Positions 1 through 64,000 of a DNA stretch of 64,000 bases are shown piece after piece; within the stretch, counting starts at the first letter, position 1; each line of letters begins with the position of its first letter. The stretch is from NCBI GenBank assembly GCA_964399215.1, contig CAYNPW010000002.1, positions 41,554 through 105,553 of the forward strand, in the 5' to 3' direction. The translations under genes were made by a program, and so were the position numbers. The notes under the pieces were generated by a model. The model saw only the letters and a program-made list of their open reading frames with translations. It was not told the origin of the DNA and did not search any database. This stretch comes from an uncultured Ruminococcus sp. GTDB taxonomy: Bacteria > Bacillota > Clostridia > Oscillospirales > Ruminococcaceae.

Positions 1-1078
1 CCTTTTCCACGCGCAGAAAATCCTCCTCGCCGTTAAAGGGAGTAATCATCAGCACAACGTATTTAAAATCGGTATATTCGGGCTCGATGCCGTATTCCCG
101 TAATCTGTTTCCAAGCTCATTGCCCTCAAAGCCGCTGTCGTTGGCAGACACGGTTATCTTGCAGGGTTCGTCTCCGCACAGCTTCCAGCCGCACAAAATG
201 AGGCGTTTTTTACAGATCTCCGCACGCCGTACCGTTTCTGCTAAATCTGCCTTGTAGGATTTTTTCAAATAATCGCCGCACATATCCAGACTCTGCATAA
301 TAAGATACGACGGACTTGTGGACGCAAACAGCGACATAACATTTTTAGCGTACGTTATAAATTCCTTTGGCGCGGACTTTGAAATGTGCAGTAACGCTCC
401 GCCGGTATAGCATGGAAGGGTTTTGTGCGCGGAATCACAGCACATATCCGCTCCCAGTGATATCGGGTGGAGACTTTTATCCAGAAAATTCAAATAAGCT
501 CCGTGGGCATTGTCGCACAGTAGGGGAACTCCGTGTTTACGGCATATTTCCGCAATCCCCATAATGTCGCAGAGATTTCCCAAATAGTCGGGAGAGGTCA
601 CATAAGCGCAGTCGGGTCTGCGTGGACAGTCCGCCAGAGCCGATTGAATATCCTCGGGAGTTATCTCGCTTGAGCATATCGAAACGCTGCTGCGGGCGGG
701 ATATACCCAGAAAACCTCAATATCAAGCAGAATGCAGGCGTTTATAAAAGCCTTATGAACGTTCCTCGGAGCAATTACAAGCATTTTCTCGGATTTATTC
801 CTGCGCGTCTGATTGACAATACCCAGCATAGTCTTAATGCAAAGACTTGAACCCTCGGTAGAGTACAGCGTTTTTGCTGTACCGAAAGCATCGGACATCT
901 GAGCCTCACTTTGAGCTATGATACCCTCGGGTTCAAAAAGATAGTCCGCACCTTTTATTTCAGTTATGTCAAGCTTTTCCATGCCGTGGAAATTTACGCC
1001 CTTATGTCCGGGCATATGAAAGCGGGAAATCTCTTCAGCCGCGTATTTATTTATAAAATCGCAAATGGGAGTAGACAA
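1..1078 (-). CDS. Orn/Lys/Arg decarboxylase-family PLP-dependent enzyme (N-terminal part; C-terminus runs off the window)
   Basis: Not in the supplied ORF track because it is open to the window edge. My translation of the minus strand from TTG at 1078 gives STPICDFINKYAAEEISRFHMPGHKG ... CDSAHKTLP. This shows the FHMPGHKG signature and an S-x-HK PLP-lysine motif of this family. No stop codon down to position 1. Confidence 0.75.
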   Translation of the reverse strand, partial: MSTPICDFINKYAAEEISRFHMPGHKGVNFHGMEKLDITEIKGADYLFEPEGIIAQSEAQMSDAFGTAKTLYSTEGSSLCIKTMLGIVNQTRRNKSEKMLVIAPRNVHKAFINACILLDIEVFWVYPARSSVSICSSEITPEDIQSALADCPRRPDCAYVTSPDYLGNLCDIMGIAEICRKHGVPLLCDNAHGAYLNFLDKSLHPISLGADMCCDSAHKTLPCYTGGALLHISKSAPKEFITYAKNVMSLFASTSPSYLIMQSLDMCGDYLKKSYKADLAETVRRAEICKKRLILCGWKLCGDEPCKITVSANDSGFEGNELGNRLREYGIEPEYTDFKYVVLMITPFNGEEDFLRVEK

Positions 1079-1117
1079 TTAAAACACCCTTTCTAAAACG
1101 GCTACCGTAAAAATGTA

Positions 1118-1438
1118 TTATTTACTGTTTTGCAGCAGACGTCTGAGAGCCGTCCTTTGCGCTCCTCGTAATAACCGCTCGCGTCCTCGGAAGATCGTTC
1201 GTGAAACAGTTGATTTAGCCACGCCAAAACGGGCGGCGATCTCCTCCATGGTCAGACCGTCTCTGTAATATAACATTATATAACATTTTTGCTTGTTAGT
1301 CAAATTATCGTCAAGCAAACTTCTGATAATACTGTTGTCGATACTTCTGTTTTCTGTTTCACAGAGCGGCTCTACCATAGTCGTCTTGTCTCCGATATAT
1401 ACCTCAGCGCGGTCATAGGATATTCTTTTCATTGTCAA
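1118..1438 (-). CDS. small sigma-70 region-4 / YlxM-like helix-turn-helix protein (106 aa)
   Basis: ORF track 1118..1438. The segment LTNKQKCYIMLYYRDGLTMEEIAARFGVAKSTVSRTIFRGRERL matches the region 4.2 HTH pattern; no region 2 is present. AGGAGG lies 8 nt before the TTG start. Only 39 nt separate it from the downstream decarboxylase gene, so they are probably co-transcribed. Confidence 0.6.
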   Translation of the reverse strand: MTMKRISYDRAEVYIGDKTTMVEPLCETENRSIDNSIIRSLLDDNLTNKQKCYIMLYYRDGLTMEEIAARFGVAKSTVSRTIFRGRERLLRGAQRTALRRLLQNSK

Positions 1439-1465
1439 TATGTATTCCTCCTTGTATAAAATTCC

Positions 1466-1479
1466 AGAACAAATGTTCT
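1466..1479. promoter_or_regulatory. LexA (Cheo/DinR-type SOS) box AGAACAAATGTTCT
   Basis: Perfect GAAC-N4-GTTC palindrome (1467..1478), matching the Firmicute LexA operator consensus CGAACnnnnGTTCG. It lies immediately downstream of the minus-strand -10 element of the 1118..1438 gene. Confidence 0.6.
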
Positions 1480-1485
1480 AAATTT

Positions 1486-1514
1486 AGTATACCATATATT
1501 GTGGTGTAAGTCAA
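1486..1514 (-). promoter_or_regulatory. sigma-A-type promoter TTGACT-17-TATACT for the region-4 protein / decarboxylase unit
   Basis: On the minus strand, the -35 TTGACT is at 1514..1509 and the -10 TATACT at 1491..1486, with a 17 nt spacer. The LexA box follows directly. Confidence 0.5.
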
Positions 1515-1585
1515 GTCGTAAAACTATTTTTTTAAAATTTGGTGAAATTGAGGGAAATTAATCGGACTGTTTGTGCAATTTACCG

Positions 1586-1614
1586 TTGATTTTTGCGGAA
1601 ATATGTGTTATAAT
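1586..1614 (+). promoter_or_regulatory. sigma-A-type promoter TTGATT-17-TATAAT (extended TGT) upstream of the DUF896 gene
   Basis: TTGATT at 1586..1591 and TATAAT at 1609..1614, with a 17 nt spacer ending in TGT. This would give a leader of about 210 nt before the ATG at 1828. Confidence 0.5.
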
Positions 1615-1827
1615 AGTGCATAAAGAATGGGTAAGGGCGTTTTATTGGACTTATAAAATCATAAATAAAAAGATAAAAAATACAGAAAAGTTCCGGAAAA
1701 TGTCATCTTGTTCTCAGGGTATTGTGTAAGCCCGAAAATTTCTTTGAAAACAATATGTTCCGAAAAAATATAAAATAAAACCTAAAAGGACGGGACAAAT
1801 TTATTCCAAGGAGCAGTGTAAAAATTT

Positions 1828-2049
1828 ATGGAGAAAAAAAAGCTTGACAGATTGTCCGAGCTCACAGCTATTTCCCGGCAGAGAGATCTTACAGATACGG
1901 AAATATCCGAAAGAGAGACTCTCAGGACGGAGTATCGGCAGGCAGTGCTGGCGAATTTTACCAACACGCTGGAGCATACGACTATCGTTGAACCGGACGG
2001 TTCAAGAATCAAAGTTTCGGATCGGAAACGCAGCGGGGAGGATAAATAA
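1828..2049 (+). CDS. DUF896 / UPF0291 (YnzC-like) small protein
   Basis: The 73 aa sequence KKKLDRLSELTAISRQRDLTDTEISERETLRTEYRQAVLANFTNTLEHTTIVEPDG follows the B. subtilis YnzC pattern (helical hairpin, then ..I.DP.G). AAGGAG RBS upstream. Confidence 0.8.
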   Translation: MEKKKLDRLSELTAISRQRDLTDTEISERETLRTEYRQAVLANFTNTLEHTTIVEPDGSRIKVSDRKRSGEDK

Positions 2050-2050
2050 A

Positions 2051-3037
2051 GTGGCTGGATTATCAAGACAAAAGCAAAAGCTTTTAACTATGAAAAAGCT
2101 TTTTGAAAGCAAAACCGACGAAAACCATTCTATAACAGGCGCTAAGCTTATTGAGACCTTGGCGTTGGACGGTATAAAGGCTGAGAGAAAGACTATCTAC
2201 GACGACATAAAGACACTCTGCGACAGCGGTATGGATATCGAAGTCACTAAAGACGGTCATTCAAACGCCTATTATCTGGGGACAAGGACTTTTCAGGACG
2301 AGGAGTTGTTCGTTCTTGCGGACGCTGTCGCATCGTGCAGATTTCTGACAAAGAAGAAATCGCAGGAGCTTATCCGGAAAATTCAGACCCTTACCTCCGA
2401 ATATAAGGCTAAGCAGCTAAGACGTCTGATATATGTTGATAACCGTACCAAGAACTTTAACGAGCAGATCTATTATGCTATCAATAAAATACAGGCGGGA
2501 ATTTTTGACGGGCTGGAGATAAGATTCAGATATACCGAGTTCAATCCCGATAAAAAGCAGATATTAAAGCACGGCGGAGAGGTTTACAGTGTTTCTCCGT
2601 ATTCACTGGTGTGGGAAAATGAGAATTACTATCTTGTTTGCTACTGTAATAAGCACGAAAAAATCTGCCGTTACAGAGTTGACAGAATGGTAAGCGTTGA
2701 GGTTTCGGAGGTTTCCGCAAGACCTATGACTGACGAGGATAAACAGGAGGTTGCCAATATGCAGTCTCTTTACGGTATGTACGGCGGAGAGCTGATGAGC
2801 GTTACAATGCAGTTTGATAATTCCCTTGCCAATGTGGTCATAGATAAGTTCGGTATGAACTGTCATCCGCATAGAAATTCTGAGGACACTTTCTGTCTTA
2901 CAGCAGACGTTCAGATCGCTCCTACTTTCTGGGGCTGGTTTTTCCAGTTTGGCAGTAAAGCAAGGATAATTGCTCCCGAAAGCGCTGTGGAACAGGCTAA
3001 GCAGTACATAGACGGTTTGAGCGCGAATTATAAATAG
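2051..3037 (+). CDS. WYL-domain transcriptional regulator (wHTH-WYL-WCX architecture)
   Basis: The track ORF 1844..3037 overlaps the DUF896 gene. Family N-termini start around SRQKQKLLTMKKLFESKTDENHSITGAKL, so GTG 2051 (1 nt after the DUF896 stop) is the likely start. The WYL core is PYSLVWENENYYLVCYCNKHEKICRYRVDRM. Confidence 0.8.
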   Translation: MAGLSRQKQKLLTMKKLFESKTDENHSITGAKLIETLALDGIKAERKTIYDDIKTLCDSGMDIEVTKDGHSNAYYLGTRTFQDEELFVLADAVASCRFLTKKKSQELIRKIQTLTSEYKAKQLRRLIYVDNRTKNFNEQIYYAINKIQAGIFDGLEIRFRYTEFNPDKKQILKHGGEVYSVSPYSLVWENENYYLVCYCNKHEKICRYRVDRMVSVEVSEVSARPMTDEDKQEVANMQSLYGMYGGELMSVTMQFDNSLANVVIDKFGMNCHPHRNSEDTFCLTADVQIAPTFWGWFFQFGSKARIIAPESAVEQAKQYIDGLSANYK

Positions 3038-3161
3038 AGCTTACATACGGAAATTGTTTTGGAGAAACGATTGACGAGAAAGAGAAAGATACGGGAAAAT
3101 GCCTCCTGACAGCGATATTCGGCGGATCAGGGGGTGTTTTGTATACAAAGGAGAACAATAT

Positions 3162-3590
3162 ATGGACGTACTTGTGGCTATAGTGATAATACTTTGTATA
3201 ATCAGCATTCCGCTGATTATTGTGGTGGGAATAAGCTGTCTGCCTTTTATTATACTGCTGGCGCTGTTTATACTGGGTATAAAAATGGTGATAAATCCTT
3301 GGTTCGCCAATCGTGAAAAATCACGGCTTGACGAGAACCACATACTTTTGATCCCGCAGAGGCAGGTAGTTCGAGTGGACGTGAATATGAACGTTAACGG
3401 TTATAATCCCTATGTTATCGACTGCTACTACACTGACGAAAATACGGGACGTGAGTTTGTGTTTACCAGCAAGCCGTTTATGACAGACCCCACTCCTTAT
3501 CTGAACGGAGTGACCTTGGGAGTGTTCGTGAATTCTGTGGATTACTCAAATTATTATGTTGACATAAGTAAGCTTCCGCCAAATCTGTAA
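3162..3590 (+). CDS. membrane protein, two N-terminal TM helices plus beta-rich C-terminal domain (DUF3592-like)
   Basis: The start was moved to ATG 3162, which follows AAAGGAGA. The hydrophobic N-terminus is MDVLVAIVIILCIISIPLIIVVGISCLPFIILLALFILG. The C-terminal motif TGREFVFTSKPF resembles the 17004..17636 product. Confidence 0.55.
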   Translation: MDVLVAIVIILCIISIPLIIVVGISCLPFIILLALFILGIKMVINPWFANREKSRLDENHILLIPQRQVVRVDVNMNVNGYNPYVIDCYYTDENTGREFVFTSKPFMTDPTPYLNGVTLGVFVNSVDYSNYYVDISKLPPNL

Positions 3591-3610
3591 TTAACCAAAA
3601 TCTCAAATAT

Positions 3611-3660
3611 CGCATAAAATGTATCAGCCCTGCAAGGTACATTTTATGCGATTTGTTTTT
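3611..3660 (+). terminator. rho-independent terminator
   Basis: A 13 bp perfect stem, CGCATAAAATGTA (3611..3623) pairing with TACATTTTATGCG (3638..3650), followed by ATTTGTTTTT. Confidence 0.8.
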
Positions 3661-3775
3661 ATGCGGTGATTATTTTTATGTAAAGCGGGAATAATAACCG
3701 CAGAGGAAAAAATCGCTAAAATATTCTGATCTGAAAAGAGCAGATCAGCGCAACAAAAGATAAGGAGTGTTTCAG

Positions 3776-4135
3776 GTGACAGTTCACAGAGGCGATATTT
3801 ACTATGCGGATCTGAGCCCCGTAGTAGGCTCGGAGCAGGGTGGTCTAAGACCCGTACTGATAGTACAGAACGATGTGGGCAACAAGCATTCGCCCACAGT
3901 AATAGCAGCTGCGATAACCAGTCAGCGTGAGAAAGCAAAGCTTCCCACACATATAGAGCTGGGAGGAGGTACCTGCGGTCTTGCCAAGGACTCGGTTGTA
4001 CTTCTCGAACAAATCCGTACATTAGACAAAAAGCGGCTCAGAGAGAAAATGGGTACCCTCGATGTAAGCTCAATGACAGCGGTGAACTCGGCATTATCAG
4101 TAAGCTTCGGACTTAACAGCAATACAAATGTCTGA
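3776..4135 (+). CDS. mazF: MazF/EndoA (PemK-family) mRNA interferase toxin
   Basis: [55 protein letters not shown] is near-colinear with B. subtilis EndoA. GTG 3776 lies 8 nt after AAGGAG and is preferred over the track start at 3767. Confidence 0.85.
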
Positions 4136-4175
4136 AAAACGCCCCGCAGAACCATTCGTTCTGCGGGGCATAATT
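4136..4175. terminator. bidirectional terminator between convergent mazF and the DD-carboxypeptidase gene
   Basis: Stem GCCCCGCAGAAC (4141..4152) pairs with GTTCTGCGGGGC (4158..4169). There is an A-run before and AT-rich sequence after, giving a U-run on the minus strand. Confidence 0.8.
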
Positions 4176-4188
4176 ATTCATGACTGAA

Positions 4189-5337
4189 TTATGCAACGCT
4201 TGTATCGTCGCTCTGAGAACTGTCGCTGTCATCGCTGTTTTCATCATTTGTACCTACTGCTCCCGGCAGATAGTTCTCAAAAACAGCGATCGTGTCCTCA
4301 ACGGAAAGCAGCTCGTCCTTTGACTTTGCAGTTACACAGATATATTCCGTGCCCTCATATTCAATAATACTGGAAAGCGTGTAAAGAGCCTCGTCGGTAA
4401 AACCTGTTTTTCCTCCCAGTACTTCTGCGTCTCCTTCTCCGTCGCCGTCGGTATCGATCCAGTAGCCTAAATATCTTGTGTGGAAAATACTTGTAAGTTC
4501 AATACCGTCCTCGTGCTGTTCCGTCTTTGAGGTAGTATAGTCCGACGCTTCAAGAACCTCTCTGCAAATGTCGTTATCCAGACAAGCCTTAGTAATAGCG
4601 GCTATATCCTGAACAGTCGAGTAGTGATCCTCATCGTGAAGCCCGCTTGCATTTACAAAATGAGAAGAGGAAAGTCCCAGCTCTGTTAATTTAAGATTCA
4701 TAAGCTCGACAAAATTTTCCTCGGAACCGGCAACTCCCTTTGCAAGCCCCAATGTACCGTCTGCTCCGCTTACAAGAATTGACGCATAAAGCAGATCCTG
4801 CATGGTTACTTCTTCGTCAGCTTCAAAACCTGCACGTGAAGCGTTTTCTTCAATGAGAGGGTCAATATCGTCGCTTGTAAATTTGTATGTAGCGTCCATA
4901 TCCTCGATATTCTCGGCTGCGACCAGCAAAGTGAGCAGCTTTGTCAGCGATGCGGGATATATTTCCTTATCATACTTGTAACCTGCAATGATCTCGTTTG
5001 TGTCTGCATTGATCAGAACAGCGGATGCTGCAGTCATATCTTCAAGATCAATACTCTTGTAGGTATCAGAGATCTGAGGAAGTATTGACGGCTTTGTTTC
5101 GGGAATTTCCGCAAATGAAGAACTGTCGGGCGCCGATGACGAGCTTTCAGCCTCGGAACTTGAAACGTCATCATATCCCGGAGGAGGCGGAGCCTCTACC
5201 GTCTTGCTTGCCTGAATGCTGTTTCTGCCCGTAACAACCATAGCGGCAGAGCCTACTGCAACCAGCATTATAACTACGAGCACTGCGACAACAGCCGCAC
5301 CGCCCCTGCGGTTTGATCTTCTCATTTTTTCTACCAA
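4189..5337 (-). CDS. D-alanyl-D-alanine carboxypeptidase (peptidase S11, membrane anchored)
   Basis: N-terminal TM segment, SxxK motif (PASLTKLLT), KTG motif (GGKTGFT) and a Ser-rich linker. Confidence 0.8.
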   Translation of the reverse strand: MVEKMRRSNRRGGAAVVAVLVVIMLVAVGSAAMVVTGRNSIQASKTVEAPPPPGYDDVSSSEAESSSSAPDSSSFAEIPETKPSILPQISDTYKSIDLEDMTAASAVLINADTNEIIAGYKYDKEIYPASLTKLLTLLVAAENIEDMDATYKFTSDDIDPLIEENASRAGFEADEEVTMQDLLYASILVSGADGTLGLAKGVAGSEENFVELMNLKLTELGLSSSHFVNASGLHDEDHYSTVQDIAAITKACLDNDICREVLEASDYTTSKTEQHEDGIELTSIFHTRYLGYWIDTDGDGEGDAEVLGGKTGFTDEALYTLSSIIEYEGTEYICVTAKSKDELLSVEDTIAVFENYLPGAVGTNDENSDDSDSSQSDDTSVA

Positions 5338-5357
5338 TCCTTTCCGTGTGCGTTAAG

Positions 5358-5792
5358 TTAATTACATTCCTTTTGATTTTGAAATTCTTTTATTGTCTTA
5401 TAGCAGTATTGCAGAATATCTCTTCTGGTAACAATGCCAATAAAAACTTTTCTGTCGTCAACCACAGGCACAAAGTTCTGATCCATACTCAGCAGTATCA
5501 GATCCTCTATGGAGGAAGAAATATAAACAGGCTTTATCTCAGCTCGTCCGCTTATCTGACTTACAGAATACTTTTCCATTTCACGTATGTCGTAAATACC
5601 CTTATCGAGCATAAGGTGAAGGAAATCGCCCTCTGCGGCAGTTTTTATATATTCTCCCTTTCTGTTGATAACGGGAACTGCCGTAAATCTGTGGTTCCTG
5701 ATCTTTTCAAGAGCCTGTCTTGCCGTATAGTCATCATAGATGTAGTCAATACAGACCTTAGGCTTCAGCAGTTGAAGTATATTCATTTTCAA
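5358..5792 (-). CDS. stand-alone CBS-pair domain protein (CbpB/DarB-like size)
   Basis: 144 aa with two CBS-like repeats (FTAVPVINRKGEYI ... FVPVVDDRKVFIGIVTRRDI). It has the same size and layout as B. subtilis YkuL. Confidence 0.7.
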   Translation of the reverse strand: MKMNILQLLKPKVCIDYIYDDYTARQALEKIRNHRFTAVPVINRKGEYIKTAAEGDFLHLMLDKGIYDIREMEKYSVSQISGRAEIKPVYISSSIEDLILLSMDQNFVPVVDDRKVFIGIVTRRDILQYCYKTIKEFQNQKECN

Positions 5793-5813
5793 TATGTCCT
5801 TATAATATGTAAG

Positions 5814-6851
5814 TTAATTGTATCCGTAAAGATACACAAGAGCGGTAAATTCCTCATAGGAAATGGTCTTGAGCGATTCGTCGGTTATTTCTTCCTGCGC
5901 AAGCTCTTCGGGAGTAACTCCTGCAGTGACAAAAATAGCCTGACAATATCCGAGACGTCTTTCCTCAGTCATATTGTTGAAATCAACCAGAGTTTCAATA
6001 AAAGACGTGTCAAAAACGGACTTATCTATTTCCTGCGTCTCTGTTTCAGCTTCGGAAGAAGCTTCGGAAGAAATGTAATCGGTCCGACTGTCGGTCACAG
6101 AACTGTCTTGCGCAATGAACGAGCTGTCTGCGTCGGACGAAATATTTTCCGCAGGCTCAAAAGAAGGAATAAAATCGTAAAACTCTCTCGTTTCAGTGAT
6201 GTCGTCATCGCCCTCTACAGAATAAGTGGCGGTGTATTTGACCGGAGCCCCTGTGGACCTGTCAAAGCAGAAATCCAAAACAGTGATGTAGGTATCGCCC
6301 GTATAGGTATATTCCTCCACATCGTAAAGCGCGGCGTCCTCCTCGTTTATATGTGTGGAGGTCATAGGAAGATTTTCTTCTATGATGCTTTCTATAATGC
6401 TGTCGGGCCTTTCAGCGGAACTCTTACGGTAGATACCGCAGACCATATCAAAGTCGTAGCATTCCTCACCGACTCTGATACTGCCGCTTTCCCCGATGAC
6501 GTTTTTCTGCAGCTGATAAAAGTCATCTCCGTCAGCAACTCTGTAAATATCAGTAACATTGCCCTCATAATCCGTATATTTTATACGCAGACTGTAGCTT
6601 TCGCTGTTCAGAAAATCATATGTTTTTCTCAGAAGAGTATCGCTGTTATCCGTTTGACTGCTGTCATCGCTGTCGGCGGAACTGTTAGTATCATTATCGG
6701 AGGGGCTGTCGCTGTTGTCAGATTTATCAGCCTGACTAACAGCCGAATTTTTTGAACTGACGTCTTTATCCGAGCCGCTGTCCGAGCAAGCCGCACACAT
6801 CACAGCAATTAAAGCTGCGAAAAACGCCGCAGTAATTTTCAGACGTACCAT
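5814..6851 (-). CDS. lipoprotein of unknown function, acidic Ser/Asp-rich linker
   Basis: Signal peptide with lipobox (AVMCAACSD). No recognisable catalytic motif. Confidence 0.6.
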   Translation of the reverse strand: MVRLKITAAFFAALIAVMCAACSDSGSDKDVSSKNSAVSQADKSDNSDSPSDNDTNSSADSDDSSQTDNSDTLLRKTYDFLNSESYSLRIKYTDYEGNVTDIYRVADGDDFYQLQKNVIGESGSIRVGEECYDFDMVCGIYRKSSAERPDSIIESIIEENLPMTSTHINEEDAALYDVEEYTYTGDTYITVLDFCFDRSTGAPVKYTATYSVEGDDDITETREFYDFIPSFEPAENISSDADSSFIAQDSSVTDSRTDYISSEASSEAETETQEIDKSVFDTSFIETLVDFNNMTEERRLGYCQAIFVTAGVTPEELAQEEITDESLKTISYEEFTALVYLYGYN

Positions 6852-7015
6852 ATTACAATCCTTTCGGTATTACAAACTGCACAAACACATAATTATATAA
6901 TAAATAATTATACACCAGTGAAACGGTTATGTCAAGTGAAAAATTTTCATAAAAACGATTTGATGATCTCAGCGCGCATTTGCGCCGTTTATGATTATGT
7001 CAGTACGAAATGACA

Positions 7016-7654
7016 TTATTTTTTGCTTTTCTTTATTTTAGGACACAAATCATTAAGAGGACATACCGAGCATTTTTCGCCTCTTGCTTTGCAGTACTCA
7101 CGTCCGAACAGCACAAGTCTATGGCAGAAGTCCGAGGATTTATCCGAAGGAAGTATCTTTCTCAGATCCGTTTCAACCTTGACCGGTTCGGTATTTTTGG
7201 TCAGACCTAACCGTCCGCATATTCTGATACAGTGCGTATCGGTCACGACCGCAGGCTTATGGAAAACATCTCCCATAATAAGATTGGCGGTTTTGCGCCC
7301 TATACCCGCAAGCTTAGTAAGCTCTTCTATGCTGTCAGGGATTTCACCGCCGAAGTCGTCTCTTATCTGCCGGCACATGGTGACTATCGACAGGGCTTTG
7401 GTCTTGTAAAGTCCGCAGGGCTTAATGATTTCCGCTACATCGTCGACTTCTGCCGCTGCAAAGTCGTTTATGGTCTTGTATTTCGCAAAAAGGTCTTTTG
7501 TGACTATATTTACTCTGGCGTCGGTACACTGTGCCGACAGACGTCCCGCTATCATAAGCTCGTGGGGATTTTCATATGTAAGGGAGCATATGGCGTCGGG
7601 ATATTGTTCTTCCAGACGCTTTATAATCGCCGATGTTTTTTCTTTTTTAGTCAT
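7016..7654 (-). CDS. nth: endonuclease III
   Basis: HhH-GPD motif (LTKLAGIGRKTANLI) and a C-terminal 4Fe-4S cluster loop (C-x6-C-x2-C-x5-C: CKARGEKCSVCPLNDLC). Confidence 0.9.
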   Translation of the reverse strand: MTKKEKTSAIIKRLEEQYPDAICSLTYENPHELMIAGRLSAQCTDARVNIVTKDLFAKYKTINDFAAAEVDDVAEIIKPCGLYKTKALSIVTMCRQIRDDFGGEIPDSIEELTKLAGIGRKTANLIMGDVFHKPAVVTDTHCIRICGRLGLTKNTEPVKVETDLRKILPSDKSSDFCHRLVLFGREYCKARGEKCSVCPLNDLCPKIKKSKK

Positions 7655-8001
7655 AAAATTTCTCCTCTGATCTAAAATATTATCATTTGACTATAAGTAT
7701 ATCACAATTCGGCGGATTTCGCAAGTATATATCATTTATCACAGAAAATGCAGGATTTAAAATGCAAAAATTCATTTTTGACGCCGTTCGTGCAATATAA
7801 CGCCCGAACTCGTGATATAACGGAGGAAATTCATTGATCTTTATTTTTGAAAATTGTAAATTAAACCTATGAAATTTACACTTGCGCCATAAATTTTGGC
7901 TGATTTTATGAAATTTATTGGTCTTTTAGTGGCGTATTTCAAATTTTGTGCTCCATTTTTATATAATTTCCATAAAAATTTGAAATTTCTGCTCTCGGGA
8001 C

Positions 8002-8030
8002 TTGCAAAATCAAGAATAGTATGTTATAAT
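8002..8030 (+). promoter_or_regulatory. sigma-A-type promoter TTGCAA-17-TATAAT (extended TGT) for gdhA
   Basis: TTGCAA at 8002..8007 and TATAAT at 8025..8030, with a 17 nt spacer. Confidence 0.5.
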
Positions 8031-8086
8031 GTATTGCGTAAGGTAAAGTGGACGGCAAGGTTCACACATTTACATTAAAATCATAA

Positions 8087-9463
<1,377 letters not shown>

Positions 9464-9493
9464 TTCAAAGCTATTTTAAATAATAAAGATATG

Positions 9494-9529
9494 CGGAGAG
9501 CGATTGTATTATTGCTCTCCGTTTTTTTA
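9494..9529 (+). terminator. rho-independent terminator after gdhA
   Basis: CGGAGAGC (9494..9501) pairs with GCTCTCCG (9514..9521), followed by TTTTTTT. Confidence 0.8.
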
Positions 9530-9569
9530 TTGAATTTCTTGCTTTTTTCTTAATATTTGATCAAGACTA

Positions 9570-9598
9570 TTGACTTCTGTCAGAATTTTTGATAAAAT
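9570..9598 (+). promoter_or_regulatory. sigma-A-type promoter TTGACT-17-TAAAAT
   Basis: TTGACT at 9570..9575 and TAAAAT at 9593..9598, with a 17 nt spacer, upstream of the lipid kinase gene. Confidence 0.5.
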
Positions 9599-9649
9599 GC
9601 TTATAACTGTAAAAACAAAGACAGATAAAATTAGACGGGAGAAACAATA

Positions 9650-10657
9650 ATGAAAAAGCTTTTATTTGTGTACAATCCGCACGCAGGAAAAGGGCTTATT
9701 AAAAATAACCTCTGCGAGGTAGTGGATATTTTCACTAAGGGAGGATATGAAGTAACCGCATATCCCACTCAGGCGCCGAAAGACGGTTACAGAAAAATCA
9801 CTGAGGATGGGGATAATTACGATCTTATATGTACCTCGGGCGGCGACGGTACGCTTTCCGAGGCTGTTAAGGCGCTTATGACCTTTGATCATAAAATTCC
9901 TCTGGGATATATACCTGCCGGTTCAACAAACGACGTGGCTCAGTCCTTGGGAATACCCACAAAAATGGCGCACTGTGCAAAGTCGATCATGGACGGAGTG
10001 GATTTCGACTATGATATAGGGGAATTTAACGGGGAAAATTTTGTGTACGTTGCGGGATTTGGAGCGTTTACCGATGTTTCATACGAAACACCGCAGTATA
10101 TAAAGAATATTCTCGGCCATGCTGCATATGTGGCTGAAGGTCTTAAAAGAATAAATAAAATTCAAGGCTACGAAATGACCGTTGAGCATGACGGCGAGGT
10201 CATAAGCGGAAGCTTCATTCTGGGACTGATCTCAAACTCACTGTCCATAGCGGGTATGAAAAAATTGGTTGCAGACGGAGTTTGCTTTGACGACGGTCTT
10301 TTTGAGGTGTGTCTTGTTAAAACTCCTAAAAATATTCTTGAGCTTAACAGCTTGCTTACGGAGGCGGCTCTCAATAAGCTGACTAATAAGAATTTTGTTA
10401 CTTTTAAAACGTCTTCGCTTAAAATCACATCAAGAAGTAGTATTGCGTGGACTCTTGACGGCGAGGCCGGAGGAAATCATATTGAGGTTGAGATAAAAAA
10501 TATAAAGCAGGCGGTACGTTTCAGACTGGGTCTGAGCGATCTCACCGCTGAACAGGAATCCATAAGACACACTCTTACGCAGAGTGCGGAGGGTGTGATG
10601 TCTACTGAAGACGGCAGACCTGTGGTTCTTGAGGATCAGTCGGATATCGAGATTTGA
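9650..10657 (+). CDS. diacylglycerol/lipid kinase (YegS/DagK/BmrU family)
   Basis: N-terminal FVYNPHAGKG and the catalytic GGDGT motif (TSGGDGTLSEA). Confidence 0.8.
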   Translation: MKKLLFVYNPHAGKGLIKNNLCEVVDIFTKGGYEVTAYPTQAPKDGYRKITEDGDNYDLICTSGGDGTLSEAVKALMTFDHKIPLGYIPAGSTNDVAQSLGIPTKMAHCAKSIMDGVDFDYDIGEFNGENFVYVAGFGAFTDVSYETPQYIKNILGHAAYVAEGLKRINKIQGYEMTVEHDGEVISGSFILGLISNSLSIAGMKKLVADGVCFDDGLFEVCLVKTPKNILELNSLLTEAALNKLTNKNFVTFKTSSLKITSRSSIAWTLDGEAGGNHIEVEIKNIKQAVRFRLGLSDLTAEQESIRHTLTQSAEGVMSTEDGRPVVLEDQSDIEI

Positions 10658-10690
10658 CAACTTCCGAAAAATGTGTTACAATAATTAATA

Positions 10691-11036
10691 GTGAGCAGGC
10701 TGTACGGTAGCGTGAACGTTAATGTTTATGAGGAAAGTCCGAGCATCGCAGAGCAGGATAGCTGATAACGTCAGCCGAGGGCGACCTCCGAGCAAGTGCA
10801 GCAGAGATATACCGCCGGAATTTTCCGGTAAGGGTGGAAAGGCGGGGTAAGAGCCCACCGGAGCGTCAGAGATGACGCTGCCATGTAAACCTTATCCGAT
10901 GCAACACCAATGGTAGCCGAAAAGTCAATGGCTGCTCGTCAGACTTCAGGCTATAGGTGGCTAGAGCCGTATGGCGACATACGGAGTAGATAGATTACCG
11001 TACTCGACAAAACTCGGCTTACAGGCAGGCTCACTT
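10691..11036 (+). ncRNA. rnpB: RNase P RNA (bacterial)
   Basis: Universal elements are present: GAGGAAAGTCCGAGC, AGGGTGGAAAGGCGGGGTAAGAGCCCACCGG and ACAAAACTCGGCTTACAG. The 5' GTGAGC pairs with the 3' GCTCAC as P1. Ends are approximate. Confidence 0.9.
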
Positions 11037-11047
11037 TACATGAAAAT

Positions 11048-11084
11048 GAAAACCGACTGCAGAGAATTTTGCAGTCGGTTTTTA
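11048..11084. terminator. bidirectional terminator (rnpB / DUF4830 gene)
   Basis: AACCGACTGC (11051..11060) pairs with GCAGTCGGTT (11071..11080), flanked by A-run and T-run. Confidence 0.8.
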
Positions 11085-11168
11085 GCTTGCCGATTAAGCT
11101 TCGGAGAGCTGAAATTATACATAAGATAAAAATTACATCTGCATATTGAATCTGAGGAAATTCGGCAG

Positions 11169-11627
11169 TTACTTCTTTATTCCCTGCATAAATCCGTCTA
11201 TCGCTGTGCTGCATACGTCTCCGCCTATCAGTTTGCCGTCAAATACCATAAGGTTGCAGATTATTCCTTCCTCTCCCTCGTGCTGTGGATAGTTTTTGAT
11301 CTTGTATGTATACACCTCAATATCCTTACCTTTATATGCTGTAAGGTCAAATCCCTGTTCCTTCTGCAGCTTGTTGTAGTTTGTGTACACTTCGTTCCAT
11401 TCCTCGGGGATAGTTACCGCCCGGCATTCGTCGTATTCATCTGACACTTCCCAGCCCATTTCCTTAAGGAATGCCTGCCGTTTTGTCTCGCTGCCCAAGT
11501 CGTATATCTCCTGCTTTGATACCCTGCACGCAAACACTACCAACAGTGCAGCTATGCAGATAACCATAGCTATCATTGCTATCCCCAGAGCTTTAGGTTT
11601 GCGTATTTTGATTGATTTGATAAACAT
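11169..11627 (-). CDS. DUF4830-like membrane-anchored protein
   Basis: The start was moved to ATG 11627, which follows AAGGAGG. One TM helix, then the pattern RQAFLKEMGWEV..E..V.IP..W..VY..YN.LQK.QGFDL typical of DUF4830. Confidence 0.6.
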   Translation of the reverse strand: MFIKSIKIRKPKALGIAMIAMVICIAALLVVFACRVSKQEIYDLGSETKRQAFLKEMGWEVSDEYDECRAVTIPEEWNEVYTNYNKLQKEQGFDLTAYKGKDIEVYTYKIKNYPQHEGEEGIICNLMVFDGKLIGGDVCSTAIDGFMQGIKK

Positions 11628-11919
11628 ATCCTGTCCTCCTTGTCCTTTCGGGGTTTGTACATATATATGTTGTCCTTCTGAAAATATGATTGAGTTCATA
11701 CTCGGTTAATAAAATTAAAGTATAATTACAATACGGCATAATGCGCAATTTGTTAAAAAACTATGTATTTTGACGGACAAAGTATGCATTTTGTATATGC
11801 GTATGTTAGATGTTTTTTAATTGATCCGTCTTGTTGATTTATTGTTGTGCATAATTACTAAAAGAGAGGTTAAGAATTAATGTGAATTAACGATTTTAAA
11901 CTTTTTTGGTTGAATTGCT

Positions 11920-11947
11920 TTGACAATTTCAAAATATGTGGTAAAAT
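11920..11947 (+). promoter_or_regulatory. candidate promoter TTGACA-16-TAAAAT (TGg extended -10)
   Basis: TTGACA at 11920..11925 and TAAAAT at 11942..11947. This leaves a leader of about 185 nt before the MinD-like gene. Confidence 0.45.
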
Positions 11948-12138
11948 ATATATTAGGTAACACCAAATTAGTTTTGAATTTCCAAACTCGGCGTCAGACT
12001 CTTCGATCGTCTCGCTTGAAAGGGATATGGTTAAATAAGTAAACTTGAACTCAAAACAAAGCCGGATTATCTTTAAGAGCGTTCCGCAAAGCTCATTACC
12101 CTGCGGAATGTGTATATATGAAAGGAGTAATGGGTTTT

Positions 12139-12876
12139 ATGTCAAAAATTATTGCAGTTACTTCGGGTAAGGGCGGTACGGGTAAGTCATCTATCAGCGC
12201 CTGCCTTGGGTATGCTCTTGCAAAGCAGGGAAACAGAACCCTTATAATCGAGCTGGACTTCGGTCTGAGATGTATGGATATTATGTTGGGTATGCAGGGA
12301 AATATTACATACGACTTAGGTGATGTACTGGAGGGTACATGTGACGTATACAAGGCTACTACAACGGTTAAGCTTGCGTCAAATCTTAGCGTGCTCTGCG
12401 CTCCGTCAGATCCGTTCGTACAGCTTAAGGCTGAGGACATCGAGAAGATCACTCAGGAAATGAGAAAGTATTTTGAATATATTATTATTGACACCTCTGC
12501 GGGTATCAACGGTTCTGTATTTGATATTGTTACAAATTCCGACCTTATTCTTATTGTGACTACTCCCGACCCTGTATGCGTAAGAGACGCTCAGATGATG
12601 TCGGACGAGTTCTACAAGAGAGGCAATCAGAAGCAGAGACTTGTTATCAATAAGGCAAACAAGAGAATTTTTGAATTTGATGAAATGGACGATCTTGACG
12701 CTATCATAGATACGGTAGGCGTACAGCTTCTGGGAGTTATTCCGGAGGATTCAGCAATTCCTCTTGCAACGGGAAAGGGCGCTCCTCTGTCCTCAAGCTC
12801 AATGGGATTTCTTGCTTTCTCTGCGATCTCCAGAAGAATTAAAGGCGAGCATATTCCTCTTTCTATCAAAATGTAA
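12139..12876 (+). CDS. MinD/ParA-family P-loop ATPase (MinD-like, no C-terminal amphipathic helix)
   Basis: Deviant Walker A (SGKGGTGKS), colinear with MinD through ..ISRRIKGEHIPL. ATG 12139 is preferred because AAAGGAG lies 11 nt upstream. Confidence 0.75.
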   Translation: MSKIIAVTSGKGGTGKSSISACLGYALAKQGNRTLIIELDFGLRCMDIMLGMQGNITYDLGDVLEGTCDVYKATTTVKLASNLSVLCAPSDPFVQLKAEDIEKITQEMRKYFEYIIIDTSAGINGSVFDIVTNSDLILIVTTPDPVCVRDAQMMSDEFYKRGNQKQRLVINKANKRIFEFDEMDDLDAIIDTVGVQLLGVIPEDSAIPLATGKGAPLSSSSMGFLAFSAISRRIKGEHIPLSIKM

Positions 12877-12928
12877 TACAAACGCAAAAATTAACTTAGT
12901 ACAATAATCTATAATTGGGGGGATTATT

Positions 12929-13333
12929 TTGAATATAGCACTAATTGCTCACGATACTAAGAAAGAGCTTATGGTACAGTTCTGTATTGCCTATTGCGGA
13001 ATACTCAGCAAGCACAGATTATGTGCTACGGGTACTACGGGAAAAATGGTTGCAGAGGCAACCGGTTTGTCGATTCAGCGTTATCTCAGCGGTTCACAGG
13101 GAGGAGACCAGCAGATAGCAGCAAGGATTTCATGTAACGAGATCGATCTGCTGTTGTTTTTCAGAGATCCGATTTCTGCAAAGCCCCATGAGCCGAATGA
13201 AATGAATCTCTTGAGACTTTGCGACGTTCACAATATTCCTGTGGGTACAAATATTGCTACGGCAGAAGCGCTTATCCACTCGCTGGAGAGAGGCGACCTT
13301 GACTGGAGAGATATTGTAAATCCGACTAGATAA
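12929..13333 (+). CDS. mgsA: methylglyoxal synthase
   Basis: 134 aa with [10 protein letters not shown]...LCATGTTG...GGDQQI...[11 protein letters not shown], the canonical MgsA motifs. TTG start. Confidence 0.9.
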
Positions 13334-13362
13334 TCATACAGATATAAATTTAATATAATTAC

Positions 13363-13636
13363 AAGCTGTGATGAGGAGAGTAATCCGATAGAGCGGTTTA
13401 ACGGCAGTGCTTTGTACAGCCGTCAGCGAGAGCCGAACGGTGAGAGGGCTTGACTGTGAAACGGACGAAGGACACCTCTGAGCTTCCGCCTGACAAAGGG
13501 CGGACGTATTTTCTGCGTTAAGGATTTCGAGTGACTTCGGATAGCTTACGGGCATATGGTTGAGCTTTTTGAGGTAATTAGGGTGGTAACACGGTTATAT
13601 CAGTCGTCCCTTTGTCGGGGCGGCTGTTTTTATTTT
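13363..13636 (+). promoter_or_regulatory. T-box riboswitch leader, specifier most likely GAC (Asp)
   Basis: Stem I elements: GA/K-turn (UGAUGA...UGAG), AGAGUA, AG bulge AGCGAGAG and distal loop GGUGAGAG. The specifier loop reads ...GAAG GAC A directly before the helix CCUC (GAC = 13471..13473). F-box-like GCGUUA is present. The T-box sequence AAUUAGGGUGGUAACACGG is at 13576..13594. The terminator is CAGUCGUCCC/GGGGCGGCUG (13601..13626) plus a U-run. Confidence 0.88.
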
Positions 13637-13649
13637 TGGAAGGTGTATT

Positions 13650-14687
13650 ATGAAAAAGCTTATAAAACCTCATAGCTTAAAAAAAGGTGATAAGGTTGCC
13701 GCAGTAAGCCTGTCGTGGGGCGGAGCAGGCGAGCCCGAGCTTCGCTGGCGGTATGAACAGGGAAAAAAGCGTTTGCAGGAGGTATTCGGGTTAGAGGTCG
13801 TGGAAATGCCCCACACTCTCAGCGGAGATGCTTATCTTCGCGCTCACCCTGAAAAACGTGCCGATGATTTAATGGCGGCATTTTCAGATACGTCGGTTAA
13901 GGGCATTTTCAGTTGTATAGGCGGAGACGACACTGTTCGCTTGCTGCCGTACATAGATTTTAATGTGATAAGGGAAAATCCCAAGGTTTTTATAGGATAT
14001 TCCGATACTACCGTAAATCATTTTATGATGTATAAGGCGGGGCTGACTTCTTTTTACGGCGCAGGAATTTTGCCCGATTTTGCCGAAAATGTCTGTATGC
14101 ACGATTATACAGTCCATTGGATAAACAAAACTCTTTTTGACAATAAGCCTCTCGGGGATATTCCTGCGTCTGACGAGTACGTCTGTCAGTACCTTGAATG
14201 GACGGAGGAAAACAAGAATATAAAACGTCAGACTTCTCCCAACGCAGGTTATGAGATATTGCAGGGCAAAGGCAGGGTCAAAGGACATCTGATAGGCGGC
14301 TGTATTGAAGTCCTTGAAATGTTAAAGGGCACAGAGCTGTTTCCTCCTCTTGAAGATTTTGACGGAGCGATACTTTTTTTGGAAACCAGCGAATGCAGTC
14401 CGAAGCCTGAGTATATAAAATGGTGGCTGATGAATTACGGCGCAATGGGAGTACTCGACAGGATAAACGCGATCATTTTCGGTAAGCCCGCCTATGGAGA
14501 ATATTACAATGAATATAAGACCGAGATAAAAACAATTCTTGCCGAATACGGCAGAGCCGATCTGCCTGTTATGTATAACGCAAGCTTCGGTCACAACGAG
14601 CCGAAATGCTGTCTGCCCTACGGAGCACTTGCTGAGATTGACTGCGGGAACAAAACTTTTTCTGTTCTTGAATCGGGCTGTGTTTAA
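13650..14687 (+). CDS. peptidase S66 family protein (MccF / LD-carboxypeptidase-like serine hydrolase)
   Basis: 345 aa. N-terminal LKKGDKVAAVSLS, then IFSCIGGDD, the nucleophile motif FIGYSDTT, and C-terminal FGHNEP (His). The length class is that of MccF-like members. Confidence 0.8.
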   Translation: MKKLIKPHSLKKGDKVAAVSLSWGGAGEPELRWRYEQGKKRLQEVFGLEVVEMPHTLSGDAYLRAHPEKRADDLMAAFSDTSVKGIFSCIGGDDTVRLLPYIDFNVIRENPKVFIGYSDTTVNHFMMYKAGLTSFYGAGILPDFAENVCMHDYTVHWINKTLFDNKPLGDIPASDEYVCQYLEWTEENKNIKRQTSPNAGYEILQGKGRVKGHLIGGCIEVLEMLKGTELFPPLEDFDGAILFLETSECSPKPEYIKWWLMNYGAMGVLDRINAIIFGKPAYGEYYNEYKTEIKTILAEYGRADLPVMYNASFGHNEPKCCLPYGALAEIDCGNKTFSVLESGCV

Positions 14688-14704
14688 TGGGATAGAAACC
14701 GCTC

Positions 14705-14733
14705 TTGACGAATGTATGAAATTCGGTTATTAT
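14705..14733 (+). promoter_or_regulatory. candidate internal promoter TTGACG-17-TATTAT in front of hisS
   Basis: TTGACG at 14705..14710 and TATTAT at 14728..14733, with a 17 nt spacer, in the 99 nt gap between the S66 gene and hisS. Confidence 0.45.
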
Positions 14734-14786
14734 ATAAGAAACGGGTTCATTGAGGACTTTGAAATACAGAAAGGATATGATATAAA

Positions 14787-16115
14787 ATGGCATTGATAAC
14801 ACAAAGACCAAAGGGTACTAACGACGTTGTTCCAGCGCAGGCTTATAAATGGCACACCGTTGAAAAGCTTGTTGCCGAAACGGCGGAGCAGTACGGCTTT
14901 AAGGAGATAAGAGTTCCTACCTTTGAGGATACGGGACTTTTCGTCCGTTCGGTAGGAGAGACTACCGACGTTGTGCAGAAGGAAATGTATTCCGTTACCG
15001 CCGCAGGAGACGCTAAGTTTACTCTGCGCCCCGAGGGTACGGCAGGCACCATGAGAGCTATGCTTGAAAACGGCATTATGAACGAGGGATTTCCTCAGAA
15101 AGCGTACTACATTTTGTCCTGCTTCAGACACGAAAAGCCGCAGGCAGGACGTCTGAGAGAGTTCCACCAGTTCGGCTGTGAAATGGTAGGTACTGCAAGC
15201 CCGAGAGCGGATGCGGAGGTCATCTCCCTTGCGAAAAACGTTCTGGACAGAGTGGGTCTGAAAAATATTCAGCTCAATATCAATTCTATCGGCTGTCCGA
15301 CCTGCCGCGCTGAGTACCACAAGGCGTTAAAGGAGTATTTCTCAGCCAAGCAGGAGGATATGTGCGATACCTGCAAGGGCAGGCTTGAGAAAAATCCTAT
15401 GAGGATCCTTGACTGCAAGTCTCCGATATGTCAGGGTATCGCCAAGGACGCTCCGCTTATTCTTGACTATCTTTGTAACGAATGCAGGGAGCATTTTGAA
15501 CAGTTACAGAAAAATCTGTCGGTAATGGGTATAGAATTTGAAATAAATCCGAAGATCGTAAGAGGACTTGACTACTACACAAGAACCGTTTTTGAGTTCT
15601 TCACAACGGACATAGGCGCGCAGGGTACAGTCTGCGGAGGCGGACGCTACGACGGACTTATCGAGCAGTTAGGCGGACAGAAAACTCCTGCTCTGGGTTT
15701 TGGTATGGGACTTGAAAGACTTATCCTCACCATGGAAAAGCAGGGCTGCGATTTTATGGAGGCTAAAACCTGCGATCTCTACATTGCATCAATGGGCGAA
15801 ACTGCCGCTGACAGGGCTATGGCGCTTGCTATGGAGCTGCGCGACGAGGGATATTTTGTTGAGTACGATCTGGTAGGCAGAGGTATCAAGCCGCAAATGA
15901 AATATGCGGATAAGATAGGCTCAAAATTTGTTCTTGTTCTGGGCGACAATGAGATCGAGACAGGCGAGGCAAAGCTTAAAAATATGGCGACGGGAGAACA
16001 GACTGACATAAAGCTTGATAACAGCTTTATAGACTGCTTCTCGAATTCTCTCGTAACGGAAATGTTCAAAGGTCTTGACGACGAAATGGCAGGACTTTTA
16101 GGCTCAGATAAGTAG
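14787..16115 (+). CDS. hisS: histidine--tRNA ligase
   Basis: 442 aa with class II motifs (RPKGTND, YSVTAAGD..LRPEGT, FRHEKPQAGRLREFHQFG, GGGRYDGL). Confidence 0.95.
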   Translation: MALITQRPKGTNDVVPAQAYKWHTVEKLVAETAEQYGFKEIRVPTFEDTGLFVRSVGETTDVVQKEMYSVTAAGDAKFTLRPEGTAGTMRAMLENGIMNEGFPQKAYYILSCFRHEKPQAGRLREFHQFGCEMVGTASPRADAEVISLAKNVLDRVGLKNIQLNINSIGCPTCRAEYHKALKEYFSAKQEDMCDTCKGRLEKNPMRILDCKSPICQGIAKDAPLILDYLCNECREHFEQLQKNLSVMGIEFEINPKIVRGLDYYTRTVFEFFTTDIGAQGTVCGGGRYDGLIEQLGGQKTPALGFGMGLERLILTMEKQGCDFMEAKTCDLYIASMGETAADRAMALAMELRDEGYFVEYDLVGRGIKPQMKYADKIGSKFVLVLGDNEIETGEAKLKNMATGEQTDIKLDNSFIDCFSNSLVTEMFKGLDDEMAGLLGSDK

Positions 16116-16125
16116 GAGGAATATT

Positions 16126-16458
16126 ATGGGACTTTATTGTGAAACCTGTAAGATCATTCCCGAGGCGGAAATACCCGACAAGGCGAATTATTTTATAGCA
16201 ATGAAAACGCTGACAGCAATGGTAAATGCAGGCGATATGGAGCTTGTATACGCAAGCTGTCCGTTGGATAATATCTTTGACGAAAAGCAGCAGTTCAGAG
16301 CGCAGAAGTATTTTCATCAGGTAAGATGCAAAGACTGCGGAATGATCTTCGGCGTGTTCTACAACACAAAGGCGGGAGGACAGATAAAAATCAATTCCAA
16401 GATATTTGATCCTGACGACTATTCATTCCTTGACAAGGGAAAAGAGGGTGAGCGGTAA
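16126..16458 (+). CDS. hypothetical Cys-rich (CxxC...CxxC) small protein
   Basis: 110 aa. AGGAGG RBS 5 nt upstream. CETC near the N-terminus and CKDC at about residue 68 suggest a zinc ribbon. The stop overlaps the next start (TAATG). Confidence 0.55.
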   Translation: MGLYCETCKIIPEAEIPDKANYFIAMKTLTAMVNAGDMELVYASCPLDNIFDEKQQFRAQKYFHQVRCKDCGMIFGVFYNTKAGGQIKINSKIFDPDDYSFLDKGKEGER

Positions 16459-16976
16459 TGCTCCCCATATTCCCGAAAAGATACAGCTTTGAGACCCGAC
16501 TTGCTCCCAAAAAGCTCATAAGAAAAATACAGGGAGACCTTGTGGAATACCGTCCAACAATGAATATACTTTCAACAGGCAGGTTTATGAAGAAGTATAA
16601 GCTGGAAAGCGTATACTACGGCAGACACGACGGAAATAGTTTTGAACTGTACTATCACAGAATGAAAAAGCGCGACGGCGGTTCTACGGGATTTTACGGA
16701 AAGATCATCGAGACCGAAAAAGGTACGCTGATAAAGGGCTGGTTCAGAAAGCCTGTGTACGCATATGTCTTTGCGGTCTGCTTTGCTCTGGTGTGCTTAG
16801 TCTGCGCCGTAGGAGCATACGCAGCGCAAGCTGTAACGGGAGCGTATGTTTTTCTTGGACTGGGGCTTGCGGGAGCTTTGCTTTTGCTGTGGGATAACAA
16901 TGAAATATATCTCAGAGCGTATCTTGACGAGCTTAAAGACAGCGGAAAAGAGGGGAAAACTGAACTGAACCGCTGA
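16458..16976 (+). CDS. hypothetical membrane protein (soluble N-domain, two C-terminal TM helices)
   Basis: 172 aa, translationally coupled to the previous ORF. The hydrophobic stretch is VYAYVFAVCFALVCLVCAVGAYAAQAVTGAYVFLGLGLAGALLLLW. Confidence 0.5.
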   Translation: MLPIFPKRYSFETRLAPKKLIRKIQGDLVEYRPTMNILSTGRFMKKYKLESVYYGRHDGNSFELYYHRMKKRDGGSTGFYGKIIETEKGTLIKGWFRKPVYAYVFAVCFALVCLVCAVGAYAAQAVTGAYVFLGLGLAGALLLLWDNNEIYLRAYLDELKDSGKEGKTELNR

Positions 16977-17003
16977 ACTAAACCTATAAAGGAATGATAA
17001 TAA

Positions 17004-17636
17004 ATGCAAAAACCGAAAGGCGGATTTATTTCGTTTATTGTATTCATACTGTTTGCAATAGTTTTGCCGTATTCGATTTTTACGGGCGGAGACAGCTCAG
17101 ATGAATATGAGCAGAGAGGACAGCTTGTGCATTGTACGGTGACCTCCGTGTCTCAAATGGGAAAGCGGCAGTATGTGCAGGGAATATACAGAGATGAAAA
17201 TGATAATCTTATTACTGCGGATATAACCGCCAACAAGCTGGTATCGCTGAGCGATGAATTGGACGGTTACGTCCTGCCTGAAAAGCCCGACAAGGTTTAC
17301 TGTCCTGCTGGTAACGGACTAAAACTGGCGGTATACATATTCGGCGGGTTCTTTGCTCTCATGGGTTGGGGAATCATAATTTTCCAGATTTCAATTCGCC
17401 GAAAGCATCGTTTGCTGTTCAAAAAGGGAATACCCGGCAGAGCGGAAATAGTGGAAAATCCTCAGAAGTGCGGTGATAATTACTCGTCAAAAATGCGGTT
17501 TGTAACCAATGACGGTCGGGAGTTTACAAAGGAATTTGTTTTTACAAAGCATGTTCCTTATCCCGGAAATCAGTATTCCATAGTGTATTATGTCAAGAAA
17601 AACGGCAAATGTATTGCCGATGTTATAGAGCTTTAA
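17004..17636 (+). CDS. membrane protein with two TM-plus-beta-domain modules (DUF3592-like)
   Basis: 210 aa with an AAAGGAA RBS. TM at residues 8-27 and about 110-130. The second domain contains DGREFTKEFVFTKHVPYPG, similar to the 3162..3590 product. Confidence 0.55.
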   Translation: MQKPKGGFISFIVFILFAIVLPYSIFTGGDSSDEYEQRGQLVHCTVTSVSQMGKRQYVQGIYRDENDNLITADITANKLVSLSDELDGYVLPEKPDKVYCPAGNGLKLAVYIFGGFFALMGWGIIIFQISIRRKHRLLFKKGIPGRAEIVENPQKCGDNYSSKMRFVTNDGREFTKEFVFTKHVPYPGNQYSIVYYVKKNGKCIADVIEL

Positions 17637-17661
17637 TTTTTCAGAAAAGGAAGTAATAAAA

Positions 17662-19431
17662 ATGAAACTTGATACAATGAAAGGACTTCGCAGGACACAT
17701 TACTGCGGAGAGGTTCCCGAAACAGAACAGGAAGTCGTAGTATGCGGCTTTGCGGACAGGGTAAGGGATATGGGAAACCTCATCTTTATCAACCTGAGAG
17801 ACAGAACCGGACTTGTTCAGCTTGCTTTCAACGACGAAACTGACAGGGACATTTTTGAAAAGGCGCGGGCTGTAAAAAGCGAATATGTTCTTATGGCAAA
17901 GGGTCAGATACGTCCCCGTGAGAGCGTTAACAATAAGCTTAAAACAGGTAAGATAGAAATTGCCGTAAACGAGCTGAGAATTCTTTCAAGAGCGGAGACT
18001 ACGCCTTTTGAGGTCACAAATTCCGATAAGGTAAACGAGGAATTAAAGCTGAAATACCGCTATCTCGATCTTAGAAATCCCAGACTTCAGAAGAATATTA
18101 TGATGAGACACATGATCGCAAAGTCTGCAAGGGATTATTTCTATGAGAACGGTTTCCTTGAGATAGAAACTCCTATGATGATGAAGTCCACTCCCGAGGG
18201 TGCGAGAGACTACCTTGTGCCGTCGAGAGTTCATCAGGGAAAGTTTTACGCTTTGCCCCAGTCTCCTCAGATATATAAGCAGCTTCTGATGATCTCGGGC
18301 TATGACAGATATGTCCAGCTTGCAAGATGTTTCAGAGACGAGGATCTGAGAGCGGACAGACAGCCTGAGTTCACTCAGATAGACCTTGAGATGTCCTTTG
18401 TGGACGTTGACGACCTGCTTGAAATAGGCGAGGGACTTGTCCATAGGCTTTTCAAGGACGTGCTTGGCGTTGAAATTCCTCTGCCCCTGCCCAGAATGAC
18501 CTTTGCGGACGCTATGAACAAATACGGCTCGGACAAGCCGGACACCCGTTTCGGCATGGAGATTCAGGACATTTCCGACGTTGTAAAGGACATTGATTTT
18601 GTTGTATTCAAGTCCGCTCTGGAAAACGGCGGATCGGTCCGCGCGATCGTTGCGAAGGGCGGAGCGCAGACCTACACGAGAAAAGAGATCGACAAGCTTA
18701 CCGAACACGCAAAGGGTATAGGTGCAAAGGGACTTGCGTATATCCGCTGGGCTGACGAGCCTAACTGCTCTTTCAAAAAGTTTTTGGGAGAGGGCGATCT
18801 GGAGAAGATAACCTCCGCTGTGGGTGCAGAGAAAGGCGACCTTGTTCTTATCTGCGCAGACAAAAACAAGACTGTACTGAGCGTTCTGGGCGCGCTGAGA
18901 CTTATTTGCGGCAAGAGACTTGATATGATTAAGGAGGGCTACAACTTCCTGTGGATAACCGAAATGCCTTTCTTTGAAAAGGACGACGAAACAGGGGAGT
19001 ACATTGCGGCTCATCACCCCTTTACAATGCCTATGGAGGAATGCATAGAGTATCTTGACAGCGATCCCGACAAGGTAAAGGCAAAGGCGTTCGATCTTGT
19101 GCTTAACGGTACGGAGCTGTCCTCGGGTTCAATGAGAATTACAGATTTTGAGTTACAGCAGAAGATGTTCGAGGCGCTGGGAATGTCCGACGAGGAGATA
19201 GATGCTAAGTTCGGCTTCCTTGTAGACGCTTACCGCTATGCGGCTCCTCCTCACGGCGGAATGGGCATAGGTCTTGACAGAATTTCAATGATTATGTGCG
19301 GAGCCGAGTCACTGAGAGACGTTGTGGCGTTCCCAAAGGTGCAGAATGCCGGCGAGCTTATGAGCGCGTGTCCGTCAACCGTTGACGAGAAACAGCTTGA
19401 AGAACTGCATATAAAGACAGTAGGGGAATAA
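17662..19431 (+). CDS. aspS: aspartate--tRNA ligase
   Basis: 589 aa with class IIb motifs (FINLRDRTG, LPQSPQ, FRDEDLRADRQPEFTQID, GGMGIGLDR). Confidence 0.95.
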   Translation: MKLDTMKGLRRTHYCGEVPETEQEVVVCGFADRVRDMGNLIFINLRDRTGLVQLAFNDETDRDIFEKARAVKSEYVLMAKGQIRPRESVNNKLKTGKIEIAVNELRILSRAETTPFEVTNSDKVNEELKLKYRYLDLRNPRLQKNIMMRHMIAKSARDYFYENGFLEIETPMMMKSTPEGARDYLVPSRVHQGKFYALPQSPQIYKQLLMISGYDRYVQLARCFRDEDLRADRQPEFTQIDLEMSFVDVDDLLEIGEGLVHRLFKDVLGVEIPLPLPRMTFADAMNKYGSDKPDTRFGMEIQDISDVVKDIDFVVFKSALENGGSVRAIVAKGGAQTYTRKEIDKLTEHAKGIGAKGLAYIRWADEPNCSFKKFLGEGDLEKITSAVGAEKGDLVLICADKNKTVLSVLGALRLICGKRLDMIKEGYNFLWITEMPFFEKDDETGEYIAAHHPFTMPMEECIEYLDSDPDKVKAKAFDLVLNGTELSSGSMRITDFELQQKMFEALGMSDEEIDAKFGFLVDAYRYAAPPHGGMGIGLDRISMIMCGAESLRDVVAFPKVQNAGELMSACPSTVDEKQLEELHIKTVGE

Positions 19432-19435
19432 TTTT

Positions 19436-19951
19436 ATGCTGAAACTGCGACCGTATAAAGCCTGCGATGCACAGACGATAACAAAGTGGCTGAAAGATGA
19501 AAAGGCTTTCAGATTGTGGAGCGCAGACCGCTATGACAAGTTTCCTGTCACGTCCGATGATATGAACGAGTACTATGACAGAGATAAGCACAACGGAAAT
19601 ATCTGGGGAATGACAGCGTATAATGACAGCGGGATAGTCGGGCATTTCACAATGAGATACCCCGACGGCGTAAGAAACGAGATCAGACTGGGATTTGTTA
19701 TCGTTGACGACAGTAAGCGCAAGCTGGGCTGCGGTAAGGAGATGATCTCTATGGCTGTACGCTATGCATTTGATTTCCTGAAAGCGGATAAGGTCACACT
19801 TGGAGTATTTGAGAATAATATTCCTGCAATAAAATGCTATGAGTCCTGCGGATTTGAAAAGGTGACTTTGGAAAAAACGGAAAGATACGAATGTATGGGC
19901 GAAACATGGAACTGTATCGAAATGCAAATAATGAGAAATAAAAATCATTAG
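19436..19951 (+). CDS. GNAT family N-acetyltransferase (RimJ/RimL-like layout)
   Basis: 171 aa. LKLRPY..CDA..I..W N-terminus. Acetyl-CoA motif region RLGFVIVDDSKRKLGCGKEMISMAVRYAF and NIPAIKCYESCGFEKV. The start is 4 nt after the aspS stop. Confidence 0.8.
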   Translation: MLKLRPYKACDAQTITKWLKDEKAFRLWSADRYDKFPVTSDDMNEYYDRDKHNGNIWGMTAYNDSGIVGHFTMRYPDGVRNEIRLGFVIVDDSKRKLGCGKEMISMAVRYAFDFLKADKVTLGVFENNIPAIKCYESCGFEKVTLEKTERYECMGETWNCIEMQIMRNKNH

Positions 19952-19958
19952 TATTATG

Positions 19959-19992
19959 AAAATGCCGTATTTTTATGATGCGGCATTTTTTA
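19959..19992 (+). terminator. rho-independent terminator ending the hisS-aspS-GNAT unit
   Basis: AAAATGCCG (19959..19967) pairs with CGGCATTTT (19981..19989), continuing into a T-run. Confidence 0.7.
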
Positions 19993-20088
19993 CTAGTCCT
20001 GTCAACCCGCAGTTGCGAAATTTCCAACTCCGATTGGTAGACTTATTCTGTCAAGTCGGGTATAATTAGATCAAGGGAGGCGGTAAGT

Positions 20089-20939
20089 ATGACAATAGGC
20101 GAACAGATACAGAATATCCGTATTCAGAAAGGCTTAACGCAGGAACGGCTTGCGGAAATGCTGGAGGTCTCAAGGCAGTCCGTATCAAAATGGGAGCTTG
20201 GACAGGCTGTGCCCGACGTGGATAAAATTATCCGTATGAGCGAGCTGTTCAACGTTTCAACGGATACGCTTTTATTACGCAATGCCGAAGAGGAGAAGGT
20301 CAACAAAAATCCGCTGCATTTGGGGAGCGTTTACCTTGTGGTCAAAGATTTTGAAAAGTCTGTGGAGTTTTATGAAAAATTTCTCGGAGCAAAGGTTGAC
20401 AACCGCTGCCGCAGCGGAAATAAGTTTGTGAAATTCTACATTGACAGTAAATGCATTGCCCTTATGAATGAGAATAACATTATCGGACATTGCACAGACC
20501 TGAACGTCCGTACAAGTTTGTGCAGAATTACTGGGTAGAGGACCTGCTGACGGAGTACGAACGTGTAAAGGCTCTGAATATAGGCAAGGTAACGGAAATT
20601 CTGGAGGCGTATCCCACGTATCACTATTTTCACCTGACCGATCCTGACAACAATATTATCGAGGTCACAGGAGGTTATCACATGGACGCTAACGTATGTC
20701 AAAGCTGCGGAATGAAAATGCAGACGGGAGATTTCGGCACAAATGCAGACGGCGGAGAAAACAGGGAGTACTGCAAATACTGTTTTGAAAACGGAACATT
20801 TTTAGGCGCGCAGACCCTTGAGGAAAAAATCGAAAGCAACATCAGATTTTGGGTCGATGAACAGAACGGAATAACCGAGGAAATGGCAAGGCAGAAGCTC
20901 CGCGAATTTTTCCCTACTCTTAAACGCTGGAAAAAGTAA
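20089..20939 (+). pseudogene. frameshifted XRE-HTH / VOC (glyoxalase-fold) / zinc-ribbon protein
   Basis: Two overlapping ORFs (20089..20538 and 20490..20939) are in different frames. The VOC domain starts in the first (LGSVYLVVKDFEKSVEFYEKFLG) and continues in the second (YWVEDLLTEYERVKAL..HLTDPDNNIIEVTG). The shift must lie between 20478 and 20538, and there is no homopolymer there. Confidence 0.6.
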
Positions 20940-21078
20940 CGGCACACAGGCACGCTGAATAAATTTCGGTGTGCCTTAGTTGGTTTTTATTGCATTAACA
21001 AAATTTTATGACCGCAACTTACATCAAGAAATTATCCTTTGTTTGTGATATTATATAAAGCAAGGGGAGGTAATAGGA

Positions 21079-21996
21079 TTGTACGAACTGAACGAAGCCA
21101 TTCAGAAAATGATAAACTGGATAGAAGGACATCTTACGGAGGATATGACGCTTCTTCAAATGTCAAAGCAGATAGGTTATTCGCCGTATTATTGTTCTTC
21201 TCAGTTTCACAGAATTTGCGGAATGACGATAAAAAGCTATGTCTCGGGACGCCGTTTAGCGCTGGCGGCTCTTGAGATCAGGGATACGTCAGACAGACTT
21301 ATCGACATTGCCGTAAAGTATGGATTTTCTTCACAGGAGGCTCTGACGAGAGCTTTCCGTTCGTCGTTTGGGTGCACACCTGCTGCATACAGAAAAAATC
21401 CTGTACCGATCCCGCTTTCTATACGAAAGGTCATTTACTTTCCCGAACATTATAAACAGCTTTACAAAGGAGGATCTACAATGAGTGAAACAGTATTAAC
21501 AGAGCCAAGAGTAAGAATGGAATATATCCCCGCGCATAAGTATATAGGCATATGGGACGATAAGGTTTCTTGCTACTGTGAATTCTGGGACAATCACAAC
21601 TGCGATGAAGTCTGCGGGATAATTGACAGCCTGAGTAATGTCAGCGATCCTATCATTACAGGGCACACCGCAGGCTGGTATTATAATGACGGCGGAGAAC
21701 GCAGATATTTTTACGGAACGGGCGTACCGGCTGATTACAGCGGTGAAATTCCCAAGGGCTTTGATGTAAGGGAGATACCTGCAAGCTATTATCTTGTTTT
21801 TTATCATCCCCCGTATGATTTTATGAATGACAACGGTCAGGTCATGGCAAGAGTTGAAAACCTTGCTTGGAATTACGATATTGACAAGGAATGCAAAGCC
21901 AGATACATCTGGAATGAGGACGCTTGTCAATGCTATCAGAGACATTATCCCGAGGGTATCGGATACGAGGTACTCAGACCTATAAAGATGAAATAA
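21079..21996 (+). CDS. AraC-family regulator with GyrI-like effector-binding domain
   Basis: N-terminal AraC HTH pair (MSKQIGYSPYYCSSQFHRICGMT...KYGFSSQEALTRAFRSSFGCTPAAYRK) plus a C-terminal small-molecule-binding module of about 170 aa. TTG start after GGGGAGG. Confidence 0.8.
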   Translation: MYELNEAIQKMINWIEGHLTEDMTLLQMSKQIGYSPYYCSSQFHRICGMTIKSYVSGRRLALAALEIRDTSDRLIDIAVKYGFSSQEALTRAFRSSFGCTPAAYRKNPVPIPLSIRKVIYFPEHYKQLYKGGSTMSETVLTEPRVRMEYIPAHKYIGIWDDKVSCYCEFWDNHNCDEVCGIIDSLSNVSDPIITGHTAGWYYNDGGERRYFYGTGVPADYSGEIPKGFDVREIPASYYLVFYHPPYDFMNDNGQVMARVENLAWNYDIDKECKARYIWNEDACQCYQRHYPEGIGYEVLRPIKMK

Positions 21997-22004
21997 TAAA
22001 ATTC

Positions 22005-22040
22005 GGGCGCAGAGGATAACTTCTGCGCCCTTTAATTTTA
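22005..22040. terminator. bidirectional terminator between convergent regulators
   Basis: GGGCGCAGA (22005..22013) pairs with TCTGCGCCC (22022..22030), then TTTAATTTT. Confidence 0.75.
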
Positions 22041-22490
22041 TGCGTCTCCTTTATTCCAATGCTCCAGCTTAGGAATGATACCTTCAAAATACTCTCTTGC
22101 CTTTTCTGGCGGAAAATCCTCGTTCGACATATGTTGCGCAAGAAAGTCCAGAATGTCGTCTAAGGATTTGTATACAAATTCTCCGCCTGTATAGCACCAT
22201 TTGCAGTAGCTTTCGTTAAAGCACCCGTCAGGCTCACGGCTTATGGCGCTGTCGTCGTCAAGGGGCATTCCGCAGCATTGGCATATGAGCTTCCTGGGAG
22301 AGCCCAACAGCGTGTTTATTGAAACATCAAAGATATTTGAGATAGTCTTGAGTGTTTCAGGATTTGGCGTGGTTTCGCCGTTTTCCCAGCGGGATACCGC
22401 CTGTCTGGTCACACAAAGCTTCTGTGCCATTTCGTCCTGAGACAGATCGTTTTTGAGCCTGATATTTTTTAATACTTCGGTGGTGTTCAT
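22038..22490 (-). CDS. XRE-family HTH protein with C-terminal putative zinc-ribbon domain
   Basis: HTH: LSQDEMAQKLCVTRQAVSRWENGETTP. C-terminal CQCCGMPL...YCKWCY, paralogous to the C-terminus of the 20089..20939 gene. Confidence 0.8.
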   Translation of the reverse strand: MNTTEVLKNIRLKNDLSQDEMAQKLCVTRQAVSRWENGETTPNPETLKTISNIFDVSINTLLGSPRKLICQCCGMPLDDDSAISREPDGCFNESYCKWCYTGGEFVYKSLDDILDFLAQHMSNEDFPPEKAREYFEGIIPKLEHWNKGDA

Positions 22491-22655
22491 AAGATTCCTC
22501 CTGTTATTTTAGTATAAATCTATTATAAGCCGCAATGGCTGTTAGGTCAAGCAACAGCTTGTTGCTCGTGAATATTCACAAATAATTAATGTATTTTTTG
22601 TGGAATTATGATATAATGAAAATTAAAATGGTAATCTAATAGGAAGCGTAATTAT

Positions 22656-24050
22656 ATGGAGAATATTAAAGAAAACAAAATGGGCACCAAGCCCGTCGGC
22701 AGTCTGTTGCTTACAATGTCTCTGCCGATAATGGTTTCAATGCTGGTTCAGGCGCTTTACAATGTAGTCGACAGCATTTTTGTTGCAAAAATAAGCGAGG
22801 ACGCACTTACAGCGGTTTCGCTTGCCTTCCCTGTGCAGAACCTAATGACAGCCATAGGCGCAGGTACAGGGGTGGGTATTAATGCCATGTTGTCGAAATC
22901 TCTTGGAGAGAAAAAATTTGAAAGAGCCAATCAAGCGGCTAATAACGGTATTTATCTTATCATACCTGAGTTTTTTATTTTTCTGCTGTTCGGACTTTTC
23001 TTTACAGGAATGTTTTATCATGCTCAGACCACAGACGCTGTGATCATTGGCTACGGTAAGGAATATATGTCCGTAATATGCCTTTTAAGTCTGGGAACAT
23101 TTGCACAGATGACCTTTGAAAAACTTCTTCAGGCAACCGGAAAGACTGTTTTTTCTATGTGCACTCAGGGTATGGGAGCTATTATCAATATTGTTCTTGA
23201 TCCCTGTTTTATATTCGGAATAGGCTTTTTCCCTGAACTTGGAGTACAAGGCGCAGCATTGGCAACGATCATCGGGCAGTTCTCTGCAGCGATCCTCGGA
23301 TTATTTCTTAACATAAGATTTAACAAAGAGATAACAATTAATCCAAAGCAATATAGTCCTAAAATGTCAATAATCAGGAATATTTATGCTGTCGGACTGC
23401 CGTCTATCATTATGCAGTCCATAGGCTCGGTAATGACCTTTGGGCTGAATAAAATTCTTATCGGCTTTTCAAAAACCGCCGTTGCGCTTTTCGGCGTATA
23501 TTTTAAGCTGCAAAGTTTTATATTTTTGCCTGTTTACGGTCTTAACAACGGTCTTATCCCCATTATGGCGTATAATTACGGAGCACGCAGAAGAAAGCGT
23601 ATTTTGGGTGTTATGAGGTATGCGTTCATATATGCAGTGTCGATCATGACTGTGGGTATGCTTGTAATGCATTTTTTCCCGAAACCGCTGCTGGGTCTTT
23701 TTGAGGCAAGCAATAAAATGCTTGAAATAGGTATTCCTGCTTTGAGGATAATCAGTATGCATTTTATAATGGCAGGGTTTGGTATTATGATTTCATCGTC
23801 ACTGCAAGGTCTGGGACATGGAGTTTACGCTATGATAATGTCCTTTACAAGACAGCTTGTAGTGCTGCTTCCTGCGGCTTACTTACTGTCAAGAACAGGA
23901 AATCTAGATAATGTCTGGTGGTCTTTTCTTATTGCAGAGTGTTTCTCGGTAACGGTAGGCATTATAAGCTTTACTAAGGTCAAGAGAAATCAGCTGGACG
24001 TTATGGAGGATGTTTCAAAAACTAAAATCAAGGAGACTGTAAATGGCTAG
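22656..24050 (+). CDS. MATE family efflux transporter
   Basis: 464 aa with 12 predicted TM segments. N-terminal LLTMSLPIMVSMLVQALYNVVDSIFV is the typical MatE signature. Confidence 0.85.
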   Translation: MENIKENKMGTKPVGSLLLTMSLPIMVSMLVQALYNVVDSIFVAKISEDALTAVSLAFPVQNLMTAIGAGTGVGINAMLSKSLGEKKFERANQAANNGIYLIIPEFFIFLLFGLFFTGMFYHAQTTDAVIIGYGKEYMSVICLLSLGTFAQMTFEKLLQATGKTVFSMCTQGMGAIINIVLDPCFIFGIGFFPELGVQGAALATIIGQFSAAILGLFLNIRFNKEITINPKQYSPKMSIIRNIYAVGLPSIIMQSIGSVMTFGLNKILIGFSKTAVALFGVYFKLQSFIFLPVYGLNNGLIPIMAYNYGARRRKRILGVMRYAFIYAVSIMTVGMLVMHFFPKPLLGLFEASNKMLEIGIPALRIISMHFIMAGFGIMISSSLQGLGHGVYAMIMSFTRQLVVLLPAAYLLSRTGNLDNVWWSFLIAECFSVTVGIISFTKVKRNQLDVMEDVSKTKIKETVNG

Positions 24051-24063
24051 AAAAGGCGTTTTT

Positions 24064-24789
24064 ATGAGACTGGACAAGCTTGTGTCATCACAGCTTTACG
24101 GGGTGTCCAGAGCTGACGTGAAAAAGCTTTGCTTAAAGAAGAAAATTTCCGTTAACGGCAAGCTTATGGCTCGTTCGGACGCTAAGGTCAGCACGAAAGA
24201 CGAAATTTATATCGACGGTGAAAGACTTGTATACAAGGAGCATATTTATATTATGATGAACAAGCCCAAGGGCGTAGTTTGCGCCACCAAGGACGGCGAG
24301 AGCAGGACTGTGCTGGAGTTCGTTCCCGAAAATATGCGGAGAGAGGGGCTCTTCCCTGCCGGCAGACTGGACAAGGATACCGAGGGATTTGTACTTATCA
24401 CCGACGACGGAGAACTTTCTCACAGAATGTTGTCTCCCAAAAGTCATGTTCCTAAAACATATTTTGTCAGGCTTGAAAAACCGTGGCAGGATAGTTATAG
24501 AGACGTCATGGCAGAGGGTATGGTCATTGAGGGCGACGACGGCAGAGAAAAATGTCTCCCTGCGGAGTTTACAGGCTCAGAGGACAGCAGTTTTGAGTGT
24601 ACTCTTGTGCTGCATGAGGGAAAGTTTCATCAGGTTAAAAGAATGTTTGGAGCTTTGGGCAATAAAGTGATATTTTTAAAAAGAACACATATAGGAGAAC
24701 TTGCCCTCGACAATAAACTTGCGCCCGGCGAATGTTTGGAAATAATGCACAAAGATGTTGAGAAATTATTGGCACGGCGACAAGCTTGA
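24064..24789 (+). CDS. pseudouridine synthase, RsuA/RluB family (S4 domain + catalytic GRLDKDTEG)
   Basis: MRLDKLVS start (ATG 24064, preferred over 24043). Catalytic Asp motif AGRLDKDTEGFVLITDDG, then HVPKTY. Confidence 0.85.
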   Translation: MRLDKLVSSQLYGVSRADVKKLCLKKKISVNGKLMARSDAKVSTKDEIYIDGERLVYKEHIYIMMNKPKGVVCATKDGESRTVLEFVPENMRREGLFPAGRLDKDTEGFVLITDDGELSHRMLSPKSHVPKTYFVRLEKPWQDSYRDVMAEGMVIEGDDGREKCLPAEFTGSEDSSFECTLVLHEGKFHQVKRMFGALGNKVIFLKRTHIGELALDNKLAPGECLEIMHKDVEKLLARRQA

Positions 24790-24950
24790 TGTTATTTTAT
24801 GGAAATGATAAGCCGCTTTTCGTCAATATACATAAGTACCAATAGGAAAGTTTAGTAAAAAAAACTCTTGCGGATACGGCAAAAATTTGTTATTATTATA
24901 TTGTAACTAATATGGCTATTAGTAAAATTTCAATAGGGAGGTTCTTTTTA

Positions 24951-26093
24951 ATGGCAAGTGTATCATTAAGAGAAATTTATAAGAAGTACGCAGGCGGCGT
25001 TATTGCCGTATCGGACTTTAACATCGAGATCAAGGATAAAGAATTTATTATCCTCGTAGGTCCTTCCGGTTGCGGAAAGTCTACAACGCTTAGAATGATC
25101 GCAGGTCTTGAGGAGATCAGCGAAGGCGAGCTTTATATCGGCGACAGACTGGTTAACGATATTGCTCCTAAGGACAGAGATATCGCAATGGTATTCCAGA
25201 ACTACGCTCTGTATCCTCATATGACAGTTTTTGAGAATATGGCGTTCGGTCTTAAGCTCCGTAAGTTTCCTAAGGACGAGATCGCAAGAAAGGTTGAAGA
25301 AGCTGCAAGAATTCTTGACATCGCTCACCTGCTGGACAGAAAGCCGAAGGCTCTCTCCGGCGGTCAGAGACAGAGAGTTGCGCTCGGAAGAGCTATCGTT
25401 CGTGAGCCTCAGGTATTCCTTCTTGACGAGCCTCTTTCAAACCTCGACGCTAAGCTGAGAGCACAGATGAGAACCGAGATCTCAAAGCTCCACAAGAAGC
25501 TGGGTACAACATTTATCTACGTAACTCACGACCAGACAGAGGCTATGACAATGGGCGACCGTATCGTAGTTATGAAGGACGGTTACATTCAGCAGATAGA
25601 CACACCTACAAACCTTTACAATAACCCTGTTAACCAGTTTGTTGCAGGATTTATCGGTTCACCTCAGATGAACTTTATCGACGCTAAGCTGCTCAAGATT
25701 GACGGCAAGTATGTTGTTGAGTTCGGTTCAGAGGATACAAAGACATCAAGAGGCGTTAAGTATACAGTGGAAGTACCTGAGGCTAAGGCTGATCCTGAGG
25801 CTCTTGAGCCGCTGGTGGATCAGGAAATAGTCCTCGGTGTTCGTCCTGAGTGTATTCACGATGAGGAGATGTACCTTTCTGCTGCTAAGACAGGTATTAT
25901 CAATACATCTGTTGAAGTAACAGAAATGATGGGCGCTGAGACATATCTTTACCTCAACTGCGAGGGTATTCCGCTCACAGCAAGAGTTTCACCAAGATCA
26001 ACTGCACGTCCGCAGGATGATATTCAGGTTGCTATTGATCCTAACAGAATCCATATCTTCGATAAGGAGACAGAGAAGTCTGTAATCAACTGA
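24951..26093 (+). CDS. sugar ABC transporter ATP-binding protein (MsmK/MsmX/MalK type), no adjacent permease genes
   Basis: Walker [10 protein letters not shown], signature LSGGQRQRV, Walker B FLLDEPLS, plus a C-terminal regulatory (TOBE-like) domain. ATG 24951 follows AGGGAGG. Confidence 0.9.
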
Positions 26094-26127
26094 TAATAAG
26101 TACATCTTATATAACAAAAATATAACA

Positions 26128-26160
26128 AAAAGTACGGTTTTTGCCGTACTTTTTGTGTTT
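26128..26160 (+). terminator. rho-independent terminator
   Basis: AGTACGG (26131..26137) pairs with CCGTACT (26144..26150), followed by TTTTGTGTTT. Confidence 0.8.
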
Positions 26161-26203
26161 TACGGAAAATGAAACCGTTTTCGGGAAAGAAAGGAACAGG
26201 TTT

Positions 26204-27457
26204 ATGAAAATTAAAAAAATTCTTGCTCTTGCGGCAGCATGCATGGTTGCGGTAAGCTCTTTTGTGGCATGCGGCGAAAAGGCTGACGACGGCGTAAGTA
26301 AGTCCGAAAGTGCGGCGGAGGAAAGCTCTGCTGCTGAGAAAGTGCCTGAAACAGATGAGGAGTGGCACCAGGCAATGCTGGACAAGGCTATGGTATCCTA
26401 TGGCAATACCTATATGATGCAGGAGGTTATAAAGCGGGCTCAGGCAGGCGAGGAAGTCAAGATTGCCTATCTTGGAGGTTCTATTACCGAAGGAATATCG
26501 GCAGGTCCTGATGATTGTTATGCAAAGCTGACATATGAGCATTTTGCGGAGATTTACGGTACCGGAGACAATGTTAAATATCACAATGCGGGATTAAGCG
26601 GTACCCCCTCAAAGCTGGGAATACTCAGACTGGATAGAGATGTGCTTTCCGAGGATCCCGACATAGTGTTCATTGAATTTGCGGTAAACGACGGTTCTGA
26701 GCCTGATTATCAGAACGCCTATGAATCTATAGTTCAGACTCTTTTACAGAGGGATATTGCGGTAGTACTGCTGTTCTCCGTAACGGAGGAGGATTATTCC
26801 GCTCAGGATTATATGAAGGAGATCGGTTACGCTTACGATCTTCCGATGATTTCATATTGTGACGCTCTGCGGTATCTTTTTGAGAATGACAGAATGACCT
26901 GGCAGGATTTTTCCGACGATCAGTCTCATCCTAATATTGAGGGACATAAGCTGGTTGCCGAAATGGTTGATTATTACTTTGATACCGTAATAGACATTGA
27001 GCCTACAGGCGAGTATATTATGCCGATAGACTATATTTATTCCCCCAGAGAGATAAACGCTCATATGGTTGAAAATGACAGTATAACGCCAATAAGTCTG
27101 GGAAGCTGGACGGAAGGCTCGGAAATTGCAAGCTTTACAAAAGGTTGGTCACACAAGTCTGATGCCGGCAATGAACCGATAGTATTTGAAATGGACGCAA
27201 AGTTTGTCTATATGATCTATCATGAAGCGAATCAGGGCAATTACGGAAAGCTCCACGTTAAAATCACAGTTGACGGCGAGCTTTACGATGAAACCGATTA
27301 TACGGTACTGAGTCCAAGCGGTTGGGGCAATGCTCAGGTACAGAATATTGCTATGGAGCCTGCGAATACAAAATACAGAGTGGAGATTTCAATGGCAGAG
27401 GGAGATGAAGAAACCTTTGCAGAAATTCTCGGCTTTGGATATACGGTTGATGATTAG
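26204..27457 (+). CDS. SGNH/GDSL-type hydrolase lipoprotein with extra C-terminal beta domain
   Basis: Lipobox SSFVACGEK. SGNH blocks YLGGSITEG (block I), EFAVNDG (block III) and DDQSHPN (block V). ATG 26204 is preferred over the track start. Confidence 0.7.
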   Translation: MKIKKILALAAACMVAVSSFVACGEKADDGVSKSESAAEESSAAEKVPETDEEWHQAMLDKAMVSYGNTYMMQEVIKRAQAGEEVKIAYLGGSITEGISAGPDDCYAKLTYEHFAEIYGTGDNVKYHNAGLSGTPSKLGILRLDRDVLSEDPDIVFIEFAVNDGSEPDYQNAYESIVQTLLQRDIAVVLLFSVTEEDYSAQDYMKEIGYAYDLPMISYCDALRYLFENDRMTWQDFSDDQSHPNIEGHKLVAEMVDYYFDTVIDIEPTGEYIMPIDYIYSPREINAHMVENDSITPISLGSWTEGSEIASFTKGWSHKSDAGNEPIVFEMDAKFVYMIYHEANQGNYGKLHVKITVDGELYDETDYTVLSPSGWGNAQVQNIAMEPANTKYRVEISMAEGDEETFAEILGFGYTVDD

Positions 27458-27464
27458 TTTACAA

Positions 27465-27539
27465 AAATGCCCCCCTTCTTTAGACTTGTTTTGGGTATGC
27501 TTATGTTATACCAAATTGTCTAACAAAAGGGGAGCATTT
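27465..27539. terminator. long imperfect hairpin (about 33 bp arms) between convergent genes
   Basis: The left arm AAATGCCCCCCTTCTTTAGACTTGTTTTGGGTAT pairs with the right arm ATACCAAATTGTCTAACAAAAGGGGAGCATTT. The loop is GCTTATGTT (27499..27507). Confidence 0.6.
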
Positions 27540-27619
27540 CATAAGAGCGATATTTTTATTTAACAAAACCTTTTGGATCAAATATCGTCCTTATTATAGA
27601 ATAGAGAAATTGAAAAGGC

Positions 27620-28795
27620 TTAGTATTTCACAGTAAATTTAACTCTGTGATTGCCGTTCTCATCATCGTCGATCATTTCAGCCTTTTCTATGGTGATAGG
27701 CGTTGTGGGCGATGAAATCGCACCGTCAGTACCTGTAACTCTCTTTACCTCAAGGAATCCGTCAACCGTTTCCATACCCTCTGTGACCTCTCCGAATGCG
27801 GCGTAGCTGCCGTCAAGGAATGTGCAGTCATCGGAATAGCAGATAAAGAACTGGCTTGACGCGCTGTCCATATCCTGACCGTTTCTTGCCATGGATACTA
27901 TGCCGCGCTTATGACTCAGGTCATTTTCAACACCGTTTTCTGAGAACTCGCCCTTTATAGTCTCATCTGAGCCGCCCATTCCGGTACCCTCCGGGTCGCC
28001 GCCTTGCGCCATAAAGCCCTCTACGACTCTGTGGAATGTAAGTCCGTCGTAAAATCCCTCTTTTACCAGCTTTTCAAAGTTCTCACAGGTTATAGGAGCT
28101 TTATCGGCATAAAGAGTTATTATAAATTCTCCCTCTACCTGCTCTCTCGGAGCTGCCTCGGTGAAATCCATATAGAACCTTACTCTGTGATTTCCGTCTG
28201 CGTCATCGTCGATCATTTCAGCCTTGACTATTGTGATAGGAGTATCGGGTACTGCGATCTCTCCCATTGAGTTTTCACTTCTGTCAACATTGAGAAAGCT
28301 GTCTACAACGTCCATACCTTCAGTAACCTCGCCGAATGCAGCATAGCTTCCGTCAAGGAAGGAACAATCGTCATAACAGATAAAGAACTGGCTTGACGCA
28401 CTGTTATAATCCTGACTTCTTGCCATAGATACTATACCTCTCGTATGACTGAGAGTATTTTCAACTCCGTTGTCTGAAAACTCGCCCTTTATAGTTTCGT
28501 CGGAGCCGCCCGAACCTGTGCCCTCCGGATCTCCTCCCTGAGCCATAAATCCGTCAACTACTCTGTGGAACGTAAGACCGTCGTAAAATCCCTCTTTTAC
28601 CAGTTTTTCAAAGTTTTCGCAGGTTATGGGAGCATTGTCCGCATACAGCGTTATTGTAAACGCCTTGCTGTCGTCAACATCCGCGTCTGATTTTCCTGAG
28701 CTGTTATCAGTACTTCCGCAGCCCGAAAAAGCAGTTAGCGTCACCGCCGCCGCCAAGCACAGAGCAGCGGATTTTAAAAGCTTTGTGAATTTCAT
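27620..28795 (-). CDS. lipoprotein with two tandem cyclophilin-type peptidyl-prolyl isomerase domains
   Basis: Lipobox TAFSGCGS. There are two copies of ..ITLYAD.APITCENFEKLVKEGFYDGLTFHRVV.GFMAQGGDP.GTG.GGS..IKGEF...SQFFICY, offset by 178 aa. Confidence 0.9.
   Translation of the reverse strand: MKFTKLLKSAALCLAAAVTLTAFSGCGSTDNSSGKSDADVDDSKAFTITLYADNAPITCENFEKLVKEGFYDGLTFHRVVDGFMAQGGDPEGTGSGGSDETIKGEFSDNGVENTLSHTRGIVSMARSQDYNSASSQFFICYDDCSFLDGSYAAFGEVTEGMDVVDSFLNVDRSENSMGEIAVPDTPITIVKAEMIDDDADGNHRVRFYMDFTEAAPREQVEGEFIITLYADKAPITCENFEKLVKEGFYDGLTFHRVVEGFMAQGGDPEGTGMGGSDETIKGEFSENGVENDLSHKRGIVSMARNGQDMDSASSQFFICYSDDCTFLDGSYAAFGEVTEGMETVDGFLEVKRVTGTDGAISSPTTPITIEKAEMIDDDENGNHRVKFTVKY
27623..28660 (-). 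repeat. intragenic tandem duplication, period 534 nt (two cyclophilin-domain units)
   Basis: Unit 1 spans about 28660..28127 and unit 2 about 28126..27623. Long runs are nearly identical at the DNA level, for example 28008..28120 versus 28542..28654. Confidence 0.85.
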
Positions 28796-29003
28796 TTGAT
28801 TAGTCCTTTCATTATAAAATCATTTTAAAATTACCATATAATTATATCATTAGCCGAGTAAAAAATCAATATAAAGCTGTACATTTCACCGAAATTTCAT
28901 TTTTTGCGGGCTTTGCCTGTTGACATTCGGATGCTACAGATGTATAATTATAATGCTTTTCAGAAAAATAATACATATTAAGCCAAAAGAAGGAATGACT
29001 ACA

Positions 29004-31679
29004 ATGCAAAAAATAAAAAAAATGCTGCCCTTTATTATCCCGCCTATAGCGGTAATGTTTATATTGGGCCTTAATTTCTATAACAACGACGTTTTTCCCT
29101 TTGGTAACGGAACTATCGCCTGGTGCGATATGACTCAGCAAGTAATACCTTTGCTTGCCGACTTAAAGGATATACTTGCAGGCAAAGCGGGAGTTTTCCT
29201 AAACTTCCAAAACGCAGGCGGAATGAATATGTGGGCTGTAATATTCTTCTTTGTGGCAAGCCCTTTTTCTCTGCTTGTTGCCTTTGTTGAAAAGACGAAT
29301 ATTATTTATTTTGTAAATATACTGCTTTTCTTAAAGCTTATGACCTGCTCGGTAACGTCTATGGTCTATTTCAAAAGCTGTCAGAAACAGCTCCCCGATA
29401 TATGGGCGGTAATATTCAGCGTAGTGTATGCTTTCAGCGGATATGCAATGCTGTACTATCAGAATATCATCTGGCTGGATATGATGTATCTTTTTCCCCT
29501 GCTGATAGTAGCGTTCCGCAGTATGTTCGAGAACAAAAAGATAGCGCCATATGTTGCGGTTATGACGGCATTTATGATCGTAAACTATTATATAAGCTAT
29601 ATGATAGTTGTTTACATTCTTCTGTTTATGGGACTTTTCTGTTTCAGATACCGCAAGGACGAAAATTACAGACAGGCTCCTGTTCATTTTGTAATAGGCT
29701 CTCTGCTGGCGGCTTTTCTGTCCGCCGTGGTATGGATACCAAGCTTTATACAGTATCTCGGCAGCGGACGTACCGAAGGATTTTTCGACAAGGTTAGAGA
29801 AAGCGGATTTTTCACTCCCTATCAGACAACATTCCCCACAATAATCTCAACCGTATCAGTTATAGCCCTTACAGCCGTTTGCCTTCTGGACGGCAAGAAC
29901 AGGTCTAAAAAGCTCAATACCTATCTTATAATGCTATTTCTAATGCTCATACCGCTGTATATTGAGCCTGTAAATATTATGTGGCATACGGGAAGCTATA
30001 TGTCCTTCCCGAGCCGATTCGGATTTATCACAGAGTTTATTCTCATTATCTGCGCCGGACATTTTCTCAGAAACGATGACAAGCTGAGATGTCCCAAAGA
30101 AAAAAAGCATTGCGATAACGCTCTGCTGATTGTCGGAGGTTCAGGCATTGTATATCTTTTCTACGCTTACTCGCTAAATTTTGTCGAAGGAAACCGCGAG
30201 GACTTTTCAGCCTATACCAGAGGCTTGTGGGGCAACGATACTTCATTCCACCTTGCGATCAGGCTGGGTATCATAGCGGGCTTTATTTACACTCTGATGT
30301 ATCTTATTTACCGCAAGGGATATTTTTCAAAGCAGATACTTGCGCTGTTTGTGGCGGTCATTGCGGGCGTCGAGGCTTACTGCAACGTATCGGTTTATAT
30401 GTCCTCCCCTCACATGAATAATCCTGAGCGCGCTGTAAATCAGCAAAAGGTAGTTGACCTTGCCGATAAAATTGACGACGACAGCGGTTTTTACAGAGTA
30501 AATACCACCGAAAAGCTGTTTGATATAAATCTTGTGGGGGCTATGGGCTATAATTCCATAAGCCATTACACTTCGCTGACAAGCGAGGATTATATGTTTA
30601 TGATGAAACGTCTTGGATACTCCTCCTACTGGATGGAGGTAGGCTCCTACGGAGGCACAGAGCTGACCGACGCCCTTATGTCCATAAAATATACGATCTC
30701 TAATAATCAGCCCAAAGCGGATACTGTTTATTACAATGATTCGTATGCCATTGACGAGAGCGGATATTATCTCCCGTCGGGGCTGGTGATTTCGGACGAT
30801 AAGGACTGTTCAAGGGCATTTTCCGAAATGACAAGAGCGGAGATACAGCAGTATGTATATGAAAACACTATCGGTACTCAGGGCGATACTCTAATAACCT
30901 CATACGAATGTGATACCCCCGATGCAATAATCAAACGACCCGACGGCACATATCAGCTGCCTATGTATCTTGCACCAAACTCCACATTGACTTACACCGT
31001 TGATGTAAAAGGCAGACAAAGCCTGTATTTCGACTGCTTTAACATACCCTCAAACAATCTGAGTGAGGAGATCAATAAAAGCTTTTATGTTCAGGTCAAC
31101 GGTATAACGATCGCAAGCGAATATCCTACCCAGAAGCAGAACGGTCTGCTAAGTCTGGGCGAATATGAAGACGAACGTGTTACTGTAACAATAAGACAGC
31201 TAAAGGAATGCGAATGTCGATCATTCGGCGTTTTCGGACTTGACCTTGATAAGCTGGAGAGCAGTATCGCTTCTGCCAAAACAGTCAATTTTTCCGCCGA
31301 CAAGGGAACTCTCAGCGGCAGCATAACAGCACAGACAGGAGAAAAATGTCTGATTGCAATCCCCTACAGCGATACCTTGAAAATCAAGATCAACGGCAAA
31401 TCCGCCGATTATGAAAAGAGCTTTGACGACTTGGTGGTTATCACGCTTACTGAGGGAGAAAACGAAATTACCGTAACAAATTTTCCTAAAGGATTTACGG
31501 CAGGAATAATTTTCACAGTGATCGGAATCGCGCTGTGCGTACTTTACAGACTAGCCGGCGTAAAAATGGAACCCGACGATAAGATATGCAAGGCTTTCGG
31601 ATATCTTCTTATAGCTGCGGGAGCTATGGTACTGGCGGTTATTTATATCATACCTGTGATAATCAATTTACGGAGTTGA
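29004..31679 (+). CDS. YfhO-family polytopic membrane protein (glycosyltransferase-C fold, cell-envelope glycopolymer modification)
   Basis: About 890 aa with many N-terminal TM helices, a large extracytoplasmic C-domain and a terminal TM. The N-terminus has the YfhO-family pattern MLPFIIPPIAVMFILGLNFYNNDVFPFGNGTIAWCDMTQQ. ATG 29004 is chosen by RBS spacing. Confidence 0.7.
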   Translation: MQKIKKMLPFIIPPIAVMFILGLNFYNNDVFPFGNGTIAWCDMTQQVIPLLADLKDILAGKAGVFLNFQNAGGMNMWAVIFFFVASPFSLLVAFVEKTNIIYFVNILLFLKLMTCSVTSMVYFKSCQKQLPDIWAVIFSVVYAFSGYAMLYYQNIIWLDMMYLFPLLIVAFRSMFENKKIAPYVAVMTAFMIVNYYISYMIVVYILLFMGLFCFRYRKDENYRQAPVHFVIGSLLAAFLSAVVWIPSFIQYLGSGRTEGFFDKVRESGFFTPYQTTFPTIISTVSVIALTAVCLLDGKNRSKKLNTYLIMLFLMLIPLYIEPVNIMWHTGSYMSFPSRFGFITEFILIICAGHFLRNDDKLRCPKEKKHCDNALLIVGGSGIVYLFYAYSLNFVEGNREDFSAYTRGLWGNDTSFHLAIRLGIIAGFIYTLMYLIYRKGYFSKQILALFVAVIAGVEAYCNVSVYMSSPHMNNPERAVNQQKVVDLADKIDDDSGFYRVNTTEKLFDINLVGAMGYNSISHYTSLTSEDYMFMMKRLGYSSYWMEVGSYGGTELTDALMSIKYTISNNQPKADTVYYNDSYAIDESGYYLPSGLVISDDKDCSRAFSEMTRAEIQQYVYENTIGTQGDTLITSYECDTPDAIIKRPDGTYQLPMYLAPNSTLTYTVDVKGRQSLYFDCFNIPSNNLSEEINKSFYVQVNGITIASEYPTQKQNGLLSLGEYEDERVTVTIRQLKECECRSFGVFGLDLDKLESSIASAKTVNFSADKGTLSGSITAQTGEKCLIAIPYSDTLKIKINGKSADYEKSFDDLVVITLTEGENEITVTNFPKGFTAGIIFTVIGIALCVLYRLAGVKMEPDDKICKAFGYLLIAAGAMVLAVIYIIPVIINLRS

Positions 31680-31690
31680 TCTGACTACAG

Positions 31691-31730
31691 AAAACGGGAG
31701 GTAAAAAGCCTCCCGTTTTCGTTTTCTTTT
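31691..31730. terminator. bidirectional terminator (yfhO-like / clpB)
   Basis: AAAACGGGAGG (31691..31701) pairs with CCTCCCGTTTT (31709..31719), then CGTTTTCTTTT. Confidence 0.8.
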
Positions 31731-31790
31731 ATGTTACTACTGCAAAAACAGCAAAAGAGAGGATCCGCTCCTCCCTTTTGTCTGCTATAT

Positions 31791-34397
31791 TTATCTCCTG
31801 ATCTCTACACAGAAATTACCGTTTTCATAATCTACTGTCATTGCGCTGTCAGGCTCGGGATCGTCTGCAATTATTTTCTTTGCTATGAGAGTTTCGATCT
31901 TGCTCTGTATGAAACGTCTCAGCGGTCTTGCACCAAAGCTTACGTCGTAGCCCTGTTCTACTATAGACTCTTTTGCTTTGTCAGAAACCTCTATCTTTAT
32001 ACGCTTATCCGCAAGTCTGTCCTCAAGACTTTTCAGCATAAGATCAACTATCTTGTAAATCTCCGACTTCATCAGCGGCTTGTAATAAATTATCTCGTCG
32101 AGACGATTAAGAAACTCGGGTCTAAACTGCTGTCTTAGAAGTACCTCCACCTGCTTTTTAGCTGTCTCGGAAATATCTCCATTTTCGTCGATACCCTCGA
32201 GGATATACGGCGAACCGAGATTTGAGGTCAATATGATAACGGTATTCTTGAAATCAACGGTACGTCCCTGAGAATCGGTGATCCTGCCGTCGTCAAGCAC
32301 CTGCAAAAGTATATTGAAAACATCGGGGTGAGCCTTCTCTATCTCGTCCAGCAGTACTACCGAGTACGGCTTTCTTCTCACAGCCTCGGTAAGCTGGCCG
32401 CCCTCCTCGTAGCCCACATATCCGGGAGGCGCTCCGATAAGTCTTGATACGCTGAATTTCTCCATATATTCCGACATATCTATACGCACCATATTGTTTT
32501 CGTCGTCGAACAGCGCCTGAGCAAGAGTTTTGGCAAGCTCCGTCTTGCCCACGCCTGTAGGTCCTAAGAACAGAAACGAACCGATAGGCTGATTTGGATT
32601 TGCTATTCCCGCTCTTGAACGCAGAATAGCTTCGGATACCTTTTCCACCGCTTCGTTCTGACCAATAACTCTTTCGTGAAGAATATCCTCCAGTCTGAGA
32701 AGCTTTTCACGCTCTCCCTCCATAAGCTTCGCTACGGGTATTCCTGTCCAGCGGCAGATAATGCGGGCTATCTCCTCGTCTGTGACCTTGTCTCTCAGCA
32801 GAGTATTTTTCGTAACGGACTGCTCGGCGTTCTTTTCCTCGTCCGCAAGCTGTTTCTGTAAATCGGAAAGTCTGCCGTATTTAAGCTCGGCAAGCTTTGA
32901 CAGATCGTAATCTCTTTCAGCCTGCTTTATCTCCTTGGAGCATTCCTCTATCTCCTCCCTAAGCTTCTGCACCTTTGAAATAGCGGACTTCTCATTCTCC
33001 CATTTTGCCTTCATTGCATTGAACTTCTCGCGCATCTCGGAAAGCTCCTTCTGAACCTCCTGCAAATGCTCCTCGGCAAGCTTGTCTTTTTCTTTTTTCA
33101 GAACCGTTTCCTCTATCTCGTGCTGGAGTATCTTACGTCTTATTTCGTCAAGCTCCGTAGGCATAGAGTCCATTTCGGTGCGGATAAGAGCGCAGGCTTC
33201 GTCCACAAGGTCTATAGCTTTATCGGGAAGAAACCTGTCGGTGATATATCTGTCCGATAACACAGCGGCTGTTATAAGCGCCTGATCCTGAATTTTTACG
33301 CCGTGAAAGACTTCGTAGCGTTCCTTAAGTCCTCTTAGGATAGAAATGGTGTCCTCAACGGTAGGCTCGTCAACCATAACGGGCTGGAAGCGTCTTTCGA
33401 GGGCGGCGTCCTTTTCAATATACTGTCTGTATTCGTTGAGGGTTGTCGCTCCTATACAGTGCAGCTCGCCCCTTGCGAGCATAGGCTTTAAAAGGTTGCC
33501 TGCGTCCATTGCGCCGTCGGATTTTCCTGCACCTACGATAGTATGCAGTTCATCTATAAACAGAATAATTCTTCCCTCAGATTTTTTTATCTCCTCTACC
33601 ACAGCCTTGAAACGTTCCTCAAATTCACCGCGGTACTTTGCTCCTGCTATTATTGAGCCCATGTCCAGTGAGAAAACCTGTCTGTCCTTTAAGCTGTCCG
33701 GAACGTCTCCGCTGACGATACGCTGGGCAAGTCCCTCCGCAACCGCAGTTTTTCCTACTCCCGGCTCTCCTATAAGCACAGGATTGTTCTTGGTCTTACG
33801 GGACAGGATTCTGATAACGTTTCTTATCTCGCTGTCACGTCCGATAACGGGATCAAGCTTATTCTGCCTTGCAAGCTCCACAAGGTCCTGACCGTACTTT
33901 TTAAGGACGTCATAAGTTTCCTCAGGGTTCTGACTTGTGACCTTTGCGTTTCCTCTCACACCTTTAAGAACTTTTAAAAATTCTGTTTTCTTGATTCCAT
34001 AGGTCTTGAAAATCTCCGACAAAGCCTTATTAGGACAGTCTATAATTCCCATAAATATATGCTCTACGGAAACATACTCGTCCTTCATTCGCTCAGCCTC
34101 GCTTTCCGCCTCGGCAAGCGCCCTGTCAAGCTCGGAGGAAATATACACCTGCCCCTGAGCGCGTCCGCCGACTGTGACCTTCGGCAGACTGTTCACAGCA
34201 TTTGTGAGAGAATTCACAAAGCTGTCCGCATTAACGTTCATTTTAGTCAAAAGCTGTGGGATAAGTCCGTTTTCATCTGAGCACAGAGCGATCATTAGAT
34301 GCTCCTGATCAACTGCCTGATTTGAATAACGAGCAGCAACCGACTGTGCCTCCTGAACAGCCTCCAACGATTTTTGTGTGAATTTCTGAAAGTTCAT
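31791..34397 (-). CDS. clpB: ATP-dependent chaperone ClpB
   Basis: 868 aa with two AAA+ modules (GEPGVGKT and GPTGVGKT Walker A) separated by the long coiled-coil M-domain, plus a Clp N-domain. Confidence 0.95.
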
Positions 34398-34505
34398 AGT
34401 AAAGCCTCCTTTTTGATGTACAATTATTAACTAAGCCTGTAAACAGTAAAATTTATTTTTATACAGAACCTCCCTGCGGGAAGCCGCTTTTTTCAATAAC
34501 AATTA

Positions 34506-35162
34506 TCAAAGTACAATAATTCCTTTTTTCAGATGTTCTCGGTAATATTTATCAACTTCATCGAAATCTCTGCTCTCTTCTGACAAATTATCGAAATATT
34601 TCTGTATGCATTTATCCATAAGCTGTATATATTCGCCTATGGCGTTACCTATCTGCTCGTCCGTAAGCCTGTCGGCATTGGGAGAATAGAAATCTCTTGT
34701 ATACCTGCCGTCGGCAATCTCAGACGGAACTCCCTTGGTAAAAAGCTTTGCAAGGTATTTGTTCTCTATCTTGTCCCAGAACTCAAAAAATCCCTCAATG
34801 GCGTTGATAAGCTGTGCACTCTGAGTTCTGAACTGTACTTTTAATCTTCCTACCTTGCCGCTGAAATTCCTGCTAAGCTCCACGCTGTAACGTATCGTAG
34901 GCTTGTACTTATATTTCAGCGGACTTTTTATGGAGATCATTGCGTCTGAGGGCTGTGCGAGGAATTGAAATCTCGGTTCCATAAGCTGTTCTATGGTAGA
35001 GAATATTTCACGCATTCGCATTTCCGGGGTCAGCAGGCTGAGCTTTTCCGCAAGTATTTGATTTATCAGATTTGAACGGCTTGTATTCATACGGTATGCC
35101 ATTTCGTCAACAGCTTCAACTACCTCGTCTGCAAGAACTATACTGTATACGCTTTTATTCAT
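34506..35162 (-). CDS. ribbon-helix-helix (CopG-like) N-terminal domain protein with about 170 aa C-terminal domain of unknown function
   Basis: ATG 35162 follows GAGGTGA. The N-terminus KSVYSIVLADEVVEAVDEMAYRMNTSRSNLINQILAEKL has the beta-alpha-alpha RHH pattern. Confidence 0.5.
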   Translation of the reverse strand: MNKSVYSIVLADEVVEAVDEMAYRMNTSRSNLINQILAEKLSLLTPEMRMREIFSTIEQLMEPRFQFLAQPSDAMISIKSPLKYKYKPTIRYSVELSRNFSGKVGRLKVQFRTQSAQLINAIEGFFEFWDKIENKYLAKLFTKGVPSEIADGRYTRDFYSPNADRLTDEQIGNAIGEYIQLMDKCIQKYFDNLSEESRDFDEVDKYYREHLKKGIIVL

Positions 35163-35202
35163 TTGTATCACCTCGTAAGTATATATTTCTTTCATTATTT
35201 AT

Positions 35203-35231
35203 ATTATAGCACCCCATATATAATTTGTCAA
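35203..35231 (-). promoter_or_regulatory. consensus sigma-A promoter TTGACA-17-TATAAT (minus strand) for the RHH gene (and probably clpB)
   Basis: On the minus strand, TTGACA is at 35231..35226 and TATAAT at 35208..35203, with an exact 17 nt spacer. Confidence 0.6.
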
Positions 35232-35389
35232 TAGAATTATATAATTTTAATTGCAAATTATTTATATAGACAACAAATTGCGTCTTTTTGATTTCATTAT
35301 TTGTGCAAATTTACAGAATATACATTGAAAGTATGTCCGTACGGTGATAAAATAATTATTGTATAAATACTATCAAAGGCGGGATCTTC

Positions 35390-36235
35390 TTGACAGTTAT
35401 AATAATGATGCTGACCGTTGTTTTGTGCTATACTATCTGTTCCCTCAGCGACAAATATGCGGTAAGTACAGCAAAATTCAACGGAAACGAATTCACATTT
35501 CTTATGGCGGCGGCAACAGCGGTATTTATGCTTGTATGTCTGCCCTTTCAGGACTGCACATTTACCATAAGCTGGCAGTCCTTTGCGGCGATCGGACTTA
35601 TAGCAGCCTCCAAAATGCTGGAATTTCAAATGGGTGCGCTTGTTTTGTTGGAGCTTTCCGCTTTTGAGCTTAAAGCGTGGCTTGGAATAATACTTTTCAT
35701 AAGCTATATAACAGACATTATCTACGGAACACAGGCAAAAATAATATGCTTTGTTTTTATTGCCCTGACGGCAGCAGGACTTGTGCTTATAGCGCAGCAG
35801 GGACGAAAGGACAATATTAACTACAAAAAAATTTTCATTCCGCTTATAATATACCTTACAGCTAAATTTGGGTACGGATTTGTTATCAAAGCGTTTACAC
35901 CATATATTTCCTCTACAATGCAGCTATTCTGGGCGTTGGCAGTAATGGCGTTAATACTTCTTCCCAAAGCAAAGCCTTGGGAGATTTTCAGAAAAAATCC
36001 AAGGGGCGCTTGGATAGTAATTTTGACAAAGATACCCAATGTTGCGGGACTTCTGTTAGAAAACGCGGTTATTGCTGTAAGTCTGGCAAATTATTCGTTC
36101 ATACAGCCGATGATACTTATTGCATTATTTGTTATCGGACTTGTAAAAAGAGATAAGTATACAAAACTGAGCCTTGCAGGCAGTGTAGTATGTATAGCAG
36201 GCATAGCAGGTTTTCAAATTGCAGGTATAGTATAA
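35390..36235 (+). CDS. polytopic membrane protein, DMT/EamA-like
   Basis: About 280 aa with roughly 9-10 hydrophobic helices and two-fold internal symmetry. The start is uncertain (TTG 35390, or ATG 35405/35408). Confidence 0.5.
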   Translation: MTVIIMMLTVVLCYTICSLSDKYAVSTAKFNGNEFTFLMAAATAVFMLVCLPFQDCTFTISWQSFAAIGLIAASKMLEFQMGALVLLELSAFELKAWLGIILFISYITDIIYGTQAKIICFVFIALTAAGLVLIAQQGRKDNINYKKIFIPLIIYLTAKFGYGFVIKAFTPYISSTMQLFWALAVMALILLPKAKPWEIFRKNPRGAWIVILTKIPNVAGLLLENAVIAVSLANYSFIQPMILIALFVIGLVKRDKYTKLSLAGSVVCIAGIAGFQIAGIV

Positions 36236-36321
36236 CTAAAAATCCCTGTGATTGATTTGAAATATTCATATTCTTCTGTTATAATATCCTTAACATAAAT
36301 CTGTGACGGAGGTAAACGACA

Positions 36322-37488
36322 ATGTATGAAAATTTCAAGCTGCTGAGAGATATTATCAATGCTGACATAAAAGCCGACTGTACCGTAGGCGCAAAGCTTG
36401 CGGTCATTCACAAGGGAGAGACGGTTTTCACCGAAACTTTGGGTATGGCTGATAAGGAAAAAGGCATTCCTATGGGAGAGGATACTATGTTCAGACTTTT
36501 TTCTATGACAAAGCCTGTGACCGCATGTGCAGCTATGATATTACTGGAAAGAGGTAAATTTGAACTTAATAATCCGATTAAGTGGTTTCTGCCGACCTTT
36601 GAAAATCCGACTGTGCTTGACGATCAGGGAGAGCGTCCCGCTGACAGGGATATAACAATAGGCGATCTGCTAAGCATGACTTCAGGTATTCCTTATCCCG
36701 ACGGACATCTTTCCGGGCAGGCTATGGGAGAACTGTGGGGTATTCAGTCGTATAATTACCTTAACGGCGGCAAGGTTTATAATACCAAGGAATTTGCTCT
36801 TGAAATGGGAAAAAAGCCGCTGACCTTTACGCCGGGTAAGCAGTGGATGTACGGCGCTTCTGCCGACGTAATGGGAGCTGTTATTGAGGTTATTTCCGGT
36901 ATGACCTTAGGAGAGTTTTTCAGAAAGGAAATTTTTGAGCCTTTGGGTATGAATGATACGGGCTTTTATATATCCAAGGAAAAATATCACCGTCTGGCTC
37001 AGGCTTATGAGTATAAGGACGGTAAAAACGTTCCTTTTACTCATTTTCATTTGTGTCTTACAGATTACAGTAAACAGCCTGCCTTTGAGTCGGGCGGAGC
37101 GGGTCTTGTATCCACTGTTGAGGACTATTCAAAGTTTGTGAAAATGCTTATGAATAAGGGCGAGTATAACGGTGTGAGAATTCTCGGAAGAAAGACAGTG
37201 GAGCTTATGACGAGAAACTTCCTGACAGATGAGCAGAAAGTAAGCCTGAACTGGGACAGTACCGTAGGTCATGGCTACGGCTGTTTTATGAGAGTGCTTG
37301 AGGACGGTACAAAAGCGGGACTTAATCAGTCTGAGGGGTCTTACGGCTGGGACGGCTGGATGGGCTGTTATTTCAGTATAGACCCCAAGGAAGAGCTTGC
37401 AATGCTGTATTTCATTCAGCAGGCGGGCGCAGGCTGTACAGGAACGGTTCGACGTTTGCAGAATGTGATATGGGGAACCATATCATAG
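36322..37488 (+). CDS. serine hydrolase of the beta-lactamase / PBP4*-like (class C-related) family
   Basis: SxxK motif in MFRLFSMTKPVTA. Family-typical motifs GDLLSMTSGI and GGAGLVST are also present. Confidence 0.8.
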   Translation: MYENFKLLRDIINADIKADCTVGAKLAVIHKGETVFTETLGMADKEKGIPMGEDTMFRLFSMTKPVTACAAMILLERGKFELNNPIKWFLPTFENPTVLDDQGERPADRDITIGDLLSMTSGIPYPDGHLSGQAMGELWGIQSYNYLNGGKVYNTKEFALEMGKKPLTFTPGKQWMYGASADVMGAVIEVISGMTLGEFFRKEIFEPLGMNDTGFYISKEKYHRLAQAYEYKDGKNVPFTHFHLCLTDYSKQPAFESGGAGLVSTVEDYSKFVKMLMNKGEYNGVRILGRKTVELMTRNFLTDEQKVSLNWDSTVGHGYGCFMRVLEDGTKAGLNQSEGSYGWDGWMGCYFSIDPKEELAMLYFIQQAGAGCTGTVRRLQNVIWGTIS

Positions 37489-37664
37489 GGCGAAAGTTCG
37501 GAAAAGATTTAAAACATTATTATATTAAGGTAGGAAATTGATTTTAGTGAAAATAATATATGGATTATTCGATATGGACAAGAAATCGTAAACAGGCAAG
37601 TAAAGGCTATTCAAAGAACACTTGGTTTTGTAGGGCATCGCTGAAAATTATTTGTAAGCAGAAA

Positions 37665-37711
37665 CCTCAGGACGGACGGTTCTGTCCGTTTTACTGAGTT
37701 TCGGATTTTTT
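37665..37711 (+). terminator. rho-independent terminator (nested hairpin plus U-run)
   Basis: CCTCAG..ACGGAC GGTTCT GTCCGT..CTGAG followed by TTTCGGATTTTTT. It lies about 175 nt after the stop of the serine hydrolase gene. Confidence 0.75.
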
Positions 37712-37722
37712 GAAGTTAACTC

Positions 37723-37751
37723 TTGACAACTTTTGAATAATGTGATATAAT
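37723..37751 (+). promoter_or_regulatory. consensus sigma-A promoter TTGACA-17-TATAAT
   Basis: TTGACA at 37723..37728 and TATAAT at 37746..37751, directly upstream of the riboswitch. Confidence 0.7.
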
Positions 37752-37759
37752 TCCTTTAC

Positions 37760-37880
37760 AATGTTTGTAAGGGAGTAGTTGCTGAGGATATATCCTCAGG
37801 GTAAGTCAACATGCTGACCTTTATTGGTCTGGCTTGCCGGAAGAATATTTATTCTTGATTAACAAGACTTACATACGGCT
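37760..37880 (+). promoter_or_regulatory. yybP-ykoY (manganese) riboswitch aptamer
   Basis: Conserved GGGAGUAG (37771..37778) and GUCAACAU (37805..37812), with the GACC...GGUC and GGCUUGCC elements. The closing helix is UGUAAG/CUUACA (37766..37771 with 37868..37873). The downstream gene is mntP, a canonical target. The expression platform extends to about 37975. Confidence 0.75.
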
Positions 37881-37990
37881 AAGGGATCATTTTGTATTTC
37901 GGTTTGCTGTATGTGGTTTTAAGTCGGGTGCAGCTTGCTGTATTCGGCTTTTATTATGCCCTGAATCAACCAAAGGAGAGTTATTAAAGT

Positions 37991-38581
37991 ATGGGATTTA
38001 TCGAGCTTTTTCTTATCGGAGCCGGACTTTCAATGGATGCGTTTGCGGTATCGGTCTGTAAGGGTCTGAATATGCGTAAGATCAATGTCTGTCATTCTGT
38101 CGTGATAGGTTTGTTCTTCGGCGGCTTTCAGGCGCTTATGCCGTTTATAGGCTGGACTCTGGGAAAGCAGTTTGAACAATATATTACTGCGGTAGACCAT
38201 TGGATAGCATTCGCTCTGCTTTCCTTTATCGGAGGAAAAATGGCTTACGAGGTAATTAGGGGCGGCGATGACAATTCTGACGATCGTAAGAATGAAAAAA
38301 CTCAGGGCGGAGATAAGCTTGATATAAAAGAGCTTTTAATGCTTGCGGTAGCCACAAGCATCGACGCTCTAGCCGTGGGTATCACCTTTGCGTTTTTGCA
38401 GGTTTCGATCCTGCCGTCCATAACCGTTATTGGGATAACTACTTTTGTTTTTTCTGTGGTAGGCGTGGCTATCGGAAACCGTTTCGGGGCAAAGTATAAG
38501 GATAAGGCTGAGCTTGCCGGCGGCATTATTCTTATTCTTATCGGACTGAAAATTTTGCTTGAAGGTATCGGAGTCCTATGA
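37991..38581 (+). CDS. mntP: manganese efflux pump MntP (DUF204)
   Basis: 196 aa. The N-terminus FLIGAGLSMDAFAVSV and the repeated ATSIDALAVGITF motif are the two DUF204 halves. Confidence 0.85.
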   Translation: MGFIELFLIGAGLSMDAFAVSVCKGLNMRKINVCHSVVIGLFFGGFQALMPFIGWTLGKQFEQYITAVDHWIAFALLSFIGGKMAYEVIRGGDDNSDDRKNEKTQGGDKLDIKELLMLAVATSIDALAVGITFAFLQVSILPSITVIGITTFVFSVVGVAIGNRFGAKYKDKAELAGGIILILIGLKILLEGIGVL

Positions 38582-38665
38582 TAAACCTTTCTAAGTTATC
38601 GGGATTTTGGATATTTACACAAAAAATCCCCCTTAAAGATAGTGTTTTATTACAAATAAAAAGGA

Positions 38666-38694
38666 TTGATTTTTTCTGCGGGATATAGTATAAT
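38666..38694 (+). promoter_or_regulatory. sigma-A-type promoter TTGATT-17-TATAAT
   Basis: TTGATT at 38666..38671 and TATAAT at 38689..38694, upstream of the FemAB-family gene. Confidence 0.5.
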
Positions 38695-38819
38695 ATTATG
38701 TGTAATTATGCCATAAGCGGCTTTGTGTTAACAATGTGTTATAGTCAATGCCTTGCGTAGAAAAGCTCCACAGTGTTGACATTATGAATTAACGGTGATA
38801 TAGAGAGGAATTTGAAATT

Positions 38820-39920
38820 ATGGAAATCATAAACAAATCTGACGGCAAGCTGCTGGAGGAATATGAGGAATTTGCAAAAAACAGCGTATACGGAAACTTT
38901 ATGCAGTCGCTGAAATGGCCTAAGGTCAAGGATAATTGGGGCTGGGACGCGATTATTTCCCGAGACGCAGAGGGAAAGATCGTCGGTACTTGTCTGGTTA
39001 TTATAAAGAAAATACCTATTTTCGGATGTACCTTTATATACGCTCCGCATGGACCTGTGTGCGACTGGAGCGACAGAAAGGTCATGGCGGATATTTTTGA
39101 GGGTGTAAAGGTTCTGGCAAAAAAACACAAGGCGTATCAGTTTATGATGGATCCTCCCTTTGAGGAGAAGGAGAGAGAGCTTTCAAAAATTATTACAGAT
39201 ATGGGATTTACTCATATTGACGACGCACCTGAGTTGTCTACTATTCAGGCGAGAAATAATTATATGCTGAGAAATATTGCGGGTAAGACTCCCGACGAGG
39301 TCATGGCGAGCTTTAAACCTGACTGGAGAAACAGGATAAGAAAAGCGGGCAGAAAGGGCGTTTACTGCAAGGTCTGCGGTACTGAGGCACTGGACGATTT
39401 TTATCCTCTTATGGAGGCTACGGGTATCAGAGACGGTTTTTCAATAAGAGGCAAGGAATATTTTGTAAAGTTTATTAACGGACTTGGTCCCGAGCATTGT
39501 CATCTGTTTATGTGCTATGTTGAGGAGGACGGTAAGGAAATTCCTCTGTCGGGGGCGGTGACTACTCAGTATGCGGGAAAGACCTGCTATGTATACGGAG
39601 CGTCGGCAAATCACCACAGAAACCTGTATCCCAACTATCTTATGCAGTGGACAATGATAAACTGGGCGATAGAAGGAGAAAACTACATTTATGATTTCCA
39701 AGGCATACCCTTCTATAAGGACGAAACAAATCCGAACTACGGCGTATATAAATTCAAGAAAGGCTTTAACGGTGAAGTCGTGACTTATGCGGGAGAGTAT
39801 TTCTATATTTTCAAGCCGTTAATGAAGAAGATAGTTGATCTGTGCGAAAAAATAGTAATGAAAAGGCATGAGAGACAGAGATTGAAGCTGGTAGCAAACA
39901 GAAATACTGATATGAAATAA
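38820..39920 (+). CDS. FemAB-family aminoacyl-tRNA-dependent peptidoglycan peptidyltransferase
   Basis: 366 aa with FMQSLKW..VK, APHGPV, YAGKTCYVYGASAN..RNLYPNYLMQW and GVYKFKKGFNG, all characteristic of FemX/MurM/FemAB proteins. Confidence 0.85.
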   Translation: MEIINKSDGKLLEEYEEFAKNSVYGNFMQSLKWPKVKDNWGWDAIISRDAEGKIVGTCLVIIKKIPIFGCTFIYAPHGPVCDWSDRKVMADIFEGVKVLAKKHKAYQFMMDPPFEEKERELSKIITDMGFTHIDDAPELSTIQARNNYMLRNIAGKTPDEVMASFKPDWRNRIRKAGRKGVYCKVCGTEALDDFYPLMEATGIRDGFSIRGKEYFVKFINGLGPEHCHLFMCYVEEDGKEIPLSGAVTTQYAGKTCYVYGASANHHRNLYPNYLMQWTMINWAIEGENYIYDFQGIPFYKDETNPNYGVYKFKKGFNGEVVTYAGEYFYIFKPLMKKIVDLCEKIVMKRHERQRLKLVANRNTDMK

Positions 39921-39926
39921 ATATTA

Positions 39927-39956
39927 AAAAGGCGGATATGATGTCCGCCTTTAAAA
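39927..39956 (+). terminator. rho-independent terminator
   Basis: GGCGGA (39931..39936) pairs with TCCGCC (39944..39949), flanked by AAAAA and TTTAAAATG. Confidence 0.7.
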
Positions 39957-40040
39957 TGTTAAAAACATGAAAAGGCGAGGATATGTCGCTTAAACTATTC
40001 AATGTAATAAATAATGTAAATTAAACAGGAGGTCACCAAA

Positions 40041-41174
40041 ATGCGTCTCTACGCTCCTGATATATTCACCGATTTCATCTGTTCGGGCTCGGAATGCAGG
40101 GACAACTGCTGTACTATAGGCTGGGATATTGAAATTGACTATAAAACGTTGGCTTTTTATAAGTCCCTTGACAGCGATTTAGGTAAAAGGCTTGCGGCTA
40201 ATATCTATGAGGAGGACGGCTGTCATTATATGCGGCAGGAGGGAGGCTGTCCGTTTATGAACGAAAACGGACTTTGCTCCGTTCAGCTTGAATACGGCGA
40301 GGAGCATATTTCAGACATCTGCCGAGAACACCCACGCTTTTATGAGTGGTTCGGAGACTACAAGGAGGCGGGCGTCGGACTTAGCTGTGAAAAAGCCGCT
40401 CAGATGTTGGTGGAGCATACTTCTCCGATCTTGTTTACGGAACGTCAGACCGACGAAGAACCAGACGATCTGGAGTTTGACGAAAAGCTTCTGAATGCTG
40501 TAAAAAAGCTCCGCGACAGACTTATTGACATTCTCCAGAATAGGGGATATTCGGTTAAGGAACGGCTTGGCATTCTTTTGTGTGCCTGCGATGATATTCA
40601 GCAGGCAGTTGATACGGAGGACTGCGGCAGACTTAAACAGCTTTCGGGAATGCTTGCGATAGAAGGATTTCTGCTTGAAATTGTCAGCGAGGCTGAGTGT
40701 GATAAATCCGTAAAAAAATCGGAGGCTTATGAAAGTCTGCTGGAGATCTTTATGCAAATGGAGTATATTCGCCCCGAGCTGAATGAAAAATTCGGATATA
40801 TAAAGGACAATATCGGCAGCATACTGTCCGCAGAAAAACAGTTTGATAAATCCTACGGCGACGATCAGTTTGAGCTGGAGCATATTGCAGTTTATTTCAT
40901 TTATCGCTATCTGATCAAGGCGGTCAGGGATTTTGACATAGAGGGACGAATTTATTCTGCTGTAATATGTACTATGATGATAAGACTGCTCTTTATGGCT
41001 GAATTTTATAAAAAAGGAGGACTTATCGACAAGGAGAGCCGTGCTTTGCTGATAAAGGAGTTTTCAAAGGAGATCGAGTACTCCGCTGAAAATATGGAAA
41101 TGCTGTACAGCTTCATATATGAGGACGGTATGTTGTTTGAAAAACTGAAAACCGTTATTTTCGGGGAGGTATGA
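40041..41174 (+). CDS. FliB-family (flagellin lysine-N-methylase-like) Cys-rich protein
   Basis: The N-terminal motif FICSGSECRDNCCTIGWDIEID plus GGCPFMNENGLCSVQ and ICREHPR match the CxxxCxxxCC..W.I.ID pattern I associate with FliB. Confidence 0.55.
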   Translation: MRLYAPDIFTDFICSGSECRDNCCTIGWDIEIDYKTLAFYKSLDSDLGKRLAANIYEEDGCHYMRQEGGCPFMNENGLCSVQLEYGEEHISDICREHPRFYEWFGDYKEAGVGLSCEKAAQMLVEHTSPILFTERQTDEEPDDLEFDEKLLNAVKKLRDRLIDILQNRGYSVKERLGILLCACDDIQQAVDTEDCGRLKQLSGMLAIEGFLLEIVSEAECDKSVKKSEAYESLLEIFMQMEYIRPELNEKFGYIKDNIGSILSAEKQFDKSYGDDQFELEHIAVYFIYRYLIKAVRDFDIEGRIYSAVICTMMIRLLFMAEFYKKGGLIDKESRALLIKEFSKEIEYSAENMEMLYSFIYEDGMLFEKLKTVIFGEV

Positions 41175-41392
41175 AAATGGGTGTTTTCACAAAAAACGTT
41201 GGAGGATCGGTCCCCTCCGAGTGTAAGGGTATGGAAGTAAAAATGCAGACCTCAGTCTGTACAGGTGAAAAAATCATTGGATTTTATAACAGAAATACCC
41301 GTGAGCTTATGTATTCCGAGCTTGTGAAAAGTCCGAGAGATATTCAAGAATTTTATAAAAAATACGGTATAAAACAGGAAAATAAGAATTAA
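41171..41392 (+). CDS. small conserved hypothetical protein
   Basis: The start overlaps the upstream stop (ATGA). The core MQTSVCTGEKIIGFYNRNTRELMYSELVKSPRDIQEFYKKYGI resembles a short Firmicute protein family of unknown function. The real start may be the internal MEVKMQ. Confidence 0.45.
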   Translation: MKMGVFTKNVGGSVPSECKGMEVKMQTSVCTGEKIIGFYNRNTRELMYSELVKSPRDIQEFYKKYGIKQENKN

Positions 41393-41432
41393 ATCAAAAT
41401 CACCCCGCATAATAATATACGAGGTGATTTTT

Positions 41433-41921
41433 ATGAAAATAAAAAGCTTTAATTTTCATGCGATAAAGGTTAAACCGTTTGTGATCTCGCTCATCATTCC
41501 TTTTGCTTCCGGACTTATTTCCTATTTTATTTCGGGGGATATAAAAGCCGTTTACGCCGACATTGATAAGCCCTTTTTCGCTCCTCCCGACTGGATATTT
41601 CCGGTGGTGTGGAATATTCTTTTTCTTCTTATGGGCATATCCTGCTATATGATTTTTGTCAGCGGATCTCCTGTGCGTAAAAAGGCTCTGACGTTCTATG
41701 GAGTTCAGCTTTTTCTGAACACTTTCTGGACATTCATTTTCTTTAAGCTGGAAATGTTCCTTTTTGCTTTGATATGGATAGCGGCAATACTTGTTCTTAC
41801 GGCGATAATGTGTATGTATTTTTACAATATCAAGCCTCCTGCGGCATATCTGCAAATACCGTATTTGCTGTGGCTGACCTTTGCGCTTATGCTTAATGCG
41901 GGAGTTTATTTTCTGAACTGA
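41433..41921 (+). CDS. tspO: TspO/MBR tryptophan-rich sensory protein
   Basis: Five TM helices with PFFAPPDWIFPVVWNILFLLMG, FWTFIFF and YLLWLTFA motifs. ATG 41433 follows GAGGTGA. Confidence 0.85.
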   Translation: MKIKSFNFHAIKVKPFVISLIIPFASGLISYFISGDIKAVYADIDKPFFAPPDWIFPVVWNILFLLMGISCYMIFVSGSPVRKKALTFYGVQLFLNTFWTFIFFKLEMFLFALIWIAAILVLTAIMCMYFYNIKPPAAYLQIPYLLWLTFALMLNAGVYFLN

Positions 41922-42046
41922 AAAATTCAAAGAATGGATCGGACGGCAAAACCGTTTGTCCATTCTTTTTATTTGTGAAAATGAAGATATTATACAAGAA
42001 ATCATTAATTTTATGATGTATAATATTAATGAGGAGGTGCAGTAAA

Positions 42047-42874
42047 GTGAGTAAAGAAGTCAGAACTATCTGTTATGATGACGAACTGAACCTTGAAGCA
42101 TATCGTTTTGAGGGAATAGTACAGCCATTTCCCAATCATTTTCATGATTATTATGTGATAGGTTATGTTGAATCGGGTACGCGCCGTCTTTTATGCAAAA
42201 ATAACCAATATATTATAAAGGCGGGGGATCTTTTGCTGTTTAATCCCAATGACAATCACGGCTGTACTCAGAACGATGAGGGAACTTTTGATTACATGGG
42301 AATAAATATTCCTGTGGATACAATGCTGTCATTGACAGAGGAGATAACAGGCAAGCATACTTTGCTGGGATTTTCTCAGAATGTGATAACAGACAGTACA
42401 CTGCGGATATGTCTGAAATCACTTCATGAGATGATCTTGTCGGGAAGCGAGAAGCTTGAAAAGGAAGAAATGCTTTTCATACTTATTTCCATGCTGTCAG
42501 AGAACTATGGACAGCCTTTTGAAAACTGTATTCCCGAGTGCCGTGATGAGATAGAAACAGCCTGCCTGTTTATGGAGGAGCATTATACCGAGCATATTTC
42601 GCTGGAGCAATTATGCAGATGCAGTACATTAAGTAAATCGACCTTGCTGAGAGCGTTTATAAAATCCAAGGGAATTACGCCGTACCGATATTTGCAGTCT
42701 GTCAGGATAGGTAAAGCAAAGGCTTTGCTGGAACAAGGAGTAAAGCCCATAGACGCGGCATTGCAGACAGGTTTTGCAGACCAGAGCCATTTTACGAACT
42801 TTTTTAATATGTACATTGGACTGCCGCCTGCCACATATAAAAGGATATTCAAATCTATGCACAAAGACGGCTGA
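42047..42874 (+). CDS. AraC-family regulator with N-terminal cupin sensor domain
   Basis: The cupin domain includes PFPNHFHDYYVIGYVESG..AGDLLLFNP. The C-terminal AraC double HTH is CSTLSKSTLLRAFIKSKGITPYRY...GFADQSHFTNFF. GTG 42047 lies 9 nt after GAGGAGG. Confidence 0.8.
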   Translation: MSKEVRTICYDDELNLEAYRFEGIVQPFPNHFHDYYVIGYVESGTRRLLCKNNQYIIKAGDLLLFNPNDNHGCTQNDEGTFDYMGINIPVDTMLSLTEEITGKHTLLGFSQNVITDSTLRICLKSLHEMILSGSEKLEKEEMLFILISMLSENYGQPFENCIPECRDEIETACLFMEEHYTEHISLEQLCRCSTLSKSTLLRAFIKSKGITPYRYLQSVRIGKAKALLEQGVKPIDAALQTGFADQSHFTNFFNMYIGLPPATYKRIFKSMHKDG

Positions 42875-42911
42875 AAATCATAAAAGACAAAGCGAGAAAG
42901 AGGAAAAGCAA

Positions 42912-43334
42912 ATGAATACTGAAAACGAAAAATGCGTTATAATAATAGACGAAAAACTGCCGATTGGCATTATTGCAAATACGGCGGCAATTATGGGTAT
43001 AACTTTGGGAATGAAAATGCCTGACGTTGTAGGCTCAGATGTAGCGGACAAGGAGGGCAATGAGCATATAGGCATTATACAATTTCCCGTACCCGTTCTG
43101 AAAGGCACTTCGGAAATAATGCGGCAGCTCCGCGTTAAGCTCTTTTCAGAGGAGTATTCCGATCTGACAGCTGTGGATTTTACCGATCTGGCGCAGAGCT
43201 GTAAAACCTACGACGAATTTATACGAAAAATGTCTGAATGCTCCGAGAACGATTTATCATATATCGGTATAGCTGTTTGCGGGAACAGGAAAAAGATCAA
43301 TAAGCTGACCGGAAATTTACCTCTGCTGAAATAA
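42912..43334 (+). CDS. DUF2000-like protein
   Basis: 140 aa. KCVIIIDEKLPIGIIANTAAIMGITLG ... PVPVLKG fits my memory of DUF2000. ATG 42912 is preferred over the longer track ORF, which overlaps the AraC gene. Confidence 0.6.
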   Translation: MNTENEKCVIIIDEKLPIGIIANTAAIMGITLGMKMPDVVGSDVADKEGNEHIGIIQFPVPVLKGTSEIMRQLRVKLFSEEYSDLTAVDFTDLAQSCKTYDEFIRKMSECSENDLSYIGIAVCGNRKKINKLTGNLPLLK

Positions 43335-43376
43335 AAAAGCGGGCTGTTGCAGTATTGTCAACAGCCCGCTTTTTGC
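43334..43376. terminator. bidirectional terminator
   Basis: AGCGGGCTGTTG (43338..43349) pairs with CAACAGCCCGCT (43359..43370), flanked by A-run and T-run. Confidence 0.85.
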
Positions 43377-43387
43377 TATTTATCCTA

Positions 43388-44620
43388 TTATTTATCGTTC
43401 AGCGGGAAAATTTTTTCAGGGCATATTGTCATCATATGTGTGATAGCAGGCTCAATATCTGCCCATAGTCCGCAGCCGTCGTCTCCGCCGCTTGATTTCC
43501 AAGCGAATACGCCGTTGTAGCCGTTGTTGTATGCGGATTCATATGCTGTTACTACATCGTAGGACTCATTGTCCGACGAAAGCGCAGGCATTTCACCTAT
43601 AACCACAGGCTTAGTTCCGTCAAGACCGTACTCCACAGGAGTCTGCTCGTACATAACGCCCCAGTTGGGTATCATCCAAGAGTACCAGTGAGTGGAGTAG
43701 AAATCAACATAAGCAAGTGAACTGTCATACTTTTCATTGTCTTTTATCAGGCTTGCAAGCTCCGTATCGGATATCTTATTGCCCATTTGATTGTCGGAAT
43801 TGTACTTTATCATACCCATTCCTACAGTTACAAGTACGTCGGAATTTGCGTGGATCGCTGCGCTGGCTTTTGCATAGTAGCTTTCGAGGTACAGCCAGTC
43901 AAGCTTTCCGCATTCCTCTTCTTCAACTATCCAATCAGGCTCATTGCAGAGGTCTATGCTCCAGAAATAGTCGCTTTCACCGTATCTTTCTACCAAGGGC
44001 ACTATATAATTGTCAACATACTGGTCAACCTTTTCATCATCTTGAATGAGAGTTCTCCACGCTTCATAATTTTCATTCTGATCTTTAAAATGGTCAAAGG
44101 ACTGCACAGTTGCCATTACATAAATGTGATACTGCTCAGCGAGGAGCATAAGATCGTCCAGATCTTCCCAGTGGGCGGTTGTTGCGCCCTCAAATGTGCC
44201 GTCAGGGGATATAAGCATTCCTACATCGCCGTTGCATACTATCCATATTCTTGCAGCGTTTACGCCTGCCTCGTGAAGCTTGGAGAAATGGTCGTTCCAG
44301 AATTCAAAGTTAAAGCTTCCGCCGAAATCGTTCCACTTGTCCCACGCGGCGTTTACACCGTTAAACCATATTTCTTCGCCGCCTACTATGAATTTTGTGC
44401 CGTCAACCGTTACTCTGGCGGAGCCGTCTGTGTTAGTGACAAAGTCCTTTTCGGGCATAGCTCCCTCAGAATTGGTATCGGCAGATGAACCGCCCGACGA
44501 TGTGCTGTCTGACGTTTCAGCCTTGCTTTCCGACGAACTGTCCGAACTGCCGCCGCATGCCGTTGAGCACATAAGCATTAATGCCGCAAGTGCAGCAGCT
44601 GTGATTTTTGAGATTTTCAT
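43388..44620 (-). CDS. glycoside hydrolase family 5-like lipoprotein (possibly beta-mannanase)
   Basis: Lipobox MCSTACGG and a Ser-rich linker. TIM-barrel motifs are IWFNGVNAAW, the acid/base residue in DLCNEPDW and the nucleophile region VVIGEMP. ATG 44620 follows AAAGGAAAGGA. Confidence 0.65.
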   Translation of the reverse strand: MKISKITAAALAALMLMCSTACGGSSDSSSESKAETSDSTSSGGSSADTNSEGAMPEKDFVTNTDGSARVTVDGTKFIVGGEEIWFNGVNAAWDKWNDFGGSFNFEFWNDHFSKLHEAGVNAARIWIVCNGDVGMLISPDGTFEGATTAHWEDLDDLMLLAEQYHIYVMATVQSFDHFKDQNENYEAWRTLIQDDEKVDQYVDNYIVPLVERYGESDYFWSIDLCNEPDWIVEEEECGKLDWLYLESYYAKASAAIHANSDVLVTVGMGMIKYNSDNQMGNKISDTELASLIKDNEKYDSSLAYVDFYSTHWYSWMIPNWGVMYEQTPVEYGLDGTKPVVIGEMPALSSDNESYDVVTAYESAYNNGYNGVFAWKSSGGDDGCGLWADIEPAITHMMTICPEKIFPLNDK

Positions 44621-44919
44621 AATTAAGTCCTTTCCTTTCGGGTATTTTGAATGTCTAAGAACCTTTATAAAGAAGTGTTCTTGCATAGTTTAACACACTT
44701 ATTATAGCACAAGGTATTGACAAATTCAAGATATTTTTGAAAAAACATGTACTTCGGATTTAATATTTCGCTTATATGTTTGATTATTTAATCTATTAAC
44801 ATGAATGGAAAGTACAAGCAATTATTTTTGTGCAAAATGACGTGCTCAAAAATTTGCATTTTAGAGCAAGATGTAGTATAATATAATAGTATGTATATAA
44901 TTTCTAATGACAAAGGAAG

Positions 44920-45924
44920 ATGACAATGATTTACAGACTGTTATGTACAAGCGCAGAGCGTACGGCGTATATGAAAAGCTATTCGCTTTTTATGTTTTTA
45001 ATGCTTATCTGCTCGTTTGCGATCACTTTTTTAATGCTTAAATACTTTAAGGGTATTTTGCCTAAGGATCAGGGCAGACAGTTTGCGGTGAACGGCGCGC
45101 TGTCCGAAGGAAAGCCCAGAGGCTGCGGACTGCTGTTTATAACATCCTTTACCCTTTGCTGCGCTCTTTTTGTGCCGCTTAAGGTTGAGAGCATTATTTA
45201 TCTTGTGTGCATATACGGTGCAATGCTTACGGGCTATTTCGACGACGCTGCCGAAACTCCTTGGGGAAATCTTAAAAAAGGCCTGTTTGATCTGGTTATC
45301 TCCTTAGGCGCGGCAGTGACATATTATCACTTCAACGGTTCGGATATAAGAATTATGCTGTTTGGTATCGAGAGCATTCACATTCCTGCGGCGGTATTTA
45401 TTATTCTGGCCGGGGTTCTTGTGTGGACAGCCATAAATGTGACCAACTGCTCTGACGGTGTGGACGGACTTTGCAGTACGCTTGTCATGGTAGTGCTGGC
45501 GGTACTGATAATGATGTCGTCCTTTGCAAGAAGTTCGTTCGGCGGACTGTCGCCTATGATAATGCTGGCGGTTCTGGCGGCATATCTGTGGTTTAACTGC
45601 TCCCCGAGTAAAATGCTTATGGGAGACGCAGGCTCAAGGGCGCTGGGAGTTTTTCTTGCGGTGATTTTTCTTGATTCCAAGGCTCCGTTCAGCTTTATAC
45701 CCCTGTGTCTGGTTATTATTATTGACGGCGGACTGGGACTTCTCAAGCTGTCGTTCAGACGTTTCCTTAAATGGAAGAATTTTATGGACGGCGTCAGAAC
45801 TCCCATACACGATCACGAGAGAAAGAACAAGGGCTGGTCAGATACTCAGGTAGTAACACGTTTTGCAATAATTCAGCTTGTTATTGATTTGTGTTATATG
45901 GCCGCTGTACAATGGATCATTTAG
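44920..45924 (+). CDS. divergent MraY-like polyprenyl-phosphate phospho-sugar transferase (GT4 family)
   Basis: MraY motifs in order: YFDDAAE, NVTNCSDGVDGL, MGDAGSRALG and PIHDHERKNKGWSDTQVVTRF (MraY has PxHHHFE..GW.E..VV.RF). The N-terminal K.GTPTMGG box is not conserved. The start is 44920, or 44926/44971. Confidence 0.7.
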   Translation: MTMIYRLLCTSAERTAYMKSYSLFMFLMLICSFAITFLMLKYFKGILPKDQGRQFAVNGALSEGKPRGCGLLFITSFTLCCALFVPLKVESIIYLVCIYGAMLTGYFDDAAETPWGNLKKGLFDLVISLGAAVTYYHFNGSDIRIMLFGIESIHIPAAVFIILAGVLVWTAINVTNCSDGVDGLCSTLVMVVLAVLIMMSSFARSSFGGLSPMIMLAVLAAYLWFNCSPSKMLMGDAGSRALGVFLAVIFLDSKAPFSFIPLCLVIIIDGGLGLLKLSFRRFLKWKNFMDGVRTPIHDHERKNKGWSDTQVVTRFAIIQLVIDLCYMAAVQWII

Positions 45925-45971
45925 CATACACGATTTATAATAGAAAATAAAATTATGAGCTAAGCAGCGTT

Positions 45972-47096
45972 GTGTATTTAAAAGGGAGTGAACAAAAGAT
46001 AGGACAAGCATTAAAAAAGAATATGAAATATGTGCTGAATATCGGATTTATTGTCCTTATCTGCTGGCTGACCTTCAGGCTGCTGTTTTCCGGACAGGAA
46101 TTTTCCGCTATTCTTGAAGATCTGCACAACGCTGATCCCCGCTGGCTTATCATGGGACTGCTGCTTGCTTTCATGTTTGTGGCGGGTGAGAGCAGTATTA
46201 TATACTATATGCTGAGAGTTTTGGGACAGAAAACGAGATTTTTTCGATGTTTGAAATACTCCTTTATAGGATTTTTCTTCAGCTATATAACACCCTCCTC
46301 CTCAGGGGGGCAGCCTGCTCAGATGTATTATATGAAAAAGGACGGAGTCAAAATAGGCTTTTCCACGCTTATAATGCTGGTTATTACTATTGCCTACAAG
46401 GCGGTTCTTATCATACTTGGACTTGTATTTTTAATTTTCAACTGTTCGCTTATAGCAGATCATGTAGGTAAAATGGGGTGGCTGCTGGCAGTTGGTTTTG
46501 TGCTGAATATTGCATTTATAATAGTTCTTGCGGCTGTATTCGTCAAGCCTGTATGGGCGAGAAAGGCAGGTATAAAAATAGTAAATCTGCTGACGTATAT
46601 TAAGATCGTCAAGCTAAAAAACAATCAGAGGTACATTGAAAAAATCACAAGAATATGCGACACCTATACCATTGGCGCAGAGTATATAAAAAATAATTTA
46701 CATACGGTTGTGAATGTGTTTCTCATAACCACGGTTCAGCGGCTTTCGCTTTTTACGATTACATGGATAGTGTACAAATCATATGGTCTGAGCGGTTACG
46801 GGATACTTTCCGTGATAGCTTTGCAGACTATGATAGGCATAAGCGTGGAAATGCTTCCTCTGCCGGGAGCCGCCGGAATTACCGAGGGCTGCTTTATGGT
46901 GATATTTGACAGGATATTCGGCAAGGAGCTTGTGAGTCCGGCATTGCTTTTAAGCCGAGGAATGAGTTTTTATGCTGTGCTTATTGCAGGCGGACTCGTC
47001 ACATTTGCGGCGCACATAATCATATTAAAACGCGATAAAAAAATCTATGCCGACGATAGTTCGGCGGGAATAGCGCAAGATAAAAAGAAGGGATAA
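45972..47096 (+). CDS. flippase-like / lysyl-PG-synthase TM-domain family protein (UPF0104, YbhN-like)
   Basis: About 8 TM helices. The motif FFSYITPSSSGGQPAQMYYM is typical of the family. The start is uncertain (GTG 45972 or ATG 46023). Confidence 0.6.
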   Translation: MYLKGSEQKIGQALKKNMKYVLNIGFIVLICWLTFRLLFSGQEFSAILEDLHNADPRWLIMGLLLAFMFVAGESSIIYYMLRVLGQKTRFFRCLKYSFIGFFFSYITPSSSGGQPAQMYYMKKDGVKIGFSTLIMLVITIAYKAVLIILGLVFLIFNCSLIADHVGKMGWLLAVGFVLNIAFIIVLAAVFVKPVWARKAGIKIVNLLTYIKIVKLKNNQRYIEKITRICDTYTIGAEYIKNNLHTVVNVFLITTVQRLSLFTITWIVYKSYGLSGYGILSVIALQTMIGISVEMLPLPGAAGITEGCFMVIFDRIFGKELVSPALLLSRGMSFYAVLIAGGLVTFAAHIIILKRDKKIYADDSSAGIAQDKKKG

Positions 47097-47098
47097 AA

Positions 47099-47728
47099 AT
47101 GATAGGATTTTATAATTATTCGGTAATACTGACTTACATAGGACTTGTTTCTTCGGTTTTCGGTATTACTCAGATATTTGAAGGGCACGAATCCATAGCT
47201 TTTCTGTGTTTGCTGCTGTCGGGAATATGTGATTTATTTGACGGCAGGATTGCCAGAAGCATGAAGAACAGAACAGAGCATGAAAAGGTTTTCGGAATAC
47301 AGATCGACTCGCTGTGCGATCTGGTATGCTTCGGAGTTTTTCCTGCTGTTATCGGTTACCATTACCAGTCGGTTTATCCGCTGAAGCTTGTAGCGTCGAT
47401 ACTTATTGTGCTTTGCGCTGTTATAAGGCTTGGCTATTTCAACGTTATGGAGGAGGAAAGGCAGCGGACTACCGAAGAAAACCGTAAGGAGTACGAGGGA
47501 TTGCCTGTAACGACGGTTTCGATCATTCTTCCGTTGCTTTATCTTGGCAAGCATAATATTCCCGGTTCGATTTTTCCCTATATTTTTCATGGGTTTATGA
47601 TACTTATTTCAATGCTGTTTATTATGCGAATAAATGTTAAAAAGCTTTCGCTGAAAGGTATTTTTCTGCTGTTCACAATGGGGATTATTATTATTCTGGG
47701 CTATCTGAAGGTCAATCAGATAATATAG
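47099..47728 (+). CDS. pssA: CDP-diacylglycerol--serine O-phosphatidyltransferase (CDP-alcohol phosphatidyltransferase family)
   Basis: The DG-x2-AR...G-x3-D-x3-D motif is present in DLFDGRIARS...FGIQIDSLCDLVCFG. It sits immediately upstream of psd. Confidence 0.75.
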   Translation: MIGFYNYSVILTYIGLVSSVFGITQIFEGHESIAFLCLLLSGICDLFDGRIARSMKNRTEHEKVFGIQIDSLCDLVCFGVFPAVIGYHYQSVYPLKLVASILIVLCAVIRLGYFNVMEEERQRTTEENRKEYEGLPVTTVSIILPLLYLGKHNIPGSIFPYIFHGFMILISMLFIMRINVKKLSLKGIFLLFTMGIIIILGYLKVNQII

Positions 47729-47740
47729 GAGGAAGAATTT

Positions 47741-48610
47741 ATGAAATACAGAGACAGACAGGGCAGAACTTATGAAAAAACCACGTCTCAGGACGCCTTT
47801 CTTGCTGAGGCTTACAACTCGGCGTTGGGCAGGTGGCTTATGAAATTTCTTTCTCTGCCGATATTTTCAAAGTGCCTTAGGTATATACTGAACAGCAAGC
47901 TATCTGCCGGATTTGTATACGAATTTGCCGAAAGGAACGGGATAGACCTGTTTGATTACGAGCAGAGAAATTTTACATCCTTCAACGACTTTTTTACCAG
48001 AAAAATAAAGACGGGCAGGCGTTTTGTCACTGCTGACGACAGCGTGCTTGTATCTCCTGCGGACGGTAAGGTATCTGCTTATGAGATCACAAATTCAAAT
48101 TTTTTTGTTATAAAGAATTCTGTCTACAATGTCGACAGTCTGCTGAGAGACAAAAAGCTCTCTTCAAGATATATGGGCGGATATGCTCTTATTATAAGGC
48201 TTTCCGTGGACGATTATCACAGATATATTTATCCCTGCAGCGGCGTCAAGAGTCATGACAGGCACATTAAGGGATTTCTGCATACAGTAAATCCTGTGGT
48301 CAACAGATATATACCTGTATATAAAGAGAACAGCAGAACTTACTGTATGCTGAGGAGCGATAATTTCGGGGATATTATACAAATGGAAGTGGGCGCTCTT
48401 ATGGTAGGGAAAATCAGCAATGCAAACAGCGGAAAATGTAAAGTCCGCAGAGGAGAGGAAAAGGGTTATTTTGAGTTCGGCGGTTCCACGATCGTGCTTT
48501 TGCTCGAAAAGGATAAGGCTGAAATATGTGGCGATTTGATCAGAAACACTCTCGAGGGCTGTGAGACTACTATAAGACAGGGCGATGCTCTGGCGGTAAG
48601 AAAATATTAA
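47741..48610 (+). CDS. psd: phosphatidylserine decarboxylase proenzyme
   Basis: 289 aa. FNDFFTR, PADG, DYHRYIYP and the self-cleavage G-S-T site in FEFGGSTIVLL. Confidence 0.85.
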   Translation: MKYRDRQGRTYEKTTSQDAFLAEAYNSALGRWLMKFLSLPIFSKCLRYILNSKLSAGFVYEFAERNGIDLFDYEQRNFTSFNDFFTRKIKTGRRFVTADDSVLVSPADGKVSAYEITNSNFFVIKNSVYNVDSLLRDKKLSSRYMGGYALIIRLSVDDYHRYIYPCSGVKSHDRHIKGFLHTVNPVVNRYIPVYKENSRTYCMLRSDNFGDIIQMEVGALMVGKISNANSGKCKVRRGEEKGYFEFGGSTIVLLLEKDKAEICGDLIRNTLEGCETTIRQGDALAVRKY

Positions 48611-48650
48611 TGAAAATAAAAATCAAAGGATAAAAACAGGAGGTATATCT

Positions 48651-50621
48651 GTGGAAAAGCTTGATATACAGCGAATTGACCGGGATTATTTTTACGGAGG
48701 GAATGACCTTGGCGCGCATATCTGCGAGGGACGTACGATGTTCAAAACGTGGTCTCCCTATGCGACGGGCGTGTATCTTAACCTTTACCTTGACGGAGAG
48801 GGAGACAATAAGATCGAGACCCTGCCTATGGAGAAAATTGAAAACGGCATATGGTATGTGGAGCTTTTTCGTAACTGCGACGGAGAATTCTATACTTATT
48901 CATATGAATTCAACTACGGCAAGCCGCAGGAGACTGTAGATATTTATGCAAAGGCTTGCGGCGTTAACGGAAACAGAGGAGCGGTAGTGGACTTTGAAAC
49001 GACAAATCCTGTCGGCTGGGACAGCGTTCCCAGACCTAAGTGCAAAAGCTCCTGCGACGCCATAGTCTACGAATGTCATGTCAGGGATTTTTCCGCAGAT
49101 CTCAGCTCGGGCGTCTGTTCTAAGTACAGAGGTAAATTTCTCGGCTTTTGCCAGAGCCGCACCCGTTTTAACGGTATAGAAACTTGTCTTGACCATTTGA
49201 AAGAGCTGGGTGTTACTCATGTTCATTTTCTTCCTGTGGCGGACTATGCAACCGTTGACGAGAGCAGACCCGATAAGGCTCAGTATAACTGGGGCTATGA
49301 TCCGAAGAATTATAACTGTCTTGAGGGCTCTTATTCTACTGATCCCACAGACCCTAAGTGCAGAATAAAAGAGTTCAAGCAGCTTGTCATGACATTGCAC
49401 AAAAACGGTATCGGAGTAATTATGGACGTGGTTTACAACCATACATACTTTACTGAGGAGTCCTCCTTTGAAAAGGCTTTTCCGGGGTACTATCACAGAG
49501 TTCGTGAAGACGGTACGTTCTCAAACGGCTCGGGCTGCGGAAACGAAACGGCTTCCGATCATTTAATGATGAGAAAGTTTATGATCGATTCACTGAAATT
49601 CTGGGCAACGGAATACAAGATTGACGGTTTCCGTTTCGATCTTATGGCCCTGCACGACATTGAAACTATCAATATTATCAGAGACGAGCTTAATAAAATC
49701 GATCCCGAACTGCTGATGTACGGTGAGGGCTGGACGGGCGGAGAGTCGCCTATGTCGTCAGAAAAGCTTGCATACAAGTGGAATTCCTATAGCTTCGGCA
49801 GAGTGGGACTTTTCAACGACAACATCAGGGACGCATGTAAGGGAGGAACCTTCAATCCCTACGATATGGGGTTTATAAGCGGAAACAAGAATGCTGCGTC
49901 TATACTCAGGAGAGGAATTGCTGGCTCTGTGCCTCATCATCAGCTCAATTATGCGACAGAGGCATGTTGGGCGTTCGAGCCAACTCAGGCAGTGAATTAC
50001 TGTGAGGCTCATGATAATAATACTTTATGGGATAAATTGCAGATCTCGGGCAAAGGACATTATTCCGAAGCCGACTTGGTTAAAATGGATAAGCTTGCGG
50101 CGGCGATAATTATTCTGTCTCAGGGTATGCCGTTTATCCAGTTGGGACAGGACTTTTTAAGAACTAAGCCGAGAATACTGAACGAGGGGGAAGAACCCAA
50201 CGATGTGAATGTTTTCTCACACGACAGCTATAATGCGCCTGATTTTACAAACTCAATAAAATGGGGGCGCAAGCGTGAATACAAGGGCGTTTTCGATTAC
50301 TACAAGGCTTTGATAAAGCTGAGGAAGTCAAGTCCGCTGTTCAGAATGACTACTAAAGAGGACGTAGGCGCACATTTGCAGTTTATTGACAGCGGAGATT
50401 GGAATTTTGTTGTCTGGAAGCTGGAGGACGATAGGGAATGTTATATAATCGCACTTAATCCGTTTACAGATGACAGATATTTTAACCTGCCGTTTGGCGA
50501 ATATGAGAAGGTTCTGGACGAGAACGGAAAGAGAGAGGAAAACAGCTGCTATCAGGGAGGAGTTAAGATTCCCCCGCTGTCTGCCGCAGTTTTTAAAAGG
50601 AGATGTTTTGAGTGTGTTTGA
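48651..50621 (+). CDS. pulA: type I pullulanase (GH13)
   Basis: YNWGYDP signature. GH13 regions are MDVVYNHT, GFRFDLM, YGEGW and EAHDN. GTG start 7 nt after AGGAGG. Confidence 0.9.
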   Translation: MEKLDIQRIDRDYFYGGNDLGAHICEGRTMFKTWSPYATGVYLNLYLDGEGDNKIETLPMEKIENGIWYVELFRNCDGEFYTYSYEFNYGKPQETVDIYAKACGVNGNRGAVVDFETTNPVGWDSVPRPKCKSSCDAIVYECHVRDFSADLSSGVCSKYRGKFLGFCQSRTRFNGIETCLDHLKELGVTHVHFLPVADYATVDESRPDKAQYNWGYDPKNYNCLEGSYSTDPTDPKCRIKEFKQLVMTLHKNGIGVIMDVVYNHTYFTEESSFEKAFPGYYHRVREDGTFSNGSGCGNETASDHLMMRKFMIDSLKFWATEYKIDGFRFDLMALHDIETINIIRDELNKIDPELLMYGEGWTGGESPMSSEKLAYKWNSYSFGRVGLFNDNIRDACKGGTFNPYDMGFISGNKNAASILRRGIAGSVPHHQLNYATEACWAFEPTQAVNYCEAHDNNTLWDKLQISGKGHYSEADLVKMDKLAAAIIILSQGMPFIQLGQDFLRTKPRILNEGEEPNDVNVFSHDSYNAPDFTNSIKWGRKREYKGVFDYYKALIKLRKSSPLFRMTTKEDVGAHLQFIDSGDWNFVVWKLEDDRECYIIALNPFTDDRYFNLPFGEYEKVLDENGKREENSCYQGGVKIPPLSAAVFKRRCFECV

Positions 50622-50868
50622 TAAACATCCTAAAATAAGAATCTTTTTTGTTATAATCTATTTATTGTCTGTTTTCATGTTTTGGGATAAAAGTAATCCG
50701 ATCGTTTTCAATATTTTTCTTGCAGCTCTTATGTTATTATGTGTATATATATCATTAGTGAAAGCAAATGTGGTGAAGGATAAAAATTCAGAAAAAATAA
50801 ATACAATTGCTTTTGATATTAGCAGTATTATGTTCTTGACTTTATTGATAACTTCATTTTTTAACTAA
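50608..50868 (+). CDS. possible small membrane protein (86 aa)
   Basis: TTG start 5 nt after AAAGGAG, overlapping the end of pulA. Two or three hydrophobic helices, AT-rich. No family recognised. Confidence 0.35.
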   Translation: MSVFDKHPKIRIFFVIIYLLSVFMFWDKSNPIVFNIFLAALMLLCVYISLVKANVVKDKNSEKINTIAFDISSIMFLTLLITSFFN

Positions 50869-51113
50869 GTGAGTAAATAAAAAGGCGCACAAGGTCATTT
50901 GACAATGTGCGCTCTTTGTATATCAGACTTGTTTTTTATACTGCGAAACATAGGCTATTTTGTCTTTTCGGAGACATTCTTTGGCTGATTGTCTACAGTA
51001 AGTAAACGAAAAGATGAATTTGATTTTGTCTGAGTCCAAAATTACATGTTATCTATGTGTTTCGGCTTTTTCTGTTCCTTGCATCAGTCTGTTGCAATTT
51101 ATTCTTTTTAGCT

Positions 51114-51773
51114 TTAAATCAGCTGCTCACGCATTTTTGCCAGTATCTTTTTTTCACGTCTAGATACCTGAACCTGCGTCATTCCCAGTATCTGTGCTGT
51201 CTGTACCTGTGTTTTGCTACGGTAATACCGCAGAAAAATTAGCTGTCTGTCCGCAGGCTCAAGAGTACATAAAGCTTGATCCAAAGAAAGACGGTCAGTT
51301 ATTTCCTCGTCGGGAGCGGCTACAGGTACGTCTATTTGACCTCCGCCGTCCTCTTCGTCGTTTCCTGTCAGGCTCATGGGCGGCAGGGCTACGTTCAGAG
51401 CCTCAACCACAGCCTCAGGATCTTCTCCCGAAAGCTCGCAGAGCTCGGATACAGTAGGTTCCCGGCTCTCCTTTATCATAAATCGCTCTCGCAGGCGTGT
51501 GATCCTCATTGACAGCTCTTTTGCACTGCGTGATACCTTGATCGTTCCGCCGTCTCTGAAAAGGCGTTTTATTTCCCCTAAAATAACAGGAACAGCATAT
51601 GTGGAAAACTTCACGCCCCGTTCAGCGTCAAACGCCTTTGCCGCCTTGATAAGACCTATACAGCCTGCGCCGTAAAGGTCGTCATATTCTATTCCCCGCC
51701 CCCGAAAACGATTGGCGCACAGATGTACAAGCCCCAGATTTTCTTCCGCAAGGGGAGTTTTCAATTCGTTCAT
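51114..51773 (-). CDS. sigF: sporulation sigma factor SigF
   Basis: Sigma-70 regions 2-4 (DDLYGAGCIGLIKAAKAFD..FSTYAVPVILGEIKRLFRDGGTIKVSRS ... QILGMTQVQVSRREKKIL). It lies directly after spoIIAA-spoIIAB with a 4 nt overlap. Confidence 0.85.
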   Translation of the reverse strand: MNELKTPLAEENLGLVHLCANRFRGRGIEYDDLYGAGCIGLIKAAKAFDAERGVKFSTYAVPVILGEIKRLFRDGGTIKVSRSAKELSMRITRLRERFMIKESREPTVSELCELSGEDPEAVVEALNVALPPMSLTGNDEEDGGGQIDVPVAAPDEEITDRLSLDQALCTLEPADRQLIFLRYYRSKTQVQTAQILGMTQVQVSRREKKILAKMREQLI

Positions 51774-52228
51774 AATCTTGACTTTCTTGATTTTACCGTT
51801 CTTTCCAACACAAGGGTAGTACCCTTGCCAAGCTTGCTTTTAACTCTTACTTGTTCCATAAAGGTTTCCATTATTGCAAAACCCAGTCCTGCGCGGTCGT
51901 CCTCAGGCGCGGTAGTGAACAGCGGTTCTCTTGCCTGCTCGATATTTTCAATACCGCAGCCCTTATCTTGGATTTTTATGTAAATACGTCCGCCTTGGAA
52001 AATTTTTACCTGCAAAAGTACCGTTCCTACAGTTCCCCTATAACCGTGAACTATAGCATTGGTCACACCCTCGGAAACTGCGGTTTTGATGTCGGAAAGC
52101 TCGTCTATACAAGGATCTAGCTGAGACAGAAAGCCGCTGACGGCTATGCGTGCGAAGCGTTCGTTCTCTGAATAGCTGGGAAAGATAAGCTTCATTTCGT
52201 TAATTGGCTGCTGCCGCGTTCTGCTCAT
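51770..52228 (-). CDS. spoIIAB: anti-sigma F factor (serine protein kinase SpoIIAB)
   Basis: ENERFARIAVSGFLSQLDP, the N-box VSEGVTNAIVHGY and the G-boxes DKGCGI and RAGLGFAIME. AAGGAGG lies 9 nt before ATG 52228. Confidence 0.85.
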   Translation of the reverse strand: MSRTRQQPINEMKLIFPSYSENERFARIAVSGFLSQLDPCIDELSDIKTAVSEGVTNAIVHGYRGTVGTVLLQVKIFQGGRIYIKIQDKGCGIENIEQAREPLFTTAPEDDRAGLGFAIMETFMEQVRVKSKLGKGTTLVLERTVKSRKSRL

Positions 52229-52619
52229 TGGATGTAACCTCCTTATTTTCTTCAGAAATTTCCTCTTTTGGGATAAGAGGGGAAATGTTATCGGTTATAC
52301 GCGCAAGCTTGTCTACACCCGCAATGCGCAGAACCTTTCTTATATAATTGGGGGGAGAGGCGATAATAACTTCGCCGTCGTAGTCCTGCATAAGCTTGTA
52401 GCGTCCCATTATAAGCCCTATACCTGAGCTGTCCATAAAGGTCACGCCCGAAAAATCGATGATAAGTCTGTGAGGGCGGGAAGATATTATTTCACGGTCT
52501 ATCTCGCCTCGTATGAGTTTAGCGGTATGATGATCCAGATCTCCTTTGATTTTAGCCACACATACGCCGGAACTTGTTGACGTCGTTACGCCGCTATGAG
52601 TAGAGCTCTCAGAGTTCAT
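52200..52619 (-). CDS. spoIIAA: anti-sigma F factor antagonist SpoIIAA (STAS domain) with N- and C-terminal extensions
   Basis: STAS core with the phosphorylatable serine motif FMDSSGIGLI. About 20 extra Ser/Thr-rich residues at the N-terminus and about 25 acidic residues at the C-terminus. Confidence 0.8.
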   Translation of the reverse strand: MNSESSTHSGVTTSTSSGVCVAKIKGDLDHHTAKLIRGEIDREIISSRPHRLIIDFSGVTFMDSSGIGLIMGRYKLMQDYDGEVIIASPPNYIRKVLRIAGVDKLARITDNISPLIPKEEISEENKEVTSNEQNAAAAN

Positions 52620-52971
52620 AATTTATCAGTCCTTTCGTTTTTATGAAGTGATTATATTGTAGCACGGAATATGAGCGTAAAATGTCATATTGAGGGTAAG
52701 AACATATAAAAGGACTGTATCTATGCAGCATAATTTTTGTATGTGAGTGATTTTATTTTCGGATATCCTCCGTACTTTTGGGAACAGTGATAAAATGCCC
52801 CCATAATATCGGCTTTAATGCTTTTCGGTAACATGGTCTGTACTTGACAGCCTTTACAATAGACTAGCAGAAGTCGATATATGATTTAATATCCTTCCGC
52901 GCTGTGTGCTCTCTGCATCCGATACGGATTTTTCTTCTGTGTGAAAATATTAAAATGCAACGGCTAAAACC

Positions 52972-53000
52972 TTGACTTTTACAGTAAGATAGTGTATAAT
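52972..53000 (+). promoter_or_regulatory. sigma-A-type promoter TTGACT-17-TATAAT for secA
   Basis: TTGACT at 52972..52977 and TATAAT at 52995..53000, with a 17 nt spacer. Confidence 0.55.
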
Positions 53001-53082
53001 ATAATAGTGTTTTTATACATATTAATCGTATTAACAAAAACAGGGGATCATCCCCGTGATACAAAATAAAGGTGGCTAGAGA

Positions 53083-55800
53083 ATGGGATTACTTGACAAA
53101 ATCTTCGGCAACTACTCTAAAAAGGAGCTTGCCAAAATTGAACCGATAAAAAACAAGGTTCTTGAACTGGAAGAAAAATATGCGGCTATGTCCGATACTG
53201 AACTGGGAGAGCAGACCGCTGTCCTCAGAAGTAAGCTGGACGAGCTTTCAACACTTGACGACGTTCTGCCCGAGGCTCTTGCAGTATGCCGTGAGGCGGC
53301 TTTCAGAGTGCTGGGCAAAAAGCCTTATCCTGTGCAGATAATCGGCGCTATCGTTCTTCATCAGGGACGTATCGCTGAAATGAAAACCGGTGAAGGTAAA
53401 ACTCTGGTTGCTTGTCTGGCGGCGTACGCTAACTCGTTGTCCGGTAAGGGAGTTCATGTCGTTACGGTCAACGATTATCTTGCAAAGTTCCAGTCTGAGG
53501 AAATGGGCAAGGTATTCAATTTCCTCAATACCTCTATCGGCTGTGTGCTGACGGGCATGAACAAGGAGGAAAAGAGAGCCGCTTATAATGCCGATATTAC
53601 TTACGGTACAAACAACGAGTTCGGTTTTGACTATCTGAGAGATAATATGGTCAACTATAAAAAGGATAAGGTACAGAGAGAGCATACCTTTGCTATTGTG
53701 GACGAGGTAGACTCTATCCTTATCGACGAGGCAAGAACCCCTCTTATCATTTCGCAACCTGGAGATAAGTCAACCCAGCTTTATACTCTTGCAGACAGAT
53801 TTGCAAAGACGCTGAAAGCCGTAACAGTCGTTGAAATGGACGATAAGGCGGATAACGATCTGCTTGACGGAGACTATATCATAGATGAAAAGGCAAAGAC
53901 TGCTACTCTTACAAAGAGCGGCGTTAAAAAGGCTGAAAAGGCATTTAATGTTATCAATCTTATGGACGCCGACAATATGACTCTTGCACATCACATCAAT
54001 CAGGCTATCAAGGCTAACGGCGTTATGAAAAACGGCGTTGACTATATTGTTAAGGACGGAGAGGTTCTTATCGTTGACGAGTTCACAGGACGTGTAATGG
54101 ACGGCAGACGTTTCAACGACGGACTTCATCAGGCCATTGAAGCTAAAGAAAAGGTTGAGGTCAAGAGAGAATCCAAGACCATTGCAACCATAACATATCA
54201 GAATTATTTTAGGCTTTACGGCAAGCTTTCGGGTATGACGGGTACCGCTTTAACCGAGGAGGACGAGTTCAGAGAGATCTACAAACTGGACGTTATCGAG
54301 GTTCCTACCAACAAACCCGTTATCAGAGTGGATCATCCCGACGTTGTTTACAAGACCGAAAAGGGTAAGTTCAACGCCGTTATCGAGCAGATAATCGAGT
54401 GCCACAAAAAGGGACAGCCGGTGCTTGTGGGTACGGTTTCCATTGAAAAGTCAGAGTATCTTTCAAGACTGCTGAAAAACAAAGGTGTAAAGCACGAAGT
54501 CCTTAACGCTAAATATCATGATCGAGAGGCTATGATAGTCGCTCAGGCAGGTAAGTACGGCGCCGTGACCATTGCTACAAATATGGCAGGCCGCGGTACG
54601 GATATCATGCTGGGCGGAAACGCAGAATATATGTCTTTAGCGCAGCTCCGGAAGGAGGGCTATACCGAGGAACAGGCTGTTGAGGCGGCAAGCTTTTCAA
54701 ATACTCAGGATGAAGAAATTCTCACTGCAAGAAAGAGATACAGAGAGCTTTACGCAAAATATACTGATGAGATCAAGGAAAAAGCTGACAAGGTAAGAGA
54801 AGCGGGCGGACTTTATATCATAGGTACTGAAAGACACGAGTCAAGACGTATTGACAATCAGCTCAGAGGACGTTCGGGACGTCAGGGCGATCCGGGAGAG
54901 AGCACATTCTTCCTTTCACTCGAGGACGATCTTATGAGGATTTTCGGCGGCGATAAGATAACAGGCATGATGGATACTCTTAATGTGGACGAGAATACGC
55001 CTATCCAGTCGAAAATGCTTTCAAGCGTTATAGAGTCCTCGCAGAAGAAGATCGAGGGCAGAAACTTCAATATAAGAAAGAACGTACTGAACTACGACGA
55101 TGTTATGAATACTCAGCGTGAGATCATATACGGTCAGAGGCAGAAGGTTTTGGACGGCGAGGATCTTCATGAGTATATCATAGATATGATAAAGGATTTT
55201 GTTACGGATTCTGTAGGTATGTACATTGTGGGCGAAATTCAGGACGAATGGAATTTGCAGGGTCTTAAAGAAAGACTTATGGGGCTTATTACAGTTGACG
55301 ATGACTTTAACTATACTCCTCAGGAGCTTGACGAGGTGACAAAGGAAAGCATTGAGGATATGCTTATCGAGAGAGCGTTGAAGATATACGACAAGCGTGA
55401 AGACGATCTGGGAACGGAACTCCTGCATGAGATAGAGAGGGTTTGTCTGCTTAAAGTCGTAGATACCAAGTGGATGGATCATATTGACGATATGGAGGAA
55501 CTCAAGAAGGGTATCGGACTGCGTTCATACGGTCAGAAGAATCCTGTTGTTGAGTACCGTATGGAGGGTATGGATATGTTTGACGCTATGATCGAGTCCA
55601 TACGCGAGGATACTGTAAGAATGCTGTTTACCATTCAGGTGAGAAGAAATAATGCAGCTCCTAAGCGCGAGGCTGTTTTTAAGCCTGCGGAGCATCATAA
55701 TATGGCTGTTCGAAAGGCAAATAAGGTAGGCAGAAACGATTTATGCCCCTGCGGCAGCGGAAAGAAATATAAGAATTGCTGCGGAGCTAACGATAAATAA
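53083..55800 (+). CDS. secA: preprotein translocase ATPase SecA
   Basis: 905 aa. DEAD-like motor ([39 protein letters not shown]) and the C-terminal zinc finger [14 protein letters not shown]. Confidence 0.95.
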
Positions 55801-55810
55801 ATAATATGTA

Positions 55811-55845
55811 AAAACAGGACGGTAAAATGCCGTCCTGTTTTGGAA
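55811..55845 (+). terminator. rho-independent terminator after secA
   Basis: AAACAGGACGG (55812..55822) pairs with CCGTCCTGTTT (55830..55840), followed by TGG. Confidence 0.8.
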
Positions 55846-55880
55846 TAAGCAAAAAGAAAACGTTATCAGAGATATGGTGA

Positions 55881-56450
55881 ATGGTTATGAGCAGATGTCC
55901 GTACTGTGGTGAAAAACTTAAGAATGGAGAAGGCTGTACTCATTGCGGCGGACAGGTTCAAGCTTTCAGTGGATATGTGTATCAAAATCAGAAAAAAGAC
56001 TCCGACAGAATAAGCAAAACGGCTTATATACTGCTTTTTGAAGCGGCGGCTGTATTTGCGGCGTTTATAGTTCTGAGTCTGTTCGACTTCGGAGGATCGC
56101 AGGAGCTGTGGGAACGGTTAAACATAGGAAATATCTATATATACGAATTTGCGTTATTCTGTACAATTCAGGCTTTACAAACTGTTTTTTCAATACTGTC
56201 GCTTAAATTTTCATACTCTTTGGTATTCAAACGAGTTTTGAGAATAATTGTTCTTATAAGCAGCACGGTAATGATCGCTGTATTTTTCATCAGTGAGATG
56301 ATAGCCGTCGGATCTATTTTAACACTTGTTGGCTTGTTCTTTTTAGGAGACGCATTATGCCTTGGAGGTTATGCACTTTTGCTCATGGTTCTTCAGATAT
56401 TTATTGCTGTAACGGCTAATCTGAAGTGCGGGTTAAAGGATAATACATAA
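55881..56450 (+). CDS. zinc-ribbon (CPYC...CTHC) membrane protein, unknown function
   Basis: N-terminal RCPYCGEKLKNGEGCTHCGG followed by four hydrophobic helices. The start is ambiguous (55881 or 55887). Confidence 0.5.
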   Translation: MVMSRCPYCGEKLKNGEGCTHCGGQVQAFSGYVYQNQKKDSDRISKTAYILLFEAAAVFAAFIVLSLFDFGGSQELWERLNIGNIYIYEFALFCTIQALQTVFSILSLKFSYSLVFKRVLRIIVLISSTVMIAVFFISEMIAVGSILTLVGLFFLGDALCLGGYALLLMVLQIFIAVTANLKCGLKDNT

Positions 56451-56516
56451 TGCAAGATAAAATGCTTTTTACAGTTAAGCTGTAAGTGAAGAAAATTGGA
56501 GTTTACAGAGGTAATA

Positions 56517-56999
56517 ATGGGTATTGAAAAATTATATAATAATTCTGCACATACAAATTGTTATACATATTTTCGTATAACCGGCAATTTTAATCCTGAT
56601 ACAATAACTAACTTACTTTGTCTTACACCGGAGAAATCTTGGAAAATCGGTGATACGAGAAAAAACGGAACACAATACGATTTTGCGTCTTGGCAATTTG
56701 GTACTTGCAAGGAATACGATATTATAGTTGAAAATCAAATGCTTAAAACCATTGCTCCGCTTATTTCAAAAATTGAAATATTAAAAGAGATCAAGCGCAA
56801 ATTTGATGTCAACTTCACATTAGAAGTCGTGTCAACAGTACGATCTGATGAAACAACACCGTGTTTGGCACCGTCTATAAATATTATGCAGTTTTGTTGC
56901 GATACAGGGACAGAAATTGATATAGATTTGTATGTTAGCTGTCCAAATGGTTTTGAAAATGAGGTTTTGAATCGGAGAATTGCGGGGCAAGAGTTATGA
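56517..56999 (+). CDS. DUF4279-like protein
   Basis: The pattern YFRITGNFNPDTITNLLCLTPEKSWKIGDTR...FASWQFGT...F.LEV fits DUF4279. ATG 56517 lies 5 nt after GAGG. AT-rich. Confidence 0.55.
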   Translation: MGIEKLYNNSAHTNCYTYFRITGNFNPDTITNLLCLTPEKSWKIGDTRKNGTQYDFASWQFGTCKEYDIIVENQMLKTIAPLISKIEILKEIKRKFDVNFTLEVVSTVRSDETTPCLAPSINIMQFCCDTGTEIDIDLYVSCPNGFENEVLNRRIAGQEL

Positions 57000-57676
57000 A
57001 TAAATGTCCGTGTTGCGGAAAAAGAAGTTTTGGCGGAGCCTTTTACGACGGCGTGGGGTGTCCTGTGTGCAGTTGGATAAGAGACAGGCAGGCTGAGGAC
57101 TTTCCCGAACTTTACAGCAGTGTAAACGAATGTACACTTGAGGAGGCAAGGCGTAATGCCAAAATAAGAAGAGGTATGGAAAACTCCTTAAGAAAAGATA
57201 TAAGAAAACCTTGTAAAACTAAATCAAATGTTGTTCTTACAGGCAGACAGCATTATATTATTGCTGTAACAGAAATAATTTGTCTTATATGTGCCATATT
57301 GTCTGAAAAGTATGTGATTAAAGTCGATACAGGCGTATGTTTTATTGTACTGTTTATTATTTTAAAGCTTGCGAGTGCGTCGGTGAATTTCCGTGCCGGT
57401 AAGAACGATATGCCCGAGGTATCTCAAAAAGCTCAGACGGTGACCCGATTTTTGTATAAGCTTGCAGTGACGATAATGTTTTTGTCGCTGATATGTGTGG
57501 TGTTACTGTTTTTCTCATTTATTGGCATTTTTGAGGTGCTATTATGCTGGAACAGAGCAACGTCTCCATATAATCCTTTGAAATGTCTGGATTTTTTTGG
57601 GCGTCACATATTTGCATTTTTTTTACCTGCTGCAGAGATGTGGATATATAGATTAAAAAAACGTAGAAAAGACTAA
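56996..57676 (+). CDS. Cys-rich CPCC-domain protein fused to a four-helix membrane domain
   Basis: N-terminal CPCCGKRSF....GCPVCSWIRDRQAEDFPELYSSVNECTLEEARRN matches the CPCC domain pattern (CPCCG...CP.C.WE.D..Q). The start overlaps the upstream stop (ATGA). Confidence 0.6.
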   Translation: MNKCPCCGKRSFGGAFYDGVGCPVCSWIRDRQAEDFPELYSSVNECTLEEARRNAKIRRGMENSLRKDIRKPCKTKSNVVLTGRQHYIIAVTEIICLICAILSEKYVIKVDTGVCFIVLFIILKLASASVNFRAGKNDMPEVSQKAQTVTRFLYKLAVTIMFLSLICVVLLFFSFIGIFEVLLCWNRATSPYNPLKCLDFFGRHIFAFFLPAAEMWIYRLKKRRKD

Positions 57677-57722
57677 AATTAAAAGCTTTAGTATACAGAA
57701 AAAATAGTTAGGAGCTGATATT

Positions 57723-58985
57723 ATGTCAACTGCATTTAAGCCTGCAGATATACTGATTCCGCAAAATCTTAATATGGAAAAGTGGGCGGTAGTTGCTTGC
57801 GACCAGTATACTTCCGAGCCTGAGTACTGGGAGGACGTAAGTAAGATCGTAGGAGACGAAAAGTCTGCGCTGAACCTTATCCTGCCCGAGGTCTATCTTG
57901 AAAATTCCGACGTTGACAGATGTATTGACAGGATACACGAAAATATGGCTGAATATGTAAGCGGCGATACCTTTAAGGAGTATAAAAACTCGCTTGTTTA
58001 CGTTGAAAGAATACAGTCCGACGGAAAGCTCAGAGCGGGTATCGTGGGTATGATAGATCTGGAGCAGTACGATTATACCAAAGGCTCGAAGTCCGCAGTA
58101 AGAGCAACCGAGGCTACGGTTGTGGAGCGGATTCCTCCGAGAATTAAAATCCGCAGGGGAGCGCCTGTGGAGCTTCCGCACATTATGATACTGATAGACG
58201 ATACTGAAAAGACGGTTGTTGAGCCGCTGGCAGATAAAAAGTCCGTATTTGAAAAGGTATACGATTTCGACCTTATGAAAAACGGCGGACATATAAGAGG
58301 ATATGTTATAGACAAGTCCTCTCAGGATACTGTATTGAACGCACTGGAAAAGCTGGGGGATACCGACGCATTCAACGCTAAATACGGTCTTGAGGAGAGT
58401 TCTCCTCTGGTGTACGCTATGGGCGACGGAAATCACTCCCTTGCAACGGCTAAGGAATTTTACGAGGAGCAGAAAAGAACAAATCCCGATAAGGATATGT
58501 CGAACGCTCCCTGCCGCTATGCTCTGGTTGAGATAGTAAATCTTCATTCCCCCGCGCTGGAGTTCGAGGCTATACACAGGATCGTTATGGGAGTAAATAC
58601 CGAAAAGCTGCTGACTGAAATGGTGCTGGAGCTTGATCTTGCGGAAGATAGATCGGAGCAGAAGATAACCGTCGTCCGGGGCGGCAGACATAAGGATATG
58701 TATATTCACAATCCAAGTTCAAAGCTGACAGTCGGTTCTTTGCAGAATTTCCTCGATAAATACATAAAGGAAAACGGCGGCAGGGTGGATTATATCCATG
58801 GTGCGGAGGTTATCGGTGAGCTTTCCAAAAAGGATAATTCCATTGGTTTTCTGCTACCAGATATGGGAAAAAACGAGCTGTTCCCCACAGTTATCGCGGA
58901 CGGTGCGCTGCCCAGAAAGACATTCTCAATGGGACATGCCGAGGACAAACGTTTTTACATTGAGGCAAGAAGAATTGACGGATAG
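57723..58985 (+). CDS. DUF1015 family protein
   Basis: 420 aa. FKPADILIP......W.VVACDQYTSEP.YW and GDGNHSLATAK are motifs I associate with DUF1015. Confidence 0.8.
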   Translation: MSTAFKPADILIPQNLNMEKWAVVACDQYTSEPEYWEDVSKIVGDEKSALNLILPEVYLENSDVDRCIDRIHENMAEYVSGDTFKEYKNSLVYVERIQSDGKLRAGIVGMIDLEQYDYTKGSKSAVRATEATVVERIPPRIKIRRGAPVELPHIMILIDDTEKTVVEPLADKKSVFEKVYDFDLMKNGGHIRGYVIDKSSQDTVLNALEKLGDTDAFNAKYGLEESSPLVYAMGDGNHSLATAKEFYEEQKRTNPDKDMSNAPCRYALVEIVNLHSPALEFEAIHRIVMGVNTEKLLTEMVLELDLAEDRSEQKITVVRGGRHKDMYIHNPSSKLTVGSLQNFLDKYIKENGGRVDYIHGAEVIGELSKKDNSIGFLLPDMGKNELFPTVIADGALPRKTFSMGHAEDKRFYIEARRIDG

Positions 58986-59001
58986 TCGGGAGGCGTGTTA
59001 T

Positions 59002-59679
59002 ATGGCTTACAACGCAAAGGCGCAATGGTATCCAGAATTTGTAAAGCTTCAGGAAATGCTGAAAAAGCCTGAGAATATCAATGAGATAAAAAGCATTCTC
59101 ATATATCTTCACAGTCAGCTTCATTCCTCTGATGTTTACGGAGCCGGACGGACATATTATGATGAAATTTCGGAGCAGATATGCAAAGAGAATTTTTCGG
59201 TGTGTCCCAGAAAAACCAATATGACCATAGCGTGGGACTTGTGGCATATAACCCGTATTGAGGACTTGACAACAAGCATTCTTCTTTGCCGCAGCGGTCA
59301 GGTTTTTGACGGTTATAAGGACAGGCTTAATGCAAGCGTGACCGACACGGGAAACTCTATGACAGATGACGAGATATTTGCATTAAGCGATGAGCTTTCC
59401 ATAGACGGACTTTTTGAATACCGCAAAGAAGTGGGAAGAAAAACCAAGGGCTTTATTGAAGGTCTTACATTGGAGGAGCTGAAAAGGACTTTTCCCGAAA
59501 ACGACGTGCAGAGAATAAAGTCCGAGGGCGGAGTGACCGAGCAGACAGAGGGTCTTATGTATTACTGGGGCAAGAAAAATGTCTCGGGAATAATTACAAT
59601 GCCTATGACAAAGCATCAGATAATGCATCTCAACGATTGCGTTAAAATTATTGAGTGGTACAATAAGCGCCGTAAGTAA
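59002..59679 (+). CDS. DinB-like (four-helix-bundle, His-triad) protein
   Basis: ATG 59002 follows GGGAGG. The track ORF from 58798 overlaps the DUF1015 gene. Spaced His residues (LHSQLH, WDLWHITRIED, HQIMHLND) fit a DinB_2-like pattern. The assignment is tentative. Confidence 0.5.
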   Translation: MAYNAKAQWYPEFVKLQEMLKKPENINEIKSILIYLHSQLHSSDVYGAGRTYYDEISEQICKENFSVCPRKTNMTIAWDLWHITRIEDLTTSILLCRSGQVFDGYKDRLNASVTDTGNSMTDDEIFALSDELSIDGLFEYRKEVGRKTKGFIEGLTLEELKRTFPENDVQRIKSEGGVTEQTEGLMYYWGKKNVSGIITMPMTKHQIMHLNDCVKIIEWYNKRRK

Positions 59680-59735
59680 ATGTGTTTTCGGCTTTATACC
59701 GTGTGATTTATAGAACAAGGGGAGAAAAGGTTTAA

Positions 59736-60731
59736 ATGAAACTATCAATATTAAAGCTTGCCGCAGTTGTATGTACGGCGGCATTGACAGTCGGGTGCAG
59801 TCTGATGAAAGGCAGCTCCGACAGCAAAACAGTACAGCCCAATAAAGGTTTTGCTGTTGTAGACTGCGAAAGAATAAGCTACGAGGTCAATAAGGGCTGG
59901 AATAAATCGGTAAACAATGATGACGAAGACGGCTATCCTATGTATTGGGATCCTGTAACAGGCAGCGGATACGGATTACTTGCTATACGTTCTGACCGTG
60001 GCTTTTCCGCTGAGAAGGTCGTTGCTGAGGTAGATGAACAATATGAGAAAGAGTATTCCGCAAAGCATTTTGAGGATCTGTCGGACAAAATCACGAACGC
60101 TGACGGTGACGAGCTGAGATACATGATTTATGAAATGACAGTCGATGAAGTAGATATGATGGGTTGCTTGGTTTTCTGTGAGGAGAAAAACCTTGTGGTA
60201 TATTATAAAGCGCAGAATGATGATGAAAAGGACCCCGAACTTTATATTGCCCCGCAGCTTAAAAAAATGGCGCTGAGCACCCGCTTCAAGGAACGTGAAA
60301 ACAAAATGTCGGATAGCTGCTTTACACAGGAATTACAGAACATGAGGTTTGAATTTTCAGGCGATGATCTTACAGTTTACACGGACGGTGAGGAAAATTA
60401 TCACAGAGGAAAATGCGAAATACTTCGCGGTATGGAGGCTGTGGACAGAGTTGATTCTATGAATTTATACTTTTATTCCAAAGAAGAACAGATAAACTCA
60501 ATTAACGCGCAAAAGGCATTTTTTGATGATTACTATGCCGTGATCCTTAATACCGAACAAGCTGTGGAGAATGGCGAAAGCATTAAAGCAGAGCCTTCTC
60601 AGGAGGTTTATGTTGGTTTCTACGACGAGCAGACCGACAGCTTTGAAATGACAGACTGTAAAACCTTTTATTTCGGGGAATGGAAAAGGCAGACGGAAAA
60701 CAGTTCCGATAATTCAGACGATAATAGCTGA
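59736..60731 (+). CDS. lipoprotein of unknown function
   Basis: Signal peptide with lipobox LTVGCSL. No recognisable domain. Ser/Asp-rich C-terminal tail. Confidence 0.6.
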   Translation: MKLSILKLAAVVCTAALTVGCSLMKGSSDSKTVQPNKGFAVVDCERISYEVNKGWNKSVNNDDEDGYPMYWDPVTGSGYGLLAIRSDRGFSAEKVVAEVDEQYEKEYSAKHFEDLSDKITNADGDELRYMIYEMTVDEVDMMGCLVFCEEKNLVVYYKAQNDDEKDPELYIAPQLKKMALSTRFKERENKMSDSCFTQELQNMRFEFSGDDLTVYTDGEENYHRGKCEILRGMEAVDRVDSMNLYFYSKEEQINSINAQKAFFDDYYAVILNTEQAVENGESIKAEPSQEVYVGFYDEQTDSFEMTDCKTFYFGEWKRQTENSSDNSDDNS

Positions 60732-60779
60732 AATAATTTCAGTTAAAATATATTAATGCAGTATAAGGAGTAATAAGCA

Positions 60780-61949
60780 ATGATAATTTCAGAAGTAAAA
60801 AAAGAGCTTACAGATCACATAATCCCGTTCTGGAGCGGTTTGAGGGACGACGAAAACGGCGGATTTTACGGCTATATGGGCTACGATCTTACGTTGGATA
60901 AAAAGGCTGACAAGGGCGTGATCCTCCATTCTAGAATTTTGTGGTTTTACTCAAACGCATACCTTACCTTAAAGGACGACAGTCTGCTTGATTACGCCAA
61001 GCACGCTTACGAGTTCATAAAGGGTAAGTGCGTTGACTACGACAAGGGCGGAGTTTACTGGATGATGAATTACAAGGGCGAGCCTGTGGACGATATGAAG
61101 CATACATACAATATAGCTTTCGCAATTTATGCGCTTGCATGCTATTACAGAGCAAGTGGAGATAAGGACGCTCTTGCGCTGGCGTACAAGCTGTTTAACG
61201 ATATTGAGGAAAATACTCTCGACGAGTACGGCTATCAGGAGGCTTTTGACAGAGAGTGGAATTTAGTATCCAACGACGCTCTGTCGGAAAACGGCTTGCA
61301 GGCTGACAAGACAATGAACGCTATTCTTCATCTTATCGAGGCTTATACCGAGCTTTATCTTGCGGACAAGAACGAAAAAGTCGCTGAAAGACTTAAATTC
61401 CAGCTTGGTCAGATGAGAGATATTGTTTATACTCCCGAGACAAATGCGCTTAAGGTCTTCTTTGATACTAAGTTTGATCTTGTGGGAGATATTCATTCCT
61501 ACGGTCACGATATCGAGGCTACATGGCTTATGGACAGAGCCTGCGACATACTGGGAGAGGAAGAACTCAAAAAGGAATTTGCGGCAATGAACCTTAAGAT
61601 ATCCGACAATATCTATAATATTGCTCTTGAGGACGGCGCTCTCAACAACGAGCGTGAGAACGAGAAGATAGACCGCAAGAGAGTATGGTGGGTTCAGGCT
61701 GAGAGCGTGGTAGGCTTTATCAACGCATATCAGCACGGCGGAGACAAGAAGTTCCTTGAGGCGGCAAAGTCTGTATGGGAATACATCAAGTCCGACATTA
61801 TCGATAAAAGGGAGGGATCTGAGTGGTATTCGGAGGTTTCCTTTGAGCATATCCCTCACGATTTCAAGGAGATCGTAGGCCCTTGGAAGTGCCCTTATCA
61901 CAACGGAAGAATGTGTATGGAGGTAATCTCCAGAGGAGTTGACTTCTGA
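60780..61949 (+). CDS. cellobiose 2-epimerase / N-acylglucosamine 2-epimerase (AGE) superfamily enzyme
   Basis: 389 aa. ELTDHIIPFW..LRDDENGGFYGY...KADKGVILHSRILWFYSNAY...GPWKCPYHNGRMCMEV. From memory this is very close to the characterised Ruminococcus albus cellobiose 2-epimerase. Confidence 0.8.
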   Translation: MIISEVKKELTDHIIPFWSGLRDDENGGFYGYMGYDLTLDKKADKGVILHSRILWFYSNAYLTLKDDSLLDYAKHAYEFIKGKCVDYDKGGVYWMMNYKGEPVDDMKHTYNIAFAIYALACYYRASGDKDALALAYKLFNDIEENTLDEYGYQEAFDREWNLVSNDALSENGLQADKTMNAILHLIEAYTELYLADKNEKVAERLKFQLGQMRDIVYTPETNALKVFFDTKFDLVGDIHSYGHDIEATWLMDRACDILGEEELKKEFAAMNLKISDNIYNIALEDGALNNERENEKIDRKRVWWVQAESVVGFINAYQHGGDKKFLEAAKSVWEYIKSDIIDKREGSEWYSEVSFEHIPHDFKEIVGPWKCPYHNGRMCMEVISRGVDF

Positions 61950-62647
61950 TGTTTAAGTACGAAACACATTTGCACACTGCTGAGGCAAGCGCCTGCGCTT
62001 CGGCAAGCGGAGCAGAGCAGGCGAGACGTTACAAGGAGCTGGGCTACGACGGAATAATCGTCACGGACCACTTTTTTAACGGAAACACCGCCGTTACCAA
62101 TTACCTTAACTGGGAGGAAAGAGTAAACCGTTACTGCAAGGGCTACGAGAACGCAAAGGCTGTGGGTGACGAGATAGGGCTGAAAGTATTTTTCGGCATT
62201 GAGTACTCATATTTCGGAACGGATCTTCTTACCTACGGCGTTGATAAGCAGTGGCTTTTAGAAAACGAAAATATATGCGACGTGAGCTTTTATCAGTATG
62301 CGGAAAGAGTACATCAAGCAGGCGGAATTCTTATCCATGCGCACCCGTTCAGAGAAGCGGAGTGGTATATACATGAGATAAAGCTTCTGCCCAAGTGGAT
62401 AGACGGAATAGAGGTCTATAACAGCGGCAACGGCAAGGAAATTTACAATGACCGCGCCCAGTGGTATGCGGAGCAGTTCGGCTTTGTGCAGACAGGCGGC
62501 ACTGACAATCATCACCTGAGTGTGGCTGCCGAGCGTATGAGCGGTATTGAGACGGATAAGGAGATCTGCTCCATAGAGGACTATATTGAAACAGTCAGAA
62601 ACGGTAATTTGAAACCGATCATTCCCGAACGTAAAGCTGAGGGATAA
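61949..62647 (+). CDS. PHP-domain (polymerase/histidinol-phosphatase-like) metal-dependent phosphoesterase
   Basis: N-terminal HLHTAEASAC, then IIVTDHF and IHAHPFRE..GGTDNHH, the PHP His/Asp metal ligand motifs. The start overlaps the upstream stop (TGATG). Confidence 0.7.
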   Translation: MFKYETHLHTAEASACASASGAEQARRYKELGYDGIIVTDHFFNGNTAVTNYLNWEERVNRYCKGYENAKAVGDEIGLKVFFGIEYSYFGTDLLTYGVDKQWLLENENICDVSFYQYAERVHQAGGILIHAHPFREAEWYIHEIKLLPKWIDGIEVYNSGNGKEIYNDRAQWYAEQFGFVQTGGTDNHHLSVAAERMSGIETDKEICSIEDYIETVRNGNLKPIIPERKAEG

Positions 62648-62678
62648 GATTATATTACAAAATGAAAGGAAAATAATT

Positions 62679-63866
62679 ATGAAAATCAAGAAAATTCTAG
62701 CTTGTACCCTTGCGCTGACAATGGGTATGGTAATGCTTACCTCCTGCGGAGATAAGGAAAACGAAAGCAGCGAGACCGCTGAAACGTCTTCTTCTGCGGA
62801 AGAAAATAATGAAAGCGGCGGAACCTCCGACATATCTCAGACCCACACCAACGATCCTATGACGGTTACCTCCGCTAAAGATCTGGTAGCGCAGATGAAA
62901 GTCGGCTGGAACTTAGGAAATACGCTGGACGCAACGGGAGGCTCAGGAATTGACGCAGAGACCTCATGGGGAAATGTGGCTACTGACAAGATAATGATCG
63001 ATATGGTAAAGGCGGCAGGATTCAACGTTCTGAGAGTTCCGACTTCGTGGGGTACTCATCTTGAGGACGACTACACTATCGATCCCGAATGGCTGGACAG
63101 AGTACAGGAGGTTGTAAACTACGGCATTGACAACGATATGTTTGTGATCTTAAATACCCACCATGAGGAGTGGTATATGCCTACTCAGTCGGACGTTGAG
63201 GAGGATCTTGTTCAGCTTGAAGCTGTTTGGACACAGATAGCTGAACGCTTCAAGGGATATGACGAGCATCTTATTTTTGAGGGAGTTAACGAACCCCGTC
63301 TGAGAGGAGACGGTGCAGAATGGACAGGCACAGGTGAATCAAGAGAGATAGTCAATCAATATGCAAAGACCTTTGTTGAAACGGTAAGAGCTACAGGCGG
63401 AAACAATGCAGACCGCTGCCTTATGGTAACTCCTTATGCGGCGTCATCATCGGCTACGAATATGGAAGCGCTTGAAATTCCTGAGGACAGCGACAAGATA
63501 ATCGTTTCAATACATGCATATCTGCCTTACTCGTTTGCGCTTGATACTCAGGGCACGGATGTTTATGATCCAAATGACAATTCGATAAACGAGCTTTTTG
63601 AAAACATCAAGGTATATTTTCTTGACAAAGACATTCCGGTTATCGTAGGAGAATTCGGTTCAGTAAATAAGGATAACATTGACGACAGAGTACAGTGCGT
63701 TACAGATTATCTGACAACCGCCAAGGAGTATGGAGTACCCTGTATCTGGTGGGACAACGGCGCAAGAGTAGGAAGCGGTGAGAATTTCGGACTGCTCAAC
63801 AGAGCGGAATATGACTGGTTTTTCCCTGAGATCATTGAGGCTGTTCAAGGTGTTGTGGGTCAGTAA
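62679..63866 (+). CDS. glycoside hydrolase family 5 endoglucanase, lipoprotein-anchored
   Basis: Lipobox MLTSCGD. GWNLGNTLDA, RVPTSW, the acid/base residue in FEGVNEPR, and the nucleophile in VIVGEFGS. Confidence 0.85.
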   Translation: MKIKKILACTLALTMGMVMLTSCGDKENESSETAETSSSAEENNESGGTSDISQTHTNDPMTVTSAKDLVAQMKVGWNLGNTLDATGGSGIDAETSWGNVATDKIMIDMVKAAGFNVLRVPTSWGTHLEDDYTIDPEWLDRVQEVVNYGIDNDMFVILNTHHEEWYMPTQSDVEEDLVQLEAVWTQIAERFKGYDEHLIFEGVNEPRLRGDGAEWTGTGESREIVNQYAKTFVETVRATGGNNADRCLMVTPYAASSSATNMEALEIPEDSDKIIVSIHAYLPYSFALDTQGTDVYDPNDNSINELFENIKVYFLDKDIPVIVGEFGSVNKDNIDDRVQCVTDYLTTAKEYGVPCIWWDNGARVGSGENFGLLNRAEYDWFFPEIIEAVQGVVGQ

Positions 63867-63875
63867 TGTTCAATA

Positions 63876-63917
63876 AAACAGCCCTCGGTAAAAAAAAAAG
63901 CCGAGGGCTGTTTTTCA
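63876..63917 (+). terminator. rho-independent terminator
   Basis: AACAGCCCTCGG (63878..63889) pairs with CCGAGGGCTGTT (63901..63912), followed by TTTC. Confidence 0.8.
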
Positions 63918-64000
63918 ATAGTATTTATTGAAATAATAGCAATAAAAAAGCGATAGCCGAAACTATCGCTTTTAAGTAATTCTAAATAAGAATTATTACT

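Follow-up and report, generated by a model that had tools for sequence, protein, structure and literature searches.

An MccF-clade S66 peptidase gene between an Asp-type T-box leader and the hisS and aspS genes in one Ruminococcus lineage

One group of T-box riboswitches in Bacillota precedes hisS followed by aspS (Gutierrez-Preciado et al. 2009, cited in PMC5313534). There, the sequence GACAC is described as the hallmark of these leaders, and the interaction is thought to be mainly with tRNA-Asp. The locus that we describe here has the same architecture, the same GACAC and the same order of hisS and aspS. What sets it apart from the known operons is that the terminator is separated from hisS by a gene for an S66 peptidase and a promoter-like element, that hisS and aspS flank three small ORFs, and that Stem I has an extra hairpin. 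T-boxes that gate genes other than aminoacyl-tRNA synthetases are also known, and these include biosynthesis genes, transporters and a peptidase operon of Lactobacillus parabuchneri. The S66 gene is likewise a gated non-synthetase gene, but unlike those it is inserted into a synthetase operon and has no evident role in the supply of the cognate amino acid. Known relatives of its product are MccF of Escherichia coli, which is the serine peptidase of microcin C self-immunity (PDB 3TLA and 3TLC), and LdcA of E. coli and Pseudomonas aeruginosa. Ba3275 of Bacillus anthracis (5F9M, 5F5X, 5F1Y and 5JYB) belongs to a large subfamily with solved structures, and no biochemical function has been published for it in the literature that we searched. 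Below, we describe the RNA anatomy, gene order, comparative distribution and family placement of the S66 locus in a 64,000-nucleotide stretch from an uncultured Ruminococcus sp., referred to as the window.

The leader matches Rfam family RF00230 at positions 13359–13614 of the forward strand, over the full model (positions 1–219), with 95.6 bits (E 1e-19; gathering score 93 bits). It consists of Stem I, a Stem II-like hairpin, Stem III and the antiterminator, which bears out the claim of a complete T-box leader in the first-pass annotation, including the placement of all its motifs. GCGUUA is found at 13515–13520 and the T-box sequence AAUUAGGGUGGUAACACGG at 13576–13594 (forward strand), with the UGGU bulge that pairs to the tRNA 3' end; most leaders have U as the variable base of this UGGN bulge, and L133 has C. 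Orthologous leaders at nine related loci score 98–122 bits, and 19 of the 34 consensus pairs in the leader alignment show compensatory changes. As minimum free energy folding of the single sequence did not recover the canonical Stem I, the covariance-model alignment and covariation were used for this element. The 5' strand of Stem I contains a 23-nt hairpin insertion (13400–13424, forward strand) that is specific to the window, being missing in L001, L164, L167, L168 and every other leader compared. The insertion folds on itself (−10.9 kcal/mol, z −3.0) and explains the borderline Rfam score, whereas sister strains that carry the S66 gene and an uninterrupted Stem I have leaders of about 119 bits (118.6 in L001). 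It might impair tRNA binding in the window strain. A candidate −10 box for the leader, TATAAT at 13354–13359 of the forward strand, was read from the sequence; it is uncertain, has a weak −35 and was absent from the promoter scan output. Alternatively, the leader may be transcribed by read-through from the minD-like gene and mgsA, the stretch from the mgsA stop (13333) to the leader being free of terminators.

In the covariance-model register, the specifier loop has GAAG-GAC-A(C) as its 3' strand at 13467–13475 (forward strand). This places the specifier codon GAC (Asp) at 13471–13473 and the following purine at 13474, with an overlapping CAC at 13473–13475 and GACAC spanning 13471–13475. The CCUC helix, which is backed by compensatory changes, directly adjoins GAAG-GAC-A (13467–13478 together). 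GAC occupies the codon columns of the model, and two T-boxes aligned in the same way as a control of this register show AUC, for ilvA, and AAC, for asnS, so that the Asp specifier proposed earlier is confirmed. The stretch AAGGACAC of the specifier loop shows no variation across 10 leaders. The leaders of two sister strains (L167 and L168) carry GACG, in which GAC and the purine are kept and CAC is lost. We therefore reject tRNA-His, reading CAC, as the main partner of this leader, on the grounds of both the register and the GACG of these strains. A further point against tRNA-His is that the UGGN position varies between U and C, which matches discriminator base G73 rather than C73. A search for tRNA genes in the window and in 42 related loci had no hits. 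With GACAC at the specifier and hisS then aspS downstream, the leader falls in the hisS–aspS subclass, with the S66 gene interposed.

The leader ends in an intrinsic terminator on the forward strand (13601–13637) that comprises a 10-bp stem (13601–13626) and a T-run. The computed stability of the stem is −17.9 kcal/mol (z −4.75), none of 200 shuffled sequences was as stable, and the stem shows compensatory changes across leaders. In the covariance-model alignment, CGUCCCU (13605–13611), the antiterminator 3' arm, overlaps the 5' arm of the terminator (13601–13610), and the competition between the two stems that had been claimed at first sight thus holds. The first gene behind this terminator is indeed an S66 peptidase, as also noted in the first pass. 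Its ORF (13650–14687, forward strand) begins 12 nt past the T-run, has a ribosome binding site GGAAGGTG at 13638–13645 and encodes 345 amino acids with both the N- and C-terminal S66 domains of Pfam and the motifs GYSDTT and FGHNEP.

The S66 gene is followed on the same strand by hisS (histidine–tRNA ligase, 14787–16115; TIGR00442, 512 bits), by three unannotated ORFs at 16126–17636, namely orf110 (Cys-rich), orf172 and orf210 (membrane, with hydropathy computed), and by aspS (aspartate–tRNA ligase of the bacterial type with a GAD domain, 17662–19431; NF001750, 802 bits). Thus, the remark that the T-box controls a peptidase and "not a synthetase" applies to the first gene only, since hisS at 14787 and aspS at 17662 lie behind it in the same orientation. 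The three ORFs have no match in Pfam or NCBIfam; orf110 and orf172 are kept in close relatives at 38–56% identity and orf210 is variable. Four nucleotides past aspS lies a GNAT acetyltransferase gene (19436–19951, forward strand; Pfam Acetyltransf_3), the product of which has AAC(6') as its best PDB match. This is a variable accessory gene, with an unknown 136-aa protein in its place in L164 and L165. As an MccE-type partner of the S66 enzyme it was rejected, with a BLASTP E value of 0.1 against E. coli MccE and neither MccE nor RimL among its PDB matches. A tblastn search of the window with E. coli MccB, MccC, MccD and MccE for an mcc-like cluster gave no match.

All genes from S66 to the GNAT gene are on the same strand, and the first predicted terminator is at about 20948. 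The spacer between S66 and hisS in the window contains no predicted terminator; in the sister strains, a weak terminator-like hairpin is found behind S66. Upstream of hisS, the promoter scan identified an element TTGACG-17-TATTAT (14705–14733, forward strand; 10 of 12 matches). This element is kept past the T-box terminator in two relatives where no gene lies between leader and hisS (L084 and L089), and it is also present in the sister strains (9183–9211 in L164). Given its conservation, the synthetases are probably also transcribed independently of the T-box. If the element does function as a promoter, the S66 gene would be the one gated most strictly by the riboswitch.

In related Ruminococcus, the order minD-like gene, mgsA, leader, a variable slot, hisS and aspS is conserved. 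No gene occupies the slot in L084, L089, L133 and L159, and elsewhere it contains a DUF218 gene (about 28 loci), a GNAT gene (L130 and L131), a SnoaL gene (L128) or a DUF3592 gene (L125). Similarity to MccE is absent from the slot GNATs, which were thus discarded as MccE-type partners; for the one in L131, the PDB matches likewise include neither MccE nor RimL. An S66 gene occupies the slot only in the window and in six sister contigs from different samples. The T-box leader is wholly absent from more distant relatives. We surveyed 80 loci with S66 orthologues by a regular-expression scan and an nhmmer profile, and checked candidates with Rfam and Pfam. None of the 80 S66 orthologues of other species lies behind a T-box, and the T-box–S66 synteny for which a survey had been proposed is restricted to one Ruminococcus lineage. 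The scans gave four candidates, which proved to belong to ilvA, asnS and serS; the three T-boxes nearby are set apart from S66 by terminators or by the wrong gene order, and in Alkaliphilus there are two strong terminators on the way from asnS to S66. The leader in the window is of the hisS–aspS type, and its orthologues in relatives stand immediately before hisS, which speaks against a sensor dedicated to the peptidase. Our literature search found no link of T-boxes to MccF, S66 or LdcA, so the suggestion that this wiring had not been described stands. The T-box–S66 wiring is real, unreported and lineage-restricted.

We conclude, with a probability of roughly 60%, that this is a canonical tRNA-Asp GACAC attenuator of hisS–aspS, and that an accessory gene was captured between its terminator and hisS. 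When tRNA-Asp is charged, the hairpin at 13601–13626 would end transcription. Uncharged tRNA-Asp would base-pair at two places, by the anticodon at GAC (13471–13473) and by the 3' end at the UGGU bulge. Both contacts are expected to stabilise the antiterminator, allowing RNA polymerase to enter the S66 gene. Read-through would presumably then continue through hisS, orf110, orf172, orf210, aspS and the GNAT gene. The regulation would have been inherited from the synthetase operon rather than evolved for the peptidase. The S66 gene has been retained in the slot over a dS of about 0.7, and its dN/dS of about 0.08 in the window lineage shows purifying selection. Such selection and retention, at a position where the gene would be silent unless tRNA-Asp is uncharged, suggest that the linkage may bring a benefit rather than just being tolerated, which is a point against this account. 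The GC content of the gene (0.454, against 0.431 for the window) is uninformative on horizontal transfer.

The S66 protein belongs to the BA_3275 subfamily of the MccF clade. Its PDB match to Ba3275 has 453 bits and 58% identity, and its AlphaFold2 model (pLDDT 91) superimposes on 5f9m/5f5x with a TM score of 0.97. With Foldseek, TM scores are 0.83–0.97 to the MccF family and 0.65–0.70 to LdcA structures, and the NCBIfam equivalog model of LdcA (NF008424) gives 63.5 bits, below its cut-off of 378. Sequence, structure comparison and NCBIfam score thus settle the choice between the MccF and LdcA clades, which the first-pass annotation had put forward for checking, in favour of MccF. The catalytic triad S118/E245/H315 corresponds to S118/E243/H311 of MccF and is invariant in 22 subfamily members. 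W184 aligns to W186 of E. coli MccF in both MAFFT and hhalign, and the latter residue stacks on adenine (PMC8323819). The title of one Ba3275 entry in the PDB reads "with AMP bound". LdcA shares the S66 family and the catalytic triad with the window protein, but is without the nucleotide-recognition loop of about 30 residues that the latter carries; the alignment shows a gap there in E. coli LdcA. We infer that the S66 enzyme is most likely an MccF-clade serine amidase that binds an adenine-nucleotide-linked substrate.

The similarity to MccF has limits. Although the two proteins share the S66 fold (TM 0.85), the triad and the Trp loop, their identity is 28%, and the window gene lies outside an mcc cluster and behind a riboswitch. 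Aligned to E. coli MccF, the window protein has E220, E248 and C249 in place of N220, R246 and K247, so that it lacks the residues by which the S1 site of MccF selects acidic side chains. We take N220 and K247 of MccF to contact the Asp side chain. The roles of both residues were reportedly described by Agarwal and colleagues in 2012, and the title of PDB entry 3TLY records an N220A/K247A double mutant of MccF. The substitutions are a property of the subfamily, as E220 is found in 21 of its 22 members examined, E248 in all 22 and D or E at position 249 in 20. E220, E248, an acidic residue at 249 and W184 form the signature that links the window protein, with its C249, to Ba3275. The two differ in context, since a T-box or synthetase setting was seen at none of the 80 orthologue loci, including that of the B. 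cereus group (L079). With N220, R246 and K247 replaced, aspartyl-adenylate is an unlikely substrate; from its acidic S1 pocket, the enzyme probably does not act on glutamyl-adenylate either.

This weighs on the interpretation with which the locus was first annotated, in which a microcin C-type inhibitor of AspRS raises uncharged tRNA-Asp and the T-box in response induces an MccF-type hydrolase that destroys the aminoacyl-nucleotide; with aspS downstream, more AspRS would come with it. The Asp specifier, the position of S66 as the most tightly leader-gated gene, its retention in the slot by purifying selection and the MccF-clade protein itself, with its triad, adenine-stacking Trp loop and a close homologue crystallised with AMP, are all consistent with such a response. 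Protection from microcin C can come from stand-alone MccF homologues (PMC8323819), and with aspS in the same predicted unit, enzyme and target would rise jointly. However, the charge of the pocket is reversed relative to MccF (with D or E at position 249 in relatives), the leader is ancestral to hisS–aspS with unrelated cargo in the slot of relatives, T-box linkage is absent from the orthologues elsewhere, neither GNAT is MccE-like and the window has no mcc-like genes. We regard the detoxification reading as conceivable but unlikely. GNAT genes are over-represented beside the Ba3275-type S66 subfamily, which recalls MccE/MccF, and by this analogy an antibiotic-related role of the S66 enzyme is possible.

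A broader version, which we judge rather improbable, is that the hisS–aspS leader has been co-opted as a sensor of AspRS inhibition, such that an MccF-clade hydrolase destroys an aminoacyl-nucleotide antibiotic while AspRS is boosted, and the slot serves as a landing pad. The outcome would be a resistance circuit that is inducible and set off when the target is inhibited. As a landing pad, the slot would bring accessory genes for stress or resistance (S66, GNAT, DUF218 and others) under the control of tRNA charging.

It is more doubtful still that the T-box, when amino acids are limiting, induces a carboxypeptidase for nutritional salvage, the substrates of which would be peptides, muropeptides or peptidyl conjugates and the products amino acids. 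There is precedent for T-boxes before peptidase and peptide-transporter operons, such as the His T-box of L. parabuchneri (PMC5313534), and the S66 family includes murein LD-carboxypeptidases, but the window protein groups with MccF and not LdcA by both structure and equivalog score, its acidic S1 pocket is ill-suited to the release of Asp, and the neighbours at the 80 loci include no recurring peptide transporter or peptidoglycan-recycling gene. Very improbable is a decayed or bypassed riboswitch that no longer senses tRNA and leaves S66 at a constitutive leak level: the borderline Rfam score, the Stem I insertion unique to the window, the conserved promoter-like element before hisS and the loss of the T-box from more distant relatives would fit this, but the conserved T-box motifs, specifier, antiterminator and strong terminator are all intact, the insertion is a self-contained hairpin and the S66-bearing sister strains have an uninterrupted leader.

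If the S66 gene is induced by uncharged tRNA-Asp, a riboswitch that reports synthetase inhibition would drive a candidate antibiotic-degrading enzyme, a resistance logic of which we found no description for T-boxes in the searched literature. On the conservative reading, capture of an accessory gene by a hisS–aspS attenuator, the locus illustrates that, within a single genus, accessory genes can become inserted in the short segment between a T-box terminator and its synthetase gene. For the Ba3275 subfamily, our analysis provides a testable prediction, namely that its substrate would be nucleotide-linked and that the acyl group would be non-acidic and probably basic.

An Rfam scan of the whole window returned two matches at gathering level. 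One is a full-length bacterial class A RNase P RNA (10692–11037, +; 257.5 bits), which lies 2.3 kb upstream of the T-box-S66 feature. The other is a full-length T-box leader (13359–13614, +; 95.6 bits, E 1e-19), which stands barely above the 93-bit cut-off because a 23-nt self-contained hairpin (13400–13424, +; −10.9 kcal/mol) is inserted in its Stem I. Among 14 leaders compared, this insertion was found in the window strain only, and the leaders of sister strains (contigs carrying leader-S66-hisS) score about 119 bits without it. The motifs that the first-pass annotation had read from the sequence, AGAGUA (13377–13382), GCGUUA (13515–13520) and the T-box sequence AAUUAGGGUGGUAACACGG (13576–13594), are all in place. 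The terminator (stem 13601–13626, T-run to 13637) folds with a dG of −17.9 kcal/mol (z −4.75), with none of the shuffles folding equally well, and the 3′ arm of the antiterminator sits inside its 5′ arm, in line with the competition that had been proposed between them.

The leader had been suggested to read GAC (Asp), and the covariance model agrees: GAAG-GAC-A falls on the specifier loop's 3′ strand, right beside the CCUC helix. As register controls, the same model columns in two unrelated T-boxes gave AUC before ilvA and AAC before asnS. Ten orthologous leaders, when aligned, all have AAGGACAC unchanged; covariation is seen at 19 of the 34 consensus pairs, with compensatory changes in the Stem I helices that flank the specifier. 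The discriminator base is G73 in tRNA-Asp and C73 in tRNA-His, and the variable UGGN-bulge base, U in most leaders and C in the relative L133, would by its sequence fit G73 rather than C73. The window and 42 related loci contain no tRNA gene. The specifier also contains an overlapping CAC (His), but tRNA-His as the main reading is rejected by the covariance register, by two sister strains in which GACG keeps GAC plus a purine and loses CAC, and by the UGGN base.

The S66 peptidase ORF (13650–14687) begins 12 nt past the T-run behind the RBS GGAAGGTG and contains both S66 Pfam domains. It is indeed the first gene behind the leader, as the first-pass annotation held, but the leader is not separate from synthetases. 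Overlooked downstream were hisS (14787–16115, +; TIGR00442, 512 bits), three unannotated ORFs (16126–17636, +), aspS (17662–19431, +; NF001750, 802 bits) and a GNAT gene (19436–19951, +), all sharing the strand of S66 and separated by short gaps, the first predicted terminator being at about 20948. The hisS-aspS operons of Bacillota are under T-box control (PMC5313534; see also PMC4342826), and GACAC in the specifier loop, thought to contact mainly tRNA-Asp, is characteristic of their leaders (PMC5313534). The window shares the GACAC specifier and the hisS-aspS order with these published systems and adds S66 between leader and synthetases. The leader is therefore an ordinary hisS-aspS leader and not a new Asp sensor made for the peptidase.

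Of the ORFs between hisS and aspS, one encodes a Cys-rich protein of 110 aa with a CxxC...CxxC pattern, and the other two encode membrane proteins of 172 and 210 aa. In close relatives the 110- and 172-aa products are only 38–56% identical, versus 75–90% for HisS and AspS, and the 210-aa ORF varies among sister strains, some of which have it, some a truncated form and some none. Further downstream, a regulator with HTH_3 and glyoxalase domains occupies two overlapping 149-aa ORFs (20089–20538 and 20490–20939, +) and is one 283-aa gene in sister strains L164 and L167; the split is likely a frameshift, which would mean a pseudogene or else an error in the assembly.

The 99-nt spacer between S66 and hisS holds a promoter-like element, TTGACG-17-TATTAT (14705–14733). 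The same element is found in sister strains (e.g., L164 9183–9211), and TTGAC(G/T)-17-TATTAT is kept between terminator and hisS in L084 (~5912–5940) and L089, relatives without a gene in this segment; its spacer is partly conserved across relatives. Its presence where the segment is empty indicates that S66 was inserted between the terminator and a probable hisS-proximal promoter. We infer that S66 is the gene relying most strictly on T-box read-through; the synthetases are probably also transcribed independently of the T-box and may be only partly dependent on it. In sister strains, an additional ~125–145 nt with a weak terminator-like hairpin (L164 9120–9134) follows S66. Long inverted repeats rich in purines/pyrimidines occur in these segments (L164 9039–9182; L167 4524–4700; L168 2337–2480), and the corresponding position in L160 has repeats of the GTGAAGA type; the segments may represent a small mobile or repeat element.

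Across 80 metagenomic loci with close HisS relatives, the common gene order is minD-like, mgsA, leader, a slot between the T-box terminator and hisS, hisS, (orf110, orf172) and aspS, and the distance from T-box motif to hisS changes stepwise with the slot occupant. The slot is empty in four loci (L084, L089, L133, L159), holds a DUF218 protein in about 28 (probably few species), a GNAT in L130 (5379–5918) and L131 (5552–5983), a SnoaL-like protein in L128 (304–690) and a DUF3592 membrane protein in L125 (3804–4301), and contains an S66 peptidase in the window lineage only; an accessory gene from among these non-S66 families also fills it in L085 (5263–5856). Within one genus, the slot appears to have taken up insertions repeatedly. 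The leader is lost or replaced in some relatives: L087 has no T-box, with only 66 nt (~5216–5282) between mgsA and the DUF218 gene (5282–5878) that precedes hisS, and in L082 the ~790 nt (3128–3913) after DUF218 (2546–3127) contain no convincing ORF and no T-box at the Rfam threshold. Leader-S66-hisS recurs on six other contigs, which come from different samples (L001, L164–L168). Between window and sister clade, S66 has a dN/dS of 0.07–0.09 at a dS of 0.66–0.84 (hisS, 0.04–0.05). The gene has therefore been maintained after an insertion that is not recent.

Elsewhere in Clostridia and Bacilli, a survey of 80 orthologues (57–64% identical) revealed no T-box-governed S66, confining the linkage to one Ruminococcus lineage. 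Neither hisS nor aspS lies within 7 kb of S66 at any of these loci. Only three have a T-box nearby (within a few kb), which by a rough estimate is about what chance would give, and each of these T-boxes serves another gene: an Ile T-box before ilvA; an Asn (AAC) T-box before asnS in Alkaliphilus hydrothermalis (L031 4471–8032), 0.8 kb upstream of S66 with two strong terminators between; and a T-box-serS unit with a tRNA cluster directly downstream of S66 (L062 3486–6375). The neighbours of the S66 match, which lies at about 7001–8035 in L002–L081, are heterogeneous across the 80 genomes, with scattered small-molecule-modifying genes and no aminoacyl-tRNA synthetase or peptidoglycan-recycling pattern. 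GNAT is the commonest adjoining family (~9/72 downstream, 6/76 upstream), a frequency well above our expectation for a random gene. The pattern suggests neighbourhoods of an accessory or xenobiotic kind, although it is not specific.

The first-pass annotation had proposed an MccF-type role for the peptidase, and score, fold and an active-site loop place it on the MccF rather than the LdcA side of S66. Four entries of the B. anthracis MccF-family protein Ba3275 (453 bits) head its matches among solved structures, one of them titled 'S116A Ba3275 with AMP bound' (5F5X); other MccF-family proteins come next (97–205 bits), and LdcA structures (28–66 bits) trail well behind. The AF2 model (pLDDT 91.3) has TM-scores of 0.97 to Ba3275, 0.83–0.87 to MccF proteins and 0.65–0.70 to LdcA. 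An LdcA identity is rejected by these TM-scores, by the NCBIfam LdcA equivalog (63.5 bits against a threshold of 378) and by a Trp-bearing loop, shared with MccF, that LdcA lacks. Residues were equated with E. coli MccF, from the plasmid mcc operon, and E. coli LdcA, with MAFFT and hhalign in agreement. The catalytic S118, E245 and H315 match MccF S118, E243 and H311, and W184 matches W186, the Trp that stacks on adenine (PMC8323819). The protein resembles MccF in its fold and probably also in how it recognises the nucleotide.

At the specificity positions, however, MccF N220, R246 and K247 become E220, E248 and C249. Presumably N220 and K247 bind the Asp carboxylate; the two were mutated jointly according to the title of 3TLY. 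Among 22 subfamily members, position 220 is E in 21, 248 is E in all 22 and 249 is D/E in 20. This S1 pocket charge, judged from aligned residues opposite to that of MccF, argues against an aspartyl- or glutamyl-adenylate substrate. Agrocin 84 is a nucleotide antibiotic targeting LeuRS. Its plasmid in Agrobacterium radiobacter K84, pAgK84, also carries an S66 peptidase (NC_006277.2, 40415–41386), 27% identical to the window protein.

While its description of RNA and ORF holds exactly, the first-pass annotation had gone on to propose that inhibition of AspRS, sensed by the Asp T-box, switches on an MccF-type antidote. The gene is kept under selection, its product belongs to the MccF clade and aspS lies within the same S66-hisS-aspS unit, but the reversed pocket charge, the restriction of the linkage to one lineage and the unrelated genes holding the same slot elsewhere weaken this proposal, which we consider unlikely. 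No resemblance to MccE is seen in the GNAT after aspS or in the slot GNATs of L130 and L131, the window contains no MccB/C/D/E homologues, and no literature joining a T-box with MccF, S66 or LdcA was found in the searchable library. S66 is very likely expressed when tRNA-Asp is uncharged, and its wiring is best explained as an accessory gene captured, in one Ruminococcus lineage, in the variable slot of a canonical hisS-aspS T-box operon.

Follow-up and report, generated by a model that had tools for sequence, protein, structure and literature searches.

An aspartate T-box hisS-aspS operon with an S66 peptidase and a GNAT acetyltransferase gained in one gut Ruminococcus-like lineage

The stretch of DNA analyzed here (64,000 nucleotides, hereafter the window) contains a hisS-aspS operon preceded by a T-box leader. 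The bacterium is Ruminococcus/Hominimerdicola-like, and the locus is probably its conserved hisS-aspS operon under T-box(Asp) control, in which two functional accessory genes were gained in one sub-lineage through precise insertions at sites that are variable among relatives. The T-box-hisS-aspS core is an already known type of operon, and this arrangement has been described before (PMC7927825; PMC2494555). An S66 peptidase gene at the front of the operon and a GNAT acetyltransferase gene at its end are specific to a single gut Ruminococcus-like lineage. The anatomy of the operon, the homologies of its genes, the history of the insertions and the purifying selection on both accessory genes are shown by the data. 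A preliminary description of the locus had read it as an antibiotic-defence operon built around aspS; the comparison with relatives gives this reading little support.

The leader (13359..13636; this and all other features discussed below are on the + strand) was identified by a match to the Rfam family RF00230 covering 13359..13614, with a score of 95.6 bits (gathering score 93). It ends in an intrinsic terminator, whose stem (13601..13626) is followed by a U-run extending to 13636 (-17.9 kcal/mol, z -4.75). Homologous T-boxes are present at the same position in L001, L002, L003, L013 and L016. The specifier codon, located from its position in the Rfam alignment, is GAC (Asp, 13471..13473) and is followed by the conserved purine A13474. 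GAC is invariant in the 18 relatives that were aligned and the base after it is A or G; this pattern excludes an overlapping CAC (His) reading of the specifier. The leader had been described as a sensor of tRNA-Asp, and the invariant Asp specifier supports this. Just 5' of the leader, a TATAAT hexamer read from the sequence (13354..13359) is a possible -10 element of an upstream promoter, P1, that would feed the leader. TATAAT- or TATATT-like motifs are found at the same place in the aligned relatives; no -35 element was identified.

Seven open reading frames follow the leader on the same strand, with gaps of 99, 10, -1, 27, 25 and 4 nt; these gaps had been given exactly in the preliminary description, which counted eight genes. 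Behind the S66 gene comes hisS (histidine--tRNA ligase, 14787..16115; TIGR00442, 511.8 bits for a cut-off of 286.75), which is syntenic in relatives. Three small genes without family matches separate it from aspS. The first, unk1 (16126..16458), encodes a small Cys-rich protein of 110 aa with two CxxC motifs and no Pfam or NCBIfam match; about 25 related species keep it in the hisS-aspS interval (dN/dS 0.06-0.07). The second, unk2 (16458..16976), whose 172-aa product is hydrophobic in its C-terminal half, is kept at this place in about 40 species (dN/dS 0.08-0.10); it has 45 homologue clusters, and a source is named for only a few of them, in each case Ruminococcus. The third, unk3 (17004..17636), encodes a membrane-type protein of 210 aa found only in the wider lineage of the window (L179, L082, L181-L185 and L003; dN/dS 0.14-0.22). 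The aspS gene (17662..19431) encodes an aspartate--tRNA ligase of the bacterial type with a GAD domain (NF001750, 802 bits). Its orthologues are 77-92% identical and in conserved synteny in 80 species, and the copy in the window is single, an ordinary syntenic housekeeping gene. Between the T-box and the end of the GNAT gene, the pattern scan gave no convincing internal terminator, which agrees with the earlier claim: its only matches, at 14550 and 18748, are weak and lie in coding regions, and the region as a whole gives a number of matches within shuffle expectation. The transcription unit is closed by an intrinsic terminator (19958..19996) that the pattern scan missed and that was detected by folding: a hairpin with a 14-bp stem (19958..19990), then U's (-17.4 kcal/mol, z -5.7). 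The genes of the operon are presumably co-transcribed.

The S66 gene (13650..14687, 345 aa; Pfam PF02016 and PF17676) starts 13 nt past the U-run of the leader terminator. Its product matches PDB 5F5X (BA3275) over its full length (E 7e-135); it matches the MccF of E. coli and of B. anthracis with E of about 1e-30, compared to partial matches at 2e-8 for LdcA-type chains. The catalytic triad is kept (Ser118/His315/Glu245), and W184 aligns with Trp186 of MccF, which is the adenine-stacking residue (PMC8323819). The MccF-like assignment made earlier is therefore upheld and, from these homologies, the protein is placed among the serine hydrolases of the MccF-like branch, in the BA3275 subfamily. 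Its identity to validated MccF is 28%. The MccF residues N220, R246 and K247, which presumably make contacts to the acidic side chain, align with E220, E248 and C249. The BA3275-type family is highly conserved, with 60-66% identity across Bacillota for a length of about 345 aa, and dN/dS for the S66 gene ranges from 0.07 to 0.12. A literature search found no published activity for this subfamily. In 80 loci holding S66 orthologues, hisS, aspS and T-box motifs were all absent and no neighbouring gene was conserved; a Rfam T-box was present in none of 20 such loci.

The GNAT gene (19436..19951, 171 aa, Pfam Acetyltransf_3) was correctly reported to start 4 nt past the aspS stop with its ribosome-binding site inside aspS, where the Shine-Dalgarno motif AGGGGA is seen; it is translationally coupled to aspS. 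The protein had tentatively been considered RimJ/RimL-like. In a PDB profile search it groups with the AAC(6')-annotated 6ERD/8Q6U, with 3OWC and with SpeG, and neither RimL nor MccE is present among its best 60 matches. Comparison with MccE gives no significant similarity by BLASTP and a probability of 0.7% with hhalign. These results place it outside the RimL/MccE2 type and contradict the tentative assignment; by its profile the protein is a SpeG/AAC(6')-like acetyltransferase, resembling SpeG and 6ERD. Its orthologues (65-70% identical) occur in unrelated contexts (fucose, glycosyltransferase, trp/SIR2), and its dN/dS is 0.06-0.15.

The distribution of the two accessory genes among relatives was then compared to that of the core. 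The synteny minD-mgsA-(T-box)-hisS-(unk1-unk2)-aspS is conserved in 80 related species genomes (Ruminococcus/Hominimerdicola relatives); none of the 80 has an S66 gene at the operon, and none has the GNAT of the window there. Both genes, in the full arrangement, are shared by contigs L179 and L082 of the window's own lineage, and S66 is also found in a third contig of this lineage, L001, which ends after it. In the nearest sister lineage (L181-L184, aspS 95% identical in amino acids) the operon is T-box-hisS-unk1-3-aspS with its own terminator, and lacks S66 and GNAT. The arrangement is thus largely not conserved in relatives. This, like the grouping of the GNAT with SpeG and AAC(6')-annotated enzymes, speaks against the preliminary description by its own standards. 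The S66 orthologues are never linked to aminoacyl-tRNA synthetase genes or T-boxes, and the GNAT orthologues lie in other contexts. By blastn, the boundaries of the inserts relative to L181 are 13632-14763 and 19435-22049. The second insert, seen in blastn comparisons with L181 and L179, is a lineage-specific block of 2.6 kb (19435..22049); at its place the sister lineage has a 76-nt region with the terminator of aspS. GNAT is its first gene, followed by an HTH-glyoxalase-Zn-ribbon regulator gene, frameshifted in the window, and by an AraC-type regulator gene; the terminator behind GNAT is not the same as the one behind aspS in L181. Both sites are variable. Among the 80 species genomes, 9 carry DUF218 in the slot past the T-box terminator, as does contig L185; L016 has a different GNAT there, L003 only the spacer, and in many others the slot is empty. 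The gene 3' of aspS differs in nearly every species. Three lineages each have a different GNAT within the hisS-aspS operon, for a background of at most 3 in 150 size-matched ORFs, so that insertion may not be entirely random.

The spacer between S66 and hisS (14698..14786) has a homologous counterpart ahead of hisS in relatives, the match to L002 and L003 resuming at 14698 (blastn); in relatives having DUF218 it is also the 3' end of that ORF. Besides the hisS ribosome-binding site, this 99-nt spacer contains P2 (TTGACG-17-TATTAT, 14705..14733), the best sigma-70-like match of the region (10/12). No stable RNA structure was found in the spacer by folding. In many relatives the P2 hexamers are kept ahead of hisS, with a diverging sequence between them; the T-box is therefore probably not the only head of the unit, and the earlier claim of a tRNA-Asp sensor heading the whole unit holds for the leader's position at the front. 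We propose that transcription would start upstream of the leader, that uncharged tRNA-Asp would pair with the GAC specifier and stabilize the antiterminator, and that readthrough of the 13601..13636 terminator would extend into S66, then hisS, the three small genes, aspS and GNAT, up to the 3' terminator. P2, a putative promoter, would probably supply basal expression independent of the T-box from hisS through GNAT. Since S66 lies downstream of the T-box terminator and upstream of P2, it would be the only gene depending wholly on the tRNA-Asp signal.

Most likely, the placement of S66 and GNAT reflects insertion-tolerant sites rather than a dedicated module against AspRS inhibitors. Two insertions into variable sites best account for the claimed bracketing of aspS by two detoxifying enzymes, and a functional link between the accessory genes and AspRS inhibitors is probably absent. 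Against a view of pure cargo, purifying selection acts on both genes (dN/dS near 0.1, with dS reaching 0.8), both insertions preserve the co-transcription layout, the old aspS terminator being gone, and both genes were gained on the same branch. Full gating of S66 by tRNA-Asp charging, with the MccF triad and Trp, is indeed what would be expected of an inducible defence against AspRS inhibitors. It is possible, if unlikely, that S66 alone is such a detoxifier and GNAT unrelated cargo: a microcin C-like aspartyl-adenylate mimic would inhibit AspRS, uncharged tRNA-Asp would cause T-box readthrough, and S66 would cleave the inhibitor while AspRS is also raised. Stand-alone homologues of MccF are able to make cells McC-resistant (PMC8323819), and the selection on S66 is in keeping with such a role; on the other side stand the low identity to MccF in a subfamily whose activity we found nowhere published, the replaced N220/R246/K247, the unlinked orthologues and the DUF218 or empty slots of relatives. 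We hold it somewhat more doubtful still that S66 serves amino-acid supply, as a carboxypeptidase or amidase (the activities of S66 enzymes according to Pfam) that would free aspartate, or some other amino acid in short supply, from peptides or from fragments of the cell wall; its T-box(Asp) control would then have the same reason as that of transporter and biosynthetic genes. T-box regulons often hold amino-acid supply genes (PMC2494555), and strict tRNA-Asp gating would fit, but the 80 S66 orthologues have neither T-box nor amino-acid-metabolism context and the slot contents of relatives (DUF218, GNAT, none) are unconnected with aspartate. A two-enzyme defence against aminoacyl-adenylate antibiotics, by hydrolysis and alpha-amino acetylation around the target aspS under a tRNA-Asp sensor, is very improbable: both superfamilies include known McC-immunity proteins (PMC8323819) and both genes, selected and presumably co-transcribed with aspS, were gained in the same lineage, but this co-gain is one phylogenetic event without statistical weight, GNAT falls outside the RimL/MccE2 type, came alongside two regulators and has orthologues in unrelated contexts, and no other genome examined has S66 and GNAT near synthetase genes.

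As in the hisS-aspS operon of Bacillota (for example Staphylococcus aureus and Bacillus subtilis), hisS and aspS share a strand and lie behind a T-box leader that ends in an intrinsic terminator, coupling synthetase expression to tRNA charging (PMC7927825; PMC2494555). The window differs by its Asp (GAC) specifier, the S. aureus leader being described as a histidine T-box; by two to three small genes between hisS and aspS; by S66 between leader and hisS and GNAT joined at the 3' end; and by the conserved promoter-like element past the leader terminator. With the immunity enzymes of the E. coli mcc cluster, MccF (S66) and MccE2/RimL (GNAT), the window shares the two superfamilies and, for S66, the Ser-His-Glu residues and the Trp aligned with W186. 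Unlike that cluster, in which the MccF and MccE genes are adjacent (L168), it has an S66 of another subfamily, a GNAT without specific similarity to MccE2 or RimL, no mccA, mccB or mccC, and 4.7 kb with the synthetase operon between the two genes. S66 is also comparable to the BA3275-type "MccC family proteins" of Bacillus anthracis (PDB 5F5X, 5F9M, 5F1Y, 5JYB), structures for which our literature search found no published function; their genes are stand-alone, the window's lineage being the only one with a T-box in front. Auxiliary or antibiotic-insensitive synthetase paralogues under T-box control, e.g. thrZ, tyrZ and ileS2, are protective genes turned on by loss of charging, including inhibition of the main synthetase. 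There a second synthetase is induced, whereas the window, with its one housekeeping aspS, would induce a hydrolase.

The locus consists of seven ORFs on the + strand: an S66 peptidase gene (13650..14687; PF02016 and PF17676), hisS (14787..16115; TIGR00442, 512 bits), three small ORFs, unk1 (16126..16458), unk2 (16458..16976) and unk3 (17004..17636), aspS (17662..19431; NF001750, 802 bits) and a GNAT acetyltransferase gene (19436..19951; best Pfam model Acetyltransf_3). The gaps between successive ORFs are 99, 10, -1, 27, 25 and 4 nt. The preliminary description had described eight same-strand genes with short gaps; strand and gaps are exact, but the number of ORFs is seven. GNAT starts 4 nt past the stop codon of aspS and has its Shine-Dalgarno sequence, AGGGGA, within that gene, and the unit ends with a 14-bp hairpin and U-run at 19958..19996 (-17.4 kcal/mol, z -5.7), which confirms two features already read by eye. 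That no other terminator precedes the end of the unit also holds: between the two terminators only weak terminator-like matches were found, all in coding regions, and their total does not exceed that of shuffled sequence. A single T-box precedes hisS and aspS, which share one orientation and are not separated by a terminator.

The T-box leader proposed at the head of the locus is indeed present. It is complete, at 13359..13614, and matches the full Rfam model RF00230 (positions 1-219) with 95.6 bits, for a curated gathering score of 93 bits. In the Rfam alignment, the T-box motif falls on AGGGUGGUAACACG and the specifier loop is GAA-G-GAC-A (13467..13474). When the leaders of the window and of 17 relatives were aligned, GAC was invariant in all 18 and the next base was either A or G; the specifier is therefore GAC (Asp), and the overlapping CAC (His) reading of GACAC was rejected. 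Judged from these alignments, the leader is predicted to sense tRNA-Asp, as had been claimed. A G+C-rich stem of 10 bp at 13601..13626, with a U-run behind it, makes up the leader's terminator (-17.9 kcal/mol, z -4.75), so that the predicted elements for competition between the T-box sequence/antiterminator and an intrinsic terminator are both found in the window leader.

The suggestion that this sensor stands at the head of the entire unit applies to S66, which lies behind the T-box, but less well to the genes from hisS to GNAT, which have a putative promoter of their own. The best sigma-70-like match of the region, TTGACG-17-TATTAT (14705..14733), is located in the spacer between S66 and hisS (14698..14786), for which folding gave no stable structure. 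Among relatives this element has the consensus CTTGACGAATG...GGTTATTATATA and is situated past the leader terminator and ahead of hisS, in an interval hereafter called the slot, whether or not a gene is present there. It occurs at the same position in L002, L003, L013, L014, L018, L023-L027, L034 and L082 (loci of relatives), its hexamers being kept and its 17-nt spacer diverging; blastn comparison showed it to be absent from L181, of the nearest sister lineage. The spacer of the window is homologous to the 3' end of DUF218 genes, whose ORFs terminate inside the promoter-like element, and many species without any slot gene also retain the DUF218-homologous segment ahead of hisS. As the hexamers are kept in such species, we treat the segment 14698..14786 as a probable promoter into which DUF218 ORFs read. 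S66 has likely taken the place of DUF218. With such a promoter, the genes from hisS to GNAT would be under dual control, by basal T-box-independent transcription and by T-box read-through, and S66 alone would depend wholly on read-through.

The distribution of the arrangement among relatives was analyzed with AspRS as query against one genome per GTDB species. This gave 80 loci (aspS 77-92% identical) from Ruminococcus, Hominimerdicola and related Oscillospiraceae, with which all window proteins were compared by tblastn. The core minD-mgsA-hisS-aspS is kept across the 80 loci. The approximately 40 species nearest to the window have a T-box behind mgsA and the same T-box-hisS-aspS core, and their hisS-aspS interval holds one or two small genes, homologous to 16126..16458 and 16458..16976. 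The R. flavefaciens group (L044-L081) has neither the T-box nor the small genes, and its mgsA-hisS gap is only about 70 nt (e.g. L058:8586-8659); even within the genus, then, some species lack the T-box. A NUDIX hydrolase gene of L058 (11766-12224) begins 11 nt past aspS. Neither the S66 gene nor a GNAT of the window type was found by tblastn in any of the 80 species genomes.

Recent history was resolved through exact-protein look-ups in metagenome assemblies, in which the window AspRS itself matched no contig. The whole arrangement is shared with two loci of the same lineage, L179 and L082 (AspRS 96% identical), the former also sharing the genes downstream of GNAT; a further contig, L001, shows mgsA-T-box-S66 and then ends. 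The sister lineage L181-L184 (AspRS 95%) has T-box-hisS-unk1-unk2-unk3-aspS with its own terminator, and neither S66 nor GNAT; in L185 leader and hisS are separated by a DUF218 gene. Compared with L181 by blastn, the window contains two clean extra segments: 13632..14763, i.e. S66 and a 66-nt spacer segment, and 19435..22049, which replaces a 76-nt terminator region and holds GNAT, an HTH-glyoxalase-zinc-ribbon regulator and an AraC regulator. Since both genes are present in L179 and L082 and absent from L181-L184, S66 and GNAT were inserted on one recent branch, and a conserved S66-aspS-GNAT arrangement is contradicted by the sister lineage as well as by the 80 species genomes. GC and GC3 of S66 and GNAT are unremarkable, and a foreign base composition was rejected for both. 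Two side observations concern the surroundings. The HTH-glyoxalase/bleomycin-resistance-fold-zinc-ribbon regulator (20089..20939), a single 283-aa ORF in L179, is split in the window by a frameshift near codon 140 into overlapping ORFs (20089..20538 and 20490..20939), and is either a pseudogene or the product of a sequencing error. The bacterial class A RNase P RNA at 10692..11037 (257.5 bits) is kept in L002 and L003, in the latter in opposite orientation, which indicates local rearrangements upstream of minD.

The three small ORFs were without a match in Pfam and NCBIfam, even with the E threshold relaxed to 10. unk1 encodes a 110-aa CxxC...CxxC protein, homologues of which occupy the hisS-aspS interval in about 25 of the loci L002-L056. 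The 172-aa product of unk2 is hydrophobic in its C-terminal half and has homologues at this place in about 40 of them; its family comprises only 45 clusters, the few named ones being Ruminococcus. Purifying selection acts on both (dN/dS 0.06-0.10). The third (210 aa, two hydrophobic segments) is present only in the wider lineage of the window (L003:7954-8646, L179, L181-L185) and evolves fast, with 58% identity between lineages whose AspRS are 95% identical and a dN/dS of about 0.2. At the same place L003 has two further membrane or zinc-ribbon ORFs.

Both inserted genes occupy positions whose content varies widely. In 9 of the 80 species genomes (L002, L006, L007, L009, L010, L011, L017, L052 and L055) the slot contains a DUF218/YdcF-like gene, identified in L006 with a Pfam E of 7e-27. 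In L016 it contains an unrelated 150-aa GNAT (L016:6993-7445), in L003 the spacer alone, and in many other relatives it is empty. The interval before aspS holds another GNAT in L041, a DUF2130 gene in L042 and membrane proteins in L003, L052 and L055, and the gene 3' of aspS differs in almost every species. From the variability of the slot and of the post-aspS position it follows that S66 and GNAT of the window sit where the operon commonly accepts foreign genes. Given the predicted leader, any gene in the slot would be expressed only on tRNA-Asp limitation. GNATs in the operon were sought with an iterative HMM. Three, of different subfamilies (SA2161-like, YjaB-like and SpeG/6ERD-like), lie within it in three lineages (L016:6993-7445, L041:9454-9972 and window 19436..19951), for a background by Pfam scan of at most 3 of 150 size-matched ORFs (at most 2%). 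GNATs may thus be in excess in the operon; given the small sample and a background made up largely of core genes, we claim no significance. In a fourth lineage a phosphinothricin-acetyltransferase-like GNAT lies behind the aspS terminator (L002:11860-12402).

The S66 protein had been described as MccF-like. In fold, in catalytic triad and in being closer to MccF than to LdcA this is correct, but the identity with MccF is low and another subfamily is nearer. The full-length match is to B. anthracis BA3275 (PDB 5F5X and others, E 7e-135), whose 5F5X-type entries were deposited under the name "MccC family protein"; next come E. coli and B. anthracis MccF, with E about 1e-30, and LdcA-type PDB chains give partial matches only, at 2e-8 or weaker. 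LdcA identity was rejected, the equivalog model NF008424 scoring 63.5 bits for a cut-off of 378. In a direct comparison with MccF from the E. coli mcc cluster (L168) the two proteins are 28% identical. MccF Ser118, His311 and Glu243 align with S118, H315 and E245 of the window protein, which are invariant in the family, and E220, E248 and C249 stand at the positions of MccF N220, R246 and K247. The L-INS-i multiple alignment places the invariant W184 in the column of MccF Trp186, which stacks on the adenine of the substrate (PMC8323819). Pairwise BLASTP instead pairs W184 with MccF W179, and the correspondence with Trp186 is therefore only suggestive. On these alignments S66 is not an orthologue of validated MccF, its closest relatives forming the BA3275 subfamily, which is large and strongly conserved (60-66% identity across Bacillota). 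Literature searches returned nothing on BA3275, nor on 6ERD or 8Q6U. Around the S66 orthologues of 80 metagenomic loci we found neither hisS nor aspS and no T-box motif; neighbouring genes do not recur, their largest cluster having 3 members, and an Rfam search of 20 of these loci gave no T-box. An association of S66 with aminoacyl-tRNA synthetase genes elsewhere is thus not borne out, and the link between S66, T-box and synthetase is unique to the lineage of the window. A homologue with 27% identity (hits H28/H29) lies on a 44-kb Agrobacterium radiobacter plasmid of pAgK84 size (NC_006277.2, 40415-41386), the agrocin 84 plasmid. Agrocin 84 is an adenylate mimic that targets LeuRS, and this homologue could be another S66 immunity gene.

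For GNAT, the proposed RimJ/RimL-like assignment did not survive profile searches. The fold is that of PF13302 (Acetyltransf_3; E 1.4e-15, residues 2-141), a broad family that is not RimL-specific; the RimL-like motif seen by eye reflects this family rather than the RimL/MccE2 subfamily. The best PDB relatives are 6ERD/8Q6U (annotated as aminoglycoside N6'-acetyltransferase; 85 bits), then 3OWC, then many SpeG, with no RimL or MccE chain among the best 60 PDB profile hits. BLASTP against full-length MccE was not significant, hhalign against MccE2 (residues 405-589) aligned only 18 columns of motif A with a probability of 0.7%, and no NCBIfam model reached its cut-off; a RimL/MccE2 subfamily was rejected. 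Orthologues are 65-70% identical, the few named ones belonging to Lachnospiraceae or Hominifimenecus, and their contexts are diverse: a fucose-utilisation cluster, a glycosyltransferase with a LytTR system, and SIR2 and trp genes.

Among the window, L179, L082 and L001, at dS 0.35-0.88, dN/dS is 0.07-0.12 for S66 and 0.06-0.15 for GNAT, compared with 0.03-0.05 for the synthetases in the same sequence set. These low values indicate that both genes have been maintained by selection since acquisition and are useful, and do not specify their function. We consider it probable that functional cargo landed at insertion-tolerant sites of a synthetase operon. If so, an essential riboswitch-controlled synthetase operon tolerates insertions at defined points, namely 3' of the leader terminator, in the hisS-aspS interval and downstream of aspS, and the gene order of one genome is a poor guide to function. 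An MccF-like hydrolase has been placed, and kept, where it would be expressed only with uncharged tRNA-Asp. That this placement constitutes an inducible response to AspRS inhibitors is improbable in our view: an antibiotic mimicking aspartyl-adenylate would block AspRS, uncharged tRNA-Asp would open the leader, and the opened leader would switch on the hydrolase in a dedicated slot before the synthetase genes. It is likewise improbable that the T-box serves more generally as a sensor of target inhibition, with S66 in a cargo slot and with DUF218, the other slot GNAT and the operon-embedded GNATs as further protective enzymes gated by tRNA charging. The aminoacyl-adenylate antibiotic defence operon built around aspS, as the preliminary description had it, fails on conservation in relatives and on the GNAT subfamily, and the contexts of the S66 and GNAT families lend it no support.

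Were S66 indeed induced by AspRS inhibition, the BA3275 subfamily of S66 peptidases, a large group with solved structures, would gain a function, and this would be the first T-box to gate an antibiotic-detoxifying enzyme, as opposed to a synthetase, transporter or biosynthetic gene. As for insertion of cargo, which we favour, the core that received it is an operon of a known kind, T-box-controlled hisS-aspS, described in S. aureus (PMC7927825).
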